From Bacilli bacterium (GTDB taxonomy: Bacteria; Bacillota_I; Bacilli_A; RF39; UBA660), in contig JBAMOY010000001.1 of NCBI GenBank assembly GCA_037071015.1, positions 192,117 through 256,116 on the forward strand: DNA of 64,000 nt, in the 5' to 3' direction. The notes beneath the pieces are model-generated. The model saw nothing but the letters and a program-made list of their open reading frames with translations, was not told where the DNA came from and searched no databases. A program made the translations under genes and the position numbers. Shown piece by piece: positions 1 through 64,000 of this stretch (the first letter of the stretch is position 1; each line of letters begins with the position of its first letter).

Positions 1-3
1 GAT

Positions 4-729
4 ATGATGATAAGAATGCTTTATTTAAATAACAAGAGAATAACATTAGATCTTAGTAAAATGACTATGGTTGGTAGTGGTAAAGAAGGAACTGTCTACC
101 GATATAGTGAAGATAAATGTATAAAAATTTTTGATCATCAACGTTACGATGGAAATCTTTTACCAATTAATAATGATAAGTTTAAGTTATTTACAACGAT
201 TGATACCAAACATATTATTTTACCGGAGAAATTACTATATAATGAGGTGGGAGAAATACAAGCTTATATAATGAATTATATTCGCTCACATTTTAATTTG
301 AGCGAAATTAGAGATAAAAATATTTTAGAACTTATAAATGAACTTAGAGTATTGAGAAGCGACATTGAAATATTAAATCAATATAACATTTTAATAAATG
401 ATTTAAAACCCCCGCATCTTTTATATAATAATGGCTTTTATTTGATTGATAGTAGTCTTTATACTAAATATGAGTATGATCATGTTCTCGATTATGATGT
501 GACTAAACGTAATACTTATTTAGTTAATGAGCTTTTCATCAATGTATTATTAGGTTTAAAAGCTAGTCCTCATGATTTTTCTTTAACATTTAAAGATATA
601 CCATATATATATCGATATTATAATCAAAATAGTATTCCTTTTTTTGCTGATGTTTTAGAGAAAGAAGCTTATGATAAAAAGGTTAAAACCTTAAAACAAT
701 TGCGAGCCTTTTATTATAAAAAGGATTAA
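4..729 (+). CDS. Protein-kinase-like fold protein, possibly truncated at the 5' end by the window edge
   Basis: The N-terminus has a Gly-rich loop (GSGKEGTVY) and a catalytic-loop-like DLKPPH motif, resembling a CotS/APH-type small-molecule kinase fold. The reading frame stays open back to position 1. Confidence 0.35.
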   Translation: MMIRMLYLNNKRITLDLSKMTMVGSGKEGTVYRYSEDKCIKIFDHQRYDGNLLPINNDKFKLFTTIDTKHIILPEKLLYNEVGEIQAYIMNYIRSHFNLSEIRDKNILELINELRVLRSDIEILNQYNILINDLKPPHLLYNNGFYLIDSSLYTKYEYDHVLDYDVTKRNTYLVNELFINVLLGLKASPHDFSLTFKDIPYIYRYYNQNSIPFFADVLEKEAYDKKVKTLKQLRAFYYKKD

Positions 730-734
730 ATTCC

Positions 735-763
735 TTGAAAAACAAATAAAAATATTATATACT
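735..763 (+). promoter_or_regulatory. Sigma-A-type promoter for tig (TTGAAA-17-TATACT)
   Basis: TTGAAA at 735-740, a 17-nt spacer, and TATACT at 758-763. An AGGAGG ribosome-binding site at 777-782 precedes the ATG at 788. Confidence 0.5.
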
Positions 764-787
764 ATAGTAGTGATTTAAGGAGGATTT

Positions 788-2047
788 ATGGAAAAAAATA
801 AAAATGTTAAAGAAATAACTATAAAAATAGAAGGAAAAGTTTGGGAAGAAGCTATGGATAAAGCTTTTGTCGAAGCGAATAAAAAGGCTAAAATTGATGG
901 TTTTCGTCCAGGTAAAGCTCCTAAAGACATCTTTTTAAAAAAGTATGGTAAAGAATCTTTATACTTTGATGCTGCCGATAAAGTAGTTGGTGAAGCATAT
1001 GACAAAGTATTAAAAGATAATAAGGATTTAGAACTAGTTGCTCAACCAGAAGTTAATTTGAAATCTATTGATGAAAAAGGTGTCGAATTTATCTTTACAC
1101 TAACTACTAAACCAGAGGTTATTTTAGGGAAATATAAAGGTTTAAAAGTAAAGAAAGATAAAGTCAGTGTTACTAAGAAAGAGATTGAAGAAGCTATTGA
1201 ACAAATGCGTAGCCGTTATGCTGAAAATGTTAGTAAAGATGGCAAAGTTGAAAATGGCGATATAGCTATTATCGATTTTGAAGGATTTAAAGATGGTGTT
1301 GCTTTTGACGGTGGAAAAGGTGAAAATTATTCTTTAACAATTGGCTCTAATACTTTTATTCCAGGCTTTGAAGAGCAAATTATCGGAATGAATATAGGCG
1401 AAGAAAAGGATATCAATGTTACTTTCCCAGAAGATTATCACAGTGAAGAGTTAAAGGGACAACCTGTTGTTTTCAAAGTTAAAGTTAACGATATTAAAAC
1501 GGTTGTTATTCCAGAATTAAATAAAGACTTTTTTGACGATTTAGGAATGGACGGAGTTGATTCTAAGGAGAGTTTAGAGCATCAACTTGAAGAGACAATG
1601 AAAGCACGTAAAGAAATGGAAGCTGATAATAAATATATGGATGAGTTGTTAGCAGCAGCAGCTAAAGAAACTAAAATTGATCTTCCTGAAGTTATGATTG
1701 CCGAAGAACAACATCGTATGATTCATCAATATGAAGATAATTTAAAAATGCAAGGCTTAACTCTAGAACAATTTTATCAATTTACTAATTCTGATGAACA
1801 AGCATTAAAGGATCAAATGCGTGAAGAGGCTACAAATCGTGTTACTTATCGTTTAATGTTAGAGGAAATAGCTAAAGCTGAAAAAATTAATATTTCAGAT
1901 AAAGAAGCTGATGATGAGGCATCTAAATTAGCTGATAAATATCAAATGAAAAAAGATGAATTCTTAAAAATGTTTGGCGGACTTGAAATGATAAAATACG
2001 ATTTACAAATGCGTCAGGCTATGGAAATTTTGAAGAGTGATAAATAA
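788..2047 (+). CDS. tig: Trigger factor (ribosome-associated peptidyl-prolyl isomerase chaperone)
   Basis: 419 aa with the N-terminal GFRPGKAP ribosome-binding signature, a central FKBP-like domain and a C-terminal arm. It lies upstream of priA. Confidence 0.88.
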   Translation: MEKNKNVKEITIKIEGKVWEEAMDKAFVEANKKAKIDGFRPGKAPKDIFLKKYGKESLYFDAADKVVGEAYDKVLKDNKDLELVAQPEVNLKSIDEKGVEFIFTLTTKPEVILGKYKGLKVKKDKVSVTKKEIEEAIEQMRSRYAENVSKDGKVENGDIAIIDFEGFKDGVAFDGGKGENYSLTIGSNTFIPGFEEQIIGMNIGEEKDINVTFPEDYHSEELKGQPVVFKVKVNDIKTVVIPELNKDFFDDLGMDGVDSKESLEHQLEETMKARKEMEADNKYMDELLAAAAKETKIDLPEVMIAEEQHRMIHQYEDNLKMQGLTLEQFYQFTNSDEQALKDQMREEATNRVTYRLMLEEIAKAEKINISDKEADDEASKLADKYQMKKDEFLKMFGGLEMIKYDLQMRQAMEILKSDK

Positions 2048-2069
2048 AAGGAATTTAATTCCTTTTTTT
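2047..2069 (+). terminator. Rho-independent terminator after tig
   Basis: Hairpin AAAGGAATT-T-AATTCCTTT followed by a T7 run. Confidence 0.5.
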
Positions 2070-2096
2070 GTATGATATAATTAGATAGGTGGTAAT

Positions 2097-4262
2097 ATGG
2101 TAGCAGAGGTATTGATTGAATTAAAGGCTAAGAATATTGCAAATACATTTACTTATTTGATTCCTAAACATCTCACTGTCGAAGTAGGGATGAGAGTTTT
2201 AGTTCCCTTTGGACGTCAAAAATTAGAAGGATTTGTATTGGCAATTAAAGATTTAATTGAAGTGGATTATAGGTTGAAGAATATTATTGAATGTATTGAT
2301 GATCATCCTATTTTAAACAATGAACAATTAGAAATTGGTCGTTATCTTCAAAATAAGACTTTATGCTCATTGATTACTTGTTATCAAACTATGTTACCTA
2401 AAGCTTTAAAAGCGCAACATAAAACTCTTATTAATAAAAAATACATAAAGTATTTAGTTATAAATAATGATATTGAAGCTAAATTTAGTAGTGATAAACA
2501 AAAAGAAATTTATGATTTAATTAAAGAAAAAAAACGAATAGAAAAAAGTGAAGCTAATATGATATCGTCTTCGAGTGTTAAAACATTATTAACTAAAGGA
2601 ATTATTAAGGAAATGCAAGAGGAAACTTATCGTCTATCTAATAGTGTATCAAAAACTACTCAGGAAATGATTTTAAATGATGAACAGCAAGTTGTTGTTG
2701 GAAAGGTTTTAGCGTCTTTAAATTGCTTTTCTCCATTTCTTTTATATGGTGTTACTGGAAGTGGTAAGACCGAAGTTTATATGCATATCATTAAGGAAGT
2801 CATTAATAATGGTCAAGAAAGTTTATTGTTAGTTCCAGAAATTAGCTTAACACCACAAATTGTTCGTCTATTTAAAGAACGATTTGGGGATAAAATTGCC
2901 ATTCTACATAGTAGACTTAGTGATGGTGAAAAGTATGATGAATGGCGCAAGATCGAACGGGGAGAAGTACAAATTGTTATCGGGGCTCGAAGTGCCATCT
3001 TTGCGCCTCTAACCAATATTGGTTGTATTATTATTGATGAAGAACATTCGGATACTTATAAGCAAGAAAATAATCCTAAATATAGCGCTATAGATGTCGC
3101 TATTTATCGCGCTAAATATCATTCGTGCCCGATTATTTTAGGTAGCGCTACACCTAAAATTGAAAGTTATACGCGAGCGAAACTAGGTGTTTATAAACTC
3201 CTTACTATGCGTAAACGAGTTAATAATAACCTGCCACAGACAAAATTAATTGACATGCAAAAAGAAATAAAAACAGGGAATCGTATTTTATCAAGATTAT
3301 TAATCGATAAAATAAATGAGAGATTGGATAATAAAGAACAAGTGATATTATTGTTGAATCGTCGTGGATATAATACGGTTATTACTTGTCAAGAATGTGG
3401 TTATACACAAAAGTGCCCACATTGCGATATCCCTTTAACATATCATAAAAGTTCGAATACGATGCGGTGTCACTATTGTGGATATGGTGATAAAAAAATG
3501 GTTATATGTCCAACTTGTCACTCAGACAATATTAATAATTTTGGTCTAGGTACTCAAAAATTAGAGGAAGAAATCATTAATTATTTTAATACTAGTGTTG
3601 TTCGCATGGACGTTGACACCACTAGTAATAAAGGTGCTCATGAGAGGATTATAAATGATTTTAAAAATCAAAAATATAATATTTTAATCGGTACACAAAT
3701 GATTGCTAAGGGTTTAGATTTCCCTCGGGTAACTTTGGTCGGCGTTTTAAATGGCGATGCTTCTTTAAATATTCCGGATTATCGTAGTGCTGAAAGAACT
3801 TTCTCTTTACTTAACCAAGTCGCGGGTCGGTCTGGCCGTGGTGCTTGGCCCGGCGAAGTAATTATTCAAGGGTTTAATGTCGATCATTATAGCATTACTT
3901 TAGCTAGTCGTCACGATTATGAAACTTTTTACGAAGAAGAAATGAAAATTCGAAAAAAACTGTATTATCCGCCGTATTGTAATATCTGTCTTATTCGTAT
4001 TATGTCTAAAAAAAATGATATGGTTGTAGAAGAAAGTAATAAAATTGCTAATTATTTGAAAAAACATTTAGATCGTTCTATTATTATTTTGGGACCTAGT
4101 AGTGCTAATGTTCCTAAAATAAATGATATTTACTATTATCAGATTATTCTTAAATATAAAGATACTAATCAGATTAAACCCGCTTTATTGTTTATTATAC
4201 AGTCTTATCAGCAGAAACGACATGTCGATATAGATGTTGATTTTTGTCCTTATAAAATATAG
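2097..4262 (+). CDS. priA: Primosomal protein N' (replication-restart helicase PriA)
   Basis: Walker A GVTGSGKTEVY, a DEEH box, and Cys4 zinc-binding motifs (CQECG...CPHCD...CHYCG...CPTCH). 721 aa. Confidence 0.9.
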   Translation: MVAEVLIELKAKNIANTFTYLIPKHLTVEVGMRVLVPFGRQKLEGFVLAIKDLIEVDYRLKNIIECIDDHPILNNEQLEIGRYLQNKTLCSLITCYQTMLPKALKAQHKTLINKKYIKYLVINNDIEAKFSSDKQKEIYDLIKEKKRIEKSEANMISSSSVKTLLTKGIIKEMQEETYRLSNSVSKTTQEMILNDEQQVVVGKVLASLNCFSPFLLYGVTGSGKTEVYMHIIKEVINNGQESLLLVPEISLTPQIVRLFKERFGDKIAILHSRLSDGEKYDEWRKIERGEVQIVIGARSAIFAPLTNIGCIIIDEEHSDTYKQENNPKYSAIDVAIYRAKYHSCPIILGSATPKIESYTRAKLGVYKLLTMRKRVNNNLPQTKLIDMQKEIKTGNRILSRLLIDKINERLDNKEQVILLLNRRGYNTVITCQECGYTQKCPHCDIPLTYHKSSNTMRCHYCGYGDKKMVICPTCHSDNINNFGLGTQKLEEEIINYFNTSVVRMDVDTTSNKGAHERIINDFKNQKYNILIGTQMIAKGLDFPRVTLVGVLNGDASLNIPDYRSAERTFSLLNQVAGRSGRGAWPGEVIIQGFNVDHYSITLASRHDYETFYEEEMKIRKKLYYPPYCNICLIRIMSKKNDMVVEESNKIANYLKKHLDRSIIILGPSSANVPKINDIYYYQIILKYKDTNQIKPALLFIIQSYQQKRHVDIDVDFCPYKI

Positions 4263-4312
4263 TTGTTTCTTCTGTTTTATGATAAAATATATATATAATA
4301 GAGGTGAAAGTT

Positions 4313-5275
4313 ATGAATTTGGAAGATATTCAGGTTGAGAAAGAATTAAAAATTATTTTTATGGGAACACCAGAATTTAGTGTTCCAATTTTATCTGGCT
4401 TAATGGATAATTATGAAATTAGAGCGGTTGTTACACAACCTGATCGACAAGTGGGAAGAGGGGGAGATCTAAAGGCACCACCGGTTAAAGATTTGGCACT
4501 TCAAAAAGATATTTTGGTTTTGCAACCGGAACATATTAAAGATGCTGTTGAAGAAATATTAGATTTAAAACCCGATTTAATTATTACTTGTGCTTATGGT
4601 CAGATTTTGCCACGTGAAATATTAAGAGCTCCACGTCTGGGCTGTATTAATGTTCACGCATCTTTATTACCCCGTTTAAGAGGTGGAGCACCTATTCATC
4701 GGGCGATTATGAATGGTTATAAGAAAACAGGTATTACTATTATGTACATGAGTTCTGGAATGGATGAAGGTGACATTATTAGTCAAAGTGAAATTGAGAT
4801 TTTAGATACTGATACGGCTTCATCATTACACGACAAATTATCACTCATTGGTCGTGATCTATTACTTTCAACTTTACCACAGATTATTGCAGGTACTAAT
4901 GAGCGAATCGCTCAAGATAGTAGTAAAGCCACATATGGATTTAATATTAAAAGGGAAGATGAACGAATTGACTTTTCAAAAACGAAAAGAGAAATTTATA
5001 ACCAAGTGCGGGGTCTTAATTCATGGCCAGGGGCTTATTGTCTATTCGAAGGCAAAGTTTTAAAGATTTGGCAATGTTATCAGACAGATAATTTCTATCC
5101 TGATTTGTTTGACGGTCAAATAACTAATTTATATCAAGATGGTTTTGGTGTTAAAGTGCACAACGGAGAAATTGTCTTTACGGAAGTTCAACCAGAAGGA
5201 AAAAAGAAGATGTCGGCTGTGAGTTTTATCAATGGGAAAAATAAGCAAGAATTAATTGGTAAAATTTTGGATTAA
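4313..5275 (+). CDS. fmt: Methionyl-tRNA formyltransferase
   Basis: N-terminal formyltransferase fold (IIFMGTPEFSVPIL ... VVTQPDRQVGRG ... NVHASLLP) and a C-terminal tRNA-binding domain. ATG 4313 has a GAGGTG ribosome-binding site; the ORF track begins at GTG 4304. Confidence 0.88.
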   Translation: MNLEDIQVEKELKIIFMGTPEFSVPILSGLMDNYEIRAVVTQPDRQVGRGGDLKAPPVKDLALQKDILVLQPEHIKDAVEEILDLKPDLIITCAYGQILPREILRAPRLGCINVHASLLPRLRGGAPIHRAIMNGYKKTGITIMYMSSGMDEGDIISQSEIEILDTDTASSLHDKLSLIGRDLLLSTLPQIIAGTNERIAQDSSKATYGFNIKREDERIDFSKTKREIYNQVRGLNSWPGAYCLFEGKVLKIWQCYQTDNFYPDLFDGQITNLYQDGFGVKVHNGEIVFTEVQPEGKKKMSAVSFINGKNKQELIGKILD

Positions 5276-5283
5276 GAGGGTTT

Positions 5284-5946
5284 ATGAAGTTTGTGGAATT
5301 TTGGAATCTGGTTAAAGAAGCTTGGAGAGATCCACGTAAAAAAGCTATTATCAAATTAAGTGTTTATATGGTCTTTTTTCTGGTGGTAATTTTAATGATA
5401 AAAGGTAGTCGGTCATTACCTAATCTAGATGAATCACCTAAGATTGATAATAATTATCGTTTCACTTATACATTAAATGATAATATTATTGTTAATGGTA
5501 ATTATGATCAGGATATTATTAGATACGAGCTAGAGACACAGGTTTATTATATCTATGATAATATATATTATAAATTAGTTGACAATACTTTAGTAAATAA
5601 TGTAAGTCCAGGTCTTAAAATTGATAAATTTCTTTTGAATCAGTTAGAATCATATTTATCTAATTCAGAAGAGTTATATAAAACAGAGTTTAAAGATGGT
5701 AGTATAAAAAAAGGTTATCAAATGACGGTGGAAAATTTCGCTTTTATATATGATAATAAAGAAATCATTGACAAAAATTACATTGATTTTAGTGTTACTA
5801 CTAGCGATAATCAAGTAGTTGAAATAATGTTTAATTTAACTCCTTATTTTAGAAATTATTATAATATTCAAAGTGACTATAATCTTAAGATATCATTTAG
5901 TGATTTTAATTCGGCTGACAAACTTGAGTTAAATTTTAGTAAATAA
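5284..5946 (+). CDS. Hypothetical membrane-anchored protein
   Basis: One N-terminal TM helix, then an Asn/Tyr-rich extracytoplasmic region. No recognisable motif. Confidence 0.35.
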   Translation: MKFVEFWNLVKEAWRDPRKKAIIKLSVYMVFFLVVILMIKGSRSLPNLDESPKIDNNYRFTYTLNDNIIVNGNYDQDIIRYELETQVYYIYDNIYYKLVDNTLVNNVSPGLKIDKFLLNQLESYLSNSEELYKTEFKDGSIKKGYQMTVENFAFIYDNKEIIDKNYIDFSVTTSDNQVVEIMFNLTPYFRNYYNIQSDYNLKISFSDFNSADKLELNFSK

Positions 5947-6001
5947 CTTGAACTTATTTTTTAATTATGATATTCTCATACTATAATATTAGGAGGTAGT
6001 T

Positions 6002-6307
6002 ATGGACGTAGTAATTATAATGATTATTTTAGGATGTGTTGTATTTTTCTTTAAACGAACATTTAGTGGGTTTGTTTATGCGGTTGGTGCTGTTGATATT
6101 TTTCTACGGCTATTAGCCTTTTTAAAAATTAATTTATTATCAGGAGAGATTTCTAATTTTATAAGTGCCTATTTACCAACATCGATACCATCTTTAATAA
6201 ATAAATATACTAATGGAGGCTTTAATACTTTTCTAATTTGGATTTATGTAGGTATTATGGTTGTCTTCGAATTTTATATAATCAGAACATTTATCAAAAA
6301 GAGATAA
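6002..6307 (+). CDS. Small integral membrane protein (101 aa, 3 predicted TM helices)
   Basis: Hydrophobic composition. A GGAGG ribosome-binding site precedes the ATG. Confidence 0.35.
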   Translation: MDVVIIMIILGCVVFFFKRTFSGFVYAVGAVDIFLRLLAFLKINLLSGEISNFISAYLPTSIPSLINKYTNGGFNTFLIWIYVGIMVVFEFYIIRTFIKKR

Positions 6308-6353
6308 ATGTTTTTTCAAAATCGTGCTTGCAAACAAATGTTTACTTTTAGTG

Positions 6354-6362
6354 TGATATAAT
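6354..6362 (+). promoter_or_regulatory. Extended -10 element (TGaTATAAT) upstream of ruvA
   Basis: TG at 6354-6355 and TATAAT at 6357-6362. The best -35 match, TTGCAA at 6328-6333, has non-canonical spacing. Confidence 0.3.
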
Positions 6363-6384
6363 GTATAATTAAAATGGTGATATA

Positions 6385-6942
6385 ATGTACGAATATATGA
6401 AGGGAACAGTAACTGATATCGAAAGTGATTATATTGTTTTAGAGAACAATCAAATTGGATATTTAATTTATACAGCTAATCCCTATAGTTTTAATTTAAA
6501 TACAGAATATAAAGTATATCTTTATCAACAAATAAAAGAAGATGAAAATACTTTATATGGATTTAAAAACAAAGAAGAAAAAAAATTATTTTTAAAGTTA
6601 ATTGGTGTTAAAGGTTTAGGCTGTAAGATGGCTTTGCCGATGTTAGCAACAGGATCTATCGATGGTATCGTTGATGCAATTGAAAGAGAAAACATTTTGT
6701 ATTTAAAGAAGTTTCCTAAAATTGGTGATAAAGTGGCTCGGCAAATTATTTTAGATTTGAAAGGAAAATTAGTAATTGCTCCTAAAGATAATGTCGATGT
6801 CACTAATTGCTCCGAATTAGTTGATGCTTTACAGGCTTTGGGCTATAAAAATAGTGAGATAAATAAAGTGATACCCCTTGTAAATGTAAGTTTAAGTGTT
6901 GAAGAGCAAATTAAGGAAGCGTTGAAGTTGCTTTTAAAATAG
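6385..6942 (+). CDS. ruvA: Holliday junction branch-migration complex subunit RuvA
   Basis: N-terminal OB domain (MYEYMKGTV...IVLENNQIGY), a central helix-hairpin-helix pair and a C-terminal RuvB-binding domain. Directly upstream of ruvB. Confidence 0.85.
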   Translation: MYEYMKGTVTDIESDYIVLENNQIGYLIYTANPYSFNLNTEYKVYLYQQIKEDENTLYGFKNKEEKKLFLKLIGVKGLGCKMALPMLATGSIDGIVDAIERENILYLKKFPKIGDKVARQIILDLKGKLVIAPKDNVDVTNCSELVDALQALGYKNSEINKVIPLVNVSLSVEEQIKEALKLLLK

Positions 6943-6960
6943 TGAATGGAGGAGTGCTAA

Positions 6961-7959
6961 ATGGATGAACGTGTTATAACTAATCATGAATTAGCGGAGG
7001 ATAACTTTGAAAAAACAATTCGCCCAGATAGTATTGATGAATATATTGGTCAAACGGCAGTTAAAGAAAATTTAAATGTTTTTATTAAAGCTGCTAAAAT
7101 GCGGGAAGAAGCTCTTGATCATGTTTTGCTGTATGGACCGCCAGGTTTAGGGAAAACAACTTTAGCTTTTATTATTGCTAATGAAATGGGAACTAATATT
7201 AAGACGACGAGTGGACCAGCTATTGAAAAAAGTGGTGACTTGGCAGCTATTTTGTCAACGTTAGAGCCAGGAGATGTCTTATTTATTGATGAGATTCATC
7301 GTATTCCTCGCTATATTGAAGAAATCCTATATTCGGCCATGGAGGATTTCACTTTAGATATAATTGTAGGAAATGAAGCCTCTAGTCGTAATATTAAAAT
7401 AGACTTACCACCATTTACTTTAGTGGGAGCAACCACTAGAGCTGGTGATTTAACAGGACCGATGCGGGATCGCTTTGGGATTATTTCTAAACTAAATTAT
7501 TATACAGTAGACGAATTGACTGAAATAGTGAAACGGACAGGTCGTGTATTAGAATGTGATGTTGATGAAGCCGCCGCTGTTGAATTAGCTAAAAGAAGTC
7601 GTGGAACACCGCGAATTGCTAATCGTCTATTTAAAAGGGTACGTGACTTTGCATTGGTAATGGGAAATGGTTATATCAATTTAGATATTACTAAATTAGC
7701 CTTGGATCGTTTAAAAGTTGATTCAATAGGTTTAGATGAAACAGACTATAATTTATTAAGGGCTATTATTGAAAAGTTTAATGGTGGTCCAGTTGGAATT
7801 GAAGCAATTGCTTCTTCAATTGGTGAAGAGCAAACGACAATTGAAGATGTCTATGAACCATATTTGCTTCAAATGGGATTGCTTAAAAGAACTACGAGGG
7901 GTCGGGTCGTTACTGATAAGGCCTATCAGCACTTAAATATTACCAAGGGAGAATTATAG
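6961..7959 (+). CDS. ruvB: Holliday junction ATP-dependent DNA helicase RuvB
   Basis: AAA+ Walker [15 protein letters not shown], Walker [10 protein letters not shown], sensor and winged-helix regions. 332 aa. Confidence 0.95.
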
Positions 7960-8576
7960 TGAACAAAGAACAAATTTTTTATGATATCAATACTTTAAAA
8001 CAAAAAATTATAGAATTATTTGCTTTAGAATATGGGGATATTCCTTCTAGAGATGAATTAATTAAATTTGGTAGTTTAGATCAAATGAAAAGTAAACCAT
8101 TACGTTTGCGTAATCATTTTTTACGGTCTGCCTCAAAAATTTACAATAATTATTCTAATAAAGAAATTATTGACTATATTTTGACTTTAAGTCATCTTAC
8201 TATTAATAATTATCCGATTATGAAATTTTGCGATAATGAATCACTATTGATATTATATAATGTTTATAGTGGGCTGTTAACTGATGATTATGAAAAATAT
8301 AATAAGATAATGGATAAACGAAGAATTATGTCATCTTTAGTATCAAAAATAAATAATATTGTTGGCTATGAAGGTTGGGAACGCCGTAAAGTAGTAACTA
8401 GAAGTATCTGTAATCAATTTATTAAAAGATATGAACAGTTGTTACAGTCTGGAATGGAATTTTCCAAAATCTTATCAACCATACCAAAAGAAATTGATTC
8501 TTTTATATGTGTTGGTCATAAATTAGATTTAGGAGAGTCAATAACTGATATTCCGTTAATTAAAAATAAGAGATAG
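7959..8576 (+). CDS. Hypothetical protein translationally coupled to ruvB (GTG start overlapping the ruvB stop TAG)
   Basis: 205-aa ORF with no recognisable motifs. It sits between ruvB and queA, where Bacillus-type operons have nothing. A terminator follows it. Confidence 0.4.
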   Translation: MNKEQIFYDINTLKQKIIELFALEYGDIPSRDELIKFGSLDQMKSKPLRLRNHFLRSASKIYNNYSNKEIIDYILTLSHLTINNYPIMKFCDNESLLILYNVYSGLLTDDYEKYNKIMDKRRIMSSLVSKINNIVGYEGWERRKVVTRSICNQFIKRYEQLLQSGMEFSKILSTIPKEIDSFICVGHKLDLGESITDIPLIKNKR

Positions 8577-8594
8577 CGTTATCTCTTTTTATTT
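8569..8594 (+). terminator. Rho-independent terminator overlapping the stop codon of the 205-aa ORF
   Basis: AGAGATA-gcgt-TATCTCT hairpin followed by TTTTATTT. Confidence 0.45.
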
Positions 8595-8626
8595 GATATA
8601 ATATAAAAAGTTTGGAAGTGAAAGTT

Positions 8627-9652
8627 ATGAAAACATCGGATTTTAATTTTGAATTACCCTCACATTTAATTGCTCAGACACCGTTAGCGCAAAGAGATGC
8701 TTCGCGCATGTTAGTGTTGGACAAAAAAACAGGATCTATTGAACATCGTCATTTTACCGACATTCTTGATTATTTAAACAAAGATGATGTTTTAGTTGTT
8801 AATGATACTAAGGTTATCCCTGCACGGTTATTTGGAGTTAAAGAAGATACACACGCTGTTATTGAAATTTTAATGCTTAAAGATATTGGCGATAATACGT
8901 GGGAGTGTTTAGTTAAACCTGCAAAGAGAATTAAAGAGGGAACTGTTGTTTCTTTTGGTGATGGTTTGCTTAAAGCTGAATGTATTTCAATTAAGGAAGA
9001 TGGCATTAGAGTTTTTAAATTGCTCTATGAAGGAATTTTATATGAAATTTTAGATGTATTGGGTGAAATGCCACTTCCACCTTATATTCATGAAAAATTA
9101 GAGGATAAAAATCGATATCAAACTGTATACGCTAAAAATATTGGTAGTGCGGCAGCACCAACTGCGGGATTACATTTTACTGATGATTTGTTACAAAAAA
9201 TTGAAGCTAAAGGGGTAAAAATAGTGTATATAACTTTACATGTTGGTTTAGGGACTTTTAGACCAGTGAATGTTGAAGATATCAATAATCATAAAATGCA
9301 TAGTGAATTTTATATGATGAACAAAGTGAGTTCAAATATTTTAAATAATGCGAAGAAAAATCATCATCGTATTATTAGTGTTGGAACAACCTCTACAAGA
9401 ACTTTAGAGACTATCATGGGTCTTTATGGAGAATTTAAAGAGTGTAGTGGTTGGACGGACATCTTTATATATCCTGGTTATGAATTTAAAGCTATCGATG
9501 CTTTAATAACTAATTTTCATTTGCCTAAATCTACACTAGTAATGCTTGTAAGTGCTTTAGCTGGAAAAGATAATATTTTACATGCTTACAAAGAGGCAGT
9601 TAATGAAGAATATCGCTTTTTCTCATTTGGGGACAGTATGTTTATAAAGTAA
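8627..9652 (+). CDS. queA: S-adenosylmethionine:tRNA ribosyltransferase-isomerase
   Basis: The N-terminus ([28 protein letters not shown]) is a QueA signature. An extended -10 TGaTATAAT sits at 8594-8602. ATG 8627 follows a GGAAGTGAAAG ribosome-binding site. Confidence 0.88.
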
Positions 9653-9669
9653 GGAGTTTTTGGGGGAAT

Positions 9670-9981
9670 ATGGAAGAAGAAATTACTTTAGAGGAATATA
9701 TTGAAAATTACAATACAGCTATTTATAATTTATATCCGAAATTCTTTGATTATTTAAATTATATAAATATGTCTGCTAACAATATTAATTGGATGGGTGA
9801 ACAGTTATTTAAAGATTATATACAAATAGAAGATTTATATGCTTATTTTAATATAGATAGTTTAATAAATAGTAATAGTGCATTGGCTAAATTGTCGGAT
9901 GATATTTATGAAGATGTTAGTGAATTATTAAATAATGATAGAATAGTTTATCATAAGAAAATAGGTGAAACATGGTCATAG
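9670..9981 (+). CDS. Hypothetical small acidic protein (103 aa)
   Basis: ORF with a ribosome-binding site between queA and miaA. Its end overlaps the miaA start. Confidence 0.3.
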   Translation: MEEEITLEEYIENYNTAIYNLYPKFFDYLNYINMSANNINWMGEQLFKDYIQIEDLYAYFNIDSLINSNSALAKLSDDIYEDVSELLNNDRIVYHKKIGETWS

Positions 9982-10850
9982 TAATAGTAGGACCTACAGC
10001 TGTAGGTAAAACAAAATTAAGTATAGAGTTAGCTAAAAAGTATGGTGGTGAGATTATTAATGCTGATAGTACGCAGATTTACAAGGGCTTAGATATTGCT
10101 ACAGCTAAGGTAACGGAGAAGGAAAAAGATGGTATCGTTCATCATTTAATTGATATCAAAAACATAACAGAAGATTATACCGTTTTTGATTATCAAACTG
10201 ATTGTCGCAACTGTATTAATGATATACTGAAACGCAATAAGACACCTATCATAGTGGGAGGTACAGGTCTATATATTAAAGCAGCTTTATATGATTATCA
10301 ATTCGAAAGTGAGAATGACTATGAGGCTTATGATAAATTAGATAATGATACGTTATATAATTATTTATTAAAAGTCGATCCTGAAATAGAAATTCACAAA
10401 AATAATCGTAAAAGAATTATTCGGGCACTTAATTATTATAAGAATAATCATAAAAAATTTAGTGCTAAAGAAAAGACAGATAAATTATTGTATGATGCTA
10501 TTTTTATCGGTTTAACAACTCAGAGAGAAATTTTATATGAGCGTATTAATAAACGCGTGGATGTAATGATTAATAATGGATTATTAGAGGAGGCTAAAAG
10601 AATTTATGACTGTCAAATCCGTACTAAGGCTATTATGACACCAATCGGTTATAAAGAATTATTTCCGTATTTTGATGGCGTTAATTCTTTGAACGATAGT
10701 ATTGATCTTATTAAGCAGCATAGTAGGAAGTATGCAAAAAGACAATATACTTGGTTTAATCATCAAATTCCAGTTAATTGGTTTGAGGTGAATTTTGAAA
10801 ATTTTGACAAAACAATTGGCAATATAGTGAATTTTATAAATGATAAATGA
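9972..10850 (+). CDS. miaA: tRNA dimethylallyltransferase
   Basis: P-loop IVGPTAVGKTKLSIELA followed by INADSTQIYKGLDIATAK, the MiaA signature. 292 aa. Confidence 0.9.
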   Translation: MVIVIVGPTAVGKTKLSIELAKKYGGEIINADSTQIYKGLDIATAKVTEKEKDGIVHHLIDIKNITEDYTVFDYQTDCRNCINDILKRNKTPIIVGGTGLYIKAALYDYQFESENDYEAYDKLDNDTLYNYLLKVDPEIEIHKNNRKRIIRALNYYKNNHKKFSAKEKTDKLLYDAIFIGLTTQREILYERINKRVDVMINNGLLEEAKRIYDCQIRTKAIMTPIGYKELFPYFDGVNSLNDSIDLIKQHSRKYAKRQYTWFNHQIPVNWFEVNFENFDKTIGNIVNFINDK

Positions 10851-10872
10851 GATATTATATCTTATTTATTTT
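10850..10872 (+). terminator. Terminator-like palindrome plus T-run after miaA
   Basis: AGATATtATATCT palindrome followed by TATTTATTTTTT. Confidence 0.35.
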
Positions 10873-10976
10873 TTATAAATATTAGCAAATTTACCAAAAT
10901 TTACCAATTAATCATTAATTTATTGTGATAAATATGATACAATTAATATAGTTACAGTTTGCACGGAGTGGTAAAG

Positions 10977-12278
10977 ATGCCAAAAATATTTTTAGATAAA
11001 GATGTATATAGTGCCACTGATGAGCGCTTAGATTATATTTTTACACATTTTGATAATTACTTATTTTCTATTAGTGGTGGAAAAGATAGTAGTGTTATGT
11101 TGCAATTAGCGGCTAGAAAAGCAAGACAAGTAAACAAAAAAATTAGTGTTTTATATATTGACTTTGAAGCTCAATATAAAGCTACAATTAATCATCTAAC
11201 TGATTTAATAGAGGAAATATCTGATGTTTTAGATAATTGGTATTGGATAGCTTTACCTATATCATTACGCAACGCTGTATCAGTTATCCAACCAAAATGG
11301 ATTTGTTGGGATAAAGACGAACGCAAAAAATGGGTTAGAGAGATGCCAGATAATAAGTATGTTATAAACGAAAAAAACATTCCTAAAGATTGGACATGGT
11401 TTTATAAAGGAATGGAATTCGAAGAGTTTATTTTGTATTTTTCTGATTGGTTTAATATGAAAAATGGTGGCTTAACCGCCTGTGGTATTGGTATTAGAAG
11501 CAATGAAAGTTTAAATCGTTTAGGAACTATTATCAATCCACGGAAGAAAAAATTTAATAATAAGAGTTGGACAACGAAAGTTTATTTAAAGCGCAAAGAG
11601 ACAAATGTTTATAATGTTTTTCCCATTTATGATTGGACAACTGAAGACGATTGGACAGCCATTTTTAAATACGATTTAAAGTATAATTATATTTATGAAC
11701 AATTATATAAAAATGGTGTTCCTTTGAGTGAACAACGATTATGTCAACCTTATGGTGACGATCAACGTAAAAGTTTAGATCAATTTAAAGTTTTAGAATA
11801 TGAGACTTGGGAAAAAGTTGTTAATCGTGTACATGGTGTTAATTTTGGAAATATTTATTGCCGAACGGGACTTTTAGGTCATATCAAAACCGAAAAACCT
11901 GATAATATGACTTGGCAGCAGTATTCTGTATTTTTGCTTGAAAGTCTAGGTCTTTATGCACCAGAATTACGAGATCATTATTATCGTAAGATAAAAATGT
12001 TTTTAAATTGGTATGAAAAAAAATATGGTATTACATATAAAGACATTAAAGATGAAGAACCAAAAAAATTAGAAAATTTAAAAAAAGTTGCTAGTTGGCG
12101 AAGAATTGCTCGTGCGATTGAACATAATGATTTTTGGATGAAACGATTGAGTTATGGTCAAAATAAAAAGGATGTCAAAATCTTATTAGAATTAAAAAAA
12201 AAGTACGACAATTTAGTTGGTAATGAATTAGACGATGAAAACTTAAAAGAGATATCGAGAATTATAAGTGGAGGTTAA
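10977..12278 (+). CDS. PAPS-reductase-like PP-loop ATP-pyrophosphatase with a long C-terminal extension (IbrA-like)
   Basis: PP-loop SISGGKDSSV near the N-terminus, with about 250 aa of C-terminal extension as in the DUF3440 portion of IbrA. ATG 10977 has a GGAGTGG ribosome-binding site; the ORF track uses the upstream TTG 10959. Confidence 0.7.
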   Translation: MPKIFLDKDVYSATDERLDYIFTHFDNYLFSISGGKDSSVMLQLAARKARQVNKKISVLYIDFEAQYKATINHLTDLIEEISDVLDNWYWIALPISLRNAVSVIQPKWICWDKDERKKWVREMPDNKYVINEKNIPKDWTWFYKGMEFEEFILYFSDWFNMKNGGLTACGIGIRSNESLNRLGTIINPRKKKFNNKSWTTKVYLKRKETNVYNVFPIYDWTTEDDWTAIFKYDLKYNYIYEQLYKNGVPLSEQRLCQPYGDDQRKSLDQFKVLEYETWEKVVNRVHGVNFGNIYCRTGLLGHIKTEKPDNMTWQQYSVFLLESLGLYAPELRDHYYRKIKMFLNWYEKKYGITYKDIKDEEPKKLENLKKVASWRRIARAIEHNDFWMKRLSYGQNKKDVKILLELKKKYDNLVGNELDDENLKEISRIISGG

Positions 12279-12283
12279 GTGAG

Positions 12284-12715
12284 ATGTACGAAGTAAAAGA
12301 GTATATGGGAAATTATAATAAGGAACAATTTTATGCAATTATGGGTCGCTTTTTTGCCGAACGTGTTTATCGTAAGAAACTGCCATATCTATGCAATGAA
12401 CGTGATAAAATATGGTATTTATTTTATCGTGCCAAAGATTTGGTTGGTTTTTGTGCAATCAAACCTTTAGAAAATTATACTTTAATATCTGATATATATG
12501 TTTTAGATCAGTTTAAAGATGCTAATGTTTTCGAGTTCATGGCGAAATATATTACTAATCATTATGCCAAAAATGATTTACAAATATTAACTAATTCTGA
12601 TCGTGAAAAAGACATTTGGGAATTTTTAGATTTTAAGGTTGTTAATCGTCGAGGGACTTATATGATTTGTAGAAGGGAAAAAGTTGATGAAAGAAATCAA
12701 GTTTCCAGTTCTTAA
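12284..12715 (+). CDS. Small alpha/beta protein with a possible degenerate GNAT-like fold, nested in the IbrA/IbrB-like operon
   Basis: 143 aa. A GGAGG ribosome-binding site precedes it. It starts 6 nt after the upstream stop and overlaps the downstream gene by about 30 nt. It has a beta-strand/hydrophobic pattern (LVGFCAI ... DIYVL) but no clear acetyl-CoA P-loop. Confidence 0.3.
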   Translation: MYEVKEYMGNYNKEQFYAIMGRFFAERVYRKKLPYLCNERDKIWYLFYRAKDLVGFCAIKPLENYTLISDIYVLDQFKDANVFEFMAKYITNHYAKNDLQILTNSDREKDIWEFLDFKVVNRRGTYMICRREKVDERNQVSSS

Positions 12716-13220
12716 CGTTAAGATGGTTCCGATTGATAAAGTTGTAGCAAATGATTACAATCCTAATAAAGTAGCACCACCGGAAATGAAGTTATTGAAA
12801 CATTCGATTGAACATGATGGATATACACAGCCGATTGTAACTTATTACGATAAAAAGAAAGATATTTATATTATCGTCGATGGCTTTCATCGCTATCGTT
12901 GCGCCAAAGAATATTTTAAATTAAAAGAAATTCCTATTGTTGAAATAAATAAGGATATTAAAAATCGTATGGCTTCGACGATTAGGCATAATCGTGCTAG
13001 GGGTTCACACCAGATTAAAGATATGAGCACTATTGTACGAAATCTTGTCGAAAGAGGTTGGTCAGATGAGAAAATTTGTCAAGAATTAGGAATGGAAATA
13101 GATGAAGTTATTCGGCTAAAGCAGATAACAGGATTAAAAGAAGCTTTTCAAAACCATGAATTTAGTAAATCATGGGAAGAATTTGAAAAAAAGTATTATT
13201 CTGACGTATCAGTACATTAA
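12687..13220 (+). CDS. ParB/Srx-fold nuclease-domain protein (IbrB-like)
   Basis: ParB N-terminal domain motifs: the start of the protein (IKFPVLNVKMVPIDKVVANDYNPN), VDGFHRYRCAK (the DGxHR box) and an Arg-rich RHNRARG box. 178 aa. Confidence 0.65.
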   Translation: MKEIKFPVLNVKMVPIDKVVANDYNPNKVAPPEMKLLKHSIEHDGYTQPIVTYYDKKKDIYIIVDGFHRYRCAKEYFKLKEIPIVEINKDIKNRMASTIRHNRARGSHQIKDMSTIVRNLVERGWSDEKICQELGMEIDEVIRLKQITGLKEAFQNHEFSKSWEEFEKKYYSDVSVH

Positions 13221-13249
13221 AAGAAGATATTAGTTTTTAATATCTTCTT
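13221..13249. terminator. Bidirectional terminator between the IbrB-like gene and rnj
   Basis: AAGAAGATATT-agttttt-AATATCTTCTT hairpin flanked by A/T runs on both sides. It overlaps the last codons of rnj. Confidence 0.5.
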
Positions 13250-14927
13250 TTTGTTGATTCTTTTTTATATCCATAATTACAGGCAAAATAATTGGTTTTC
13301 TACCTGTCTTATCATATATAAAACTACTTAAATCATTAATAATCTCAGCTTTAATATCAGTATAATTAATATTTTTTGTTATTTTATTTAGAATAGATTT
13401 TTTACTGATTTGTTCTAACTCTTTTAATAATTGTTCGTTTTCATTGACTGTAATAAAGCCTCTAGTCGTAATATTAGGATTATTAAGCAATTGATGTTTA
13501 ACTGTATCAATATTGGCTATAACGATAACTATTCCATCATTAGCCATAATATTTCTATCCTTAATAACTGCATTTCTGATATCACCAATTCGGTTACCAT
13601 CGACATAAACATCACCGGCTGGAACTGTGCCAGCTTTAGTTATTTTACCTTTATACATAGATAACACATCACCGTTATTTAATACAAATGTATTTTGTTT
13701 TGGAATGTCACATAGAGTTGCAATTTCTGCGTGACGTTTAAGCATTCGATACTCACCATGAAATGGCATGAAATATTTGGGCTTTATTAATCTTAACATC
13801 AATTTTAATTCCTCTTCATTGCCGTGACCAGAAGTATGAATATCACTAAGTGAAGTATTCGTATAAACTGAAACGCCTTTAAGATATAATTTATTAATAG
13901 TTCTAGATATACTAATAGCGTTACCTGGAATAGCTGATGAAGAAAATATAACGGTATCATCTGGTTGTAACTTAATTTGTTTATGACTGCCATTAGCAAT
14001 CCTACTTAGTGCTGCTAATGGCTCACCTTGAGATCCCGTACAAAGTAAGCAAACTTGTTCAGGAGGTAAATGATTAGCCTCATCTGGTGTGATAAATATT
14101 TCTTTATTTTTTATATATCCACCTTGAATTGATATCTCAATATTATTGTCCATACTACGACCGAAAACAGCAATTTTTCTTCCGTTTCTTTTACAAGTGT
14201 CTACGATATGTTTTAGCCTGTATATGTTAGAAGCAAAAGTTGCGATTATAATTCTACCTGTATTTTTGTCAAATATTTCACCTAACGCTTCGTCGACTTT
14301 TGATTCGCTAGCACTCATACCATCATTTAGGGCATTAGTACTATCACTAAGTAATAAGGTAACACCTTGTGCTCCAATTTTGGCCATTTTGTGTAAATTA
14401 GCCATTGGTCCAATCGGTGTCAAGTCAAATTTAAAATCTCCCGTTGTTACGATAGTTCCATTAGGTGTGTGAACACAAATACCATGTGAGTCAGGAATAG
14501 AGTGAGTTGTCATAAAAAACTCTACTTCCATATTTTTAAATTTAACTCTAGTCTTTTCCGTATAAGCAAATAAATTTTTATATTGAATATTGCGATCCTC
14601 AAATTTCTTTTTAATTAATCCGATAGCTTGATTAGGGGCATATATTGCCGGAATATTAATATTTTGTACTAAAAAAGGAATGCCACCAATATGATCCTCA
14701 TGACCGTGGGTTATAAATAATGCTTTGATTTTTTTCTCATTTTTTTTCAAAAAGGTAAAATCAGGGATAACATAATCTACTCCCATTAGTTCTCCTTCTG
14801 GGAATGTGATACCAGCATCCGTAATAATGAGTTCATTATCATGCATTATACAGTACATATTTTTTCCAACTTCATTTAACCCACCTAGAGCAAAAATTTT
14901 AGTATCGCCGTTGTTAAAAAATTTCAT
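13230..14927 (-). CDS. rnj: Ribonuclease J (metallo-beta-lactamase/beta-CASP RNase)
   Basis: The THGHEDHIGG motif, a beta-CASP domain and a C-terminal dimerisation domain. 565 aa, the typical RNase J1 length. Confidence 0.9.
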   Translation of the reverse strand: MKFFNNGDTKIFALGGLNEVGKNMYCIMHDNELIITDAGITFPEGELMGVDYVIPDFTFLKKNEKKIKALFITHGHEDHIGGIPFLVQNINIPAIYAPNQAIGLIKKKFEDRNIQYKNLFAYTEKTRVKFKNMEVEFFMTTHSIPDSHGICVHTPNGTIVTTGDFKFDLTPIGPMANLHKMAKIGAQGVTLLLSDSTNALNDGMSASESKVDEALGEIFDKNTGRIIIATFASNIYRLKHIVDTCKRNGRKIAVFGRSMDNNIEISIQGGYIKNKEIFITPDEANHLPPEQVCLLCTGSQGEPLAALSRIANGSHKQIKLQPDDTVIFSSSAIPGNAISISRTINKLYLKGVSVYTNTSLSDIHTSGHGNEEELKLMLRLIKPKYFMPFHGEYRMLKRHAEIATLCDIPKQNTFVLNNGDVLSMYKGKITKAGTVPAGDVYVDGNRIGDIRNAVIKDRNIMANDGIVIVIANIDTVKHQLLNNPNITTRGFITVNENEQLLKELEQISKKSILNKITKNINYTDIKAEIINDLSSFIYDKTGRKPIILPVIMDIKKNQQKEDIKN

Positions 14928-15132
14928 AACTTCTCCTTTCTTTATTAGTTAAGTAAATTTAACTATATAATTATATCTTTTTTTACGCTATTTGTCTAGG
15001 ATTGTTTAAATATTAATATAACGAATATCATTATTGACAGCACATTTAATTTATGTTTTAATATATAATTATCAAGTCAATTATTTTTATTTATCTATAA
15101 ATATAAATAAAAATAAAGAGGGTGAATTTATA

Positions 15133-16335
15133 ATGATGAGTGATAATTTAGACCTGTTTAAGCTTTATTTACAAGATGATAATACGAATGTATCTGACTT
15201 TTTTAAAAGTAATGGTAAGTATGATATTATTGACAGTATCATTAATAATGAACTTAATCAAATTAAAGCGATGATCGGTCAAGAGTTAAATGAGAAAAAA
15301 ACAGAAGCAATAGATTCAGAATTTTTTGAATCTTTAAAAAAATATTTTATTGTTAAAGGTAAAGAACTATCGGGAGAAGAATTAAAAAATTTATCTTATT
15401 TTTACTTTGCTATATATAATAATACGGTAGATAATTATTATAAAATTAAAGCAACATCAGATTCTATTTTCTATTTTATGTTAGATGAAAAGGTGTGTAA
15501 TAGTATTAATAATATTGAATTAGATATCAGTAAATTAAATCTTAAAAGTAAAAATTTGTTACAGATTGCCTATGATCATGATGTTTTTGAATTGGTTTTA
15601 GAAATGTTTAAATTAAATCCGGAATTTGGTCGAGAATTTACTGATTTGAAAGAGAAAATTGTAGCGTTACCAGGTTTTAAGACTGTTATTGATAATTTTG
15701 GCGTTAAATTTATGGCTGAATGTAAAAATTATAAGTTGATTTATAAAGCTCTTAATAACAATCAAATAGATGATTTAAAAAAATTATTATCACTCAACCC
15801 AAATTTAGATTTGTCTTATAATGTTATATTAGATACGCAAGTAAGGGATATTATTCCAGATGAGCAATTGGCTAAGTTTAGTGCCGGGCAGCTAATTAAC
15901 CTTCAACAAATGATATATATTGAGTCGTCTTTATTTCCGTACATTAGACTTTCATCATCTCAAAGATTCGAATTGCGTAAAAGTATTTTAAATGATTATG
16001 TCGAAATTATGAATATAAATCCTGATTTTATCTTGTATGACAATAATTATTTATTAATGGGTTTGATTATTGTTAGCGATTTGCCTTGCCCCTTGAATGT
16101 CTTGGCATTCTTAGATAAAGAAGCGCAGACTGAAATGTATAATATGTATGCTGAGTATCAATACTGTCGTTATAATTGTTATGAACCGGTCATATCATCT
16201 GTAAAAAAGTTAAACTGTAAAAGAAAGCTTCGGCGTTTGATAGATAGAGAAACAAAAAAAATTAATACTGCATTAACAATAGGTGATGTGGCGGAGATTG
16301 AAGATGGTAAACCTAAACTATATATGAAAAAATAA
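15133..16335 (+). CDS. Hypothetical protein (about 400 aa)
   Basis: Long ORF with an AAAGAGGGTG ribosome-binding site before ATG 15133. The ORF track extends it to 15034. No recognisable catalytic motif. Confidence 0.4.
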   Translation: MMSDNLDLFKLYLQDDNTNVSDFFKSNGKYDIIDSIINNELNQIKAMIGQELNEKKTEAIDSEFFESLKKYFIVKGKELSGEELKNLSYFYFAIYNNTVDNYYKIKATSDSIFYFMLDEKVCNSINNIELDISKLNLKSKNLLQIAYDHDVFELVLEMFKLNPEFGREFTDLKEKIVALPGFKTVIDNFGVKFMAECKNYKLIYKALNNNQIDDLKKLLSLNPNLDLSYNVILDTQVRDIIPDEQLAKFSAGQLINLQQMIYIESSLFPYIRLSSSQRFELRKSILNDYVEIMNINPDFILYDNNYLLMGLIIVSDLPCPLNVLAFLDKEAQTEMYNMYAEYQYCRYNCYEPVISSVKKLNCKRKLRRLIDRETKKINTALTIGDVAEIEDGKPKLYMKK

Positions 16336-16341
16336 TGAATA

Positions 16342-16378
16342 AAAGGGAAATGTTTATGCATTTTCCTTTTATTTTTTG
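16342..16378 (+). terminator. Terminator-like hairpin plus T-run after the hypothetical gene
   Basis: AAAGGGAAA...TTTCCTTTT stem followed by ATTTTTTG. Confidence 0.4.
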
Positions 16379-16420
16379 TTTATATAGTGTAAAATATAAT
16401 TATAATTAGGATGGTGACTT

Positions 16421-17422
16421 ATGGGAATATTTGATCGTTTTAAAAATATTTTAACGAATAAAAATAGCGAAGTAACTAAAGATGTGTCATTGTATGATAA
16501 AGGTTTAGAAAAAACCAGAAATGAATTCACATCTAAATTATCACTTTTAAATTCTAAATATAAAAGAATAACGCAAGATTATTTTGATGAGTTAGAAGAA
16601 TTGTTAATTATGGCGGACATAGGTGTCAATACTGTTATGGATTTTGTCGACAAGTTAAAAAAAAGAGTTAAAAAGGAAAACATTGTTGACGCTAGTGATT
16701 TAAATGAAATTATTGTTGATGAAATGTTTATCATCTATGTCAATAACGAAGTAATTGTCAATAAGATAAATTATAGTCAAAATGGGCCAACTATATTATT
16801 ATTTGTTGGTGTTAATGGTGTTGGTAAAACCACAACCATTGGTAAAATGGCTTATCGGATGAAGAATGAAGGTCGCAAGGTTTTATTAATAGCCGGGGAT
16901 ACTTTTCGTGCCGGCGCTGTTGAACAATTAATTGAATGGTCTCATCGTATTGGTGTTGATTATGTTGCTAAAGAAGAAGCTGATCCGGCGAGTGTTGTTT
17001 TTGATGGTTTAAGTAAAGCCCAAAATGAACATTACGATGTTGTATTGATTGATACAGCTGGTCGTTTACAAAATAAAGTTAATTTAATGAATGAGTTAGA
17101 TAAAATAAATCGTGTTATTGGTAACATTGTTCCTGGAGCGCCTCATGAAACATTATTAGTTTTAGATGCTACAACTGGGCAGAATGGAATAAGTCAAGCT
17201 AAAAGTTTTAAAGAGATTACTAATATTACGGGTATTGTTTTAACTAAATTGGATGGTACTGCTAAAGGTGGTATTGTTTTAGCTATTAAGGATAGCGTCG
17301 GTATTCCGGTTAAATTTATTGGTCTGGGAGAACAAGCTGATGATTTAAGAACTTTCGATATTGAAAAATATATTTATGGTTTATTTAAAACAATGATAGG
17401 TGGTGAAGATAGTGAAAAATAA
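16421..17422 (+). CDS. ftsY: Signal recognition particle receptor FtsY
   Basis: SRP-GTPase NG domain: GVNGVGKTTTIGK (G1), DTAGR (G3) and TKLDGTAKGG (G4/G5). 333 aa. Confidence 0.9.
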   Translation: MGIFDRFKNILTNKNSEVTKDVSLYDKGLEKTRNEFTSKLSLLNSKYKRITQDYFDELEELLIMADIGVNTVMDFVDKLKKRVKKENIVDASDLNEIIVDEMFIIYVNNEVIVNKINYSQNGPTILLFVGVNGVGKTTTIGKMAYRMKNEGRKVLLIAGDTFRAGAVEQLIEWSHRIGVDYVAKEEADPASVVFDGLSKAQNEHYDVVLIDTAGRLQNKVNLMNELDKINRVIGNIVPGAPHETLLVLDATTGQNGISQAKSFKEITNITGIVLTKLDGTAKGGIVLAIKDSVGIPVKFIGLGEQADDLRTFDIEKYIYGLFKTMIGGEDSEK

Positions 17423-17696
17423 AGTTTCGAAACCGAAAGCGCCAAAAGTTAAATCCAATAATGTATGGCAAGAAGTTGGATTGTTGGCTCAGTTAATTTT
17501 TTCTTTTTCAGTTTTATTTTTTGGCGGAGTGTGTTTGTTTAATGCTGATTTTTTAATTCCCGTTGAAAAGTTATTAGCTTTAACACTTTTAACAATGGCT
17601 TATAATAATCATGTCACGTTTAAAAGAAAAGCTATGACAGTGGTTTATACTATTATTGGTTTAGCTATTTTAATTATTGCGTGTATGGGGTGGTAA
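17400..17696 (+). CDS. Small membrane protein (2 TM helices); the alternative GTG start is uncertain
   Basis: ORF overlapping the ftsY stop, with two hydrophobic helices. Confidence 0.3.
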   Translation: MVKIVKNKVSKPKAPKVKSNNVWQEVGLLAQLIFSFSVLFFGGVCLFNADFLIPVEKLLALTLLTMAYNNHVTFKRKAMTVVYTIIGLAILIIACMGW

Positions 17697-17699
17697 CCT

Positions 17700-17993
17700 G
17701 TGGAAGAAAGATTATATCTAATTAATCTATATGATTATTATGGTGAATTACTTACTGATAAGCAAAGAGATTACTTTGAGGAATATTACTTTAATAATTT
17801 AAGTTTGGCGGAAATAAGTGAAAATTATGATATTAGTCGCAATGCAATTCATAAGCAATTAAAAGATGTCGAAGGTAAGTTATTACATTATGAAAGCATT
17901 TTATCTTTATATCATAAAAAACAAAAAATTGAATTGTTATTAAACACAATTGATGATGTCAATTTGAAAGAAAAAATAAAAGAATTAATATAA
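17700..17993 (+). CDS. ylxM: UPF0122 family putative helix-turn-helix protein YlxM
   Basis: About 100 aa with a sigma-70 region-4-like HTH (LSLAEISENYDISRNAIH). It sits in the canonical position downstream of ftsY. Confidence 0.75.
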   Translation: MEERLYLINLYDYYGELLTDKQRDYFEEYYFNNLSLAEISENYDISRNAIHKQLKDVEGKLLHYESILSLYHKKQKIELLLNTIDDVNLKEKIKELI

Positions 17994-18010
17994 AAGAGGG
18001 GAGAATTAAA

Positions 18011-19762
18011 ATGATAGGAAATATAGTATATTTAAATAATAATTTAGCTCATATTAAAATTAATACGGGGACACCTATATCCTCAAATTTAATGAATTTA
18101 CATATAATATTTGAAGATGATCAGAAAAAAATATTAGGTGAGATAGAAGACATTGATCCAGAGATTATTAAGGTTCGCTTTTTAGGTGAAATCGTTGATA
18201 ATAAATTTTATAGTGGGGTCATTCGCAAACCTAATTTATCAGCTAATGTTCGTATCATTACCAAGGAAGAATTTGCGATGATTGTTGGTGACAATACATT
18301 AGGAACGATGGAAGTTGGAGTAAGCCCGCTATATGATGGGTGTCCAATTAGACTAAATATTAACGATTTATTTAGTAATCATATGGCAATCTTTGGTAAT
18401 ACTGGTAGTGGTAAATCTTGGGGAGTAGCTCGCCTTTTGCAAAGCGTTTTTACAAGTAGTAATATTGTGCCATTCCGTTCTAATTTTTTTATCTTTGATG
18501 CCTATGGTGAATACCATACTGCTTTTCAAGAAATAAATAAAGTTAATCCTAATTTAAATTTTAAGTATTATACGACTGACTTTGATGATCCGACTGGTGA
18601 AAAATTAATTTTACCTTTATGGTTATTTAATGTCGATGATTTAGCATTATTACTAGGGGCTACCGATCATGCCCAATTACCAATTATCGAAAAGTTATTA
18701 CGTATGGTTAGAGTGTTTGCAGAATCTGATGCGCAGGCCAATGCTTATAAAAACCACTTAATTGCTAAAGCTATTATTTCAGTTATGTTTACCAACCAGA
18801 CAGCAAATAGTAAGCGTAATGATATATTTGCCATTTTAGAAAGTTGTAGCACTCCTGAATTAAATATTGAAGCTTCGGTCCAAGGTATTGGTTATACCAG
18901 AAAATTACGAGAGTGCTACGAAGTAGATAATAAAGGTGAATTTGCTGAAAATGTACTGATTACTAATTATGTTTCTAGTTTCTTGAATGAAGAGTTGGAA
19001 AATTATGAACCTCCTGTCAATAATGTATATAATTTATCGGATTTAGAAAAGGCTCTTAATTTTACTTTGATATCTGAAGGATTACTTCATAATCAAACTG
19101 CTTATGATAATGCTATATCTTTAAAAGTAAAATTGCATTCATTAGTTATTGGACCATTTGCTAAACATTTTAATTATCCTAACTATGTGACTATTGAAAA
19201 TTTTGTGGCTTCATTAGTTAGTTTGAATGGTAAGAAAGCACAGATTGTCAATTTCAATTTGGAAGATATTGATGATTCTTTAGCAAAAGTTATGGTTAAA
19301 GTTTATGCTCGATTATTATTTGATTTCTGTAAGAAATTACCTCAACGAGCATCAATACCTTTTAATATTTTCTTAGAGGAAGCTCACCGATATGTTCAAA
19401 ACGATAATGATACTTTCTTAATTGGTTATAATATCTTTGAAAGGATAGCCAAAGAGGGAAGAAAATATGGAATATTGTTTAATTTAATATCACAAAGACC
19501 TGTGGATATCTCCGAAACTGTTATATCACAATGTTCTAATTTTATTATTTTTAAAATGAATCACCCTCGTGATGTCGAATATATGCGTCAGATGTTACCC
19601 AATATTAGTAATGAGATAGTTGAAAAAGCTAAATCATTACAGTCTGGTACCTGTGTCGGTTTTGGTAAAGCTTTTAAAATTCCTATGATTTTAAAAATGC
19701 ATGCACCTAATCCTGTACCATCATCAAGTAGTTGTGATGTTTTTGAAATTTGGAAAGCCTAG
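18011..19762 (+). CDS. HerA/FtsK-superfamily P-loop ATPase (DUF87-like)
   Basis: Walker A AIFGNTGSGKSW. Walker B plus catalytic Glu in NIFLEEAHRY. A distal LISQRP sensor. An N-terminal beta-barrel-like segment. 583 aa. Confidence 0.7.
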   Translation: MIGNIVYLNNNLAHIKINTGTPISSNLMNLHIIFEDDQKKILGEIEDIDPEIIKVRFLGEIVDNKFYSGVIRKPNLSANVRIITKEEFAMIVGDNTLGTMEVGVSPLYDGCPIRLNINDLFSNHMAIFGNTGSGKSWGVARLLQSVFTSSNIVPFRSNFFIFDAYGEYHTAFQEINKVNPNLNFKYYTTDFDDPTGEKLILPLWLFNVDDLALLLGATDHAQLPIIEKLLRMVRVFAESDAQANAYKNHLIAKAIISVMFTNQTANSKRNDIFAILESCSTPELNIEASVQGIGYTRKLRECYEVDNKGEFAENVLITNYVSSFLNEELENYEPPVNNVYNLSDLEKALNFTLISEGLLHNQTAYDNAISLKVKLHSLVIGPFAKHFNYPNYVTIENFVASLVSLNGKKAQIVNFNLEDIDDSLAKVMVKVYARLLFDFCKKLPQRASIPFNIFLEEAHRYVQNDNDTFLIGYNIFERIAKEGRKYGILFNLISQRPVDISETVISQCSNFIIFKMNHPRDVEYMRQMLPNISNEIVEKAKSLQSGTCVGFGKAFKIPMILKMHAPNPVPSSSSCDVFEIWKA

Positions 19763-19791
19763 TTGACATTTTTTAGACAAAGTAATATAAT
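19763..19791 (+). promoter_or_regulatory. Perfect consensus sigma-A promoter TTGACA-17-TATAAT
   Basis: TTGACA at 19763-19768, exactly 17 nt, then TATAAT at 19786-19791. It starts 1 nt after the ATPase stop codon. Confidence 0.6.
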
Positions 19792-19820
19792 TAATCTCAC
19801 TTATTAAAAAGGAGATTATT

Positions 19821-20393
19821 ATGAGTGAAGAGAAGAAGTCTGATTGTTTTATTAGGCGATTATATAAAGAGAATGATAGTATTGTTGTTGAAGATAGCAA
19901 TGGCGATGTCGTTATCGAAGAATATAGTGATGAAAGATATCTTCAGTTGAAGAAACAAATGATTGATAGTCTAAAATATTTTGATATCACTAGCTTAAAA
20001 GATGAAATTTTTGAAGGTAAATTACGAAGATTTATAATGATAATTATTGGCGTATTTGGTTTAACTCTTTCGCATTTTAATATTGTTATATTATTGGCTA
20101 CTACAGCATTAACTGCGGCCCATGAACTTTATTTACATGACACTATCAAAATAAAAAAAGCCTATGATAGTAGCAAATATTTGTTAAAATATGAAGAACT
20201 CTTTAATAACAAAATCAATAATAGTGATGAATTAAAAGCTTATGTTAATCATATAAATCAAAAATCAAATAGATCTTCAATTAATGATTGGCAGATAAAT
20301 GAATTACAAACCTTGCGTGAGAAGATACTTGAGGAAGCGGGTTTAGTGGAATCTCCTTCAAGACCTAAAATCTTTAAAAAAATAAAGAAGTAG
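19821..20393 (+). CDS. Hypothetical membrane protein (190 aa, central hydrophobic hairpin)
   Basis: A GGAG ribosome-binding site. Two adjacent hydrophobic helices (FIMIIIGVFGLTL / IVILLATTALTAA) flanked by charged soluble regions. Confidence 0.45.
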   Translation: MSEEKKSDCFIRRLYKENDSIVVEDSNGDVVIEEYSDERYLQLKKQMIDSLKYFDITSLKDEIFEGKLRRFIMIIIGVFGLTLSHFNIVILLATTALTAAHELYLHDTIKIKKAYDSSKYLLKYEELFNNKINNSDELKAYVNHINQKSNRSSINDWQINELQTLREKILEEAGLVESPSRPKIFKKIKK

Positions 20394-20410
20394 TTTACTT
20401 CTTTTATTTT
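20384..20410 (+). terminator. Rho-independent terminator after the membrane-protein gene
   Basis: AAAGAAGTA-gtt-TACTTCTTT, a 9-bp stem, followed by TATTTT. It overlaps the stop codon. Confidence 0.5.
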
Positions 20411-20452
20411 ACTTTTTTATATAAATTATGTATAATTGAAAAAGGTGAGAAC

Positions 20453-21760
20453 ATGTTAGAAAATTTAGGTGAAAGACTGCAAAATGTCATGGATAAAATC
20501 CGTGGATATGGTAAGATAACAGAAGAAAATATTAGTGATATGACTCGTGAAATAAGGTTAGCTTTATTAGAGGCTGATGTCAATTATAAAGTTGTTAAGG
20601 AATTTATAAATAATGTCAAAGAGAAGGCCTTAGGAGAGGAAGTACAAAAAAGTTTAAAACCGGGTGAGCTTTTTGTTAAAATTGTCAAAGATGAATTAGT
20701 TGCCTTACTAGGTGGTGAAAAAGCCGATTTAGTTGTCAAAAATGGCTTATGTGTTTTGATGTTAGTCGGTTTGCAAGGAAGTGGAAAAACAACAACAATT
20801 GCCAAAATTGCCAATTTATTAAGAAAAAAATATCATCGCAGACCGTTATTAGTAGCTTGTGATGTTTATCGACCTGCGGCAATTGATCAATTACAACAGT
20901 TAGGAAAACAATTAGGCATCGAAGTTTATGATGAAGGAAAGAATGATCCAGTAGAAGTGGCTAATAATGCTATTAAATATGCTAAAGAACATCAATATGA
21001 TTACATATTAATTGATACTGCTGGAAGATTACATATTGATGAAGAATTAATGAATGAATTAGAAAATATTAATCAGACTATCCATCCCGATGAAATATTA
21101 CTTGTTGTCGATAGTATGACTGGTCAGGATGCTATTAATGTTATTACGGGATTTAATGATAGACTTAACCTTACTGGCGCTATTTTAACAAAATTAGATG
21201 GTGATACTAGAGGTGGGGCAGCTTTATCGATTAGACATTTAACCAACGTTCCAATTAAATTTATTGGTGTGAGTGAAAAACTCGATGGTTTAGAAGAATT
21301 CCACCCTGAACGAATGGCAACGCGTATTTTAGGAATGGGCGATATTTTAACTATCATTGAAAAAGCTGAAACTGTTATTGACGAAGAAAGTGCTAAAGAG
21401 ACTGTTAAAAAAATGAATAGTGGTAAATTTGATTTGGAAGATTTTTTAGTACAATTTAAACAAATAAAAAAATTGGGGCCATTGGAAAATATTATTAAGA
21501 TGTTACCTGGTGCATCAAAATTAGGTCTAAAGAATATTCACATTGATCCTAAGGATATGGCTCATATTGAAGCTATTATTTTATCTATGACACCTTATGA
21601 ACGTCGTCACCCAGAAATATTAAAATCATCTAGAAAACAGAGAATTGCTAAAGGTAGTGGTCGAAGTGTTGAAGAAGTAAACCGTTTATTAAAACAATTT
21701 GATCAAATGAAAGTCATGATGAAACAGATGAAAAGTGGTAATTTTAAAATGCCCTTTTAA
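20453..21760 (+). CDS. ffh: Signal recognition particle protein Ffh
   Basis: NG domain (GLQGSGKTTT, DTAGR, TKLDGDTRGG) and the Met-rich M domain (MMKQMK). 435 aa. Confidence 0.95.
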   Translation: MLENLGERLQNVMDKIRGYGKITEENISDMTREIRLALLEADVNYKVVKEFINNVKEKALGEEVQKSLKPGELFVKIVKDELVALLGGEKADLVVKNGLCVLMLVGLQGSGKTTTIAKIANLLRKKYHRRPLLVACDVYRPAAIDQLQQLGKQLGIEVYDEGKNDPVEVANNAIKYAKEHQYDYILIDTAGRLHIDEELMNELENINQTIHPDEILLVVDSMTGQDAINVITGFNDRLNLTGAILTKLDGDTRGGAALSIRHLTNVPIKFIGVSEKLDGLEEFHPERMATRILGMGDILTIIEKAETVIDEESAKETVKKMNSGKFDLEDFLVQFKQIKKLGPLENIIKMLPGASKLGLKNIHIDPKDMAHIEAIILSMTPYERRHPEILKSSRKQRIAKGSGRSVEEVNRLLKQFDQMKVMMKQMKSGNFKMPF

Positions 21761-21812
21761 GATAAAATATACGAAATAAATAAAAATAACATATATTAAA
21801 CTAAAATCCTAT

Positions 21813-21839
21813 ACCAACATTTAAGTCTTACATAAGATA
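21813..21839 (+). promoter_or_regulatory. Sigma-K-type sporulation promoter candidate (AC-16 nt-CATAAGATA)
   Basis: It matches the Bacillus sigma-K consensus of AC, a 16-17 nt spacer, then CATAnnnTA. It lies about 22 nt upstream of the ATG of the CotD-like gene. Confidence 0.35.
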
Positions 21840-21861
21840 AAAATGTAAGGGGGAATAAACC

Positions 21862-22131
21862 ATGTTATTTGGTAGAAGATTTGGCTGTTGTAACAACATG
21901 ATGATGGATAATTGTTGTCCTCGTCAAAATGAATGTGAAAGGGAAGTTATCGAACCAACAATTAATAAATGTGTTGAAAGAGAATTCTGTCATGAAGTAC
22001 CACATGTTTGTCCAATTCATACTCATGTTATAAATCGCCATATTTATAAACATACTTATACACCACAATATACTTGTTCAGAAGAAAACCAAGTTGTAAA
22101 TGAAGATTGTGGAGGTTGTTGTGGTTTTTAA
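21862..22131 (+). CDS. CotD-like Cys/His-rich inner spore coat protein
   Basis: VPHVCPIHTHVINRHIYKHTYTP resembles the B. subtilis CotD core (VPHIHPQHTTNVNHQHFQHVHY.PHT). It has Cys clusters at both ends (CCNN..CCP; CGGCCGF). 89 aa. Confidence 0.5.
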   Translation: MLFGRRFGCCNNMMMDNCCPRQNECEREVIEPTINKCVEREFCHEVPHVCPIHTHVINRHIYKHTYTPQYTCSEENQVVNEDCGGCCGF

Positions 22132-22132
22132 A

Positions 22133-22158
22133 AAAAGATAATTTAATTATCTTTTTTT
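22133..22158. terminator. Bidirectional terminator between the CotD-like gene and the first M15 peptidase
   Basis: AAGATAAT-tta-ATTATCTT hairpin with a T7 run. The hairpin loop contains the stop codon of the minus-strand gene. Confidence 0.45.
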
Positions 22159-22835
22159 ATTTGACCGTATTTATCTAAATATTCTTCTAAAACTAAATCT
22201 TCGCTATAAATTGTTTTAGCTACATTAACACCAACATAACGATAATGCCAAGGTTCATATTTAAATCCTGTCTCTTGTGTCTTATTTTTAGGATAGCGCA
22301 TTATAAATCCATACAAATGCGCATTATTTTTCATCCACTCGAATTCATCGCTGTCTTCAAACTTATCATAATCATTATTGGATCCCATAACATCCACAGT
22401 TAATCCCGTTTGATGTTCAGAATGACCGGGTCTAGCACTACAACTATCAGCATAAGCTTGACCTTTTTCCTGGACATAATAGTTATATAGTTCAGCTTGA
22501 TAATCATAGTTACGATAAGTAGAAGTAGCAATAATTTTGTAGCCTAAAATACTAGCATCCCTACTTAAGTTTTCAAAAGCTAATGCTGCTTCTTCTCGCA
22601 GATATTTATCTTTAATCGCATATTTTTCATTTAAAAGTATTAATTCTTTCGGTATAAAATCTTTAGGTAATTGATTTTTTTTGTTGACTAATACGAGAAT
22701 ATCATTAGGGTTATCTATTATTTTAATATCTTTATAGGAATCATTGTTAAAGAAATTGATATCTTTAGTAAAGAAGACAACAATCAAGATAAACAAGACA
22801 ATATAAACGCATTTTTTGAAAGTTTCACTTGACAT
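22143..22835 (-). CDS. VanY-type D-alanyl-D-alanine carboxypeptidase (peptidase M15B), paralog 1
   Basis: SARPGHSEHQTGLTVDV (the zinc-ligand H-x-H region) and EPWHYRYVG. An N-terminal signal anchor. The start follows a GGGTGATAGT ribosome-binding site. Confidence 0.8.
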   Translation of the reverse strand: MSSETFKKCVYIVLFILIVVFFTKDINFFNNDSYKDIKIIDNPNDILVLVNKKNQLPKDFIPKELILLNEKYAIKDKYLREEAALAFENLSRDASILGYKIIATSTYRNYDYQAELYNYYVQEKGQAYADSCSARPGHSEHQTGLTVDVMGSNNDYDKFEDSDEFEWMKNNAHLYGFIMRYPKNKTQETGFKYEPWHYRYVGVNVAKTIYSEDLVLEEYLDKYGQIKKDN

Positions 22836-22896
22836 ACTATCACCCACTATATTATATGAATAATAAAATTTAATTTAACAAAAAACAGGTATAAGA

Positions 22897-24102
22897 TTAT
22901 ACCTGTTTTATAAAAAATTCATAGTATTCTTCATATGTTATATTTAGTTCTTTGATTTTCTTTGCGACTTCAGTTCCCACATAGCGATAATGCCAAGGTT
23001 CGTATATATAGCCAGTAATATTTTCTTTACCTTTAGGATATCTTAGGATAAAACCATATTCATGACAGTGTTCTTTTATCCAAGTAAATTCATTTGTTGA
23101 TTCAAACGTTCCAAGATCAGCTACAACGTTAGCTTTAGACATGACATCTATGGCTAATCCTGTTTGATGTTCAGAATATCCAGCTCGTGCTGAATAGGTA
23201 TCAGCTTCCGCTTGTCCATTTTGGTTAACATAACTTTGATATAACCCTAATTGAGTATTGTAGCTACGGTATGGTGATCTAATATATAATCCTAATCCTT
23301 CTTTACTAGCTGCATCAGCCATTTTAACAAAGGCTTCATAGGCTTCTTTTTGTAGTTGCTGAGCATACCCGTATTTAGTATCGATAGTAATTAAGTTATT
23401 TGGTATATAATTATTATCTAGTTTATAATATTTATTAACTAAAATTAAATTACCCTTGCTAGTATCTGCTTTTTGAACATTGGTATAGTATTCATAATCC
23501 AGATTACTATTAACGTTGGTTATAATTTCTCCATATGATAGGTTAGGATGTTTATTTTTATAGTTATTATATCTTTCGAGATTAGTATTTTTAAAATAGG
23601 GTTCTGCTACTAATTTATCCATTCCATCCGTATAGGTCATCGTTATGGTATCAATATCTTTGTTGACGATTGTTATGATATTGTCGATTTGTACTTCTTT
23701 ATTGTTTAAGTAATAGTTTATATACCGTTTTAAACGATTAACGTCAAAATCTTGATGGTTAATTATTTTATCAAAATTTTGATCGTAATCATTGTTGATA
23801 TTGTTATTTACTAATAAAATAATTGTACTATAAGAAACATTTGGATTGTTTTTATAATACTTTACATAATTATCTAAATTGTTTTGTTTAAAATTTTTAT
23901 CATTTAGTAATTGATCAATATTTTTAATGTAAACTTTATTTAATGTTTTTAAATTCTTTTTGGGTATGTTTTTTTTAATTGTTGTAATCTCTTTGATAGA
24001 GTAACCCGTTATTTTTAACTTTATTTCTTGGTTAAATATTACTAATAATATAGTGATTATTAGTGTAGTTAAAAGGGTATATATTATAATCTTTTTTTTC
24101 AT
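22897..24102 (-). CDS. VanY-type M15B carboxypeptidase, paralog 2, with an N-terminal repeat-domain extension
   Basis: SARAGYSEHQTGLAIDV and EPWHYRYVG at the C-terminus. The N-terminal roughly 200 aa contain repeated NxSYxxIIxxVN modules. Signal anchor. Confidence 0.8.
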   Translation of the reverse strand: MKKKIIIYTLLTTLIITILLVIFNQEIKLKITGYSIKEITTIKKNIPKKNLKTLNKVYIKNIDQLLNDKNFKQNNLDNYVKYYKNNPNVSYSTIILLVNNNINNDYDQNFDKIINHQDFDVNRLKRYINYYLNNKEVQIDNIITIVNKDIDTITMTYTDGMDKLVAEPYFKNTNLERYNNYKNKHPNLSYGEIITNVNSNLDYEYYTNVQKADTSKGNLILVNKYYKLDNNYIPNNLITIDTKYGYAQQLQKEAYEAFVKMADAASKEGLGLYIRSPYRSYNTQLGLYQSYVNQNGQAEADTYSARAGYSEHQTGLAIDVMSKANVVADLGTFESTNEFTWIKEHCHEYGFILRYPKGKENITGYIYEPWHYRYVGTEVAKKIKELNITYEEYYEFFIKQV

Positions 24103-24172
24103 CTTATCACTCCATTATAATTATAAAATTATTTGATGGTTAAAGCAAGTAAAAAAATAGACTTATTAAAGT

Positions 24173-25108
24173 CTATTTTAAATAGTATGCATAATATTCA
24201 TCATAAGTAATATCTAAATCATGGATTTCTTTAGCAATTTTTTTACCGACATAACGATAGTGCCAAGATTCATAATCATAACCAGTTATATAGGTTTTAT
24301 CTTTTGGATAGCGTAAAATGAATCCATACTTATAACTGTTTTTTTGTAACCACTTAAATTCATCAGTATTTTCAAAGTTATCCATCGTACTATTGTAAGT
24401 GACAATGTCTAAAGTAAGACCAGTTTGATGTTCAGAATAACCTGGTCTAGCTGAAACACTGTCAGCCCATTCTTGTCCTTTTTGATTAGCGTAACTCTTA
24501 TGAATTTGTTCTTGTTCTTCATAACTACGATAAGAAGAAGTGACAATAAGAGTTAAATTTTCTTTGCTAGCAGCATACCACATATCTTTAAATGCTTCAT
24601 ATACATGTTCGCGAGCTTTATTATCATAATAAGCATATTGTAAAGGAATATTAACTAAATCGTCTGGTTCGTAATCTTTATTTAAATAATTATATTTGTT
24701 GACTAAAATTAAATCTTTCTTACTCATATCAGTTGCTTTTGTTTTGGTGTAGTGTTCACGGTTGGTTCCAACATTTACAATACTGACGACATCTTTAATT
24801 GACTCTTCGCTATTATCTTTGAAGTATTTTAAATAATCAGTAAGATTATCAAAGATAAAATATTTTTGTTTGATAAAATCATCAATATTTTTGTTGTAAT
24901 CCATTTTCAATATGGTTTCAATTTGTTTGTTATCTAATTTTTTAATCCTTGTAATTTCTTCATCTTGATAACCGATTTTGCTGAGCTTATAGTCATAGCT
25001 ATTACGATAGTCGATAAATTTCTTTAATCCAATACCACCTACAACTATAATTAAAATAGCAACAATAACAACGACAATAGGAATAATTTTAATTCTTCTA
25101 TTTTTCAT
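24173..25108 (-). CDS. VanY-type M15B carboxypeptidase, paralog 3
   Basis: SARPGYSEHQTGLTLDI and ESWHYRYVG. I prefer the start at MKNRRIKII after a GGTGATAGT ribosome-binding site; the ORF track extends to 25201. Signal anchor. Confidence 0.8.
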   Translation of the reverse strand: MKNRRIKIIPIVVVIVAILIIVVGGIGLKKFIDYRNSYDYKLSKIGYQDEEITRIKKLDNKQIETILKMDYNKNIDDFIKQKYFIFDNLTDYLKYFKDNSEESIKDVVSIVNVGTNREHYTKTKATDMSKKDLILVNKYNYLNKDYEPDDLVNIPLQYAYYDNKAREHVYEAFKDMWYAASKENLTLIVTSSYRSYEEQEQIHKSYANQKGQEWADSVSARPGYSEHQTGLTLDIVTYNSTMDNFENTDEFKWLQKNSYKYGFILRYPKDKTYITGYDYESWHYRYVGKKIAKEIHDLDITYDEYYAYYLK

Positions 25109-25222
25109 ACTATCACCTAGAATAATTATACTATTATAATTGAGTGGTGTAAATAGTAAAAGGCAATAATAAATTTGTACATATTTTGACATCATTTTCA
25201 TAGATTTTAATAGAGGTGACTT

Positions 25223-26392
25223 ATGAAAAAAGTTTTAGTATCTATATTAATAGTTATTGTTTTAATGCCTTCTTTTGGGGTTCGGGCTTTAGAAAACGAT
25301 GACTTATCGTTAGGCAAATCAGCCAAATCAGTAGTTTTATTAGAAGCTAGTACAGGAGAAATAATTTATAAACGAAATGAAAACGAGAAATTACATCCTG
25401 CATCAATGACTAAAATGATGAGTATGCTACTTATCATGGAAGCAATTGAAAAGGGAAGTTTGAAATGGACTGATATGGTAACTGCCTCAGAAAACGCTTC
25501 TAGTATGGGTGGTAGTCAAATTTTACTTGAAACTGGCGAAAAAATGAGTGTTGACGATCTATTTAAGGGTATTGCTATTGCTAGTGGTAATGATGCCGTT
25601 GTTGCATTAGCTGAAAAAGTAGCCGGCACAGTGGATGCCTTTGTCAAGATGATGAATGATAAAGCTAAAGAGTTGGGACTTAAAAATACAAACTTTAAAA
25701 ACCCCCATGGATTAGATGCTACGGATCATTATTCTAGTGCCTATGACATGGCGATGATTGGTAGAGAACTAGTAAAACATGAAAAGGTGTTAGAATACAG
25801 TTCAATCTATGAATATTATCTTCGTGACGGGACCGATCGTAAAACTTGGTTAGTAAATACAAATAAATTAGTTAGGTTTTACGATGGCGTTGATGGTCTT
25901 AAAACAGGATATACTAAAGAAGCAGGTTATTGTTTAACTGCAACTGCTATGAAAAATGGTATGCGAATTATCGCAGTAGTTATGGGTGAACCAGATAGTA
26001 AAACCAGAAATAAAGAAGTTACAGAATTATTAGATTATGCTTATGCTCAATATGATTTAGACACCATTATTAGTACTAAAAAAGTGCTTGGCAAAAAAGC
26101 TGTTAATAAAGGAAAACAAAAGTATGCTGAGTTAGTTTTGACAGAAGATGCTACTAGTCTAGTGAAAAAGGGAGAAAAAAGTCAAGATGTTACATATGAA
26201 ATTAACACTTATAAATTAACCGCACCTATTAAAAAAGGTGATGTAGTAGGAACATTAACTTTAAAAAATAAAAATAAAGAAATTAAAACAATTGATATAA
26301 CCGTTAAAAATGATATTGATAAGGCTAACTTTTTAGATTTATATTTTAGTAATTTGAAAGACATCATTAGTGGTGAGCTTAATTTAAAATAG
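25223..26392 (+). CDS. dacA: D-alanyl-D-alanine carboxypeptidase (peptidase S11, PBP5/DacA-type)
   Basis: Signal peptide. The active-site SxxK is ASMTKMM, with an SGN motif and the KTGYT motif. A C-terminal beta-sandwich domain. 389 aa. Confidence 0.8.
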   Translation: MKKVLVSILIVIVLMPSFGVRALENDDLSLGKSAKSVVLLEASTGEIIYKRNENEKLHPASMTKMMSMLLIMEAIEKGSLKWTDMVTASENASSMGGSQILLETGEKMSVDDLFKGIAIASGNDAVVALAEKVAGTVDAFVKMMNDKAKELGLKNTNFKNPHGLDATDHYSSAYDMAMIGRELVKHEKVLEYSSIYEYYLRDGTDRKTWLVNTNKLVRFYDGVDGLKTGYTKEAGYCLTATAMKNGMRIIAVVMGEPDSKTRNKEVTELLDYAYAQYDLDTIISTKKVLGKKAVNKGKQKYAELVLTEDATSLVKKGEKSQDVTYEINTYKLTAPIKKGDVVGTLTLKNKNKEIKTIDITVKNDIDKANFLDLYFSNLKDIISGELNLK

Positions 26393-26460
26393 TAATTTAA
26401 TTACTATTTTTTTTGAAGGAATTTAACTTTAAAAGGATGTATGTTTTTTATAGAGAGGTG

Positions 26461-27699
26461 ATGAATTTGAAAAAAATAATTTTAGCGGTTATATTGCTGG
26501 TTATAGGAGGTGCAAAGGCTCAGGCGGCTAATATAACTGAAAATAAAATCAGTAATATATTTGCTAATCAGAATTATAACGGGCAAGAATTATCAGCTAG
26601 TTTTGGCTATATGTATGCCGATGATATTATTGCCTATTGTATCGATCCCGGAATTCCTTTAAAAGTTGGCTATTATGATAAGACGTTAGATTTCAATTAT
26701 AAACATATTGATCAAACTAAAAAAGAGAAACTTCAATTGATTGCCTATTATGGTTATCAATTTCCTGGGCATGATACTGATAAATATTATTTAGCAACTC
26801 AGTCATTAATCTGGGAAACGATTGGTTCAACTAATATCAGCTTTACAACGGAACGTCATCGTGGTGGACAGGCGATCAATATCGATGGGGAAAGAAAAGA
26901 AATTTTAGATAATGTTAATAAAGTTCTAACATTACCGTCTTTTGCTAATACGAAAGTTGAAGGATATTTAGGTGAATCAATTTCGCTTGATGATGTTAAT
27001 AATAATTATTTTAATTTTGGTTATACATCAAATAATAAAAATAGTTATAATTTCAACAATGGAAAATTTAATATTGTTTTAAAGGAATTGGGATCCGGAA
27101 GAATTAATATCATCAAAAAAATAAGTAGTAGTAAAGAAAGCGCCTTGTTCTATGCTGATGGTTATCAATCATTAGTTACTTTAGGAATTGATGTTACTAA
27201 AGAGGGCTATATAGATATTTTAGTTAACGATCCTAATCGTGTTAGGTTAAAAATTAATAATTACGATAAAAATGATAATAGCCCGCTTAAAAACAGTTAT
27301 TTTAAAATAAAAGATTTAAAGACAAACCGTTATTTATCTTATAAGAGTCAAGAAGTATTTATTACAGATGTTTCTGGTACTATTATTTATCCCGATTACA
27401 TCAATAGTGGTCAATATCAATTGGAACAAATTCAAGTTGATAATGATTATATTTTAAGTGATCAAAAGATTATTTTTGATGTTAATAAAAATACACCGAC
27501 TATAAATATTGATGGTGAGCAATATTTGAATATTGATTTTCATAACACTAAAAAGGTTATTGGTCAAAGTAATGATATAAAAAGTAATTTTGATAAAATG
27601 CCTCAAACATCAGATAGATATACCTTGTATAATATTTTATTATTTTTAATTTTGATTATAGGTATAAAATGTTATTGTTATGCAAAAAAGAGTAGTTAA
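26461..27699 (+). CDS. Thioester-domain (TQXA) surface protein with a class-B-type sortase sorting signal
   Basis: Signal peptide. A Cys in AYCIDPGIP and the Gln motif ATQSLIWE (TQxA[IV]W) typical of Gram-positive thioester adhesin domains. The C-terminal MPQTS motif is followed by a hydrophobic helix and a KK tail. The next gene is a sortase. Confidence 0.55.
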   Translation: MNLKKIILAVILLVIGGAKAQAANITENKISNIFANQNYNGQELSASFGYMYADDIIAYCIDPGIPLKVGYYDKTLDFNYKHIDQTKKEKLQLIAYYGYQFPGHDTDKYYLATQSLIWETIGSTNISFTTERHRGGQAINIDGERKEILDNVNKVLTLPSFANTKVEGYLGESISLDDVNNNYFNFGYTSNNKNSYNFNNGKFNIVLKELGSGRINIIKKISSSKESALFYADGYQSLVTLGIDVTKEGYIDILVNDPNRVRLKINNYDKNDNSPLKNSYFKIKDLKTNRYLSYKSQEVFITDVSGTIIYPDYINSGQYQLEQIQVDNDYILSDQKIIFDVNKNTPTINIDGEQYLNIDFHNTKKVIGQSNDIKSNFDKMPQTSDRYTLYNILLFLILIIGIKCYCYAKKSS

Positions 27700-28222
27700 A
27701 AATATTGGCGTCTTTCTTTTTTTAATATCATTTACTAGCTTAGTATTTATCCGAATATCACGACAATCTATATTAATCGAGGAACGTAAGATAATTAATA
27801 ATTTGAGTAAAAATAGTACAGCATTTAATCAAATTGATAATGACATTATAGGATATTTAGAAATTGAACGGCTCAATATTAAGAAGCTTATTAAAAATGG
27901 TGTTGGCAATGATATCCTAGACCAAAATATTATTGGAATGCTAGAAAGTGGTATTATTGGTGCTGATAATAATGATATCGTTTTGGCGGGGCATAATATA
28001 CAAGAAGTTTTTCAACACTTGCATCAAATAAAAATTGATGACATAGTAAAAATAACAACTAATGATAGTTGTTATCGTTATAGGGTCCGAAAAATTTTGA
28101 CTGTTAATGATACCGATGTACAATATTTATTAAATAAACATCAAAATCATTTAACTTTAATCACATGTACTAATATTTCTAATAAACGGTTACTAGTTAT
28201 ATGTGATTTAGTCGTTTTTTAA
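27680..28222 (+). CDS. Sortase (class-B-like transpeptidase)
   Basis: Catalytic His in LAGHN, an LTLITC Cys motif and a downstream Arg. 180 aa, overlapping the upstream substrate gene. Confidence 0.8.
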   Translation: MQKRVVKNIGVFLFLISFTSLVFIRISRQSILIEERKIINNLSKNSTAFNQIDNDIIGYLEIERLNIKKLIKNGVGNDILDQNIIGMLESGIIGADNNDIVLAGHNIQEVFQHLHQIKIDDIVKITTNDSCYRYRVRKILTVNDTDVQYLLNKHQNHLTLITCTNISNKRLLVICDLVVF

Positions 28223-28432
28223 ATTTTGTTGAAGTGTTTTTAAAATATTATTCTTTAAAACTTCATCACTGTTTGCCCATAAAATTTCAAAGAAGACCCC
28301 TAAACCTGGAAGAGTAATTTCTTCCTTTTCTTTTAGTGAATCGGCAATAGAATTTTTTATATCTTCAGTGGTGGCGCCTTGAAAATTGTTTATTATACTT
28401 TTTCTAATATCAATATTCATATAAGTAATCAT
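28208..28432 (-). CDS. Small hypothetical protein (74 aa)
   Basis: ORF convergent with the sortase gene. No recognisable motif. Confidence 0.25.
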   Translation of the reverse strand: MITYMNIDIRKSIINNFQGATTEDIKNSIADSLKEKEEITLPGLGVFFEILWANSDEVLKNNILKTLQQNLKND

Positions 28433-28533
28433 CCTTTCATATATATAATGTTAATATTTATGGATTTATATACAAAAACTATTTCTTTTATTTTAAAAAT
28501 CGTATATAATTAAATTAAAGATAGGAGGATTTT

Positions 28534-29097
28534 ATGGAAACTGGAACAATTGTTTTAATTATTGTGGCAGTAATTATTATATTATTACTACTATATATAG
28601 GGACTACGTATAATTCATTAGTAAATTTACGTAATAAGGTTAAGGATCAATGGGCACAGGTTGATGTTTTGCTAAAAAGAAGAGCCGATTTAATTCCTAA
28701 TGTAGTAGAAACGGTAAAGGGTTATGCTGCTCACGAAAAGGATACTTTAGATGCTGTTATCACAGCACGAAATAAGGCTGTTAATGCCACTAATCAACAT
28801 GATGAAATGGCTGCAAATGGAGAATTATCTCAAGCGTTAGGTAGACTATTTGCACTATCAGAGGCATATCCAGATTTAAAAGCCAATACCAATTTTTTAG
28901 ACTTACAAAATAATTTGAAAGATACTGAAGACAAAATTAGTTTTGCTCGTCAATTTTATAATGACATGGTATTAACTTATCAAAATAAGTTAGAAATGTT
29001 TCCTTCAAATATTGTAGCTTCATTATTTGGATTTAAAGCTGCTGAATTCTTTGAAGCAACCAGCGCTGAAAAAGAGACACCGAAAGTTCAATTTTAA
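28534..29097 (+). CDS. lemA: LemA family protein
   Basis: N-terminal TM helix followed by YNSLVNLRNKVKDQWAQVDVLLKRRADLIPN, a LemA signature. Confidence 0.85.
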   Translation: METGTIVLIIVAVIIILLLLYIGTTYNSLVNLRNKVKDQWAQVDVLLKRRADLIPNVVETVKGYAAHEKDTLDAVITARNKAVNATNQHDEMAANGELSQALGRLFALSEAYPDLKANTNFLDLQNNLKDTEDKISFARQFYNDMVLTYQNKLEMFPSNIVASLFGFKAAEFFEATSAEKETPKVQF

Positions 29098-29135
29098 GTC
29101 TACATTGTAGACTTTTTTATTTAAGGAGGAGTGTT

Positions 29136-30854
29136 ATGAAGAAAACTTTTTACTTCATTATGACGGCTTTTGCTACACTTTTTTGTTTACCAAATATAGT
29201 AAAAGCTAACACTATTTATGATATTGATATGTCGATTTATGTGGATGCAAATGGTGATGCTAATGTCACTGAAAAGTGGACAGCTAATTTATCACAAGGA
29301 ACAGAAGGTTATAAACCTTATTATAATTTAGGTTCTGCTTATATTAGTGACTTTAAAGTCTCTGAAAACGGTAAGGAATATACTTTTTTAAATGAGTGGG
29401 AAGTAAATGCTAATTTTGACAAAAAAGCTTATAAAAATGGTATCAATTATCTAGATGATGGAATAGAGTTATGTTGGGGAATAAGTAAATATGGTTATCA
29501 TGAGTATATATTAAATTATAAAATTAATGGTTTTGTTGCTCAGACTGATGATTCACAAATTATTTATTGGACACTAATTCCTTATGAGCTATCAGCAAAA
29601 CCACAAAATGTTCATATTAAGATTTATAGCGATGAAAAATATGCTGATGATTTACCGGTGTGGGGATATGGTAACTATGGTGGTACTGCTTATGTCTATG
29701 ATGGTTATATAGAGATGAATTCTGAAGGGACTTTGCAGAGTGATGAATATATGACTGTTTTAGTTAAATTTGCTCCTGGCACTTTTACTACTAATAATGT
29801 TATTAGTGAAGATTTTGATTATTATTATAATATGGCGGAAGATGGGGCAGTTCATTATAACGAGAAACAACATACTTGGTTTGATACAGTTATGAGTATA
29901 TTAATGATTTTATTTAATATTGCTTTCTGGTTTATATTTGTTTTTGCTTTTTATAAAGGTGTTAGCAAGGCTGCAAATAGAATTGGCCGTTATAATTTAG
30001 ATTTTGGTAAAGGTGGAAAGAAAATATCTAAGGATATTCCAAATGTTAGAGAATTAGTTTTTAATGATGATATCTATAGAGTTTATTGGTTAGCTACTTC
30101 ATATAATTTATCTAAAAATAAAACGGATTTTTTAGGCGCTTTATTACTTAAATGGCTAAAGGAAGATAAAATAAGTATTAAAAAAATAACGACGGGAATA
30201 TTGAAAAAGAAAGAAGAAACTGCGATTGATATGACTAGAGAATTCATTTCTGATAGTCCGTTGGAGACACAATTATTTTCGATGATGAAGATAGCTAGTA
30301 AAGATGGGATTTTAGAATCTAAAGAATTTGAAAAATGGTGTACTAATAATTATTCTAAGATTTATGATTGGTTTGATGATGTTCTAGATTTTGAAACGGA
30401 TAAATTAGTTGCTGAAAATAAAATTGTAATTGAAGAAAAAACTAATTTTAAAGTATTTAAATCGAGTGTTTATCATGTTCAACCTATAATGTTAGAGGAA
30501 GCAACAAGATTAAAAGGAATTAAAAACTTTTTGACTGAATTTTCACGTATTAATGATAAAGAAGCCATTGAAGTTAATATGTGGGAATATTATTTAATAT
30601 ATGCCCAAATTTTAGGGATAGCTGATAAAGTAGCTAAACAATTTAAAAAATTATATCCTGAGTTAATTCAGGACTGTACTTATAATTATGAGGATATTAT
30701 TTTTATTCATGCGATTAGTCATACTGGAATGGCTAGTGCAAGTGCTTCTAAATCTCGCGCCGAATCTTATAGTTCCGGTGGTGGCGGTTTCTCTTCTGGC
30801 GGCGGAGGTGGAGGTTCCTTCGGCGGCGGAGGCGGCGGAGGCGGTTTCCGATAA
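29136..30854 (+). CDS. DUF2207-like membrane protein with a C-terminal Gly-rich tail
   Basis: Signal peptide, a large extracytoplasmic domain, TM helices near residue 250, and a C-terminal SSGGGGFSSGGGGGGSFGGGGGGGGF tail. This is the typical partner of LemA. Confidence 0.55.
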   Translation: MKKTFYFIMTAFATLFCLPNIVKANTIYDIDMSIYVDANGDANVTEKWTANLSQGTEGYKPYYNLGSAYISDFKVSENGKEYTFLNEWEVNANFDKKAYKNGINYLDDGIELCWGISKYGYHEYILNYKINGFVAQTDDSQIIYWTLIPYELSAKPQNVHIKIYSDEKYADDLPVWGYGNYGGTAYVYDGYIEMNSEGTLQSDEYMTVLVKFAPGTFTTNNVISEDFDYYYNMAEDGAVHYNEKQHTWFDTVMSILMILFNIAFWFIFVFAFYKGVSKAANRIGRYNLDFGKGGKKISKDIPNVRELVFNDDIYRVYWLATSYNLSKNKTDFLGALLLKWLKEDKISIKKITTGILKKKEETAIDMTREFISDSPLETQLFSMMKIASKDGILESKEFEKWCTNNYSKIYDWFDDVLDFETDKLVAENKIVIEEKTNFKVFKSSVYHVQPIMLEEATRLKGIKNFLTEFSRINDKEAIEVNMWEYYLIYAQILGIADKVAKQFKKLYPELIQDCTYNYEDIIFIHAISHTGMASASASKSRAESYSSGGGGFSSGGGGGGSFGGGGGGGGFR

Positions 30855-30886
30855 AAAAAATACTTTTATAAAAGTATTTTTTTTTA
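30855..30886. terminator. Bidirectional terminator
   Basis: AAATACTTTT-ata-AAAAGTATTT, a 10-bp stem, flanked by an A8 run and a T9 run. Confidence 0.5.
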
Positions 30887-31198
30887 CATCATTTGATAAT
30901 TAGACCCAAAAGATGTTGTATTATTAGTTGATGTATTGTTTTCTAATCGCGTTACACGACGATCTAAGTTATTTATTTGTTGTTGCATTTGATTTAATTG
31001 TTGTTCAATTGTATTAGAAGATGAATACTGTGATGATTGATTAGTTGACATCATATTATTTGCCGGGATAGCACCAGCGTAACCATATGTTGGTGGCATT
31101 GGTATTGGCATATTTGGAGCCATCATTCCAGGTGCCATCATTCCTGGATAAGTTGGATATACAGGATAAGAATTACCTCCACAATTTCGATCTTTTTT
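30884..31198 (-). CDS. Small Pro/Met/Gly-repeat protein with a C-terminal coiled coil (possible spore-coat-like)
   Basis: PGMMAPGMMAPNMPIPMPP repeats and a QQLNQMQQQINNLDRRVTRLENN heptad. I place the start at TTG with an AAGGAG ribosome-binding site; the ORF track's GTG start at 31210 directly abuts the RBS. Confidence 0.3.
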   Translation of the reverse strand, partial: KKDRNCGGNSYPVYPTYPGMMAPGMMAPNMPIPMPPTYGYAGAIPANNMMSTNQSSQYSSSNTIEQQLNQMQQQINNLDRRVTRLENNTSTNNTTSFGSNYQMM

Positions 31199-31287
31199 CA
31201 AAAAACTCACTCCTTCTTTGTTCTAATTAATTATATGCGATTGTTTATTTTTTGTTCTTAATATGTTATAATTGTCATGGTGATAAT

Positions 31288-31926
31288 ATGCGTCTTAAGA
31301 ATGTACGTGGGGCGAGAGAAAAAATTGAGGCCTCTTCATATTTCTTACACGAACCGGAAAGATATCGTGGAAAATATAACAGTTTATTTAAAAATAATAA
31401 TCCTATCTCCCTGGAAATTGGTATGGGGAAGGGGAATTTTATTATTACGATGGCTCAGAAATATCCGGATATTAATTTTATTGGTATTGAGAAATATGAT
31501 AGTGTATTAGTTAGAGCCTGTGAAAAGCTAGAAACATTAAAACTAGACAATCTTTATTTAATAAGTATGGACGCTACTAATATTTTAGATGTTTTTGATA
31601 AGGATATAGATACTATTTATTTAAATTTTTCAGATCCATGGCCTAAAAAACGACATAGTAACAGACGTTTGTCTAGTAAAGTTTTTTTAGACAAATATGA
31701 TTTAATCTCCGCTGGCACGCCACATATTGTTATGAAAACAGATAATCGGCAATTATTTGAATATTCTTTATTAACTCTGTCTCAAAATAATTATGTTTTA
31801 AACGATATTAGCTTAAATCTCCATGCTGAAGATGATAAGTTAGTAGATAATGTTATGACGGAATATGAACAAAAGTTTTTCAGTCATAATGCGATTATTT
31901 ATAAAGTGGATGCTATTAAAAGGTGA
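31288..31926 (+). CDS. trmB: tRNA (guanine46-N7)-methyltransferase
   Basis: IEIGMGKGNFI (SAM-binding region) and NFSDPWPKKRHSNRRL, TrmB signatures. The start MRLKNVRG resembles B. subtilis TrmB. Confidence 0.85.
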   Translation: MRLKNVRGAREKIEASSYFLHEPERYRGKYNSLFKNNNPISLEIGMGKGNFIITMAQKYPDINFIGIEKYDSVLVRACEKLETLKLDNLYLISMDATNILDVFDKDIDTIYLNFSDPWPKKRHSNRRLSSKVFLDKYDLISAGTPHIVMKTDNRQLFEYSLLTLSQNNYVLNDISLNLHAEDDKLVDNVMTEYEQKFFSHNAIIYKVDAIKR

Positions 31927-31999
31927 TATTGACAAATTTATGTAAATAATCTTTTGTTATTATTTATATTTTGATATAATCATAGTAAGAAGGTGTAAT

Positions 32000-32626
32000 A
32001 TGAAAAAGTGGCGATCCATTTTATTAGTATTAGCAACCATGACTTTAGTTAGCGGTTGTACGGCTGTCAGAATAGATACTGATAGTATTGATAATACAAT
32101 TAATGTGATTTTATCAAAAGATAACACACTGTATAATCGTGTTGGAAAGGGTTATAAGTATTATGTTCCAAGAGGTGTTAATTATATTGATACTGATGAA
32201 TTTAACGATAAATTATATTCCAATGGTAACTATTATTATTTATATATTGATGCTATTAGCTATTATTATAAAGAAGATAATCAACATGAATATCAAAAGG
32301 ATAGTTATTATAAACGTGATTTAGATATTAATGGCAAAAAAGGTTACGTAGAAATATTAAAGCTAGATAATAAACAATACTATGTTGAGTTTATGTATAA
32401 TTATGCTAAGATAGAAGCTATTGTTAATAAAAGTGATATCAATGAAGTTATTTTAAATGCATCATATATTTTATCTACTGTAAAATTTAATGATAATGTT
32501 ATTAGAATTATGCTAGATGATGACTATTTTATTAATAAAGAAGAAAAATATGATATTTTTGAAGATAAAAATGTGAATGATACAACTACTAACTTTTTAG
32601 ATTATAATGACGAAGAGGAAAAATAG
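32000..32626 (+). CDS. Putative lipoprotein
   Basis: Signal peptide with lipobox LVSGC. Tyr/Asn-rich mature region. Confidence 0.45.
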   Translation: MKKWRSILLVLATMTLVSGCTAVRIDTDSIDNTINVILSKDNTLYNRVGKGYKYYVPRGVNYIDTDEFNDKLYSNGNYYYLYIDAISYYYKEDNQHEYQKDSYYKRDLDINGKKGYVEILKLDNKQYYVEFMYNYAKIEAIVNKSDINEVILNASYILSTVKFNDNVIRIMLDDDYFINKEEKYDIFEDKNVNDTTTNFLDYNDEEEK

Positions 32627-33449
32627 AGGTGATAATATGGGATTTATGAATAAAATAAAAAATTTATTTACAGAAGAGATTGAAGAGGAAGAACCTAAAA
32701 ATCCAATAAAAAAAGAGATACAGGTTTCAATTCCTTCACCTGTCGAAGAAAAGAAAGTTGAACCTGAAGTTAAACCAGAGGCAGAAATTATTGAAAATAC
32801 GGCCATTCAAAAAGAAGAAAAATTTGTTTTTCCTGTTTTCTTTGACGATAAAGATTTTGACACATTAGAGCCACCTAAACCAAAAGAGGAACCTAAGCCT
32901 AAACGTGAAACATATGGTGGAGCGACAATTGATGTATCTCCGAAAAGAGAAGAACATGTATTTAAGCCAACGCCAATTATTTCTCCGGTATATGGTATTT
33001 TAGATAAAAATTATAAGAAGGAAGATATAACTTCACGAAAAAAAAGTGTTTCCTTAGATGATTTTTATTCACAGCCGAAAACTCTGACTGTAGACGATAT
33101 TAGAAATAAAGCCTTTGGTACTTTAGAAGATGATTTAGAAAGTACTTTAGTTGGTCCAATGGGACCGATTCATGAAAAAGTCGATGCTGATGAAACTTTT
33201 GAAGATAATGATATGTTTGAAGAATTGTCACAAGAAGAGGTTATTACTACTCCTACGGACGATGCAATCGAAGAATTTATTAATGAAGAATCAAATGAAA
33301 GTCAAGAAGCGAATAATCAGCCAGAAACCACAGATAATATAGTTGAGGAAGAATTGAATAAAATTTATGATGATGAACAAGAAACGTTAAATGATAGTGA
33401 CTTATTTAATTTGATTGATTCAATGTATGAAGATGGAGATGAAGAGTAA
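32607..33449 (+). CDS. Acidic hypothetical protein (280 aa)
   Basis: Low-complexity Glu/Asp/Lys-rich sequence. The N-terminus MGFMNKIKNLF loosely resembles the start of SepF, but no SepF core domain is present. Confidence 0.3.
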   Translation: MTKRKNRGDNMGFMNKIKNLFTEEIEEEEPKNPIKKEIQVSIPSPVEEKKVEPEVKPEAEIIENTAIQKEEKFVFPVFFDDKDFDTLEPPKPKEEPKPKRETYGGATIDVSPKREEHVFKPTPIISPVYGILDKNYKKEDITSRKKSVSLDDFYSQPKTLTVDDIRNKAFGTLEDDLESTLVGPMGPIHEKVDADETFEDNDMFEELSQEEVITTPTDDAIEEFINEESNESQEANNQPETTDNIVEEELNKIYDDEQETLNDSDLFNLIDSMYEDGDEE

Positions 33450-33751
33450 TGCAATGTTTAAATGAAGTATTTCCTGTAATATTATATTTCTTATTATCTA
33501 TACTATTAGTAGTATTAATTATTTTATGTGTTAAAGCGATTAGCACTTTATCAAAAGTTAATCAAGTTGTTGATGATGTTAATCATAAAGTTAATAAACT
33601 AAATGGAGTATTTAATATCATTGATTCAACAACTGATGCTTTAGCATTAGCTAGTGATAAAATCGTAGCTTTTATCACTTCAGGTATTACTAATTTGTTT
33701 GCTAAAAAAGCTAAAAAGAAAGAGGAGATGAATGATTATGAGCAAAAATAA
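33449..33751 (+). CDS. DUF948-like small membrane protein
   Basis: One N-terminal TM helix plus a coiled region, similar to the YtxG-type stress protein family. Confidence 0.4.
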   Translation: MQCLNEVFPVILYFLLSILLVVLIILCVKAISTLSKVNQVVDDVNHKVNKLNGVFNIIDSTTDALALASDKIVAFITSGITNLFAKKAKKKEEMNDYEQK

Positions 33752-34145
33752 AAAGAAAGGTTTTGGTAAATTTTTATTGGGAGCAGCATTAGGAACTGGA
33801 ATCGGTATGTTGTTTGCTCCGAAAAAGGGAGAAGATTTGCGCCGAGACTTAGCAAAAAAAATTGATGAGTTATTGAGTAAAGTTAAAGAAATCGATGCTG
33901 ACGATGTTAAGGAAACTATTGAAGCTAAGATATATGAAATTAAAAATGAATTAGAAGATCTAGATAAAGAAAAAGTATTGAAAGTAGCTAAGAAAAAAGT
34001 GAAAGATATTAGAGATATGGCTGACGAACTAGTTGATTATGCTGTTGAAAAAGGAACACCTGTATTAGAAAAGACTGCAGTTGCCGTAAAAGAAAAAGCG
34101 ATTGAAGTTACAAAGGATGTTTTAAAGAAATTAGAAGAAAAATAA
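33732..34145 (+). CDS. YtxH-like protein
   Basis: N-terminal MSKNKKKGFGKFLLGAALGTGIGMLFAPKKGEDLR followed by a Lys/Glu-rich coiled coil. Confidence 0.5.
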   Translation: MIMSKNKKKGFGKFLLGAALGTGIGMLFAPKKGEDLRRDLAKKIDELLSKVKEIDADDVKETIEAKIYEIKNELEDLDKEKVLKVAKKKVKDIRDMADELVDYAVEKGTPVLEKTAVAVKEKAIEVTKDVLKKLEEK

Positions 34146-34170
34146 AAGGCTTGTTGCCTTTTATTTTTTT
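34144..34170. terminator. Bidirectional terminator between the ytxH-like gene and the secA paralog
   Basis: AAAAGGC-ttgtt-GCCTTTT followed by ATTTTTTT. It overlaps both stop codons. Confidence 0.45.
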
Positions 34171-37112
34171 GGATAATAACCAAGTTTTTCATTTTTAGTA
34201 TGATAGTAATTTATCGATTTGATTAAATTAATAATTAAATTTTTTCTTGTCTCTAAAGTTGTTTTTTCATATTCTTTACTTAATGCTATAGAAAATTCAA
34301 CCTTAGGATCTTTATTAGCTCCGCCAGTATTTAATAGGCTAACTTGTTGTCTAATATCATCGACTTTATCATTTATAAAATCTTGAAAAGAAGTGTCCAT
34401 CATTCCTAACAGAAGATTTCGCTTCATTTCAGAAGCTCTATCTTGTTTGTGATACAAATTATACTCTTGATCAAATTGCGTCATTTTATCATTTAAATTG
34501 TTAATTATAGTATTGATTAGACTCTGTTTGTTTAAATTCTGACCAGTAGTTAATAAGTCAAAGCCAACTAATTCACTATAACTGTTAATCGTATCATTTA
34601 GCTGATTGTTTTCTATAGCGGTTGTTATATCGTTCGTAACAACTCTGTTAATCATATTTTCAATAATTTCATTAATAGGAATATTTGTATCTAAAAGAGT
34701 GTCTCGTTCTTTATAAAAACCAGTGCGACAAATATCAATAAAACTATCATATTGTGAAGATTCTAATCGTTGCCGCATATCGTTAGCTTCACTAATCGTT
34801 TGGGCTTTTTCAAATATCTGTAATACTTTTGAATCAGTAGAACGTTCTATGTTATTATCGATCATATATGTTTTAACTTTATCAACATCTTCGCGGTTTA
34901 ATTGTGATAGTATAGAATCTTCCAATGAAACAAAAAACTTACTTTCGCCTTTATCTGTTTGTCGACCAGAACGGCCGCGTAATTGATTGTTGATACGACG
35001 ACTATTGTGATAGCTACTACCAATAACAAATAATCCACCAGCAGCTATAACTTTCTGTTTTTCTTCGTTAGCCTTTTCTTTTAATTCTTCTATATTTAGT
35101 ACTTGTTTAGCCTTTGTTTGATAATTTTGAATAATTGTTTCCATAAGTCTTTTAATCTCTTTCAATCGTTCATCTTGAAGTTCATCATAACTTTTTAGTA
35201 AACATTCATCAATAATATATTGATTACCAACACACTGTTTAATTTTATCCATTGCTCTATTAGTTCCTATTACTTCAGGATCGATAGAGCCACCAAGAGG
35301 GATATCGGTACCTCGTCCAGCCATATTGGTTGAAATTGTAATTGAATTAGCTTTTCCAGCATTAGCAACGATTAGTGATTCAATCTTATCGTTTTTAGCA
35401 TTTAAAAGATTAATATTGGCTTTTCGAAATTTAAATAACTCTTGAAGGGTTGAGCTGTTTTGAATAATGTTTTTAATATTTGATAATATGGTCGTATTTT
35501 TGATTGAGGCTATATATTGAATTAAAAAATCTCTTTGTTCATTATTAAGAGGTGCATTTAAGTTATCGGAATTTATTAACCCTTGATTTAACATTTGATC
35601 ATATATTGTATTTAATTCTTTTTGTATTGCTATGACTATATTATTTAGGGTCTCAGACTCATCAATAGAAGTTGTTCCTATTAAAACTGGCTGCTCTTTA
35701 AGATTACAAATTATAATCTGTTCAATAATGGCATTATATTTTTCTAATTTTGTAGTGCAGATTGTTGTTGGATGGTCCGTACGTGTTTGAAAGTTATTTT
35801 TAGGTAATTTTAATTTATTATTAGTAAATAATTCTGGCGGAATATCTTTATAATGTGGTATTTTGACTACTGACTTATCATACTGCATCACGAATTCATC
35901 ATACTCTGAAAAAGCTGTACCACTTGTACCAGAAATATTATGAAATTTTTTAATAAAACTAGAAATTGTAATGGATGAATCAGTATTATGTATAGGTGTA
36001 ATTTCTAGATTCTCTTTAGCTTCTAAAGCTTGATGTAAACCATAACTGAAATTATTATCGTGAAGTTTACGGTCGGTTGTTTTATCTATTAAAACTATTT
36101 TTCCATTTTCGACAATATAACGGTCATTTAACTTTAAATCTCTAGCAGTTAGAGCATTTAACATATAACTATATACCTCTGGCCATTTTTCTTGATCATT
36201 AGCACTTATACCAAAAAACTTTTCAATTTTATTAATACCATTATCAGTTAAAACAGGTAATTCTGTTTCTTTACTAAAATAGAAATCAATTTCATCAATT
36301 TGATCATAGGCTTCAAATTCATCCATATACAATCTTTTAATAGCTTGAAATGAGCCCTGTTGTGTATCCAGAGGAGCTACTAAACGATCGGCTAGGATTT
36401 TAGCTTTTTCTAGGTAATCGTTATTGATTGGCAATTCTTCACCAGATAGAACTAGTGGAGTCATGCCTTGATCAAATAAAATAGAATCCATCTCATCAAT
36501 GATTAAGGAGTCTAGCGAATGCATTACCTTACTAGATTTTTCTTTAACCAAATTATCTCGAAGATAGTCAAATCCTAATTGTTGAATCGTACTATATACA
36601 ATATTGCTTTGATAAGCTTGTTTCTTCTCATTACGGCTTGATTTTTGCGTAATATGAGAGACAGTAGTTCCTAGTGCATCAAAAATTTTTTTTGCTTCAT
36701 GACTATCACGTTCGGCTAGATAATCATTAGAAGTCACAATGTTAACATTTCCGTATAGCGAATCAAAATAGGCTTTAAGCGGAATAACTAAAGATTTGCC
36801 TTGCCCTGTCATCATTTCAGCAACAGCATTGTTAACCATCGCTGTCGCTGCTAATATCTGTGAAGGGTATTGTCTTTTGCCTGTTCGACGATAAGTAGCC
36901 TCGCGGCAAGCGGCGAAAGCATGTGGTAAAACTTCATCTTTGGAAGCACCATTAGCAATTAATTCCTTTAAACGTTCTGTTATAGTGAATAGTTCTGTGT
37001 CAGATAAATTTCGATAATTATCTTCTAGATCGAGAACTTTTTTGACCGTTGGAAGGAAACTTCTCAATTCACGATCACTATTAGTTTCAGTCATTTTGCT
37101 TAAAAAGCTCAT
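34161..37112 (-). CDS. secA2: Divergent SecA-family preprotein translocase ATPase paralog (SecA2-like)
   Basis: Collinear with SecA: Walker A MMTGQGKS, GFDYLRDN, Walker B DEMDSILFD, SGTSGTA, NMAGRGTDI and RGRSGRQTD. It has an insert of about 70 aa in NBD2 and no C-terminal zinc-finger tail. 983 aa. The gene_symbol is provisional. Confidence 0.75.
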   Translation of the reverse strand: MSFLSKMTETNSDRELRSFLPTVKKVLDLEDNYRNLSDTELFTITERLKELIANGASKDEVLPHAFAACREATYRRTGKRQYPSQILAATAMVNNAVAEMMTGQGKSLVIPLKAYFDSLYGNVNIVTSNDYLAERDSHEAKKIFDALGTTVSHITQKSSRNEKKQAYQSNIVYSTIQQLGFDYLRDNLVKEKSSKVMHSLDSLIIDEMDSILFDQGMTPLVLSGEELPINNDYLEKAKILADRLVAPLDTQQGSFQAIKRLYMDEFEAYDQIDEIDFYFSKETELPVLTDNGINKIEKFFGISANDQEKWPEVYSYMLNALTARDLKLNDRYIVENGKIVLIDKTTDRKLHDNNFSYGLHQALEAKENLEITPIHNTDSSITISSFIKKFHNISGTSGTAFSEYDEFVMQYDKSVVKIPHYKDIPPELFTNNKLKLPKNNFQTRTDHPTTICTTKLEKYNAIIEQIIICNLKEQPVLIGTTSIDESETLNNIVIAIQKELNTIYDQMLNQGLINSDNLNAPLNNEQRDFLIQYIASIKNTTILSNIKNIIQNSSTLQELFKFRKANINLLNAKNDKIESLIVANAGKANSITISTNMAGRGTDIPLGGSIDPEVIGTNRAMDKIKQCVGNQYIIDECLLKSYDELQDERLKEIKRLMETIIQNYQTKAKQVLNIEELKEKANEEKQKVIAAGGLFVIGSSYHNSRRINNQLRGRSGRQTDKGESKFFVSLEDSILSQLNREDVDKVKTYMIDNNIERSTDSKVLQIFEKAQTISEANDMRQRLESSQYDSFIDICRTGFYKERDTLLDTNIPINEIIENMINRVVTNDITTAIENNQLNDTINSYSELVGFDLLTTGQNLNKQSLINTIINNLNDKMTQFDQEYNLYHKQDRASEMKRNLLLGMMDTSFQDFINDKVDDIRQQVSLLNTGGANKDPKVEFSIALSKEYEKTTLETRKNLIINLIKSINYYHTKNEKLGYYPKK

Positions 37113-37170
37113 GTTATCACCTCGCTATTATCACTTATATAATGATAGCAAAAAACAGGATAAAAAGCAA

Positions 37171-37635
37171 TTATTTATCCTGTATAATCAATCTACTATT
37201 GCATTTACCCGTTAAATAATCAATAGAAATTTGATAAAAGTTTGCTAAGATAATTATTTTGTTGACAGAAGGAATAATTAAGCCTAATTCATACTTGCCA
37301 TAAGTTGATTTAGTTATATCTAAAATATTAGCGATACTTTCCTGTGATAAATCTTTGTTTTTTCTTTCGAGTTTTAAACGTTTAGACAAATTTCTGTAAT
37401 CGATATTTTTTATAGGAATAACTTTTTTTATGTTAGTTAAACCAAGTATATAATCAAAGCTAACGTTGTATCTTGTTGATAGCTTATCTAATATTCGCAG
37501 TGGTATTTTATTGGTTCCATCTTCCCATTTAGCATAAGTTGAACGATAAACTTCTAAATAGTTAGCAATATCTTTTTGTGTTAAATCATTATCTTCCCTT
37601 AAATCTTTTATTCTTTTATACACGCCGCACACCAC
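37171..37635 (-). CDS. XRE-family transcriptional regulator with two tandem HTH domains
   Basis: Two repeats of the HTH_XRE pattern (LTQKDIANYLEVYRSTYAKWE and LSQESIANILDITKSTYGKYE). 154 aa. Same strand as the secA paralog, 58 nt upstream of it. Confidence 0.75.
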   Translation of the reverse strand: MVCGVYKRIKDLREDNDLTQKDIANYLEVYRSTYAKWEDGTNKIPLRILDKLSTRYNVSFDYILGLTNIKKVIPIKNIDYRNLSKRLKLERKNKDLSQESIANILDITKSTYGKYELGLIIPSVNKIIILANFYQISIDYLTGKCNSRLIIQDK

Positions 37636-37720
37636 CTATATTATAATTTTCTCATAGCTAATTCGTAAAATTAAATTTTGCGACTGTGACGATATTTTTT
37701 TTGCTATTTTTTAAATTATA

Positions 37721-37759
37721 TGTTATAATTACAAAAGAGCAGTAAATATATTTACTGCT
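37721..37759 (+). promoter_or_regulatory. Extended -10 (TGtTATAAT) followed by a perfect 22-bp palindrome, a candidate operator
   Basis: TGTTATAAT at 37721-37729. AGCAGTAAATA|TATTTACTGCT at 37738-37759. It lies in the divergent region between the XRE gene and the 224-aa ORF. Confidence 0.4.
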
Positions 37760-37779
37760 TATTTTATTATTTTCAAATA

Positions 37780-38454
37780 GTGGGGGAATTTATGACAAGA
37801 AAAGATGAATTGTTAGAAGTTTGTTATAAAGATTATTATATGTATGGTTCAGTAATGCGAAATATTATTCAAAAAAATATTTTGGATAAGCTTATTGAAC
37901 AAATTACAGATGATCAATTATTAGTTAAAGGTAGTTGCTTATTTAAAACGGACTATATTACGCATAGTGAATTATTTATTTATAATTTAGACCGTTTTAT
38001 ATACTTTTTTAAACATAAGCTAATTATTGAAGAAGGTGAGTCACGTTATATCTTAGAGACAATTTTAGGTAGTAAATTTACTAAAATTTTGTTAGAAAAA
38101 ACATTTTGTTTCGATAATGATTATATTAAACATTATGATATTGAATATAAAAAAATATTATGTGATAACTTCTATAAGAATGTAAAATGTTTAAAGGCTA
38201 CTTTCTCTAGTTTTTTTGCTGATGCTCAAATTGATGTCGATCAAAGGAGATTAAGTGGTGATAATTTATCTCAGGTTTATCGGTTGTTATGTGATATGGT
38301 AAATTGTAAAAGAAGTGATGTTCATTATTTATTTGCGGATGTTGATGATTGGAGTAATCAATCTGCTAAAATTAATTATTATGCTTTAATGTGGGAAGGT
38401 TTAATAAAAGAATACGAAAGTAAACATATTTATTTAAATAAATTAGAAATATAA
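37780..38454 (+). CDS. Hypothetical protein (224 aa)
   Basis: ORF with a GTGGGGGAA ribosome-binding site. No recognisable motif. A terminator follows. Confidence 0.35.
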   Translation: MGEFMTRKDELLEVCYKDYYMYGSVMRNIIQKNILDKLIEQITDDQLLVKGSCLFKTDYITHSELFIYNLDRFIYFFKHKLIIEEGESRYILETILGSKFTKILLEKTFCFDNDYIKHYDIEYKKILCDNFYKNVKCLKATFSSFFADAQIDVDQRRLSGDNLSQVYRLLCDMVNCKRSDVHYLFADVDDWSNQSAKINYYALMWEGLIKEYESKHIYLNKLEI

Positions 38455-38480
38455 AAGAGAAATTTAATTCTCTTTTTTCA
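38453..38480 (+). terminator. Rho-independent terminator
   Basis: AAAGAGA-aatttaatt-TCTCTTT followed by TTTCATTTTT. Confidence 0.4.
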
Positions 38481-38523
38481 TTTTTAGGATAACTTGGACA
38501 TATATTTATTTGAGGATGATAAT

Positions 38524-40431
38524 ATGTTTTTTAAAAATATTCATATACGAATCAAAATAACTTTAATTGTCATTATATTCCTTTTCCTTTTAATTATTGG
38601 TAAAGTTTTTTATATTCAAGTTTTTGATTATAAAAAGTTAAATTCACTGGCCTCATCATTATGGAGTCGGAATCTTCCTATTGAAAGTAATCGCGGTAAA
38701 ATATATGATCGTAATGGGGTCATTTTGGCAGATAATTTGACTACTACTTCATTAGTTTTGATACCTAATCAGATTGTCGATAAAAAAGATGTCGCTCAAA
38801 AATTATCAGAAATCTTAGGAGTAAGTTATGAAGATATGTACAAACATGTAGCAAAAAAAACTTCAATTGAACGTGTTCATCCGGAAGGACGTAGATTATC
38901 TTACGAGACAGCTGATAAAATAGCAGCTTTAAACCTTGATGGTGTTTATTTAGTTAAGGAGTCTAAACGGAACTATCCTTTAGGAACTACATTGTCACAT
39001 ACACTAGGATTTGTTGGAATTGATAATCAGGGACTTAGTGGCTTGGAGTTGATGTATGATAAATATTTAACGGGTAGTTATGGGTCAATTAAATATTTTA
39101 GTGATGCTAAAGGTCAAAAATTACAATTAACGGAGGTTTATGAAAAACCGCAAGATGGGATTAATATGACTTTAACAATAAATAGTGAGATTCAAGCTTC
39201 ACTAGAGAGAGAGTTAAACAATGCTGTTGAAAAATATAATCCAGATCAGGCTTTAGGTATTGTAATGGATCCCAATAGTGGGGAAATTTTAGCTATTTCA
39301 TCACGACCAAATTTCGATCCTATGAACTACCAAGATTATACAATTGAAGAAATTAATCGTAATTTACCAGTATGGGCTACTTATGAACCTGGTTCAACAT
39401 TTAAAATAATTACGTTAGCTACGGCTTTGGAAGAAAATCTAGTCGATTTAGAAAAAGATACCTTTCATGATGGTGGTAGCATTAAGGTTGAAAACGCTAA
39501 GATTAAATGTTGGAAGAGTGGGGGGCATGGTTCTCAAACATTTTTGCAAGTAGTTGAAAATTCCTGCAATCCTGGTTTTGTTGTTTTAGGCCAGAGAATT
39601 GGTAAAGAAAAATTATTTGAATATATAAAAAATTTTGGTTTTGGATCTAAAACGGGAGTTGATTTGAATGGTGAAAGTACGGGTATTTTATTTAGTTTAG
39701 ACAAGGTAGGCCCGGTAGAACTTGCTACCACTGCTTTTGGACAGGGTGTATCGGTTACGCCAATTCAACAGATAACAGCGGTCAGTGCCGCAATTAATGG
39801 TGGATATTTATATAAGCCATATATTGTAAAAAGTTTAAATGAGCCGGAAACTAATATGGTTGTAAAAGAGACCAAGAAAACAGTTGTTCGCAAAGTTATT
39901 AGTGATGAAACGAGCGAAAAGGTTCGCTCGACATTGGAAAGCGTTGTCACCAATGGAACTGGAAGACCGGCCTTTATTGATGGTTATCGTGTTGGTGGTA
40001 AAACTGGTACAGCACAAAAGGTTAAAGATGGCAGGTATATGGTAGGTAATTATATTGTATCTTTTATTGGTTTTTTACCAGCTAACGATCCTAAGGTAGT
40101 TGTGTATATCGCTGTCGATAACGCTAAAGGAATTACTCAATATGGTGGTACTATCGCAGCACCAATTGCCAAAAATGTTTTAAATGATGCTATTAATGCC
40201 TTAGAAATTGAAAAACCAGAGGGAGCCAGTGAGAAAAAATATAATTATTTAGATCGTAAGTATGCGACAATTCCAGATGTTGTTGGCATGGATATTGATG
40301 AAGCTATGAAGCAACTTAAGGCTTTCAAAGTAGAGTATAGTGGCAGTGGTAAAGTAGTGACATATCAATCTCCTAAAGCCGGCGAAAGAGTTTATGAAGG
40401 AGAAACTATAAGATTATTATTGAATGATTAA
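38524..40431 (+). CDS. Class B penicillin-binding protein (PBP2B/SpoVD-like) with a C-terminal PASTA domain
   Basis: N-terminal TM helix and a dimerisation domain. Transpeptidase motifs STFK, SCN and KTGTA. C-terminal PASTA domain (IPDVVGMDIDEAMKQL...). Confidence 0.85.
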   Translation: MFFKNIHIRIKITLIVIIFLFLLIIGKVFYIQVFDYKKLNSLASSLWSRNLPIESNRGKIYDRNGVILADNLTTTSLVLIPNQIVDKKDVAQKLSEILGVSYEDMYKHVAKKTSIERVHPEGRRLSYETADKIAALNLDGVYLVKESKRNYPLGTTLSHTLGFVGIDNQGLSGLELMYDKYLTGSYGSIKYFSDAKGQKLQLTEVYEKPQDGINMTLTINSEIQASLERELNNAVEKYNPDQALGIVMDPNSGEILAISSRPNFDPMNYQDYTIEEINRNLPVWATYEPGSTFKIITLATALEENLVDLEKDTFHDGGSIKVENAKIKCWKSGGHGSQTFLQVVENSCNPGFVVLGQRIGKEKLFEYIKNFGFGSKTGVDLNGESTGILFSLDKVGPVELATTAFGQGVSVTPIQQITAVSAAINGGYLYKPYIVKSLNEPETNMVVKETKKTVVRKVISDETSEKVRSTLESVVTNGTGRPAFIDGYRVGGKTGTAQKVKDGRYMVGNYIVSFIGFLPANDPKVVVYIAVDNAKGITQYGGTIAAPIAKNVLNDAINALEIEKPEGASEKKYNYLDRKYATIPDVVGMDIDEAMKQLKAFKVEYSGSGKVVTYQSPKAGERVYEGETIRLLLND

Positions 40432-40442
40432 GGAGGGATAAT

Positions 40443-41435
40443 ATGTTAATTTTAACAAAATCTGTTTTAGCAATGATGATTGGTTTTCTGTTTGCTATTT
40501 TGATTGCGACGATAATAATTCCCTTCTTAAAAAAAATAAAAGCTGCCCAAAGATTAAGTATATATTTATCTAATGAACATCATAGTAAAGTAGGAACACC
40601 GACTATGGGCGGATTAATCTTTATTATTCCGACAATCACAATTGTAACTGTTTTCTTGATCTTAAATAAAATTAATTTTAGTTATAATGTTTTGATTGTT
40701 CTATTTACCTTTATTGGTTATGGACTTATTGGATTTATCGATGATTATTTAATTATTAAGCGAAATAATAATAATGGCTTAAGCGAAACAGCTAAATTAG
40801 TTTTACAAGTTATAGTAGCAGTAATCTTCTTTTATTTGTTTATGAAAAGTGGTAATGAACCATTATTATGGATTCATACACTAAATTTTAAATTAGATAT
40901 TGGATGGTTATATGGTCTTTTTATATTATTGGTATTGGTAGCTAGTAGTAATGCAGTCAATTTAACCGATGGTTTAGATGGATTAGCTGGAGGTTTATCA
41001 GCAATATGTTTTTTGACTTTTGGAATTATTTCGTGGACGACAGGATGGTTAGATGGATATGATGCTATTGCTATTTTTTGCTTTACGCTGTTAGGATCGA
41101 TTTTGGGATTTTTAGTGTTTAACACTAGTCCAGCTAAGATTTTCATGGGTGATACAGGGTCACTTTGTTTAGGAGCGACTTTAGGAACGATTGCTATTTT
41201 AACTAGACATGAAGTATTACTTATTTTAATTGGACTGATTTTTGTTATTGAAACGGTTAGTTGTATTATTCAAAGAGTTTATTATAAGCTAACTAGAAAA
41301 CGCTTTTTTACAATGGCACCTATTCATCATGCTTTTGAAAAAAAAGGGTGGGAGGAAAGGAACATTGTTAAATTATTTTGGATTATTGGTTTGATTTCTT
41401 CGATGGTAGCCTTGATTTTTGGAGTGTGGATATAA
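40443..41435 (+). CDS. mraY: Phospho-N-acetylmuramoyl-pentapeptide transferase
   Basis: Ten-TM protein with conserved TPTMGG and DDYLIIKRNNN (the DDxxD region), NAVNLTDGLDGLA and the HH motif. Confidence 0.9.
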   Translation: MLILTKSVLAMMIGFLFAILIATIIIPFLKKIKAAQRLSIYLSNEHHSKVGTPTMGGLIFIIPTITIVTVFLILNKINFSYNVLIVLFTFIGYGLIGFIDDYLIIKRNNNNGLSETAKLVLQVIVAVIFFYLFMKSGNEPLLWIHTLNFKLDIGWLYGLFILLVLVASSNAVNLTDGLDGLAGGLSAICFLTFGIISWTTGWLDGYDAIAIFCFTLLGSILGFLVFNTSPAKIFMGDTGSLCLGATLGTIAILTRHEVLLILIGLIFVIETVSCIIQRVYYKLTRKRFFTMAPIHHAFEKKGWEERNIVKLFWIIGLISSMVALIFGVWI

Positions 41436-42526
41436 TGAAGAAAGAAAACATAAATTTATTATTAATTATTTGTATTATTGTTATATCTTTATTTGGCCTT
41501 GTAATGATATATTCAGCATCAAATATTTGGGCGGAATATAAATTTAATAATCCTTACAAATTTGTCATACACCAAGGAGTTTTCTTAATTATTGGTCTTA
41601 TATTAATGACGGTTTTGAGTAAAATTGATTATCATTTCTATTATGAAAAAGCCAACAAGATTATTTTGGGGTGTATAATTTTATTAATTTTAGTATTAAT
41701 ACCGGGTATTGGAACAATCAGAAATGGAAGTCGTAGTTGGTTTGGCATTGGTGCATTTGGTATTCAACCTAGTGAGTTTGCTAAGTTAGGAATTATTATT
41801 TTTAGTGCTAAGTATTTCAGTCGTAATAATAAAGAAGTAAAAGATATTAAAAAAGGAGTTTTGCCCATTTTGGGATTAGTTTTATTAATTTTTGGTTTGA
41901 TTATGCTACAACCGGATTTTGGTACAGGGGTCATTTTAGTGATGAGCGTTATTGGGTTAATGTTTGTTGCTGGAGTTGATTTTAAATTTTTTATTCGAAT
42001 TGGTATTTTAGGTATTATTGGTATTGTTGGTCTAATAGCGGTTGCACCATATCGATTAAAAAGAATTTTATCTTTTTTAAATCCATGGGAGGACCCATTA
42101 GGAAGTGGCTTTCAAATAATTCAATCATTGTATGCTATTGGACCGGGTGGATTATTCGGGTTAGGATTTGGTAATTCACGACAAAAACATTTTTATTTAC
42201 CAGAACCCCAAACGGATTTTATTTTCTCGATTATAAGCGAAGAATTTGGCTTTCTAGGGGTGTTAATTGTTGCTTTACTGTTTATTACAATTATTTATCA
42301 AGGATTTAAAATAGCCCGGAAGGCTAAAGACTTATTTGGAAAATATTTGGCTTTTGGCATTGTTTTTCAAATTGCCTTTCAGGCAATTTTGAATTTAATG
42401 GTTGTTGTTGGATTAATTCCTGTAACAGGAGTTACTTTACCATTTCTTTCATATGGTGGTAGTAGTTTGTTAATCACTTTATGTAGTATTGGAATTGTTT
42501 TAAATATATCTAGGACAGTAAAATAA
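41435..42526 (+). CDS. ftsW: SEDS-family peptidoglycan polymerase (FtsW/SpoVE)
   Basis: Polytopic protein with the SEDS signatures WFGIGAFGIQPSEFAKL and LPFLSYGGSSLL. The start ATG overlaps the mraY stop (TAATG). Confidence 0.85.
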   Translation: MKKENINLLLIICIIVISLFGLVMIYSASNIWAEYKFNNPYKFVIHQGVFLIIGLILMTVLSKIDYHFYYEKANKIILGCIILLILVLIPGIGTIRNGSRSWFGIGAFGIQPSEFAKLGIIIFSAKYFSRNNKEVKDIKKGVLPILGLVLLIFGLIMLQPDFGTGVILVMSVIGLMFVAGVDFKFFIRIGILGIIGIVGLIAVAPYRLKRILSFLNPWEDPLGSGFQIIQSLYAIGPGGLFGLGFGNSRQKHFYLPEPQTDFIFSIISEEFGFLGVLIVALLFITIIYQGFKIARKAKDLFGKYLAFGIVFQIAFQAILNLMVVVGLIPVTGVTLPFLSYGGSSLLITLCSIGIVLNISRTVK

Positions 42527-42534
42527 AACTCGTT

Positions 42535-42578
42535 ATTTGATGCTCACTCTAAAGGAGCATTTCATATTACGAGTTTTT
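42535..42578. terminator. Bidirectional terminator between ftsW and the TetR gene
   Basis: A long imperfect hairpin (AACTCGTTAT ... ATTACGAGTT) containing an inner GATGCTC..GAGCATT stem, followed by TTTTTT. Confidence 0.4.
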
Positions 42579-43154
42579 TTAATAGATATTATCTGGTAAT
42601 AATTGATTTAAATATAAAAGAATATCTTTTTGTTTATATTTATGCGGTTCTTTTATATAATTGACACATACATTAATAACGGCACTGACATAAAATGTAG
42701 AGATAATTTCAACAGGAATATTTCCATTGTAATTATCTTTTTTGTCTAGATGTAATGTAACGTTTTTTAATAATGTATTGTAAAACATATCGCTAGCAAT
42801 ACTGTTGTTATTGTTTTTAATAATAGATGTATATATAGATATATTTTCGCTAATATGATCAAATAATAATTCGATCATTTTCATATAATATTCTTTAGCA
42901 GTTTCTATATGGTTGTTTTCTGATAATTTTTTAGCTAACTCTTTTTCTAAGTCATTGATTAGAGTAGATAATAATTCGTATTTATCACTAAAATGATCAT
43001 AAAAAGTTGAACGATTAGTGAGTGAAATTTTACATATGTCGGACACCTTTATTTCTTCAAAGGTTTTATTTTTCATCATAATTAATAGACCTTCATATAA
43101 ATTTTTTTTAGTTTTTATGACTCTTAAATCTTCCTTTTTTTTCATTTTAATCAC
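42579..43154 (-). CDS. TetR-family transcriptional regulator
   Basis: N-terminal TetR HTH (FEEIKVSDICKISLTNRSTFYDHF). 191 aa. Divergent from the MMPL gene. Confidence 0.8.
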   Translation of the reverse strand: MIKMKKKEDLRVIKTKKNLYEGLLIMMKNKTFEEIKVSDICKISLTNRSTFYDHFSDKYELLSTLINDLEKELAKKLSENNHIETAKEYYMKMIELLFDHISENISIYTSIIKNNNNSIASDMFYNTLLKNVTLHLDKKDNYNGNIPVEIISTFYVSAVINVCVNYIKEPHKYKQKDILLYLNQLLPDNIY

Positions 43155-43253
43155 CTAATTATATTATATTCTAAAACCAATATTTGTAAAGATAAGCAAC
43201 TAATGTCGGTAAATTTACCTACAATTTAAAATAAAATGTTGGATAAAAAACAG

Positions 43254-43307
43254 TTTGCATGTTATGTAAATGATTTTAAAAAATATTTTGCATAGAATGA
43301 TTATGCA
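43254..43307 (+). promoter_or_regulatory. Candidate TetR operator pair (TGCAT-containing inverted repeats)
   Basis: TGCATA-gaatgat-TATGCA at 43289-43307, immediately upstream of the MMPL ribosome-binding site. A second imperfect inverted repeat, TTTGCAT-gtt-ATGTAAA, lies at about 43254-43270. Confidence 0.35.
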
Positions 43308-43321
43308 TGAAGGAGGATAAG

Positions 43322-45406
43322 ATGAAAAAGTTTTCAGAATTGATTACTAAACATAGCAAATTAGTTGTTATAATAGGATTTGTTTTATTAATTCCCGCTA
43401 TTATAGGTTATGTTAACACACGAATTAATTATGATATCTTAGTGTATTTACCAGAAAGTATTGATACTATTGAGGGTGAGAATATACTAACTGATGAATT
43501 TGGACTTGGTTCCTATGCCTTTGTTATGGTCGAGAACAAGACATCTTATGAAATGTTAAAGTTAGAAAATAAAATTAAAAAAATTGAGGGTGTTAATCAG
43601 GTTATTAGTATTGTAGATATCGTTGATACAACCATTCCATATGATATGTTACCAGATGCTATAAAAAGCAAATTATATCGTGAAGATGAAACTATTATTA
43701 TGGTTACTTTCGATGGCTCAACCTCCGAAGATGTAACCTTGAATGCCGTGAGGGAGCTTAGAGAAACGGTCGATGATGCCTCCCTTGTAAGTAGTATGAC
43801 CTCTATGGTGATTGATACTATGGATTTATCTAATCAAGAGGTGACCATGTATGTAGCGATTGCTATTATATTATGTTTAGTTGTTCTTACTGTAACCACT
43901 GACTCATATATTGTTCCTATCTTATTGTTAACTAACATTGGTTTAGCAATTGTTTACAATTTGGGTACTAATATCTTTTTAGGACAAATTAGCTATATAA
44001 CTAAAGCTATTACGGCCATTTTACAACTGGGTGTAACCACCGATTTTTCTATTTTCTTATATCATAAATACGAACAGGCCAAATTTTCTATAAAAAATAT
44101 TAGTAAAGAAGAGGCTATGAGTGAGGCAATTAAAGAGACTTTTATTTCTGTAATCGGGTCATCACTTACGACCTTTGCTGGTTTTTTAGCTCTTTGCACG
44201 ATGGATTTAACATTGGGAACTGATATTGGTATTGTTATGGCCAAAGGAGTTGTTTTTGGATTATTGTGTGTTTTAACTGTGTTTCCGGCTTTATTATTGG
44301 TTTTTGATAAAATTATTGATAAAACTAAGCATCCAAATCTATTTCCAAGCTTTAAGTGGCTTCAAAAATTTTCAATTAATCATTATTTATTAATTATAGT
44401 AGTTTTTATATTATTGTTAATACCTGCTTATATTGGTAATTCTAATTACGAAGTTTATTATAAATTGGATGATTCTTTACCAGAGGATCTAGCCTTTCGG
44501 GTAGCCAATTCTAAATTGGCGGAAAAATTCAATATTGTATCGCCAGAAATTATTATTTTAGATAAAGGTATTAAAAAAGATCAAATTGTTTCTTTAACAG
44601 ATGAATTAGAAGAGGTAGAGGGAGTAGATCTCGTTTTAGCTCCTTCTATATTATTAGATGATAATATACAATCATTATTACCGAATGATATTAATGGTAT
44701 TTTAAATAATGATAAATATCAATTAATTATCATTAATTCTAATTATGAGATTGCTTCTAATCATTTAAATAATCAAATCGATGAGATTAAGGATATTGTT
44801 AGAAAATATGATAAAAACAGTATTGTGGCTGGCGAGGGTCCTTTAATGAAAGATTTGGTAACAATTGCTGACCATGATTTTAAAATGGTTAACTATACTT
44901 CAATGATTGTAATATTTATTATTATGTTGTTAGTGTTAAAATCAATAGGATTACCAATTATTTTAATTTTAACTATTGAATTTGCAATTTTCTTAAATAT
45001 GGCAATAGCCTATTTTACAGGAACTAAATTACCGTTTATTGCATCAATAATTGTTGGAACTATTCAACTTGGAGCTACTATTGATTATGCCATTTTAATG
45101 GCAACTAAATACTTAGATGAACGCCAAAAGAGTGACAAAAAAAAGGCTATGCAAATAACCCTGAAATTTACTGTACCTTCCATTATTACTTCTGCATTAT
45201 GTTTCTTCGCTGCGACTTTTGGTGTAGCCATATATACAAAAATAGATATGATAGGTTCCATTTGTGAATTGCTGGCTCGTGGTTCAATTATCAGTATGTT
45301 AGTAGTTATATTAGTTTTGCCAGCGTTATTAATGATATTTGATAAATTTATTTTAAAAACAACGAAAGTTAAGAAGGAGAATTTTAAAAATGAAAAAAGT
45401 AAATAA
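43322..45406 (+). CDS. MMPL-family (RND-superfamily) membrane transporter
   Basis: About 695 aa with two 6-TM bundles, each preceded by a large extracytoplasmic loop. TetR-linked. The start at MKKFSEL follows a GAAGGAGG ribosome-binding site. Confidence 0.7.
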   Translation: MKKFSELITKHSKLVVIIGFVLLIPAIIGYVNTRINYDILVYLPESIDTIEGENILTDEFGLGSYAFVMVENKTSYEMLKLENKIKKIEGVNQVISIVDIVDTTIPYDMLPDAIKSKLYREDETIIMVTFDGSTSEDVTLNAVRELRETVDDASLVSSMTSMVIDTMDLSNQEVTMYVAIAIILCLVVLTVTTDSYIVPILLLTNIGLAIVYNLGTNIFLGQISYITKAITAILQLGVTTDFSIFLYHKYEQAKFSIKNISKEEAMSEAIKETFISVIGSSLTTFAGFLALCTMDLTLGTDIGIVMAKGVVFGLLCVLTVFPALLLVFDKIIDKTKHPNLFPSFKWLQKFSINHYLLIIVVFILLLIPAYIGNSNYEVYYKLDDSLPEDLAFRVANSKLAEKFNIVSPEIIILDKGIKKDQIVSLTDELEEVEGVDLVLAPSILLDDNIQSLLPNDINGILNNDKYQLIIINSNYEIASNHLNNQIDEIKDIVRKYDKNSIVAGEGPLMKDLVTIADHDFKMVNYTSMIVIFIIMLLVLKSIGLPIILILTIEFAIFLNMAIAYFTGTKLPFIASIIVGTIQLGATIDYAILMATKYLDERQKSDKKKAMQITLKFTVPSIITSALCFFAATFGVAIYTKIDMIGSICELLARGSIISMLVVILVLPALLMIFDKFILKTTKVKKENFKNEKSK

Positions 45407-47015
45407 AATATTTATTAGTGCTTTATTAGTGGGTTTATCATTCCAACCATTATCTGTTTTAGCACTTACTAAAAAAGAGACTATTTATACAAATTTAGAT
45501 TATACAGGAAGTCCATATAAATCAGTGGTTAATAATCATCTATATGTTAATAGTAAAGACGATATTAATGATCAGACGGAATTACATGATATTTTAAATA
45601 TTAATGGTGAAGAAAAGTTTTATTTACAAGGAAATAGCTTAAAATGGGAAAACAGTGGTAAAGATATCGTTTATCAAGGAACAACTAAAAAGGATTTGCC
45701 ATTAACAATTAATGCGACTTATTATTTAAATGGTAAAAAATTTAAAGCCAATGAAATTTTAGGTAAAAAAGGTAATATAACAATAAAATTATCTTTTACT
45801 AATAATAGTTATGTTTATCGAGATTATCAAAAACTTTATACACCAATGGTTGCTACTGTAGGAACTATAATGAATAATAAAGATAATAGTAATTTTTCTA
45901 TCACAAATGGTAAAGTCATTGATACAGGTACTAAAAATATTTTGGTAGCTATAGCAGCACCGGGATTATATGAAAGTACTAATTTAGAAGAAGTTAAGAG
46001 TTTAGATGAAACTGTTATTACCTATGATACTACCAATTTTTCATTAAATGACATTTATATAATAGCGACTCCTAAATTATTATCAAATGAAGATTTTACC
46101 ATCTTTGGTAAAGTCGATTATTTAAGTTCGTCTATTAACTCACTTAAACTTAATATGGATAAAGTTAATGATGGGGCTCGTGTTTTAGAACTTGGAGCCA
46201 ATTCTTTAGCAGATGGGATGACAGAAATTGTTAATAATTTAAAGGTTGCTTTAGCCGCCGTTGATAAGTTAGAGGTTGGATCGCAAACTTTAGATGTTAG
46301 TATCAAACAGATTATTGCAACTTTAGATCAAACTAAGAAAATGTTGAATGATGAAAGTTTTACTAGTTCAATCAGACAATTACAAGAATTAAAAGAACAA
46401 AATGATGATGCTATTATAAATTTGTCAAATGCTAATTCTAGTTTAGAAGATGTTTATAATAATAATAATTTATCTGATTATCATGATATTGACAGTTTGA
46501 TATCAAGTTTGACAGATTTAGGTATTGAGGAAAGTACTATTCAGAACCTTATAGTATGTAAAAAAACATATGAAGGTAATAATAATTTAATTTCCCTATT
46601 AAATGCTAATAATATTGCTATTAGTAAGACAATGGAATCGTTAACCAATCTACCTAATAATATTAAAATGTTAATCGATAATTTAAATTTAGTCTTAACT
46701 AAAGTAGAAGTTGGAACTCAGAGTTTAAATGATGGTTTAAATGAATTAAAACTTGGCGTAGATAAATTATATAATGGGTCTATGGTTTTAAAAGAAGGAA
46801 CTAATACCCTAAATAGTGGCATTCAAAATTTATCAAATGGTGTAACGATTTTAAACAAAGAAGGGATTAGTAAATTAAACAGTTATGCTAATAAGTTAAA
46901 AATGTATAGCGATAAAGGACGTTCATTGGTTGAATTGTCACAAAATTATCAAGGGTATACTTCGAATAATGCTACTAATACTATGTTTATATATAAAATG
47001 AATTCATTAAAATAA
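45390..47015 (+). CDS. Secreted YhgE/Pip-like repeat protein
   Basis: Signal peptide. Repeated Leu/Gly heptad segments (LELGANSLADGMTEI, LNDGLNELKLGVDKL, LNSGIQNLSNGVTIL) typical of YhgE/Pip N-terminal repeats. Overlaps the MMPL gene end. Confidence 0.5.
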   Translation: MKKVNKIFISALLVGLSFQPLSVLALTKKETIYTNLDYTGSPYKSVVNNHLYVNSKDDINDQTELHDILNINGEEKFYLQGNSLKWENSGKDIVYQGTTKKDLPLTINATYYLNGKKFKANEILGKKGNITIKLSFTNNSYVYRDYQKLYTPMVATVGTIMNNKDNSNFSITNGKVIDTGTKNILVAIAAPGLYESTNLEEVKSLDETVITYDTTNFSLNDIYIIATPKLLSNEDFTIFGKVDYLSSSINSLKLNMDKVNDGARVLELGANSLADGMTEIVNNLKVALAAVDKLEVGSQTLDVSIKQIIATLDQTKKMLNDESFTSSIRQLQELKEQNDDAIINLSNANSSLEDVYNNNNLSDYHDIDSLISSLTDLGIEESTIQNLIVCKKTYEGNNNLISLLNANNIAISKTMESLTNLPNNIKMLIDNLNLVLTKVEVGTQSLNDGLNELKLGVDKLYNGSMVLKEGTNTLNSGIQNLSNGVTILNKEGISKLNSYANKLKMYSDKGRSLVELSQNYQGYTSNNATNTMFIYKMNSLK

Positions 47016-47017
47016 TT

Positions 47018-47055
47018 TTAAATTCAGGATTACTTAATCTTGAATTTTTTTACTA
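47018..47055 (+). terminator. Terminator-like hairpin plus T-run
   Basis: ATTCAGGATT-actt-AATCTTGAAT with one mismatch, followed by TTTTTTT. Confidence 0.4.
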
Positions 47056-47152
47056 TTTGTCAATATCTAGATTAAATTAATGTTATCTTTATTATTTGAA
47101 GTTAAAACGTGATATAATATTTTAAGTGATTAATATTAAGGAGTATAAATAT

Positions 47153-49624
47153 ATGAATAGTAAACGTAAAAATTACACTATCATTATGGTTTATGGGGTT
47201 ATTTTAATAGCGCTATTATTAGGTTTCAATAATCTTTACGGTTCTAATACGGACTGGATTAGTCAACATAGCGTAATTCCAGAATATTTTCGTCAACTTT
47301 TTTATGAAACAAAAAATCCATTTGTCAATTTTGCCTTTAATTTAGGGGCGGGACAAAATATATTTAATTATAGTTACTATGGTTTATTTAGTCCCATTAT
47401 TTTAATTTCTTATTTTTTACCTTTTATCGATATGACTGTTTTCATCATCGGTGCAAGTATTGTTTTGTATTTAATATCTGGTATGCTGATTTATAAATTT
47501 CTTATCAATAATCACTTCGAAGATAAAATGTCATTATTTTTATCATTATCTTTTTTAACGTTAGCACCATTGACTTTTCATTTTCATCACCATATCATGT
47601 TTGTATGGTATATGCCTTTTTTAATTATGAGTTTAATGGGAGTAGATCGTTATGTCGACAATAGGAAATCTTTATTGTTGATTATTAGTGTTTTTTTAAT
47701 AATTATGACCAATTATTATTATAGTGTTACAGCTATTATTGTGGTATTGGTTTACGGAGTTTATAAGCTTTTGGAGAAATCAAATATTACTATTAAATCC
47801 TTTTTTAAAGATGTTTTAGCTGCTAGTGTTAGAGTAATAATTCCAGTATTATTATCGGGTATTATTCTAATTCCCACTGCTTATGTTATTCTAAATACTG
47901 GTCGTACCATGACAACTTCTGTTTCACTTACTGAGTTGTTAATGCCTAATTTATCAGAAATTATCTATAAATCTTTTAGTATGGGTCTGTCAGCTCTATT
48001 TTTACTAGCTCCATTAGGATTGTTGTGTGTAAAAAACAAGAAAAAAGATGATATCTTTTTGAGCATTTGTTTACTGGTTATAACGTTCATACCAATCTTT
48101 ATGTATGTTTTAAACGGGTTCTTATATATACGTGGAAAGGTATTAATTCCTTTTGTTGTGTTATATATTTTGGCTCTAGCTAAATTTATCTGTGCTTTAA
48201 AGAACAAGGACATTAATATTAAAGCATTTATCGGTTTAATATTGCTAGTGTTTATTTTTTTGTTAATCACAGAATATCGCAATCCATTATTTATAGCTTT
48301 TACTATTGATTTGTTAGTAACTGTGTTAGCTATTAAATTATTTATAAAATATCGAAAGGAACAAATTTTATATTTTTTGCTACTTATTACATTACTTGTG
48401 GTAACATTTAGTAATAACAAGGCGGAAAAATTTGTCACAATTGATCGTTACAAAACGATAAATACTACAGCTATTACTAACTTGTTAAACTATACTGAAC
48501 TATCAGATTACTACCGAATAGATAATTATAATTTTCCTTTAGAAGTAGCCAATAAAGTATATAATTCTAATTACTATAATACATCACTTTATTCTTCAAA
48601 CTATAATAATTACTATTGGAATTTCTATAATTTTGAAGTGGGTAATAACATAGCTTATCGAAATGTTTTTGTTACCGCTGGAACCAAAAATCCTCTTTTT
48701 AATAAGTTAATGGGGGTTAAATATGTAATATCATCATCAGAGGTTGGACTTGGTTATTCAGTGGTTAAAACGATTGATAATGTAAGTTTATACGAAAACA
48801 AACATGTTTATCCAATGATTTATGCCACAAGTCAATATGGCTCAATATCTGATTATAGTAAGTTAAAGTTTCCATATAATATTGAATATATGTTAAAGTA
48901 TCCGGTTACGAATGATAAAATAAAAAGACATTACCACACATCTATTAAACAAGTAGACTGGAATATAAAGGGTGAATATCAATGGAATTTAGATCAAGAT
49001 AAAACATATGAATACAATATAAAAGAACCAATTAAAGATAAAATATTGATTATTACTTTTGATATGGATCATAATCAAAACTGTTCGCAGGGTGATACAC
49101 AAATATCTATAAATGGGGTTAAAAATAAATTGACCTGTAAAGAATGGATGTATCACAATCAAAATAATCACTTTGAGTATGTAATTTCTAGTAATGCTGT
49201 TCTTGATAAGTTAAAGATAGAAATGACAAAAGGTCAGTATAGTATTTCTAATCTTAGAATATATACAATGGATAATTATGAACCAGATTTTATATCTCTA
49301 GATAATTTAAAGATTAATAAAGCAATCTCGAAAATTAACGGTGAAGTTAGCTTGGATGAAAACGGATATATTATTACCAGTTTACCTTTTGATCGAGGTT
49401 TTTCAGTCTATGTCGATCATCAAAAGGTAAAAGGTGAAATCGTCAATACAGCCTTTTTAGGTTTTAAAGTTCCCAAAGGGGACCACAATATCGCAATTAA
49501 ATATACTTCACCAGGATATATGTGTGGATGTATTTCTTCTATAACCGGTTTGTTCTTATTAGTAGTAGTATTAATATGTGAAAATATCATGACGAAAAAA
49601 CAAAGTAATGAAAAGGAGAAGTAA
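47153..49624 (+). CDS. yfhO: YfhO-family polytopic membrane glycosyltransferase
   Basis: About 820 aa with roughly 13 N-terminal TM helices plus a large C-terminal extracytoplasmic domain. It is paired with a GT2 CsbB-like gene, which is the classic YfhO/CsbB arrangement. Confidence 0.7.
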   Translation: MNSKRKNYTIIMVYGVILIALLLGFNNLYGSNTDWISQHSVIPEYFRQLFYETKNPFVNFAFNLGAGQNIFNYSYYGLFSPIILISYFLPFIDMTVFIIGASIVLYLISGMLIYKFLINNHFEDKMSLFLSLSFLTLAPLTFHFHHHIMFVWYMPFLIMSLMGVDRYVDNRKSLLLIISVFLIIMTNYYYSVTAIIVVLVYGVYKLLEKSNITIKSFFKDVLAASVRVIIPVLLSGIILIPTAYVILNTGRTMTTSVSLTELLMPNLSEIIYKSFSMGLSALFLLAPLGLLCVKNKKKDDIFLSICLLVITFIPIFMYVLNGFLYIRGKVLIPFVVLYILALAKFICALKNKDINIKAFIGLILLVFIFLLITEYRNPLFIAFTIDLLVTVLAIKLFIKYRKEQILYFLLLITLLVVTFSNNKAEKFVTIDRYKTINTTAITNLLNYTELSDYYRIDNYNFPLEVANKVYNSNYYNTSLYSSNYNNYYWNFYNFEVGNNIAYRNVFVTAGTKNPLFNKLMGVKYVISSSEVGLGYSVVKTIDNVSLYENKHVYPMIYATSQYGSISDYSKLKFPYNIEYMLKYPVTNDKIKRHYHTSIKQVDWNIKGEYQWNLDQDKTYEYNIKEPIKDKILIITFDMDHNQNCSQGDTQISINGVKNKLTCKEWMYHNQNNHFEYVISSNAVLDKLKIEMTKGQYSISNLRIYTMDNYEPDFISLDNLKINKAISKINGEVSLDENGYIITSLPFDRGFSVYVDHQKVKGEIVNTAFLGFKVPKGDHNIAIKYTSPGYMCGCISSITGLFLLVVVLICENIMTKKQSNEKEK

Positions 49625-49625
49625 A

Positions 49626-50573
49626 ATGAAGAAAATATCAATAGTTGTTCCTTGTTGTAATGAGGAAGAGTCTTTACCAATATTTTATAAAGAAATGCAG
49701 AAGATAGTTAAAGAAATGGAAAAGGTAGCCACTTTTGAATTTATTTTTGTAAATGATGGCTCTAAGGATAATACTTTAGAGATTATGCGTGATTTAGCAC
49801 AAAAAGATGATCATGTTAGATATCTATCTTTTTCGCGTAACTTTGGTAAGGAGGCTGGAATATATGCGGGATTAGTAGCGACTACTGGTGATTATGTAGC
49901 TACTATGGATGTTGATTTACAGGATCCGCCATATCTTTTAACAGAAATGTTCCAAACTTTAGAGAGTGGAGAATATGATTGCTGTGCTGCTAAAAGTGTT
50001 TCACGGCATGGATATTCTTTTATTAGAAAAATTTTTACAAAACTATTTTATAAAATTATTAATAAATTATCTAAGGTTGAAATGGTTGATGGAGCCCGCG
50101 ATTTTAGGCTTTTTACCCGTCAAATGGTAGATGCTATTTTGGATATGAAAGAATACAATCGTTATTCTAAGGGAATTTTTAGTTTTGTTGGCTTTAAGAC
50201 GAAATGGATTGAATTTGAAAATACGGAGCGAGTAGCCGGAACAACAACGTGGAATTTTTGGAAATTATTTGTCTATGCGATTGAAGGAATAACTGCTTTT
50301 TCAACAGTACCATTAATATTTAGTGCTTTTATTGGGATTGTATTTTGTTTTATTGCCTTTTTAATGATTTTATTTATTATTGTTAAGACGCTTTGTTTTG
50401 GCGATCCTGTTAGTGGTTGGCCATCACTAGCATGTATAATTATATTTGTTAGTGGTATTCAATTATTTTGTATCGGAATAATGGGTCTTTATTTATCGAA
50501 AACATATTTAGAAACTAAAAAGCGTCCTATATATATTGTTAAAGAAACTGAAAGAGATTTAAAGAATAATTAA
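49626..50573 (+). CDS. csbB: GT2-family polyprenyl-phosphate sugar transferase (CsbB/GtrB-like)
   Basis: ISIVVPCCNEEESLP, the DGSKDNT...DVDLQDP (DxD) region, and two C-terminal TM helices. About 315 aa. Confidence 0.8.
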   Translation: MKKISIVVPCCNEEESLPIFYKEMQKIVKEMEKVATFEFIFVNDGSKDNTLEIMRDLAQKDDHVRYLSFSRNFGKEAGIYAGLVATTGDYVATMDVDLQDPPYLLTEMFQTLESGEYDCCAAKSVSRHGYSFIRKIFTKLFYKIINKLSKVEMVDGARDFRLFTRQMVDAILDMKEYNRYSKGIFSFVGFKTKWIEFENTERVAGTTTWNFWKLFVYAIEGITAFSTVPLIFSAFIGIVFCFIAFLMILFIIVKTLCFGDPVSGWPSLACIIIFVSGIQLFCIGIMGLYLSKTYLETKKRPIYIVKETERDLKNN

Positions 50574-50637
50574 TTAAAGAATTATTGACAAAACTATCGC
50601 TATGCATGTAAAATTGTTATAGAATAGAGTGGATAAT

Positions 50638-51030
50638 ATGAAAAAAAATGGTTTTACTTTAATTGAAGTGTTAGCAGTTATTATTATACTGGGTGTTATT
50701 GGTTTAATTGTTATGCCAGTTGTTACAAACTCTCTAAAGGAGTCAAAGGATGAGTTGTTAGAAGTTCAGCTTACGAATATTAAAGAGGCGGCAAAAACAT
50801 GGTCTGCCGATAATATTGATAAACTACCAACCGTGGAAAATGATAGTAAGAATATCACTTTGGAAAAATTACAAACAGAAGGATACATTGATGAGGATAT
50901 AAAAAATCCCAAGACTGACGAATTATTTAATGGTAAGGCAGTATGTGTTAATATCAAGTTTAACGGCAAAAAATACATTTACAATGTAGTTCAATCATTG
51001 GAAAATTGTAGTGATAATCAATTTGAGTAG
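50638..51030 (+). CDS. Type IV pilin-like pseudopilin (ComGC-like)
   Basis: Prepilin leader with the cleavage motif KKNG|FTLIEV and Glu+5. The hydrophobic helix and C-terminal LEKLQTEGYIDEDIKNPKT resemble ComGC. No comGA or comGB is adjacent. Confidence 0.6.
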   Translation: MKKNGFTLIEVLAVIIILGVIGLIVMPVVTNSLKESKDELLEVQLTNIKEAAKTWSADNIDKLPTVENDSKNITLEKLQTEGYIDEDIKNPKTDELFNGKAVCVNIKFNGKKYIYNVVQSLENCSDNQFE

Positions 51031-51033
51031 AAA

Positions 51034-51060
51034 GATGGACTTTAGTCCTTTTTTTTGTTA
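51034..51060 (+). terminator. Terminator-like hairpin plus T-run after the pilin gene
   Basis: GGACTttAGTCC followed by a T8 run. Confidence 0.35.
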
Positions 51061-51081
51061 CAATAAAAATTGGTGATAGTT

Positions 51082-51807
51082 ATGGTTTATTCTTCAATAG
51101 CAAACGATAAAATTAAAAATATTAAAAAATTAAATGAGAAAAAATATCGTGATATGGTAGGCCTTTTTTTAATTGAAGGTGAACACGTAGTTATAGAGGC
51201 ATATAAGAATAATTGCTTGAAAACTCTAATTGTTGAAGAAAATTATAACTTTAAGCTGGATCTAGAAACAATGATTACTACTACTAACGTTTTAAAGTAT
51301 ATTAGCAAGTTAGATAATCCTCCTAAAGTGATGGGAATTTGTTATAAACGTGATATCAAAGAACTGGGCGATAAATTATTGATTTTAGACAATGTTCAAG
51401 ATCCAGGTAATTTAGGAACGATTATTAGAAGTGCGGTTGCCTTTAATATCGATACTATGATTTTAGGCTCAGACTGTGTTGATTTATATAACCCTAAAGT
51501 TTTACGAGCAACTCAGGGTCTAATCTTTGGAATTAATATTAAAGTAGAGAATATACCTGATATAATCCCTTCTTTAAAACAAAAAGGATATAAATTGTTA
51601 GTTACAAATTTAAATGGCGGAAATGATATCAAAACTATTGAAAAAAATAATAAATTTGCTATAATAGTTGGAAACGAAGGTCAGGGTGTTAAAAAGGAAA
51701 TAATTGATCTTAGCGATGAATCTATTTATATAAAAATGAATAGTAAATGTGAAAGTTTAAATGTTGGAGTGGCAACCGGAATAATTTTATATGAATTAGA
51801 TAAGTAG
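51082..51807 (+). CDS. SpoU/TrmH-family RNA 2'-O-methyltransferase
   Basis: SPOUT motifs LDNVQDPGNLGTIIRSA, IVGNEGQGV and a C-terminal knot region. It lies upstream of rimM. Confidence 0.8.
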   Translation: MVYSSIANDKIKNIKKLNEKKYRDMVGLFLIEGEHVVIEAYKNNCLKTLIVEENYNFKLDLETMITTTNVLKYISKLDNPPKVMGICYKRDIKELGDKLLILDNVQDPGNLGTIIRSAVAFNIDTMILGSDCVDLYNPKVLRATQGLIFGINIKVENIPDIIPSLKQKGYKLLVTNLNGGNDIKTIEKNNKFAIIVGNEGQGVKKEIIDLSDESIYIKMNSKCESLNVGVATGIILYELDK

Positions 51808-51814
51808 GTGGCAT

Positions 51815-52309
51815 ATGGAGTATATATACATTGGTGATATTGTTAATACACATGGATTAAAAGGGGAATTGCGAATTATTTCTGATTTCAAATATAAAAA
51901 TGAGGTGTTTAAACCTGGATTTAATATCTATGTTGGCAGGCAAAAAGAGAAGTTAGAGATTAAGACCTATCGTCAGCATAAGAATTATGATATGGTGACT
52001 TTGGTTGATGTTAATGGGATTGAAGAAGCTATTGCTTATAAAGGAGATAGCGTTTATATTAATCGCCAATCTTTAACAATTGATGGTTATTTTGATGAAG
52101 ATTTGATTGGACTTAAAGCCTATACTGATGATAATTTTATTGGTGAAGTTAATGATCTTCTAAAAAATAAAGCCAACGATATTTTAGTGATTATAAATGG
52201 TGATAAAAAATACCTAGTTCCTAATATTCCGGAATTTATTTCGAATGTGGACCTTTCTAAGAGTAGAGTCGATATTAATAATATTAAAGGGTTATTTGAT
52301 GAAAATTGA
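51815..52309 (+). CDS. rimM: 16S rRNA processing protein RimM
   Basis: N-terminal IGDIVNTHGLKGELRI signature plus a PRC barrel. Canonical rimM-trmD-rplS order. Confidence 0.85.
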   Translation: MEYIYIGDIVNTHGLKGELRIISDFKYKNEVFKPGFNIYVGRQKEKLEIKTYRQHKNYDMVTLVDVNGIEEAIAYKGDSVYINRQSLTIDGYFDEDLIGLKAYTDDNFIGEVNDLLKNKANDILVIINGDKKYLVPNIPEFISNVDLSKSRVDINNIKGLFDEN

Positions 52310-52967
52310 TATTTTAACTTTATTTCCTAATATGTTTGAAGGATTTTTAAACGAATCGATCATTAAACGTGCCATTCATGATAATAAGGTTATTATTAAT
52401 GTCCATAATATTCGTGATTATTCAAAAGATCCACACAAAAAAGTTGATGATTATGGGTTCGGTGGTGGTAAAGGTATGGTGTTAATGCCTCAACCAATTT
52501 TTGATGCAGTAGAACACTTACGAGATGAAACCACTAAAGTGCTTTTAATGACACCCCAGGGCATACCATATAAGCAGACAATCGCTTATGATTTGTCTCA
52601 TGAACGGCATTTGATTATAATTTGTGGACATTATGAAGGTTTTGATGAACGGATTAGAACACTTGCTGATATAGAAATAAGTATTGGTGATTTTATTTTA
52701 ACTGGTGGCGAAATTCCTAGCATGGCTGTTACTGATAGTATAGTTAGACTTTTGGATGGTGTAATTGAAAAAGAATCTCATGAACAAGATTCTTTCAATA
52801 ACAATCTTCTAGATTATCCTGTATATACTAAGCCGCAAAATTTTCGCGGAATGTCTGTGCCTGATGTTCTTTTATCAGGTCACCATCAAAAAATTGCTGC
52901 TTGGCGTCTTGCTGAACAAATAAAAAGAACTAAAAAAAGACGAAGCGATTTATTAGAAAAGAGATGA
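52299..52967 (+). CDS. trmD: tRNA (guanine37-N1)-methyltransferase
   Basis: MKIDILTLFPNMFEGFL start, and a SPOUT knot (GHYEGFDERI...LTGGEIP). Confidence 0.9.
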   Translation: MKIDILTLFPNMFEGFLNESIIKRAIHDNKVIINVHNIRDYSKDPHKKVDDYGFGGGKGMVLMPQPIFDAVEHLRDETTKVLLMTPQGIPYKQTIAYDLSHERHLIIICGHYEGFDERIRTLADIEISIGDFILTGGEIPSMAVTDSIVRLLDGVIEKESHEQDSFNNNLLDYPVYTKPQNFRGMSVPDVLLSGHHQKIAAWRLAEQIKRTKKRRSDLLEKR

Positions 52968-52971
52968 TTTT

Positions 52972-53430
52972 ATGAAAAAAAGTTATATCTTAATTAAAGA
53001 TAATAAAAATAATCAAGTTTTTCATATGACATATGATAAAATAAATGGCTTTAAACTGAAACCTAAAAAAAATTTAAAGTATGATGGTGTTCAAGTTGAT
53101 AGAATGGTACTCATTAATCCATCTTTTATAGAACAAGTCATAAAAAAGAAAGTTAAACATAAATTAGATATGTATTTACAGTATTTAATTAATGTTTTAG
53201 ATAATGACGATAATGGAACTACTGATTTACGTCACGCTTTAAATGATTTGGTTCGTTATAAACAGACAATTATGAATAAATATCGTATTTATTTGGATGA
53301 AAAGTATATTGCTTTATTATTGAAAAAAATAGCTTTAATTGAGCATGAATTACAAATGAAATTACTAATGCGTGAATATAATCAACAGATGGTTTATGAA
53401 GATGAAAATACTAACCGTCGAACAAGATAA
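52972..53430 (+). CDS. Hypothetical protein (152 aa)
   Basis: ORF between trmD and rplS. No recognisable motif. Confidence 0.3.
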   Translation: MKKSYILIKDNKNNQVFHMTYDKINGFKLKPKKNLKYDGVQVDRMVLINPSFIEQVIKKKVKHKLDMYLQYLINVLDNDDNGTTDLRHALNDLVRYKQTIMNKYRIYLDEKYIALLLKKIALIEHELQMKLLMREYNQQMVYEDENTNRRTR

Positions 53431-53538
53431 AAAAGTCTTGCTAAAATAAAAAGATTATGTTACAATTATTGTTGTTGTGATCCGCTGGCATCTATTTATC
53501 GCCATGATCAACATTTAAAAGAAAAGGAGAGTGACATT

Positions 53539-53877
53539 GTGAATTTAGTTGAAAAAATAACTAAAAATCAAATGAGATCTGATATTCCTGAATTTCAAGT
53601 TGGCGATACTGTACGTGTTGGTGTCAAAATTAGAGAAGGAAATAAGGAAAGAGTTCAAGATTTCGAAGGTATTGTAATTGCTATTAAAGGTAGTGGAATC
53701 AGTCGTAATTTTATCGTTCGTAAATTATCTGCTGGTATTGGGGTAGAAAGAACATTCCCAATTAATTCACCAGTTATCGATAGTCTTACAGTTGTAAGAA
53801 AAGGTAAAGTTAGACGTGCTAGATTAAATTATCTAAGAACAATGGTAAAAAAAGCAAAAATTAAAGAAAGAAATTAA
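53539..53877 (+). CDS. rplS: 50S ribosomal protein L19
   Basis: [30 protein letters not shown]...[17 protein letters not shown] start after an AAAGGAGAG ribosome-binding site. Confidence 0.9.
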
Positions 53878-53917
53878 TAAGGCAGTAATTGCCTTATTTT
53901 TAGATAGTGGTGATATT

Positions 53918-54412
53918 ATGAAATTCATAAGAGAAATTATTCCTTATATTATTGTAATTATTCTAGTAGTATTAATAAGATCATTTGTTGTTACGCCTAT
54001 CAAAGTAGATGGAACATCAATGACGCCAACATTAAATGATGGTGAAATAATGTTGCTTAATAAAATTGATCATAATTACAAACGGTTTGATATCATTGTA
54101 GTTAAATATAATGATACTAGATTGATTAAAAGAATTATTGGTTTACCTGGTGAACATATTAAATTTATTGATAATAAACTATATGTGGATAATAAAGTTA
54201 TTGAAGATGTCGATTTAGATGTCAAAACAGCTGACTTTGATCTTAATGAATTAAATTATTCTGTTGTGCCTGATGATTGTTATTTTGTTTTGGGTGACAA
54301 TCGAAACAATTCGACAGATAGTAGAATTATCGGCCCTATAGAGAAAAGTAATATTATAGGGAAAACTAATTTAGTTTTATTCCCTTTTAATAAATTTGGA
54401 CGCGTAAAATAA
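53918..54412 (+). CDS. lepB: Signal peptidase I
   Basis: Catalytic-Ser box DGTSMTPTL, the RIIGLPGE motif and GDNRNNSTDSR (catalytic Lys/Asp region). 164 aa. Confidence 0.85.
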   Translation: MKFIREIIPYIIVIILVVLIRSFVVTPIKVDGTSMTPTLNDGEIMLLNKIDHNYKRFDIIVVKYNDTRLIKRIIGLPGEHIKFIDNKLYVDNKVIEDVDLDVKTADFDLNELNYSVVPDDCYFVLGDNRNNSTDSRIIGPIEKSNIIGKTNLVLFPFNKFGRVK

Positions 54413-54477
54413 AATTACTATTTTATTTTTATGTAAAAAATATTTAGAAATTATAGTGTTTTTATGATGGTGGTATT

Positions 54478-56037
54478 ATGAATGGTGAGCAAAAAGGCGG
54501 AGTTAAAAATCATTTTCAAACTTTATTTCGCATTTTGAAAAAATTATTTAAGCAGAAGGAGCAACAAGAAGAGATAGACAAGACAGAACAAGCCAAAAAA
54601 CTAACAAGGGAAAAAAAGCAAGAGCAAGCGGTAGCTTATAAAGTATATCAAAAAAATATAATTCCGAATATATCTAGAAAAGGTAAAAATCACAGTATTT
54701 TAGTAAAAGATTCTACCAATAAAAATATGATTAACAGACAGATAATTAACAAAAGGATAACTGAAGGCAGTAATTTATCTGGACAAAAGAAAACACAACC
54801 TGTAAAAAAGTTAAAGGTTAATAACAGTTTTTTTGCTGAGAAAAATAAAATGGATATTTCTAATAATAATATAAATACATCTGTAGAAACAATAAACAAG
54901 AAATTTAAAAAAGGCAAAAAAAGAATTGACCAAAAGTCATTGAAAAAAGTTAACGATATAAAAAAAGACAATCATCGTGAAAATTCCATTGTTGAAAGAG
55001 TTAATAAAATTATACATGATAACAAATATGATTTAGATAAATTACAAGTTGAACTATATGAAATAGATCAAATGGCTTATTCGACTCAGGATAAAGATGA
55101 AATCAAAAAATTGCAAATGCGTTTTAGTCAGATAATATCTAGAATTGAAAAAATAAAACGTGATTTCGAAGTAATTAAAGATAATCTTTATTTTGAGGAT
55201 TATAAAGAACTTAACAATTATTTCTTATTGGAAGAAATCGATAATTTTAAGTTTAGTAGTGATTTAGAATCAATTGAATTACTTTCGCTACGTTGTAAAC
55301 AGCAAATTAGAATACTTAATGATATTAGTACAGTATATGAGAATTCTCTTAAAACGGCAAAAAAATTAGAAAAACAACAAGAAAAAATAGATTATATCGA
55401 TGTTAACACTCAGGAATTTGTTGATCATACGGATAGTTTAAATATTGTAAGTCGAAAGATTGATAATAATCTAGCTTTGCAAAATAAATTTATTGCTGAT
55501 ATGAACAAAAAAATTGGTAGTGCCCATAAAGATGTTAAAGTATATTATAAATATCGAGGATTAGACGATTTACTTAATAGTACTTTATCGATGGGATTGG
55601 GCATGTATAGTTTTTCTTCTATGCGCAAAAAAACGCGTTTTAAAGGCTTAAAATTTTTAGTAGGATCTTTCTTAATGTATAATTCTATTAGGGGGATGTT
55701 ACGGTTTTTATCGCCAGAAAGAAAAAAGATAACTTATATATACTATGAAGACTATGCAAAAGAATTGGATCAGGAAAGTTACCATTTAACGGTTACTCAT
55801 AATTTATTAAATCATTCTTTAAGAGATATTAGCTTGTTGAAAGAAGATTTTAAAAATAAATTTATGGTTTATCAATATCAAATACCGACATACGACATAA
55901 TGTTAGAGAAAATCGAAAAAATTGAAAAACAGTTGAAATTACAAAAGGCTGAAATTTTAGCAATTGACAAAACTTTAACTGACCAGAAACAAAAAAACAA
56001 GGAGTATGTCAAAAAAATTGAAAAATATGAAGAATAA
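54478..56037 (+). CDS. Lys-rich coiled-coil hypothetical protein with one predicted membrane segment (519 aa)
   Basis: Very high Lys/Glu/Asn content with heptad-like stretches, and a hydrophobic segment (MGLGMYSFSS...LVGSFLMY). No GTPase or enzyme motifs. Confidence 0.4.
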   Translation: MNGEQKGGVKNHFQTLFRILKKLFKQKEQQEEIDKTEQAKKLTREKKQEQAVAYKVYQKNIIPNISRKGKNHSILVKDSTNKNMINRQIINKRITEGSNLSGQKKTQPVKKLKVNNSFFAEKNKMDISNNNINTSVETINKKFKKGKKRIDQKSLKKVNDIKKDNHRENSIVERVNKIIHDNKYDLDKLQVELYEIDQMAYSTQDKDEIKKLQMRFSQIISRIEKIKRDFEVIKDNLYFEDYKELNNYFLLEEIDNFKFSSDLESIELLSLRCKQQIRILNDISTVYENSLKTAKKLEKQQEKIDYIDVNTQEFVDHTDSLNIVSRKIDNNLALQNKFIADMNKKIGSAHKDVKVYYKYRGLDDLLNSTLSMGLGMYSFSSMRKKTRFKGLKFLVGSFLMYNSIRGMLRFLSPERKKITYIYYEDYAKELDQESYHLTVTHNLLNHSLRDISLLKEDFKNKFMVYQYQIPTYDIMLEKIEKIEKQLKLQKAEILAIDKTLTDQKQKNKEYVKKIEKYEE

Positions 56038-56541
56038 TTACCATAAAACAATTGGGTTGATGTTGTGAGCAACAATAATAGCTTTATTATCGATTGTTTT
56101 GATAATTTTAGCAACTCGTTGAATTCTTTTTCGATGCACCATTATAATAATTGTTTTAGTCTTATCGTTGTTAATATAGTTGGTATTAATAATATACTTT
56201 TGTTTTCTTAAGGTCCTAGTAATTAGTTGGGCCTTTTTTTCATCAATAATAGCTGTAATCATTGAGCTACCTAAGGCTATTTTTTCCTCAATTAAGCTTC
56301 CTATGTATGAACCTACTAAAGAACCAAGTGCGAAAAAGACAATTTTTAAGGGATCATCATTTATATTAACAATGACAATTCCTGCCGATAGGACCCAAAT
56401 AACTGCTATAACGCCTTGTAAAATAGCGCCAAACCATTTTTTACCATTAGCCACTACGATTAAACGTAAAGTACCTAGGGTAGTCTCTATAATCTTTAGA
56501 ACGAATATTAGAAAATATGTGGTAAAATCCATAGTTATCAA
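56038..56541 (-). CDS. UPF0316/DUF2179-type small membrane protein
   Basis: Three N-terminal TM helices plus a C-terminal soluble domain, about 167 aa. Typical of UPF0316-family proteins. Confidence 0.45.
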   Translation of the reverse strand: MITMDFTTYFLIFVLKIIETTLGTLRLIVVANGKKWFGAILQGVIAVIWVLSAGIVIVNINDDPLKIVFFALGSLVGSYIGSLIEEKIALGSSMITAIIDEKKAQLITRTLRKQKYIINTNYINNDKTKTIIIMVHRKRIQRVAKIIKTIDNKAIIVAHNINPIVLW

Positions 56542-56718
56542 TCCTCTTTATATATTATGATACAAAATATATCCTTTAAACTAATTAAAGTATCACTAGA
56601 ATAGAAAAAGCGAAAAAATATTAATAAAATGCTGAAAAAACATTGATTTATCTTGCTAAAAATGGTATTCTGTAATTGTAAGCAAGATAGCTTATTACAA
56701 TATAGGGAGGTAAAGAAA

Positions 56719-56991
56719 ATGTCAAAAACAGAGTTAGTAAATTTTATTGCTGAAGAAACTGGATTAACAAAAGCAGATGCTTCAAGAGCTTTAGAAGCTA
56801 TGATGAATGGAATTGTAAAAGGATTGAAAGAAGACGGTAAAGTTACTTTAACTGGATTCTGTACTTTTACAGCAAAACAAAAAGAAGCTAAAATGGGACG
56901 TAACCCAAAAACTGGCGAAGCTGTACAAATTCCTGCTAGAGTAGCTGCTACTATTAAAGCTGGTTCTAAATTAAAAGATGCATTAAATTAA
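56719..56991 (+). CDS. hup: DNA-binding protein HU
   Basis: MSKTELVNFIAEETGLTKADASRALEAM ... GRNPKTGEAVQIPARVA. 90 aa. GGGAGG ribosome-binding site. Confidence 0.9.
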   Translation: MSKTELVNFIAEETGLTKADASRALEAMMNGIVKGLKEDGKVTLTGFCTFTAKQKEAKMGRNPKTGEAVQIPARVAATIKAGSKLKDALN

Positions 56992-57024
56992 GGCTTATAG
57001 CCTTTTTTTCTTGTGGAGGTATAA

Positions 57025-58137
57025 ATGTTAAAAACAGCACTAAATGTATTAAAAAAAATAGAACAAAATGGTTTTGAAGCCTATATTGTTGGAGGCTATC
57101 CCAGAGATTATTATTTGAAAAAAGATAGTCTTGATATCGATATATGTACTAATGCAACGCCTAAAGATTTACTTGGTATTTTTCCTAATATTAATCTGTC
57201 TAATGCTAAATATGGTAGTGTTAGTTTAAATAACAATAACATCAGATTTGAAATAACTACTTTTCGAAAAGAATATAAATATATTAATAATCGTTTGCCG
57301 GCAGAAATTAAATATATAGATTCTTTAGAAGAGGATTTAAAAAGGCGAGATTTTACTATTAATACAATGTGTATTAATAGTAGTGGAACTATGATTGATT
57401 TAATGGGCGCTAGAGAAGACATAGAAAAAAGAATTATTAGAATGGTAGGTGATCCAAAAGAACGCTTAAAAGAAGATTCTTTACGGATATTGCGGGCTAT
57501 TAGGTTTGCTACTACTTTAAATTTCCAATTAGATAATCATTTAAAAAAATATATAAAAAAATATGCTTATTTACTATATAATTTATCTTATTATCGTAAA
57601 AAGGATGAACTAGATAAGATTTTTTCTAGTTGTAACAACGACTATGGTATTAAGTTGATTAGAGAATTTAAACTATATAAATATTTAGGACTTAAAAACT
57701 TTAAAAAAATCAGAGTAGTTAATTCCTTAATTGGTATATGGGCACAATTGGATGTCGATAATAACTACATGTTTAGTAAAAATGAAAGATATATGATAGA
57801 TAAGATAAAACAGCTATTAAAAATGGATATTTTATCTCCTTTTTGTTTGTATAATAATGATTTATTTTTAATTACTATATGCGGCGAAATTAAAGGAATA
57901 TCTAAAAATGACATCTATGATATTTATGAAAAATTGCCAATTAAAAATCGCTCTGATATTGATATTAATTCTGAAGATATTTGTTCAATCTTAAATATTG
58001 AACCATCATTTTTATTAAAAAAGATTTGGTTAGATTTGGAACGATGTATTTTAAATGGTGAACTAGATAATCAACATGCGGAAATTGTCGCATATTTAAA
58101 AAAAGTTGATATACAAAAATATGAAAATAAGGTATAA
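57025..58137 (+). CDS. cca: CCA-adding tRNA nucleotidyltransferase
   Basis: Pol-beta-type head (GFEAYIVGGYPRDYYLKKDSLDIDICTNATP). 370 aa. Confidence 0.8.
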   Translation: MLKTALNVLKKIEQNGFEAYIVGGYPRDYYLKKDSLDIDICTNATPKDLLGIFPNINLSNAKYGSVSLNNNNIRFEITTFRKEYKYINNRLPAEIKYIDSLEEDLKRRDFTINTMCINSSGTMIDLMGAREDIEKRIIRMVGDPKERLKEDSLRILRAIRFATTLNFQLDNHLKKYIKKYAYLLYNLSYYRKKDELDKIFSSCNNDYGIKLIREFKLYKYLGLKNFKKIRVVNSLIGIWAQLDVDNNYMFSKNERYMIDKIKQLLKMDILSPFCLYNNDLFLITICGEIKGISKNDIYDIYEKLPIKNRSDIDINSEDICSILNIEPSFLLKKIWLDLERCILNGELDNQHAEIVAYLKKVDIQKYENKV

Positions 58138-58150
58138 TAAGCGGTAGTAG

Positions 58151-58801
58151 GTGATATCGATGTTGGAAAAAGTTGAGGATTTATTAAAAAGTGGTAACTA
58201 TATAATTCCTAAATTATTAATAAATAATTTTCGTGATATTAATTTGAGCGCACAACAAACTTTGTTATTAATTTATTTAATTAATAACGATAAGTTGTTT
58301 AATCCCAAAAAGATTAGTGAAGATTTATCTTGGTCTTTAAATGAGATATTAGAAGAAATTAACGATTTAACTAGCAAAGGATTGCTTACTATTGATTTAG
58401 TTAAAAACAATAATATCCACGAAGAGTATATTAATTTAGATAGTTTTTATTCCAAATTGGCTTTTTTGGTTGTCAATGATAAACCTAAGACAGTGGATAA
58501 TAAGAATCTTTTTGATAGTTTTGAAGAGGAATTTGGCCGCACTTTGTCTCCAATGGAATATGAGATAATTAACAGTTGGAAAGATAGTGGATTTAGTGAT
58601 GAATTAATTTTTTGTGCTTTGAAAGAAGCTATCTTTAATGGTGTTAGTAATTTAAGATATATTGATAAAATACTATATGAGTGGCGTAAGAAGGGTTATG
58701 CAACTAAGGCTGATGTTGAGAAGGGGAAAAAGGCATTTAAAAAGAAAGATACACCTAATCAAGAGGTGTTTGAGTATGATTGGTTGAATGAAAATGACTG
58801 A
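58151..58801 (+). CDS. dnaD: DnaD-domain replication initiation / membrane attachment protein
   Basis: C-terminal DnaD/DnaB domain (EYEIINSWKDSGFSDELIFCALKEA...YIDKILYEWRKKG). It sits in the canonical position upstream of nth. Confidence 0.7.
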   Translation: MISMLEKVEDLLKSGNYIIPKLLINNFRDINLSAQQTLLLIYLINNDKLFNPKKISEDLSWSLNEILEEINDLTSKGLLTIDLVKNNNIHEEYINLDSFYSKLAFLVVNDKPKTVDNKNLFDSFEEEFGRTLSPMEYEIINSWKDSGFSDELIFCALKEAIFNGVSNLRYIDKILYEWRKKGYATKADVEKGKKAFKKKDTPNQEVFEYDWLNEND

Positions 58802-59405
58802 TAGAATAATTGATTATTTAGATGAACTAATTCCTAATCCAGCTTGCGAATTAAAATATAGTAAGGACTATGAATTACTCCTATCAGTAATGTTAAGTGC
58901 ACAAACAACTGATAAGCGAGTGAATGCAGTTACTGATATTTTATACCACCAATATCCTAGCTTAATTGAATTACGTGATGCCGATTTAAATGATATAATA
59001 GATATTATTCGACCAATTGGAACTTTTTATAAAAAAGCTTATAATATTAAAGTTATTGCTGAAAGATTATTAAAAGACTGTGATGGTAGAGTACCTAATG
59101 ATCGTAACTACTTAGAAAGTTTACCAGGCGTTGGTCGCAAAACTACCAATGTTGTTTTAAGCAATCTTTATAATGTTCCTTGCATAGCGGTTGATACTCA
59201 TGTATCGAGGGTTAGTAAACGTTTAGGTCTAGCTAAACAAAATGATGATGTTTTAACTATTGAGAAAAAATTAACTCGTAAATTTCCGCGAGAGCGGTTA
59301 TCGCGTTTACATCATCAATTAGTTTTATTTGGTCGTTATTATTGTAAAGCTCAAAACCCGGCTTGTGATCAATGCAGGCTAAAAGATATATGCAAAAAAA
59401 GATAA
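58788..59405 (+). CDS. nth: Endonuclease III
   Basis: The HhH-GPD motif (LPGVGRKTTNVVL) and a C-terminal [4Fe-4S] cluster loop (CKAQNPACDQCRLKDIC). Confidence 0.9.
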   Translation: MKMTDRIIDYLDELIPNPACELKYSKDYELLLSVMLSAQTTDKRVNAVTDILYHQYPSLIELRDADLNDIIDIIRPIGTFYKKAYNIKVIAERLLKDCDGRVPNDRNYLESLPGVGRKTTNVVLSNLYNVPCIAVDTHVSRVSKRLGLAKQNDDVLTIEKKLTRKFPRERLSRLHHQLVLFGRYYCKAQNPACDQCRLKDICKKR

Positions 59406-59422
59406 TTTTTGAATTATCTTTT

Positions 59423-62400
59423 TTATTTTACAACAACATTGACTACTTGGTGATCAGTAAAAGTTTTATAAGAAATACTGTAACTAATTTTATAAGTACC
59501 TGCAGTCTTTGTAAAGGTATTTTCATTTACTTTGGTATTAGAACTATCTAATACCTCGTATGTGATACTGGCTTTATCAGTGACATCAATCAAATTGTCG
59601 TATACAATAACATCATTAAAGTTATAAGTGTCGTTGATATTTATAGTAATTGTATCCTTTTTGACTTCACTGTATATAATTGAATCCATACCGCTAAAGT
59701 TAACTTTTGTTTCAGCGCCGCTACTAATACATCCTTGATATATAGAATAAGTTGTTTTGACTACATATGTTGTTGTACTAGTTGATTTTATAGTTAGCGT
59801 AACTTTTGAGTCACTGGTTGTTTTTAATAATGTTAATTTACCGTTACTATCTTTGGAGTAAACCTTATATTGAACACTACCTAAAGTTTTTTCGTTTGAA
59901 GCTATACGTTGGTTTAACATAGCTTCATAATCTTTGTATAGCCCTTTAAAGTATTCTGTTAATTTTGTCTTATTAATCGCATCAGGAGTTTTAATTGGAC
60001 TCCATGATAAAGTCAATTGATTTCCTTTAACAGAGCTTGTTAAATTAGTTACATTATCTAAAGATTTATATCTTGTAGATACTTCTGTTGGTTCAGTACC
60101 GGCTCTGAAAAGTTCAGTTATGCGCATATTACTTGGTGTGTTTTCACTAGGTAATTGAGCTGGATAAGTTTCTAGTTCAACTTCGACAGCTACAACACCA
60201 CTTGGTTTAGTTCTTGTTGAATTTTTGGTAAAGACATTTTTAGCAATTGCTTGGAATAAGCGAGAGTGTTGATTACTACCAAAATGCGTATAGTATTGGC
60301 TGTTAATCTTACGATATCCATACCATAAACCGATTGAATAAGTATCGTTATAGCCGATTACCCATAAATCATTAATAGCTGAATCTGGTAAGTTATGATC
60401 TCTTTTAGCATTTTCATCAAAGTTAGTTGTTCCTGTCTTGGCAGCATAATTAACGCCATTAACATTAGAATAACCACCTAAGGCATAAGAACTAGTACCA
60501 TATAATATATCGCTAATCATATAAGCTGTTTCAGCGCTCATAGCACGTTGCTTGGAAACCTTATTTTCATATACCTCATCATTTTCACGATATACGATTT
60601 TAGTAAAACTATATGGTTCTATATAATAACCACCGTTAGCGAAGGCTGAATAAGCTGCCGCCATAGAAAGTGGTGATTCTCCAGTATAGCCACCAATTGA
60701 ATGAGCTTCGTGGATTGATGTTGGCTTAATAGCATCAATAACATCAGTGCTATCATTTACGTTAATACATTTTTTACCATCTAGTTTATAACCCGACTTA
60801 CAGCTATAGCCTTCTGGGGTTAAACCAAGACCTTCGACAAATTTCAAAATATTCTTATTACTAGTTTGTTGGAAAGCTTTTAAAGCTGGAATATTACGTG
60901 ATAATTTTAATGCTTCACGAGAAGTCATAAAGCCCATGTAAGTACCATCCCAGTTATTAATTTGTTTACCGTCAGAATAAGTGTATGGCTCATCAATGAA
61001 AGGAGTATAAGTAGAGAAATTACTATATTCCATACCTGGACCGTAATCATAAAGTGGTTTAGCTGTTGAACCAATTTGCTTTTTGGTTTGAGTGGCTGTA
61101 TTAAAGGTTCTAGCTTCGTTTTTATTACGACCACCACCAAGGGCTACAATAGCTCCTGTATTGACATTTATAATAGCTGCTCCAGCATCAACATAGTCAT
61201 TCTCCCAAGAATAAGATGTACCGTTCATAATGTTGTCTACACTAGTTTGAATATTTTTGTCCATTGTAGTGTAGATTTTCATTGGAATTTGATAAGGATC
61301 GTTTCCTGTTTTATCTTTAACTTCCTCAATGACGTTATCGATGAATGATTGATATTTGAAAGAGGTGTCATTAGTATTAGTGTGTAATAATGAAGTAACC
61401 GGAATAGCTAAAGCGGCATCACGTTCTGTTTCTGTAATATAACCATGACGCAACATTAAATTTAATACTGTTTTTCTTCTTGCTTCGGCATTTTCAGGAT
61501 ATCTGTATGGGTTATGCGAAGAAGGAGCTTGGAATAAACCTGCAATTAATGAAGCTTCGGCAAGGTTTATATCTTTACAGCTTTTATTGAAATAGGTTAA
61601 ACAAGCTTGTTCTACACCATAAGCACCGGCTCCTAAATTATTAGAGTTAACATAAAACTCCATGATTTCTTCTTTAGTATATTTTTTTTCAACTTGAAAG
61701 ATAGACATATAGATATCTGTAAATTTTCTGATGATACCTTTTATTCCCGTTGAAGTAGTTGATGTATAGTGATTTTTAACAACTTGCATTGTAAGAGTAG
61801 AAGCACCACCAGCATTTTTACCTAGCACTTGTAAGATAGATGCTTTCATAAAACGTGGTAAGTCAAATCCGTTATGTTGAAAGAATCTTGAATCTTCTGT
61901 CGCAATAATTGCGTCAATTAAAACTTCAGGAAGATCTTCATAAGTGATATTTTCACGTTTTTCTGTACCAAGTTTTGTCATTACACCATTATCGGTATCA
62001 TATAGAATAGTTGATTCTTTATGATATAATTCATTCGGATCAAATTTCGGAGCGGAAGCCGCAATGTATATAAAGAATGCTATTCCTAAACCTATCATTA
62101 ATAAGAAGACCGCTAAAAATGAGATTAAAACAATTTTAATAATTTTTTGTCGCTTTGTTTTTTTCTTTTTGGTTGTATTGTTAGTTTTCTTTTTCATATC
62201 TATAACCCTTTCTTCTTTTTCTTTATTTTTTTTAATTATTGGCTTGGATACCTTCTTTTTATTTAATACCTCTGGTAAAACAAAAATCAAAACATCTATT
62301 ATAGCTATTAGTAGTAGTGATTTAAAGAACCCTATAACAAAACTACCAATAATGATTCCTACTATACTTATTAGTCCAATGATGATGTTAGCTTGGTTGT

Positions 62401-62440
62401 TAAAAATAAACTTTCGTGCCTTTTTAGTGAATTCCTTCAT
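59423..62440 (-). CDS. ponA: Class A bifunctional penicillin-binding protein (PBP1A)
   Basis: Glycosyltransferase GT51 motifs (EDSRFFQHNGFD, GGSTLTMQ), transpeptidase motifs (SxxK, SxN, KTGT) and a long C-terminal extension. The start overlaps the recU stop (TAATG). Confidence 0.9.
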   Translation of the reverse strand: MKEFTKKARKFIFNNQANIIIGLISIVGIIIGSFVIGFFKSLLLIAIIDVLIFVLPEVLNKKKVSKPIIKKNKEKEERVIDMKKKTNNTTKKKKTKRQKIIKIVLISFLAVFLLMIGLGIAFFIYIAASAPKFDPNELYHKESTILYDTDNGVMTKLGTEKRENITYEDLPEVLIDAIIATEDSRFFQHNGFDLPRFMKASILQVLGKNAGGASTLTMQVVKNHYTSTTSTGIKGIIRKFTDIYMSIFQVEKKYTKEEIMEFYVNSNNLGAGAYGVEQACLTYFNKSCKDINLAEASLIAGLFQAPSSHNPYRYPENAEARRKTVLNLMLRHGYITETERDAALAIPVTSLLHTNTNDTSFKYQSFIDNVIEEVKDKTGNDPYQIPMKIYTTMDKNIQTSVDNIMNGTSYSWENDYVDAGAAIINVNTGAIVALGGGRNKNEARTFNTATQTKKQIGSTAKPLYDYGPGMEYSNFSTYTPFIDEPYTYSDGKQINNWDGTYMGFMTSREALKLSRNIPALKAFQQTSNKNILKFVEGLGLTPEGYSCKSGYKLDGKKCINVNDSTDVIDAIKPTSIHEAHSIGGYTGESPLSMAAAYSAFANGGYYIEPYSFTKIVYRENDEVYENKVSKQRAMSAETAYMISDILYGTSSYALGGYSNVNGVNYAAKTGTTNFDENAKRDHNLPDSAINDLWVIGYNDTYSIGLWYGYRKINSQYYTHFGSNQHSRLFQAIAKNVFTKNSTRTKPSGVVAVEVELETYPAQLPSENTPSNMRITELFRAGTEPTEVSTRYKSLDNVTNLTSSVKGNQLTLSWSPIKTPDAINKTKLTEYFKGLYKDYEAMLNQRIASNEKTLGSVQYKVYSKDSNGKLTLLKTTSDSKVTLTIKSTSTTTYVVKTTYSIYQGCISSGAETKVNFSGMDSIIYSEVKKDTITININDTYNFNDVIVYDNLIDVTDKASITYEVLDSSNTKVNENTFTKTAGTYKISYSISYKTFTDHQVVNVVVK

Positions 62441-63015
62441 TATATACCTCCTAAGTAATTTTTGTCGACGATTGATAAATAATCAATAAAAGGATTAAAG
62501 CCGTCTTTAATTATATAACCATCACTCTCAAAAAAAGTAATGGGAATTGATTTTGTTTGATGCTCTTTAATATATTTTATCATTTTTTCGCTATCTAGTA
62601 AAAATGTTTTATTTAAGGTTGTAAATCGGACAATTATAAAAGCAATTCCACCATGTTTCATTACTTTTTCTAAATGATCAATCTGGTGTTTATGAATATT
62701 TTGAATTGGGAAAGAAGTTTTACTTTTAGTTTCTTTAGCTTCAAAATCAATATATCTACCTTTATAGATGCCATTGTAATCAGTTGTAGATGGAGTTTTG
62801 AAATATGCTTCTTTAATAACTGCATCTAATCTAGATGGATAATCGACTTTTGTAATAGTTATAGGCGTTGGTTTCTTATATATAATAGCAATATCGTGAT
62901 TACGATAATATGTATTTGTTTCATTTAGTTCATATTCTAAACCCATTCCACGATTGCCATAATTTATTTTTTTGGTATTATGAAATGCCTTTTTAATACC
63001 GTTTGGATAATTCAT
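62440..63015 (-). CDS. recU: Holliday junction resolvase RecU
   Basis: 191 aa. RecU signatures (GMGLEYEL ... DFEAKETK). Canonical recU-ponA operon. Confidence 0.88.
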   Translation of the reverse strand: MNYPNGIKKAFHNTKKINYGNRGMGLEYELNETNTYYRNHDIAIIYKKPTPITITKVDYPSRLDAVIKEAYFKTPSTTDYNGIYKGRYIDFEAKETKSKTSFPIQNIHKHQIDHLEKVMKHGGIAFIIVRFTTLNKTFLLDSEKMIKYIKEHQTKSIPITFFESDGYIIKDGFNPFIDYLSIVDKNYLGGI

Positions 63016-63336
63016 ATAATCACCAATATAATTATACTATAAATAACGATAATTTTCCATAACAATCAGCAAAAATGACAAAATAGTAATTTTGTCATTT
63101 TTTATCTTTGTTTTGCTAACTTTGTCGAATCGGTATTTTTTTTAAAATAATTATGGTAATTTAAAATAGAGGTGGATACTATGGAACGTTATTATCATAT
63201 AGAAAAAATTTTTGATGATATGATTGATGATGTTAAGTATATTAAATTGGCTACTGGTTTTTCAAATAAGAACCAGTAGTTTTTTTGACATTTTATAGGT
63301 TTAGTGCTAAAATAATTCGCCATAAAAGGTGATTGA

Positions 63337-63999
63337 ATGAATAGGGTTTTGAAAGATATAGAGATGGCTAAAAAAATTATCAAAGGAGAAGAATACTATA
63401 ATTTCTTTAGTGAATATAGCCATATATATCCTTTTACTACGGAAAACATAAAAGGTTATTTAAATGAAATTAATCTTTTTATTAAAGACGATGATAATTT
63501 TTTAGTTCCTTGTGCTTCGACAGATCACTTATTGAATCTTGTCGGTATGGGGGCTAGAAATATTGATACATTTGATATTAGTATTTTTCCTAAATATTAC
63601 ATGTATTTAAAGTTGGCTGCTTTAAAAGAATTAGAATTTGATGAGTTCAAACAATATTTGTTTTGCAATGGTAAAAATGCTAATATTTTTGCTGAAAATA
63701 ATTATGTTAAATTAAGAGGAACATTAGAGAATATGGATCAATCATCACTAGTATTTTGGGATGGTTTATATGATTTTGCTCCTGGGTATAAAATAATATT
63801 GTCAAAATTGTTTAGTGATGGATGTGGTAAAGGATTTCGTTTGACTAATAATTTTTATACGGATGAATCAATCTTTAATGAGATTAAAGAAAGAATGGAT
63901 ATGATTAATATCAATTTTTATCATTGTGATATCGAAGAGTTACCACTTTATATACATAAAAAATATAGATGTATCTTATTATCTAATATTAATGACTAT
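63337..63999 (+). CDS. Hypothetical protein, 3'-truncated at the window edge; possible DUF3419/SAM-dependent-methyltransferase-like
   Basis: ATG at 63337 with the frame open to the window end. Weak nucleotide-binding-like LVGMGARNIDTFDIS segment. Not in the ORF track because it has no stop codon. Confidence 0.35.
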   Translation, partial: MNRVLKDIEMAKKIIKGEEYYNFFSEYSHIYPFTTENIKGYLNEINLFIKDDDNFLVPCASTDHLLNLVGMGARNIDTFDISIFPKYYMYLKLAALKELEFDEFKQYLFCNGKNANIFAENNYVKLRGTLENMDQSSLVFWDGLYDFAPGYKIILSKLFSDGCGKGFRLTNNFYTDESIFNEIKERMDMININFYHCDIEELPLYIHKKYRCILLSNINDY

Positions 64000-64000
64000 A

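Follow-up and report, generated by a model that had tools for sequence, protein, structure and literature searches.

A class II thioester adhesin and a SrtD-like sortase form a probable two-gene operon for covalent adhesion in a gut-dwelling, uncultured member of the Bacilli

What do two overlapping genes, one encoding a surface protein with a thioester domain (TED) and the other a small sortase, do together in an uncultured, low-GC gut member of the Bacilli that bears endospore genes? We analyzed this locus within a window of 64 kb, which is the whole stretch of DNA studied here. A preliminary description of the same DNA regarded the pair as a thioester adhesin with its own class-B-like sortase, and possibly as a minimal pilus. 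In our analysis, the two genes, which encode a class II TED adhesin and a SrtD-like sortase, probably form one operon that serves covalent adhesion at the cell surface. The unit is real but a fairly ordinary variant of known systems.

Gene layout

All the features described below lie on the + strand. The gene of the adhesin precursor, which is of the TIE type, spans positions 26461-27699 and encodes 412 aa counted from the ATG. It was identified from the ORF listing and its matches to the Pfam TED and SpaA models. In the secreted product, a TED is followed by a single SpaA/CnaB stalk domain and, at the C-terminus, a sorting signal. In the mechanical ORF listing, the frame opens with a TTG at 26413. 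Translation probably begins at the TTG at 26467, which gives MKKIIL..., because the N-termini of the orthologues agree with it and a ribosome-binding site, GAGAGGTG (26453-26460), lies 6 nt before it. Residues 1-22 (26461-26526) were read from the sequence as a Sec signal peptide, with a basic N-terminus, a hydrophobic core and A-x-A, and its removal is predicted between AQA and AN. The N-terminus of the mature adhesin, AANITE(D/N)KI, was kept among the orthologues.

The sortase gene (27680-28222) encodes a membrane-anchored protein of 180 aa. Its start overlaps the end of the adhesin gene by 20 nt (27680-27699), which suggests translational coupling. The ORF listing and the motif positions bore out all of the sequence features named in the preliminary description, including the 180-aa sortase that overlaps the 3′ end of the adhesin gene and carries LTLITC (residues 158-163). 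No second sortase was found when the window was searched with the family sortase profile. The preliminary description also proposed a search for the same sorting motif on other surface proteins of the genome; among all the ORFs of the 64-kb window, none besides the adhesin carried a sortase-type C-terminal signal. In the search for an upstream promoter, matches to the sporulation-sigma or sigma-70 consensus were as numerous as in shuffled sequence (25 observed, 24.9 expected). The 68-nt AT-rich spacer upstream of the adhesin contained no convincing promoter. The upstream PBP5 gene was followed by a weak AT-only hairpin.

The thioester domain and the stalk

The N-terminal part of the adhesin (residues ~23-256, 26527-27228) is a class II TED. 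Pfam TED (PF08341) matched residues 57-129 with 40.7 bits (cut-off 22, E=3.4e-10). The TED profile matched the TED of SaTIE from S. aureus (6fx6) with E=4e-21, and the entire domain was covered. In the first AF2 model, which was of full length and based on 13 close orthologues, residues 16-82 had pLDDT <50 and the TED was unusable. A TED-only AF2 model based on a diverse 14-row alignment reached a pLDDT of 90.3, and its second half was β-rich. Foldseek comparison of this model with the PDB gave 6fx6 as the top match (E=1.7e-14, TM 0.64), followed by BaTIE (also named BasC) from B. anthracis (6fwv). These two class II TEDs were the sole significant fold matches. In TEDs of class II, a β-sandwich inserted into the head of the domain supplies the Gln, and the AF2 model and the Foldseek matches showed this fold in the adhesin.

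The motif AYCIDPGIP occupies residues 58-66 (26632-26658). Its cysteine, Cys60 (26638-26640), is the only one in the adhesin outside the membrane helix and fits the [YFL]CΦζ motif as A-Y-C60-I-D. It was invariant in three alignments (A1, A3 and A4), also among homologues of only ~20% identity, and its counterpart in 6fx6 was chain residue 47 (SaTIE Cys296). Cys60 is therefore the predicted thioester cysteine. The Gln had been sought in ATQSLIWE (residues 112-119, 26794-26817), a signature helix of the TQxxΦW type to which Gln114 and Trp118 belong. Its T, Q, L, I and W were invariant, likewise in homologues of ~20% identity. The crystallographic thioester pair of SaTIE is Cys296-Gln467; the Gln and Trp of the TQxxΦW motif only lie beside this bond, whose Gln resides in a weak ΦQζΦΦ motif (PMC6194298, Miller et al. 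2018). Gln114 was thus rejected as the bond-forming residue. The predicted partner is Gln236 (27166-27168) in GYQSLV, which fits the ΦQζΦΦ motif, because it aligned with chain residue 218 of 6fx6, that is, with Gln467, the crystallographic partner of Cys296. Gln236 was invariant in alignments A1 and A3, including homologues down to ~20% identity. The spacing between Cys and Gln was 176 residues in the adhesin and 171 in SaTIE. The identification of a thioester adhesin with its Cys in AYCIDPGIP was thus upheld, and the choice of its Gln was not. For annotation, the lesson is that the Gln of the TQ motif should not be equated with the bond-forming Gln.

The TED is followed by a SpaA/CnaB-type stalk domain (residues ~257-365, 27229-27555). 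Pfam SpaA (PF17802) matched it with 40.4 bits (cut-off 23.1), and its pLDDT was >90 in the full-length AF2 model. Lys264, Glu322 and Asn362 form a candidate isopeptide triad. They were nearly invariant among the orthologues and aligned with the K, E and N of a solved SpaA-like domain (9vo5). The stalk probably contains a Lys264-Asn362 isopeptide bond, judging from these alignments.

SaTIE and BaTIE have the same general design. They also carry a class II TED after the signal peptide, with the Cys, the bond-forming Gln and TQxxΦW, followed by a CnaB/SpaA stalk and a C-terminal sortase signal. SaTIE was the best match of the adhesin in both sequence and fold, although the identity was only ~19%. 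The differences lie in size and anchoring. The adhesin here is much smaller, with 412 aa and one stalk domain; three to four isopeptide domains are found in BaTIE and SaTIE, joined by ester domains in the latter. Its signal is MPQTS (LPKTS in orthologues) instead of the LPxTG of the TIE proteins (LPATG in BaTIE). It has its own adjacent sortase, whereas BaTIE and SaTIE depend on the housekeeping SrtA.

The sorting signal and the class of the sortase

The cell-wall sorting signal (27598-27696), identified from the sequence and the orthologue consensus, consists of MPQTSD (residues 380-385, 27598-27615), a helix (residues 386-408) formed by the 23-residue hydrophobic stretch RYTLYNILLFLILIIGIKCYCYA, and a KKSS tail. 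The tripartite layout of a canonical LPXTG anchor is present but its pentapeptide is not, and none of the NCBIfam LPXTG-anchor models matched the adhesin. The orthologues carry LPKTSN, LPKTSD or MPKTND, with the consensus [LM]P[KQ]T[SN][DN]xY. From these orthologue signals, among them LPKTS(N/D), the signal is an LPxT[S/N] variant, as in YhcR-YhcS of B. subtilis. The earlier view that the adhesin has a non-LPXTG signal was therefore correct, whereas the resemblance to NPQTN class-B substrates did not hold, as none of the orthologue signals is NPxT. By analogy with the general sortase mechanism, cleavage is predicted between Thr383 and Ser384. In the wider TED family, the 114 recognisable signals among the 150 closest representatives had G, S, L, Y, E, D or A after the Thr. 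The signals of the family are thus of the form [VILM]PxT-x with a variable residue after the Thr, which is mildly new.

The second gene product matched Pfam Sortase (PF04203) with 73.2 bits (cut-off 26.6, E=2e-20) and passed the generic NCBIfam sortase model TIGR01076 (63.1 bits, cut-off 39.35). The catalytic His105, Cys163 and Arg170 were invariant in the sortase alignment and aligned with the catalytic residues of 4d70, the SrtD of C. perfringens (CpSrtD). The membrane helix is N-terminal (~residues 8-27), and the protein ends directly after the last β-strand. CpSrtD was the best PDB match, with 8e-27 by family profile and 4.7e-14 by single sequence; class C chains ranked next and class A chains below both. 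Among the NCBIfam class models, the top match was NF058671 (sortase_SrtD; 69.8 bits, cut-off 140), followed by the class C model (65.7 bits, cut-off 160) and the other class D model, NF033746 (62.3 bits, cut-off 165). None of the class models reached its cut-off. As scores of 62-70 bits fall below the class D and C cut-offs of 140-165, the class was assigned by nearest neighbour and not by curated threshold. On this basis, the enzyme appears to belong to the SrtD-like branch of C. perfringens (class D/C-like) and not to class B. Its nearest characterised relative is of class D, and the adjacent substrate carries a signal of the LPxT(A/S) type ([LM]P[KQ]T[SN]). A sortase that reaches no curated class threshold is itself mildly new. 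The opposite case raised in the preliminary description, a class A sortase with LPXTG substrates elsewhere, found no support: the class A NCBIfam models gave no match at E≤1 and the 64-kb window contained no LPXTG protein. Further sortases or substrates may be encoded in other parts of the genome.

A single clade of all TED-linked sortases was not supported, since the family profile scored CpSrtD (97 bits) above the other TED-linked sortases (45-71 bits). It is conceivable, although doubtful, that the sortases overlapping class II TED genes in uncultured reduced-genome gut Bacilli represent an unclassified specificity group between classes C and D, with a relaxed [VILM]-P-x-T requirement and indifference to the residue after the Thr. 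If true, the recognition rules of sortases would be widened, and enzymes with new ligation specificity would be at hand.

Several known pairs resemble the one described here. CpSrtD lies in an operon with its presumed substrate CPE_RS01465 (signal LPQTGS) (PMC4498605, Suryadinata et al. 2015). The two enzymes are of similar length (187 aa in CpSrtD and 180 aa here), have an N-terminal anchor and the H/C/R triad, and are encoded beside their presumed substrates, and both signals contain a P-Q-T core. In the present pair, however, the residue after the Thr is Ser or Asn and not Gly, the genes overlap, and the substrate is a TED adhesin. In B. subtilis, yhcR (LPDTS) and yhcS form a bicistronic operon with a class D sortase (PMC3222306). 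This operon is comparable in layout and signal, with the substrate gene preceding the sortase gene and an LPxTS signal with a non-Gly fifth residue; YhcR, however, is a large nuclease/nucleotidase and not an adhesin. A specialised sortase is also encoded alongside Cpa, the thioester pilus-tip adhesin of S. pyogenes, and in the AbpA-SrtB loci of oral streptococci (PMC4974636). These loci have in common with ours a thioester or dedicated adhesin with a non-LPXTG signal, but their sortases belong to the class B family, which the sortase here does not. Moreover, Cpa has class I TEDs and is part of a multi-subunit pilus, whereas no backbone pilin is present at our locus.

Conservation, alternative readings and proposed mechanism

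The adhesin had 12 orthologues with 52-82% identity. A sortase gene lay directly downstream of the TED gene and overlapped it in all of the sortase-bearing loci (12/12), which represented at least three chromosomal contexts, and an overlap of 11-32 nt was kept in seven loci. This conserved layout agrees with the earlier proposal of a dedicated substrate-sortase pair. One family member (P0182) was an in-frame TED-SpaA-MPNTG-TM-sortase fusion, and two related TED proteins (P0028, with the signal VPRTS, and P0031) had no adjacent sortase. NCBI proteins with at least 90% identity are already named 'Cys-Gln thioester bond-forming surface protein' and 'sortase'. At 50% identity, the TED family falls into about 2,000 clusters. 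The adhesin profile revealed no close orthologue among GTDB species representatives. Among the GTDB loci picked by Ffh (at most 82% identical; gut MAGs labelled Bacilli, 'Tenericutes' or Erysipelotrichaceae), a distant TED-sortase pair was present in just 3 of 80. The genes around the pair, namely a CotD-like gene, sspI and four D,D-carboxypeptidase genes, were also found in the orthologous loci. In relatives, TED-sortase pairs also occurred between leuS and rnj; the corresponding slot in the window held no second pair and was occupied by a PAPS-reductase/ParB-like pair.

Three other readings of the pair were considered. The pair might be a class-B-type system, in which a class-B-like sortase reads an NPQTN-like signal, similar to the anchoring of IsdC or to the S. 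pyogenes pilus sortases of class B. MPQTS and NPQTN have P-Q-T in common, and in S. pyogenes a class B family sortase processes Cpa, which bears TEDs. However, the NCBIfam class B model TIGR03064 gave no match at E≤1, and class B PDB chains reached ~1e-4 at best by family profile, against 8e-27 for SrtD, and were absent at E≤1e-3 from the single-sequence search. The enzyme has 180 aa and lacks the extra segments of class B sortases (about 220-250 aa), and the orthologue signals are not NPxT. We therefore regard this reading, and with it the class-B-like sortase of the preliminary description, as extremely improbable. For annotation, a P-Q-T core does not mean a class B sortase. The minimal pilus, also raised there, would require a class-C-like polymerase that joins adhesins head to tail via lysine into a homopolymeric fibre. 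The class C model of NCBIfam scored nearly as high as that of class D, and class C was the top match for the more distant TED-linked sortases. Lys29 is conserved in the mature N-terminus of the adhesin, and the V/I-P-x-T-G signals of the wider family resemble those of ancillary pilins such as RrgC, whose signal is VPDTG. Against these points, the sortase has neither the DP[FWY] lid nor the C-terminal membrane anchor of class C (pilus) enzymes, a search for [YFW]PK[NTSD] found no YPKN-type pilin motif in the adhesin, and a second pilin gene was absent from all of the loci inspected. The single stalk domain and the anchoring type of the nearest solved enzyme, SrtD, also argue against a fibre, which is very unlikely.

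The third reading follows the classical role of class D sortases. Anchoring during sporulation would fix the adhesin to the peptidoglycan of the forespore or spore and produce a covalent spore adhesin. Class D sortases, which are the closest characterised enzymes, function in sporulating B. anthracis, as summarised in PMC4498605, and the CotD-like, sspI and D,D-carboxypeptidase neighbours are conserved. These neighbours, however, are separate transcription units, with sspI on the opposite strand, and the pairs between leuS and rnj have no spore genes nearby. In addition, the upstream region offered no convincing sporulation-sigma promoter, and YhcS of B. subtilis is active in stationary-phase vegetative cells. 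Anchoring at the sporulation stage is therefore unlikely.

The preferred reading is covalent adhesion by a wall-anchored class II TED protein. The analysis established which domains are present, which residues correspond to those of solved structures and that the two genes are coupled in a conserved way; the steps proposed from these results are as follows. The adhesin would be exported via Sec. Its TED would form the internal Cys60-Gln236 thioester by itself, with the TQSLIW helix packed on the bond, and the single SpaA/CnaB domain would serve as a short stalk, probably locked by the Lys264-Asn362 isopeptide with Glu322 as the catalyst. The C-terminal helix and the KKSS tail would keep the precursor in the membrane until the co-translated sortase, using His105, Cys163 and Arg170, cuts MPQTSD after Thr383. 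The sortase would then join the adhesin to an amine of the peptidoglycan cross-bridge, which we infer to be the wall acceptor. A target amine, for example that of a lysine, may finally attack the thioester, and the resulting intermolecular amide bond would be permanent.

Few bacterial proteins are known to bind their targets covalently; thioester adhesins belong to these few and have been studied mostly in pathogens. Here, a unit conserved on the chromosomes of uncultured gut commensals represents their most compact form, with a single TED and stalk domain, a sorting signal and a dedicated sortase. The likely attachment mechanism of this lineage thus becomes approachable with two small recombinant proteins. 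The residue that follows the cleaved Thr is not Gly here and varies widely in the family, which may be of interest for research on sortase specificity and protein ligation.

The adhesin and its sorting signal

The adhesin gene (26461-27699, + strand; 412 aa in the ORF listing) and the sortase gene (27680-28222, + strand; 180 aa) overlapped by 20 nt. In the adhesin, Pfam recognised a thioester domain (TED) at 40.7 bits, against a cut-off of 22, and a SpaA/prealbumin domain at 40.4 bits; in the 180-aa protein it recognised a Sortase domain at 73.2 bits. All of the motifs listed in the preliminary description were found in the sequence where it had placed them. Among the other ORFs of the 64-kb window, there was neither a second sortase-type C-terminal signal nor another match to the sortase profile. 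The adhesin more likely starts at the TTG at 26467 than at the ATG at 26461, because the TTG gives an orthologue-like N terminus (MKKIIL...) and lies 6 nt past the ribosome-binding site GAGAGGTG.

The TED profile matched the crystal-structure sequence 6fx6, the thioester domain of the S. aureus adhesin SaTIE, over the whole domain (E=4e-21), which established the identity of the domain. The thioester of SaTIE is Cys296-Gln467; such residues belong to two motifs, [YFL]CΦζ and the weak ΦQζΦΦ, and the Gln and Trp of TQxxΦW adjoin the bond and are inessential to its formation (Miller et al. 2018, PMC6194298). With the chain numbering offset worked out from the published construct boundaries (PMC6194298), Cys60 aligned with chain residue 47 (SaTIE Cys296) and the invariant Gln236 (GYQSLV) with chain residue 218 (SaTIE Gln467), so the residue correspondence was also established. 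Outside the membrane helix, the adhesin has no cysteine but Cys60. Cys60, Gln236 and T-Q-x-L-I-W were invariant among homologues with identity down to ~20%. From the alignment, the published motif roles and this invariance, the thioester is predicted to join Cys60 to Gln236 and not to Gln114; the preliminary description had the right motif and the wrong partner. An AlphaFold model of the TED only (pLDDT 90.3) had two significant fold matches in the PDB, 6fx6 (E=1.7e-14, TM 0.64) and the B. anthracis BaTIE domain 6fwv. As both are class II TEDs, the domain is placed in class II.

In the second domain, Lys264, Glu322 and Asn362 were nearly invariant in the orthologue alignment and aligned with their K, E and N counterparts in a solved SpaA-like domain. 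These three residues are the usual isopeptide triad of CnaB domains. The architecture of the adhesin, which runs from a signal peptide through a class II TED, a single isopeptide stalk domain and a short linker to MPQTSD, a membrane helix and KKSS, is that of a minimal TIE protein.

Twelve orthologues (52-82% identity, all metagenomic) carried the signal [LM]P[KQ]T[SN][DN]xY. Because their consensus is LPKTSN, MPQTS is an LPxTS variant and not, as had been suggested, an analogue of NPQTN; that the signal is not LPXTG was borne out. An exhaustive profile search for this TED type gave 2,081 representative clusters at E≤1e-3 and 691 at E≤1e-30. A recognisable signal was present in 114 of the best 150 clusters. 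Its first position was mostly V (80), followed by I (13), M (8) and L (6), and the residue after Thr was G (23), S (22), L (20), Y (18), E (9), D (7) or A (5). No NCBIfam model, the LPXTG-anchor model included, recognised these TED proteins. In one subgroup of TED-sortase pairs (L019, 1242-3111; L035, 1240-3154; L038, 2-1826; L092, 1093-2665), the segment after VP(D/N)T(G/Y) was amphipathic and Trp/Arg-rich, e.g. LLTPFSWVRIFEYVRSILSAFKLS, and thus unlike a simple hydrophobic helix that ends in basic residues.

Class of the sortase

His105, Cys163 and Arg170 of the sortase were invariant in the family alignment. The generic NCBIfam sortase model accepted the protein (63.1 bits, cut-off 39.35). 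Two class D models (69.8 and 62.3 bits) and a class C model (65.7 bits) scored below their cut-offs of 140, 165 and 160, respectively, and the class A and class B models gave no match. In the PDB, the best match was C. perfringens SrtD (CpSrtD, 4d70; 8e-27 by profile, 4.7e-14 by single sequence). By single sequence, class C enzymes followed at 2e-10 to 5e-7 and class A enzymes at ~3e-6 and weaker; class B chains were matched by profile (~1e-4) and not by single sequence. These comparisons do not support the class-B-like label proposed earlier. The membrane anchor was N-terminal only, and both a DP[FWY] lid and a C-terminal helix were absent from the sequence. The enzyme is best described as CpSrtD-like (class D/C-like), although it passes none of the curated class models.

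Pairing and neighbourhood

All 12 sortase matches in the fetched loci lay directly downstream of a TED gene, as expected for the dedicated substrate-sortase pair first proposed. Two TED relatives had no adjacent sortase; the coupling is strong, not universal. Orthologous loci retained the neighbourhood of the window: ffh, CotD-like, three VanY, PBP5, TED gene, overlapping sortase, sspI, LemA, DUF2207, trmB. Distant TED genes with IPDTG, VPNTG, VPDTG, VPDTY or IPKTS signals were also followed by an overlapping sortase (165-197 aa), either between leuS and rnj or beside a PrsW-like gene. CpSrtD and an LPQTGS protein likewise share an operon (PMC4498605), and B. subtilis co-transcribes YhcS with YhcR, its LPDTS substrate (PMC3222306). 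The family profile scored CpSrtD (97 bits) above other TED-linked sortases (45-71 bits), so the latter do not obviously form a single clade. In the metagenomic protein P0182 (651 aa), adhesin, signal and sortase were fused in frame: a TED, two SpaA domains and MPNTG are followed by a membrane helix with KKKKR, another membrane helix and an entire sortase domain. This protein could be a genuine fusion of substrate and enzyme, or an artefact of a one-base indel uniting two overlapping genes.

The window (GC ~29%) is ordinary chromosome, with ftsY, ffh, secA, rnj and PBP genes as well as spore genes. Three tandem VanY-type D,D-carboxypeptidase paralogues (22143-22847, 22897-24102 and 24173-25201, - strand) are divergent from a PBP5/S11 carboxypeptidase gene (25223-26392) directly upstream of the adhesin gene, and this block (22143-26392) was kept in the orthologous loci L001 and L003. 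Directly after the PBP5 stop codon, an AT-only palindrome (AGTAATTTAATTACT) and then a T-run (26391-26412) may be a weak terminator ahead of the adhesin-sortase operon; a terminator scan, which demands G-C pairs, did not call it. A Cys-rich CotD-like ORF (21862-22131, 89 aa) and the small acid-soluble spore protein gene sspI (28208-28432, - strand) flank the locus. These endospore genes were present, though the MAGs with the closest Ffh relatives were entered as 'Tenericutes', Mycoplasmatota or Bacilli. Among GTDB species representatives, the closest Ffh proteins (identity ≤82%) belonged to gut MAGs whose hosts were humans, ruminants, rabbits, mice and chickens and whose labels read Bacilli, 'Tenericutes' or Erysipelotrichaceae.

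Beyond sspI lie LemA and a DUF2207 membrane protein (28534-30854), the latter ending in a long Gly/Ser run (SSGGGGFSSGGGGGGSFGGGGGGGGFR). A 108-aa ORF (30884-31210, - strand) had no Pfam match and kept its position in L001 and L003; its N-terminal half is Pro/Met-rich and of low complexity (PGMMAPGMMAPNMPIPMPP), and its C-terminal half Gln/Asn-rich. Just upstream of rnj (13230-14927, - strand), the window has IbrA-like PAPS-reductase/DUF3440 and IbrB-like ParB_N proteins (10959-13220), in the slot that holds a TED-sortase pair in the related MAGs L019, L088 and L090.

Proposed pathway and alternatives

In the best-supported pathway, which we infer, Sec would export the adhesin, the Cys60-Gln236 thioester would form spontaneously and the Lys264-Asn362 isopeptide probably as well. 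The C-terminal helix would keep the adhesin in the membrane until the co-translated sortase cuts after Thr383 and hands it to peptidoglycan, where the thioester could covalently capture an amine on a putative adhesion target.

A class B system, in which a class-B sortase acts on an NPQTN-like signal, failed every test run. The minimal pilus that was also suggested is only weakly hinted at by class C scores nearly equal to those of class D and by the pilin-like V/IPxTG signals of relatives; the locus has no lid motif, pilin motif or partner pilins. Anchoring at a sporulation stage has the neighbouring spore genes and a class D precedent as its sole basis, and could be an added feature of the pathway rather than an alternative to it. 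Of the preliminary description, the thioester adhesin, its own sortase and the non-LPXTG signal stand; the results do not support the class B assignment, the comparison with NPQTN, the Gln that was chosen or the idea of a pilus.

TIE adhesins and dedicated sortase-substrate operons are both well known, and the adhesin and its sortase form a compact variant of the two. The pair is already recognisable by standard annotation: on a MAG contig of 1.2 Mb, NCBI has given two proteins with ≥90% identity to the pair the names 'Cys-Gln thioester bond-forming surface protein' and 'sortase'. The residual interest lies in a sortase outside the curated classes and in the variability, across the TED family, of the residue that follows the cleaved Thr.
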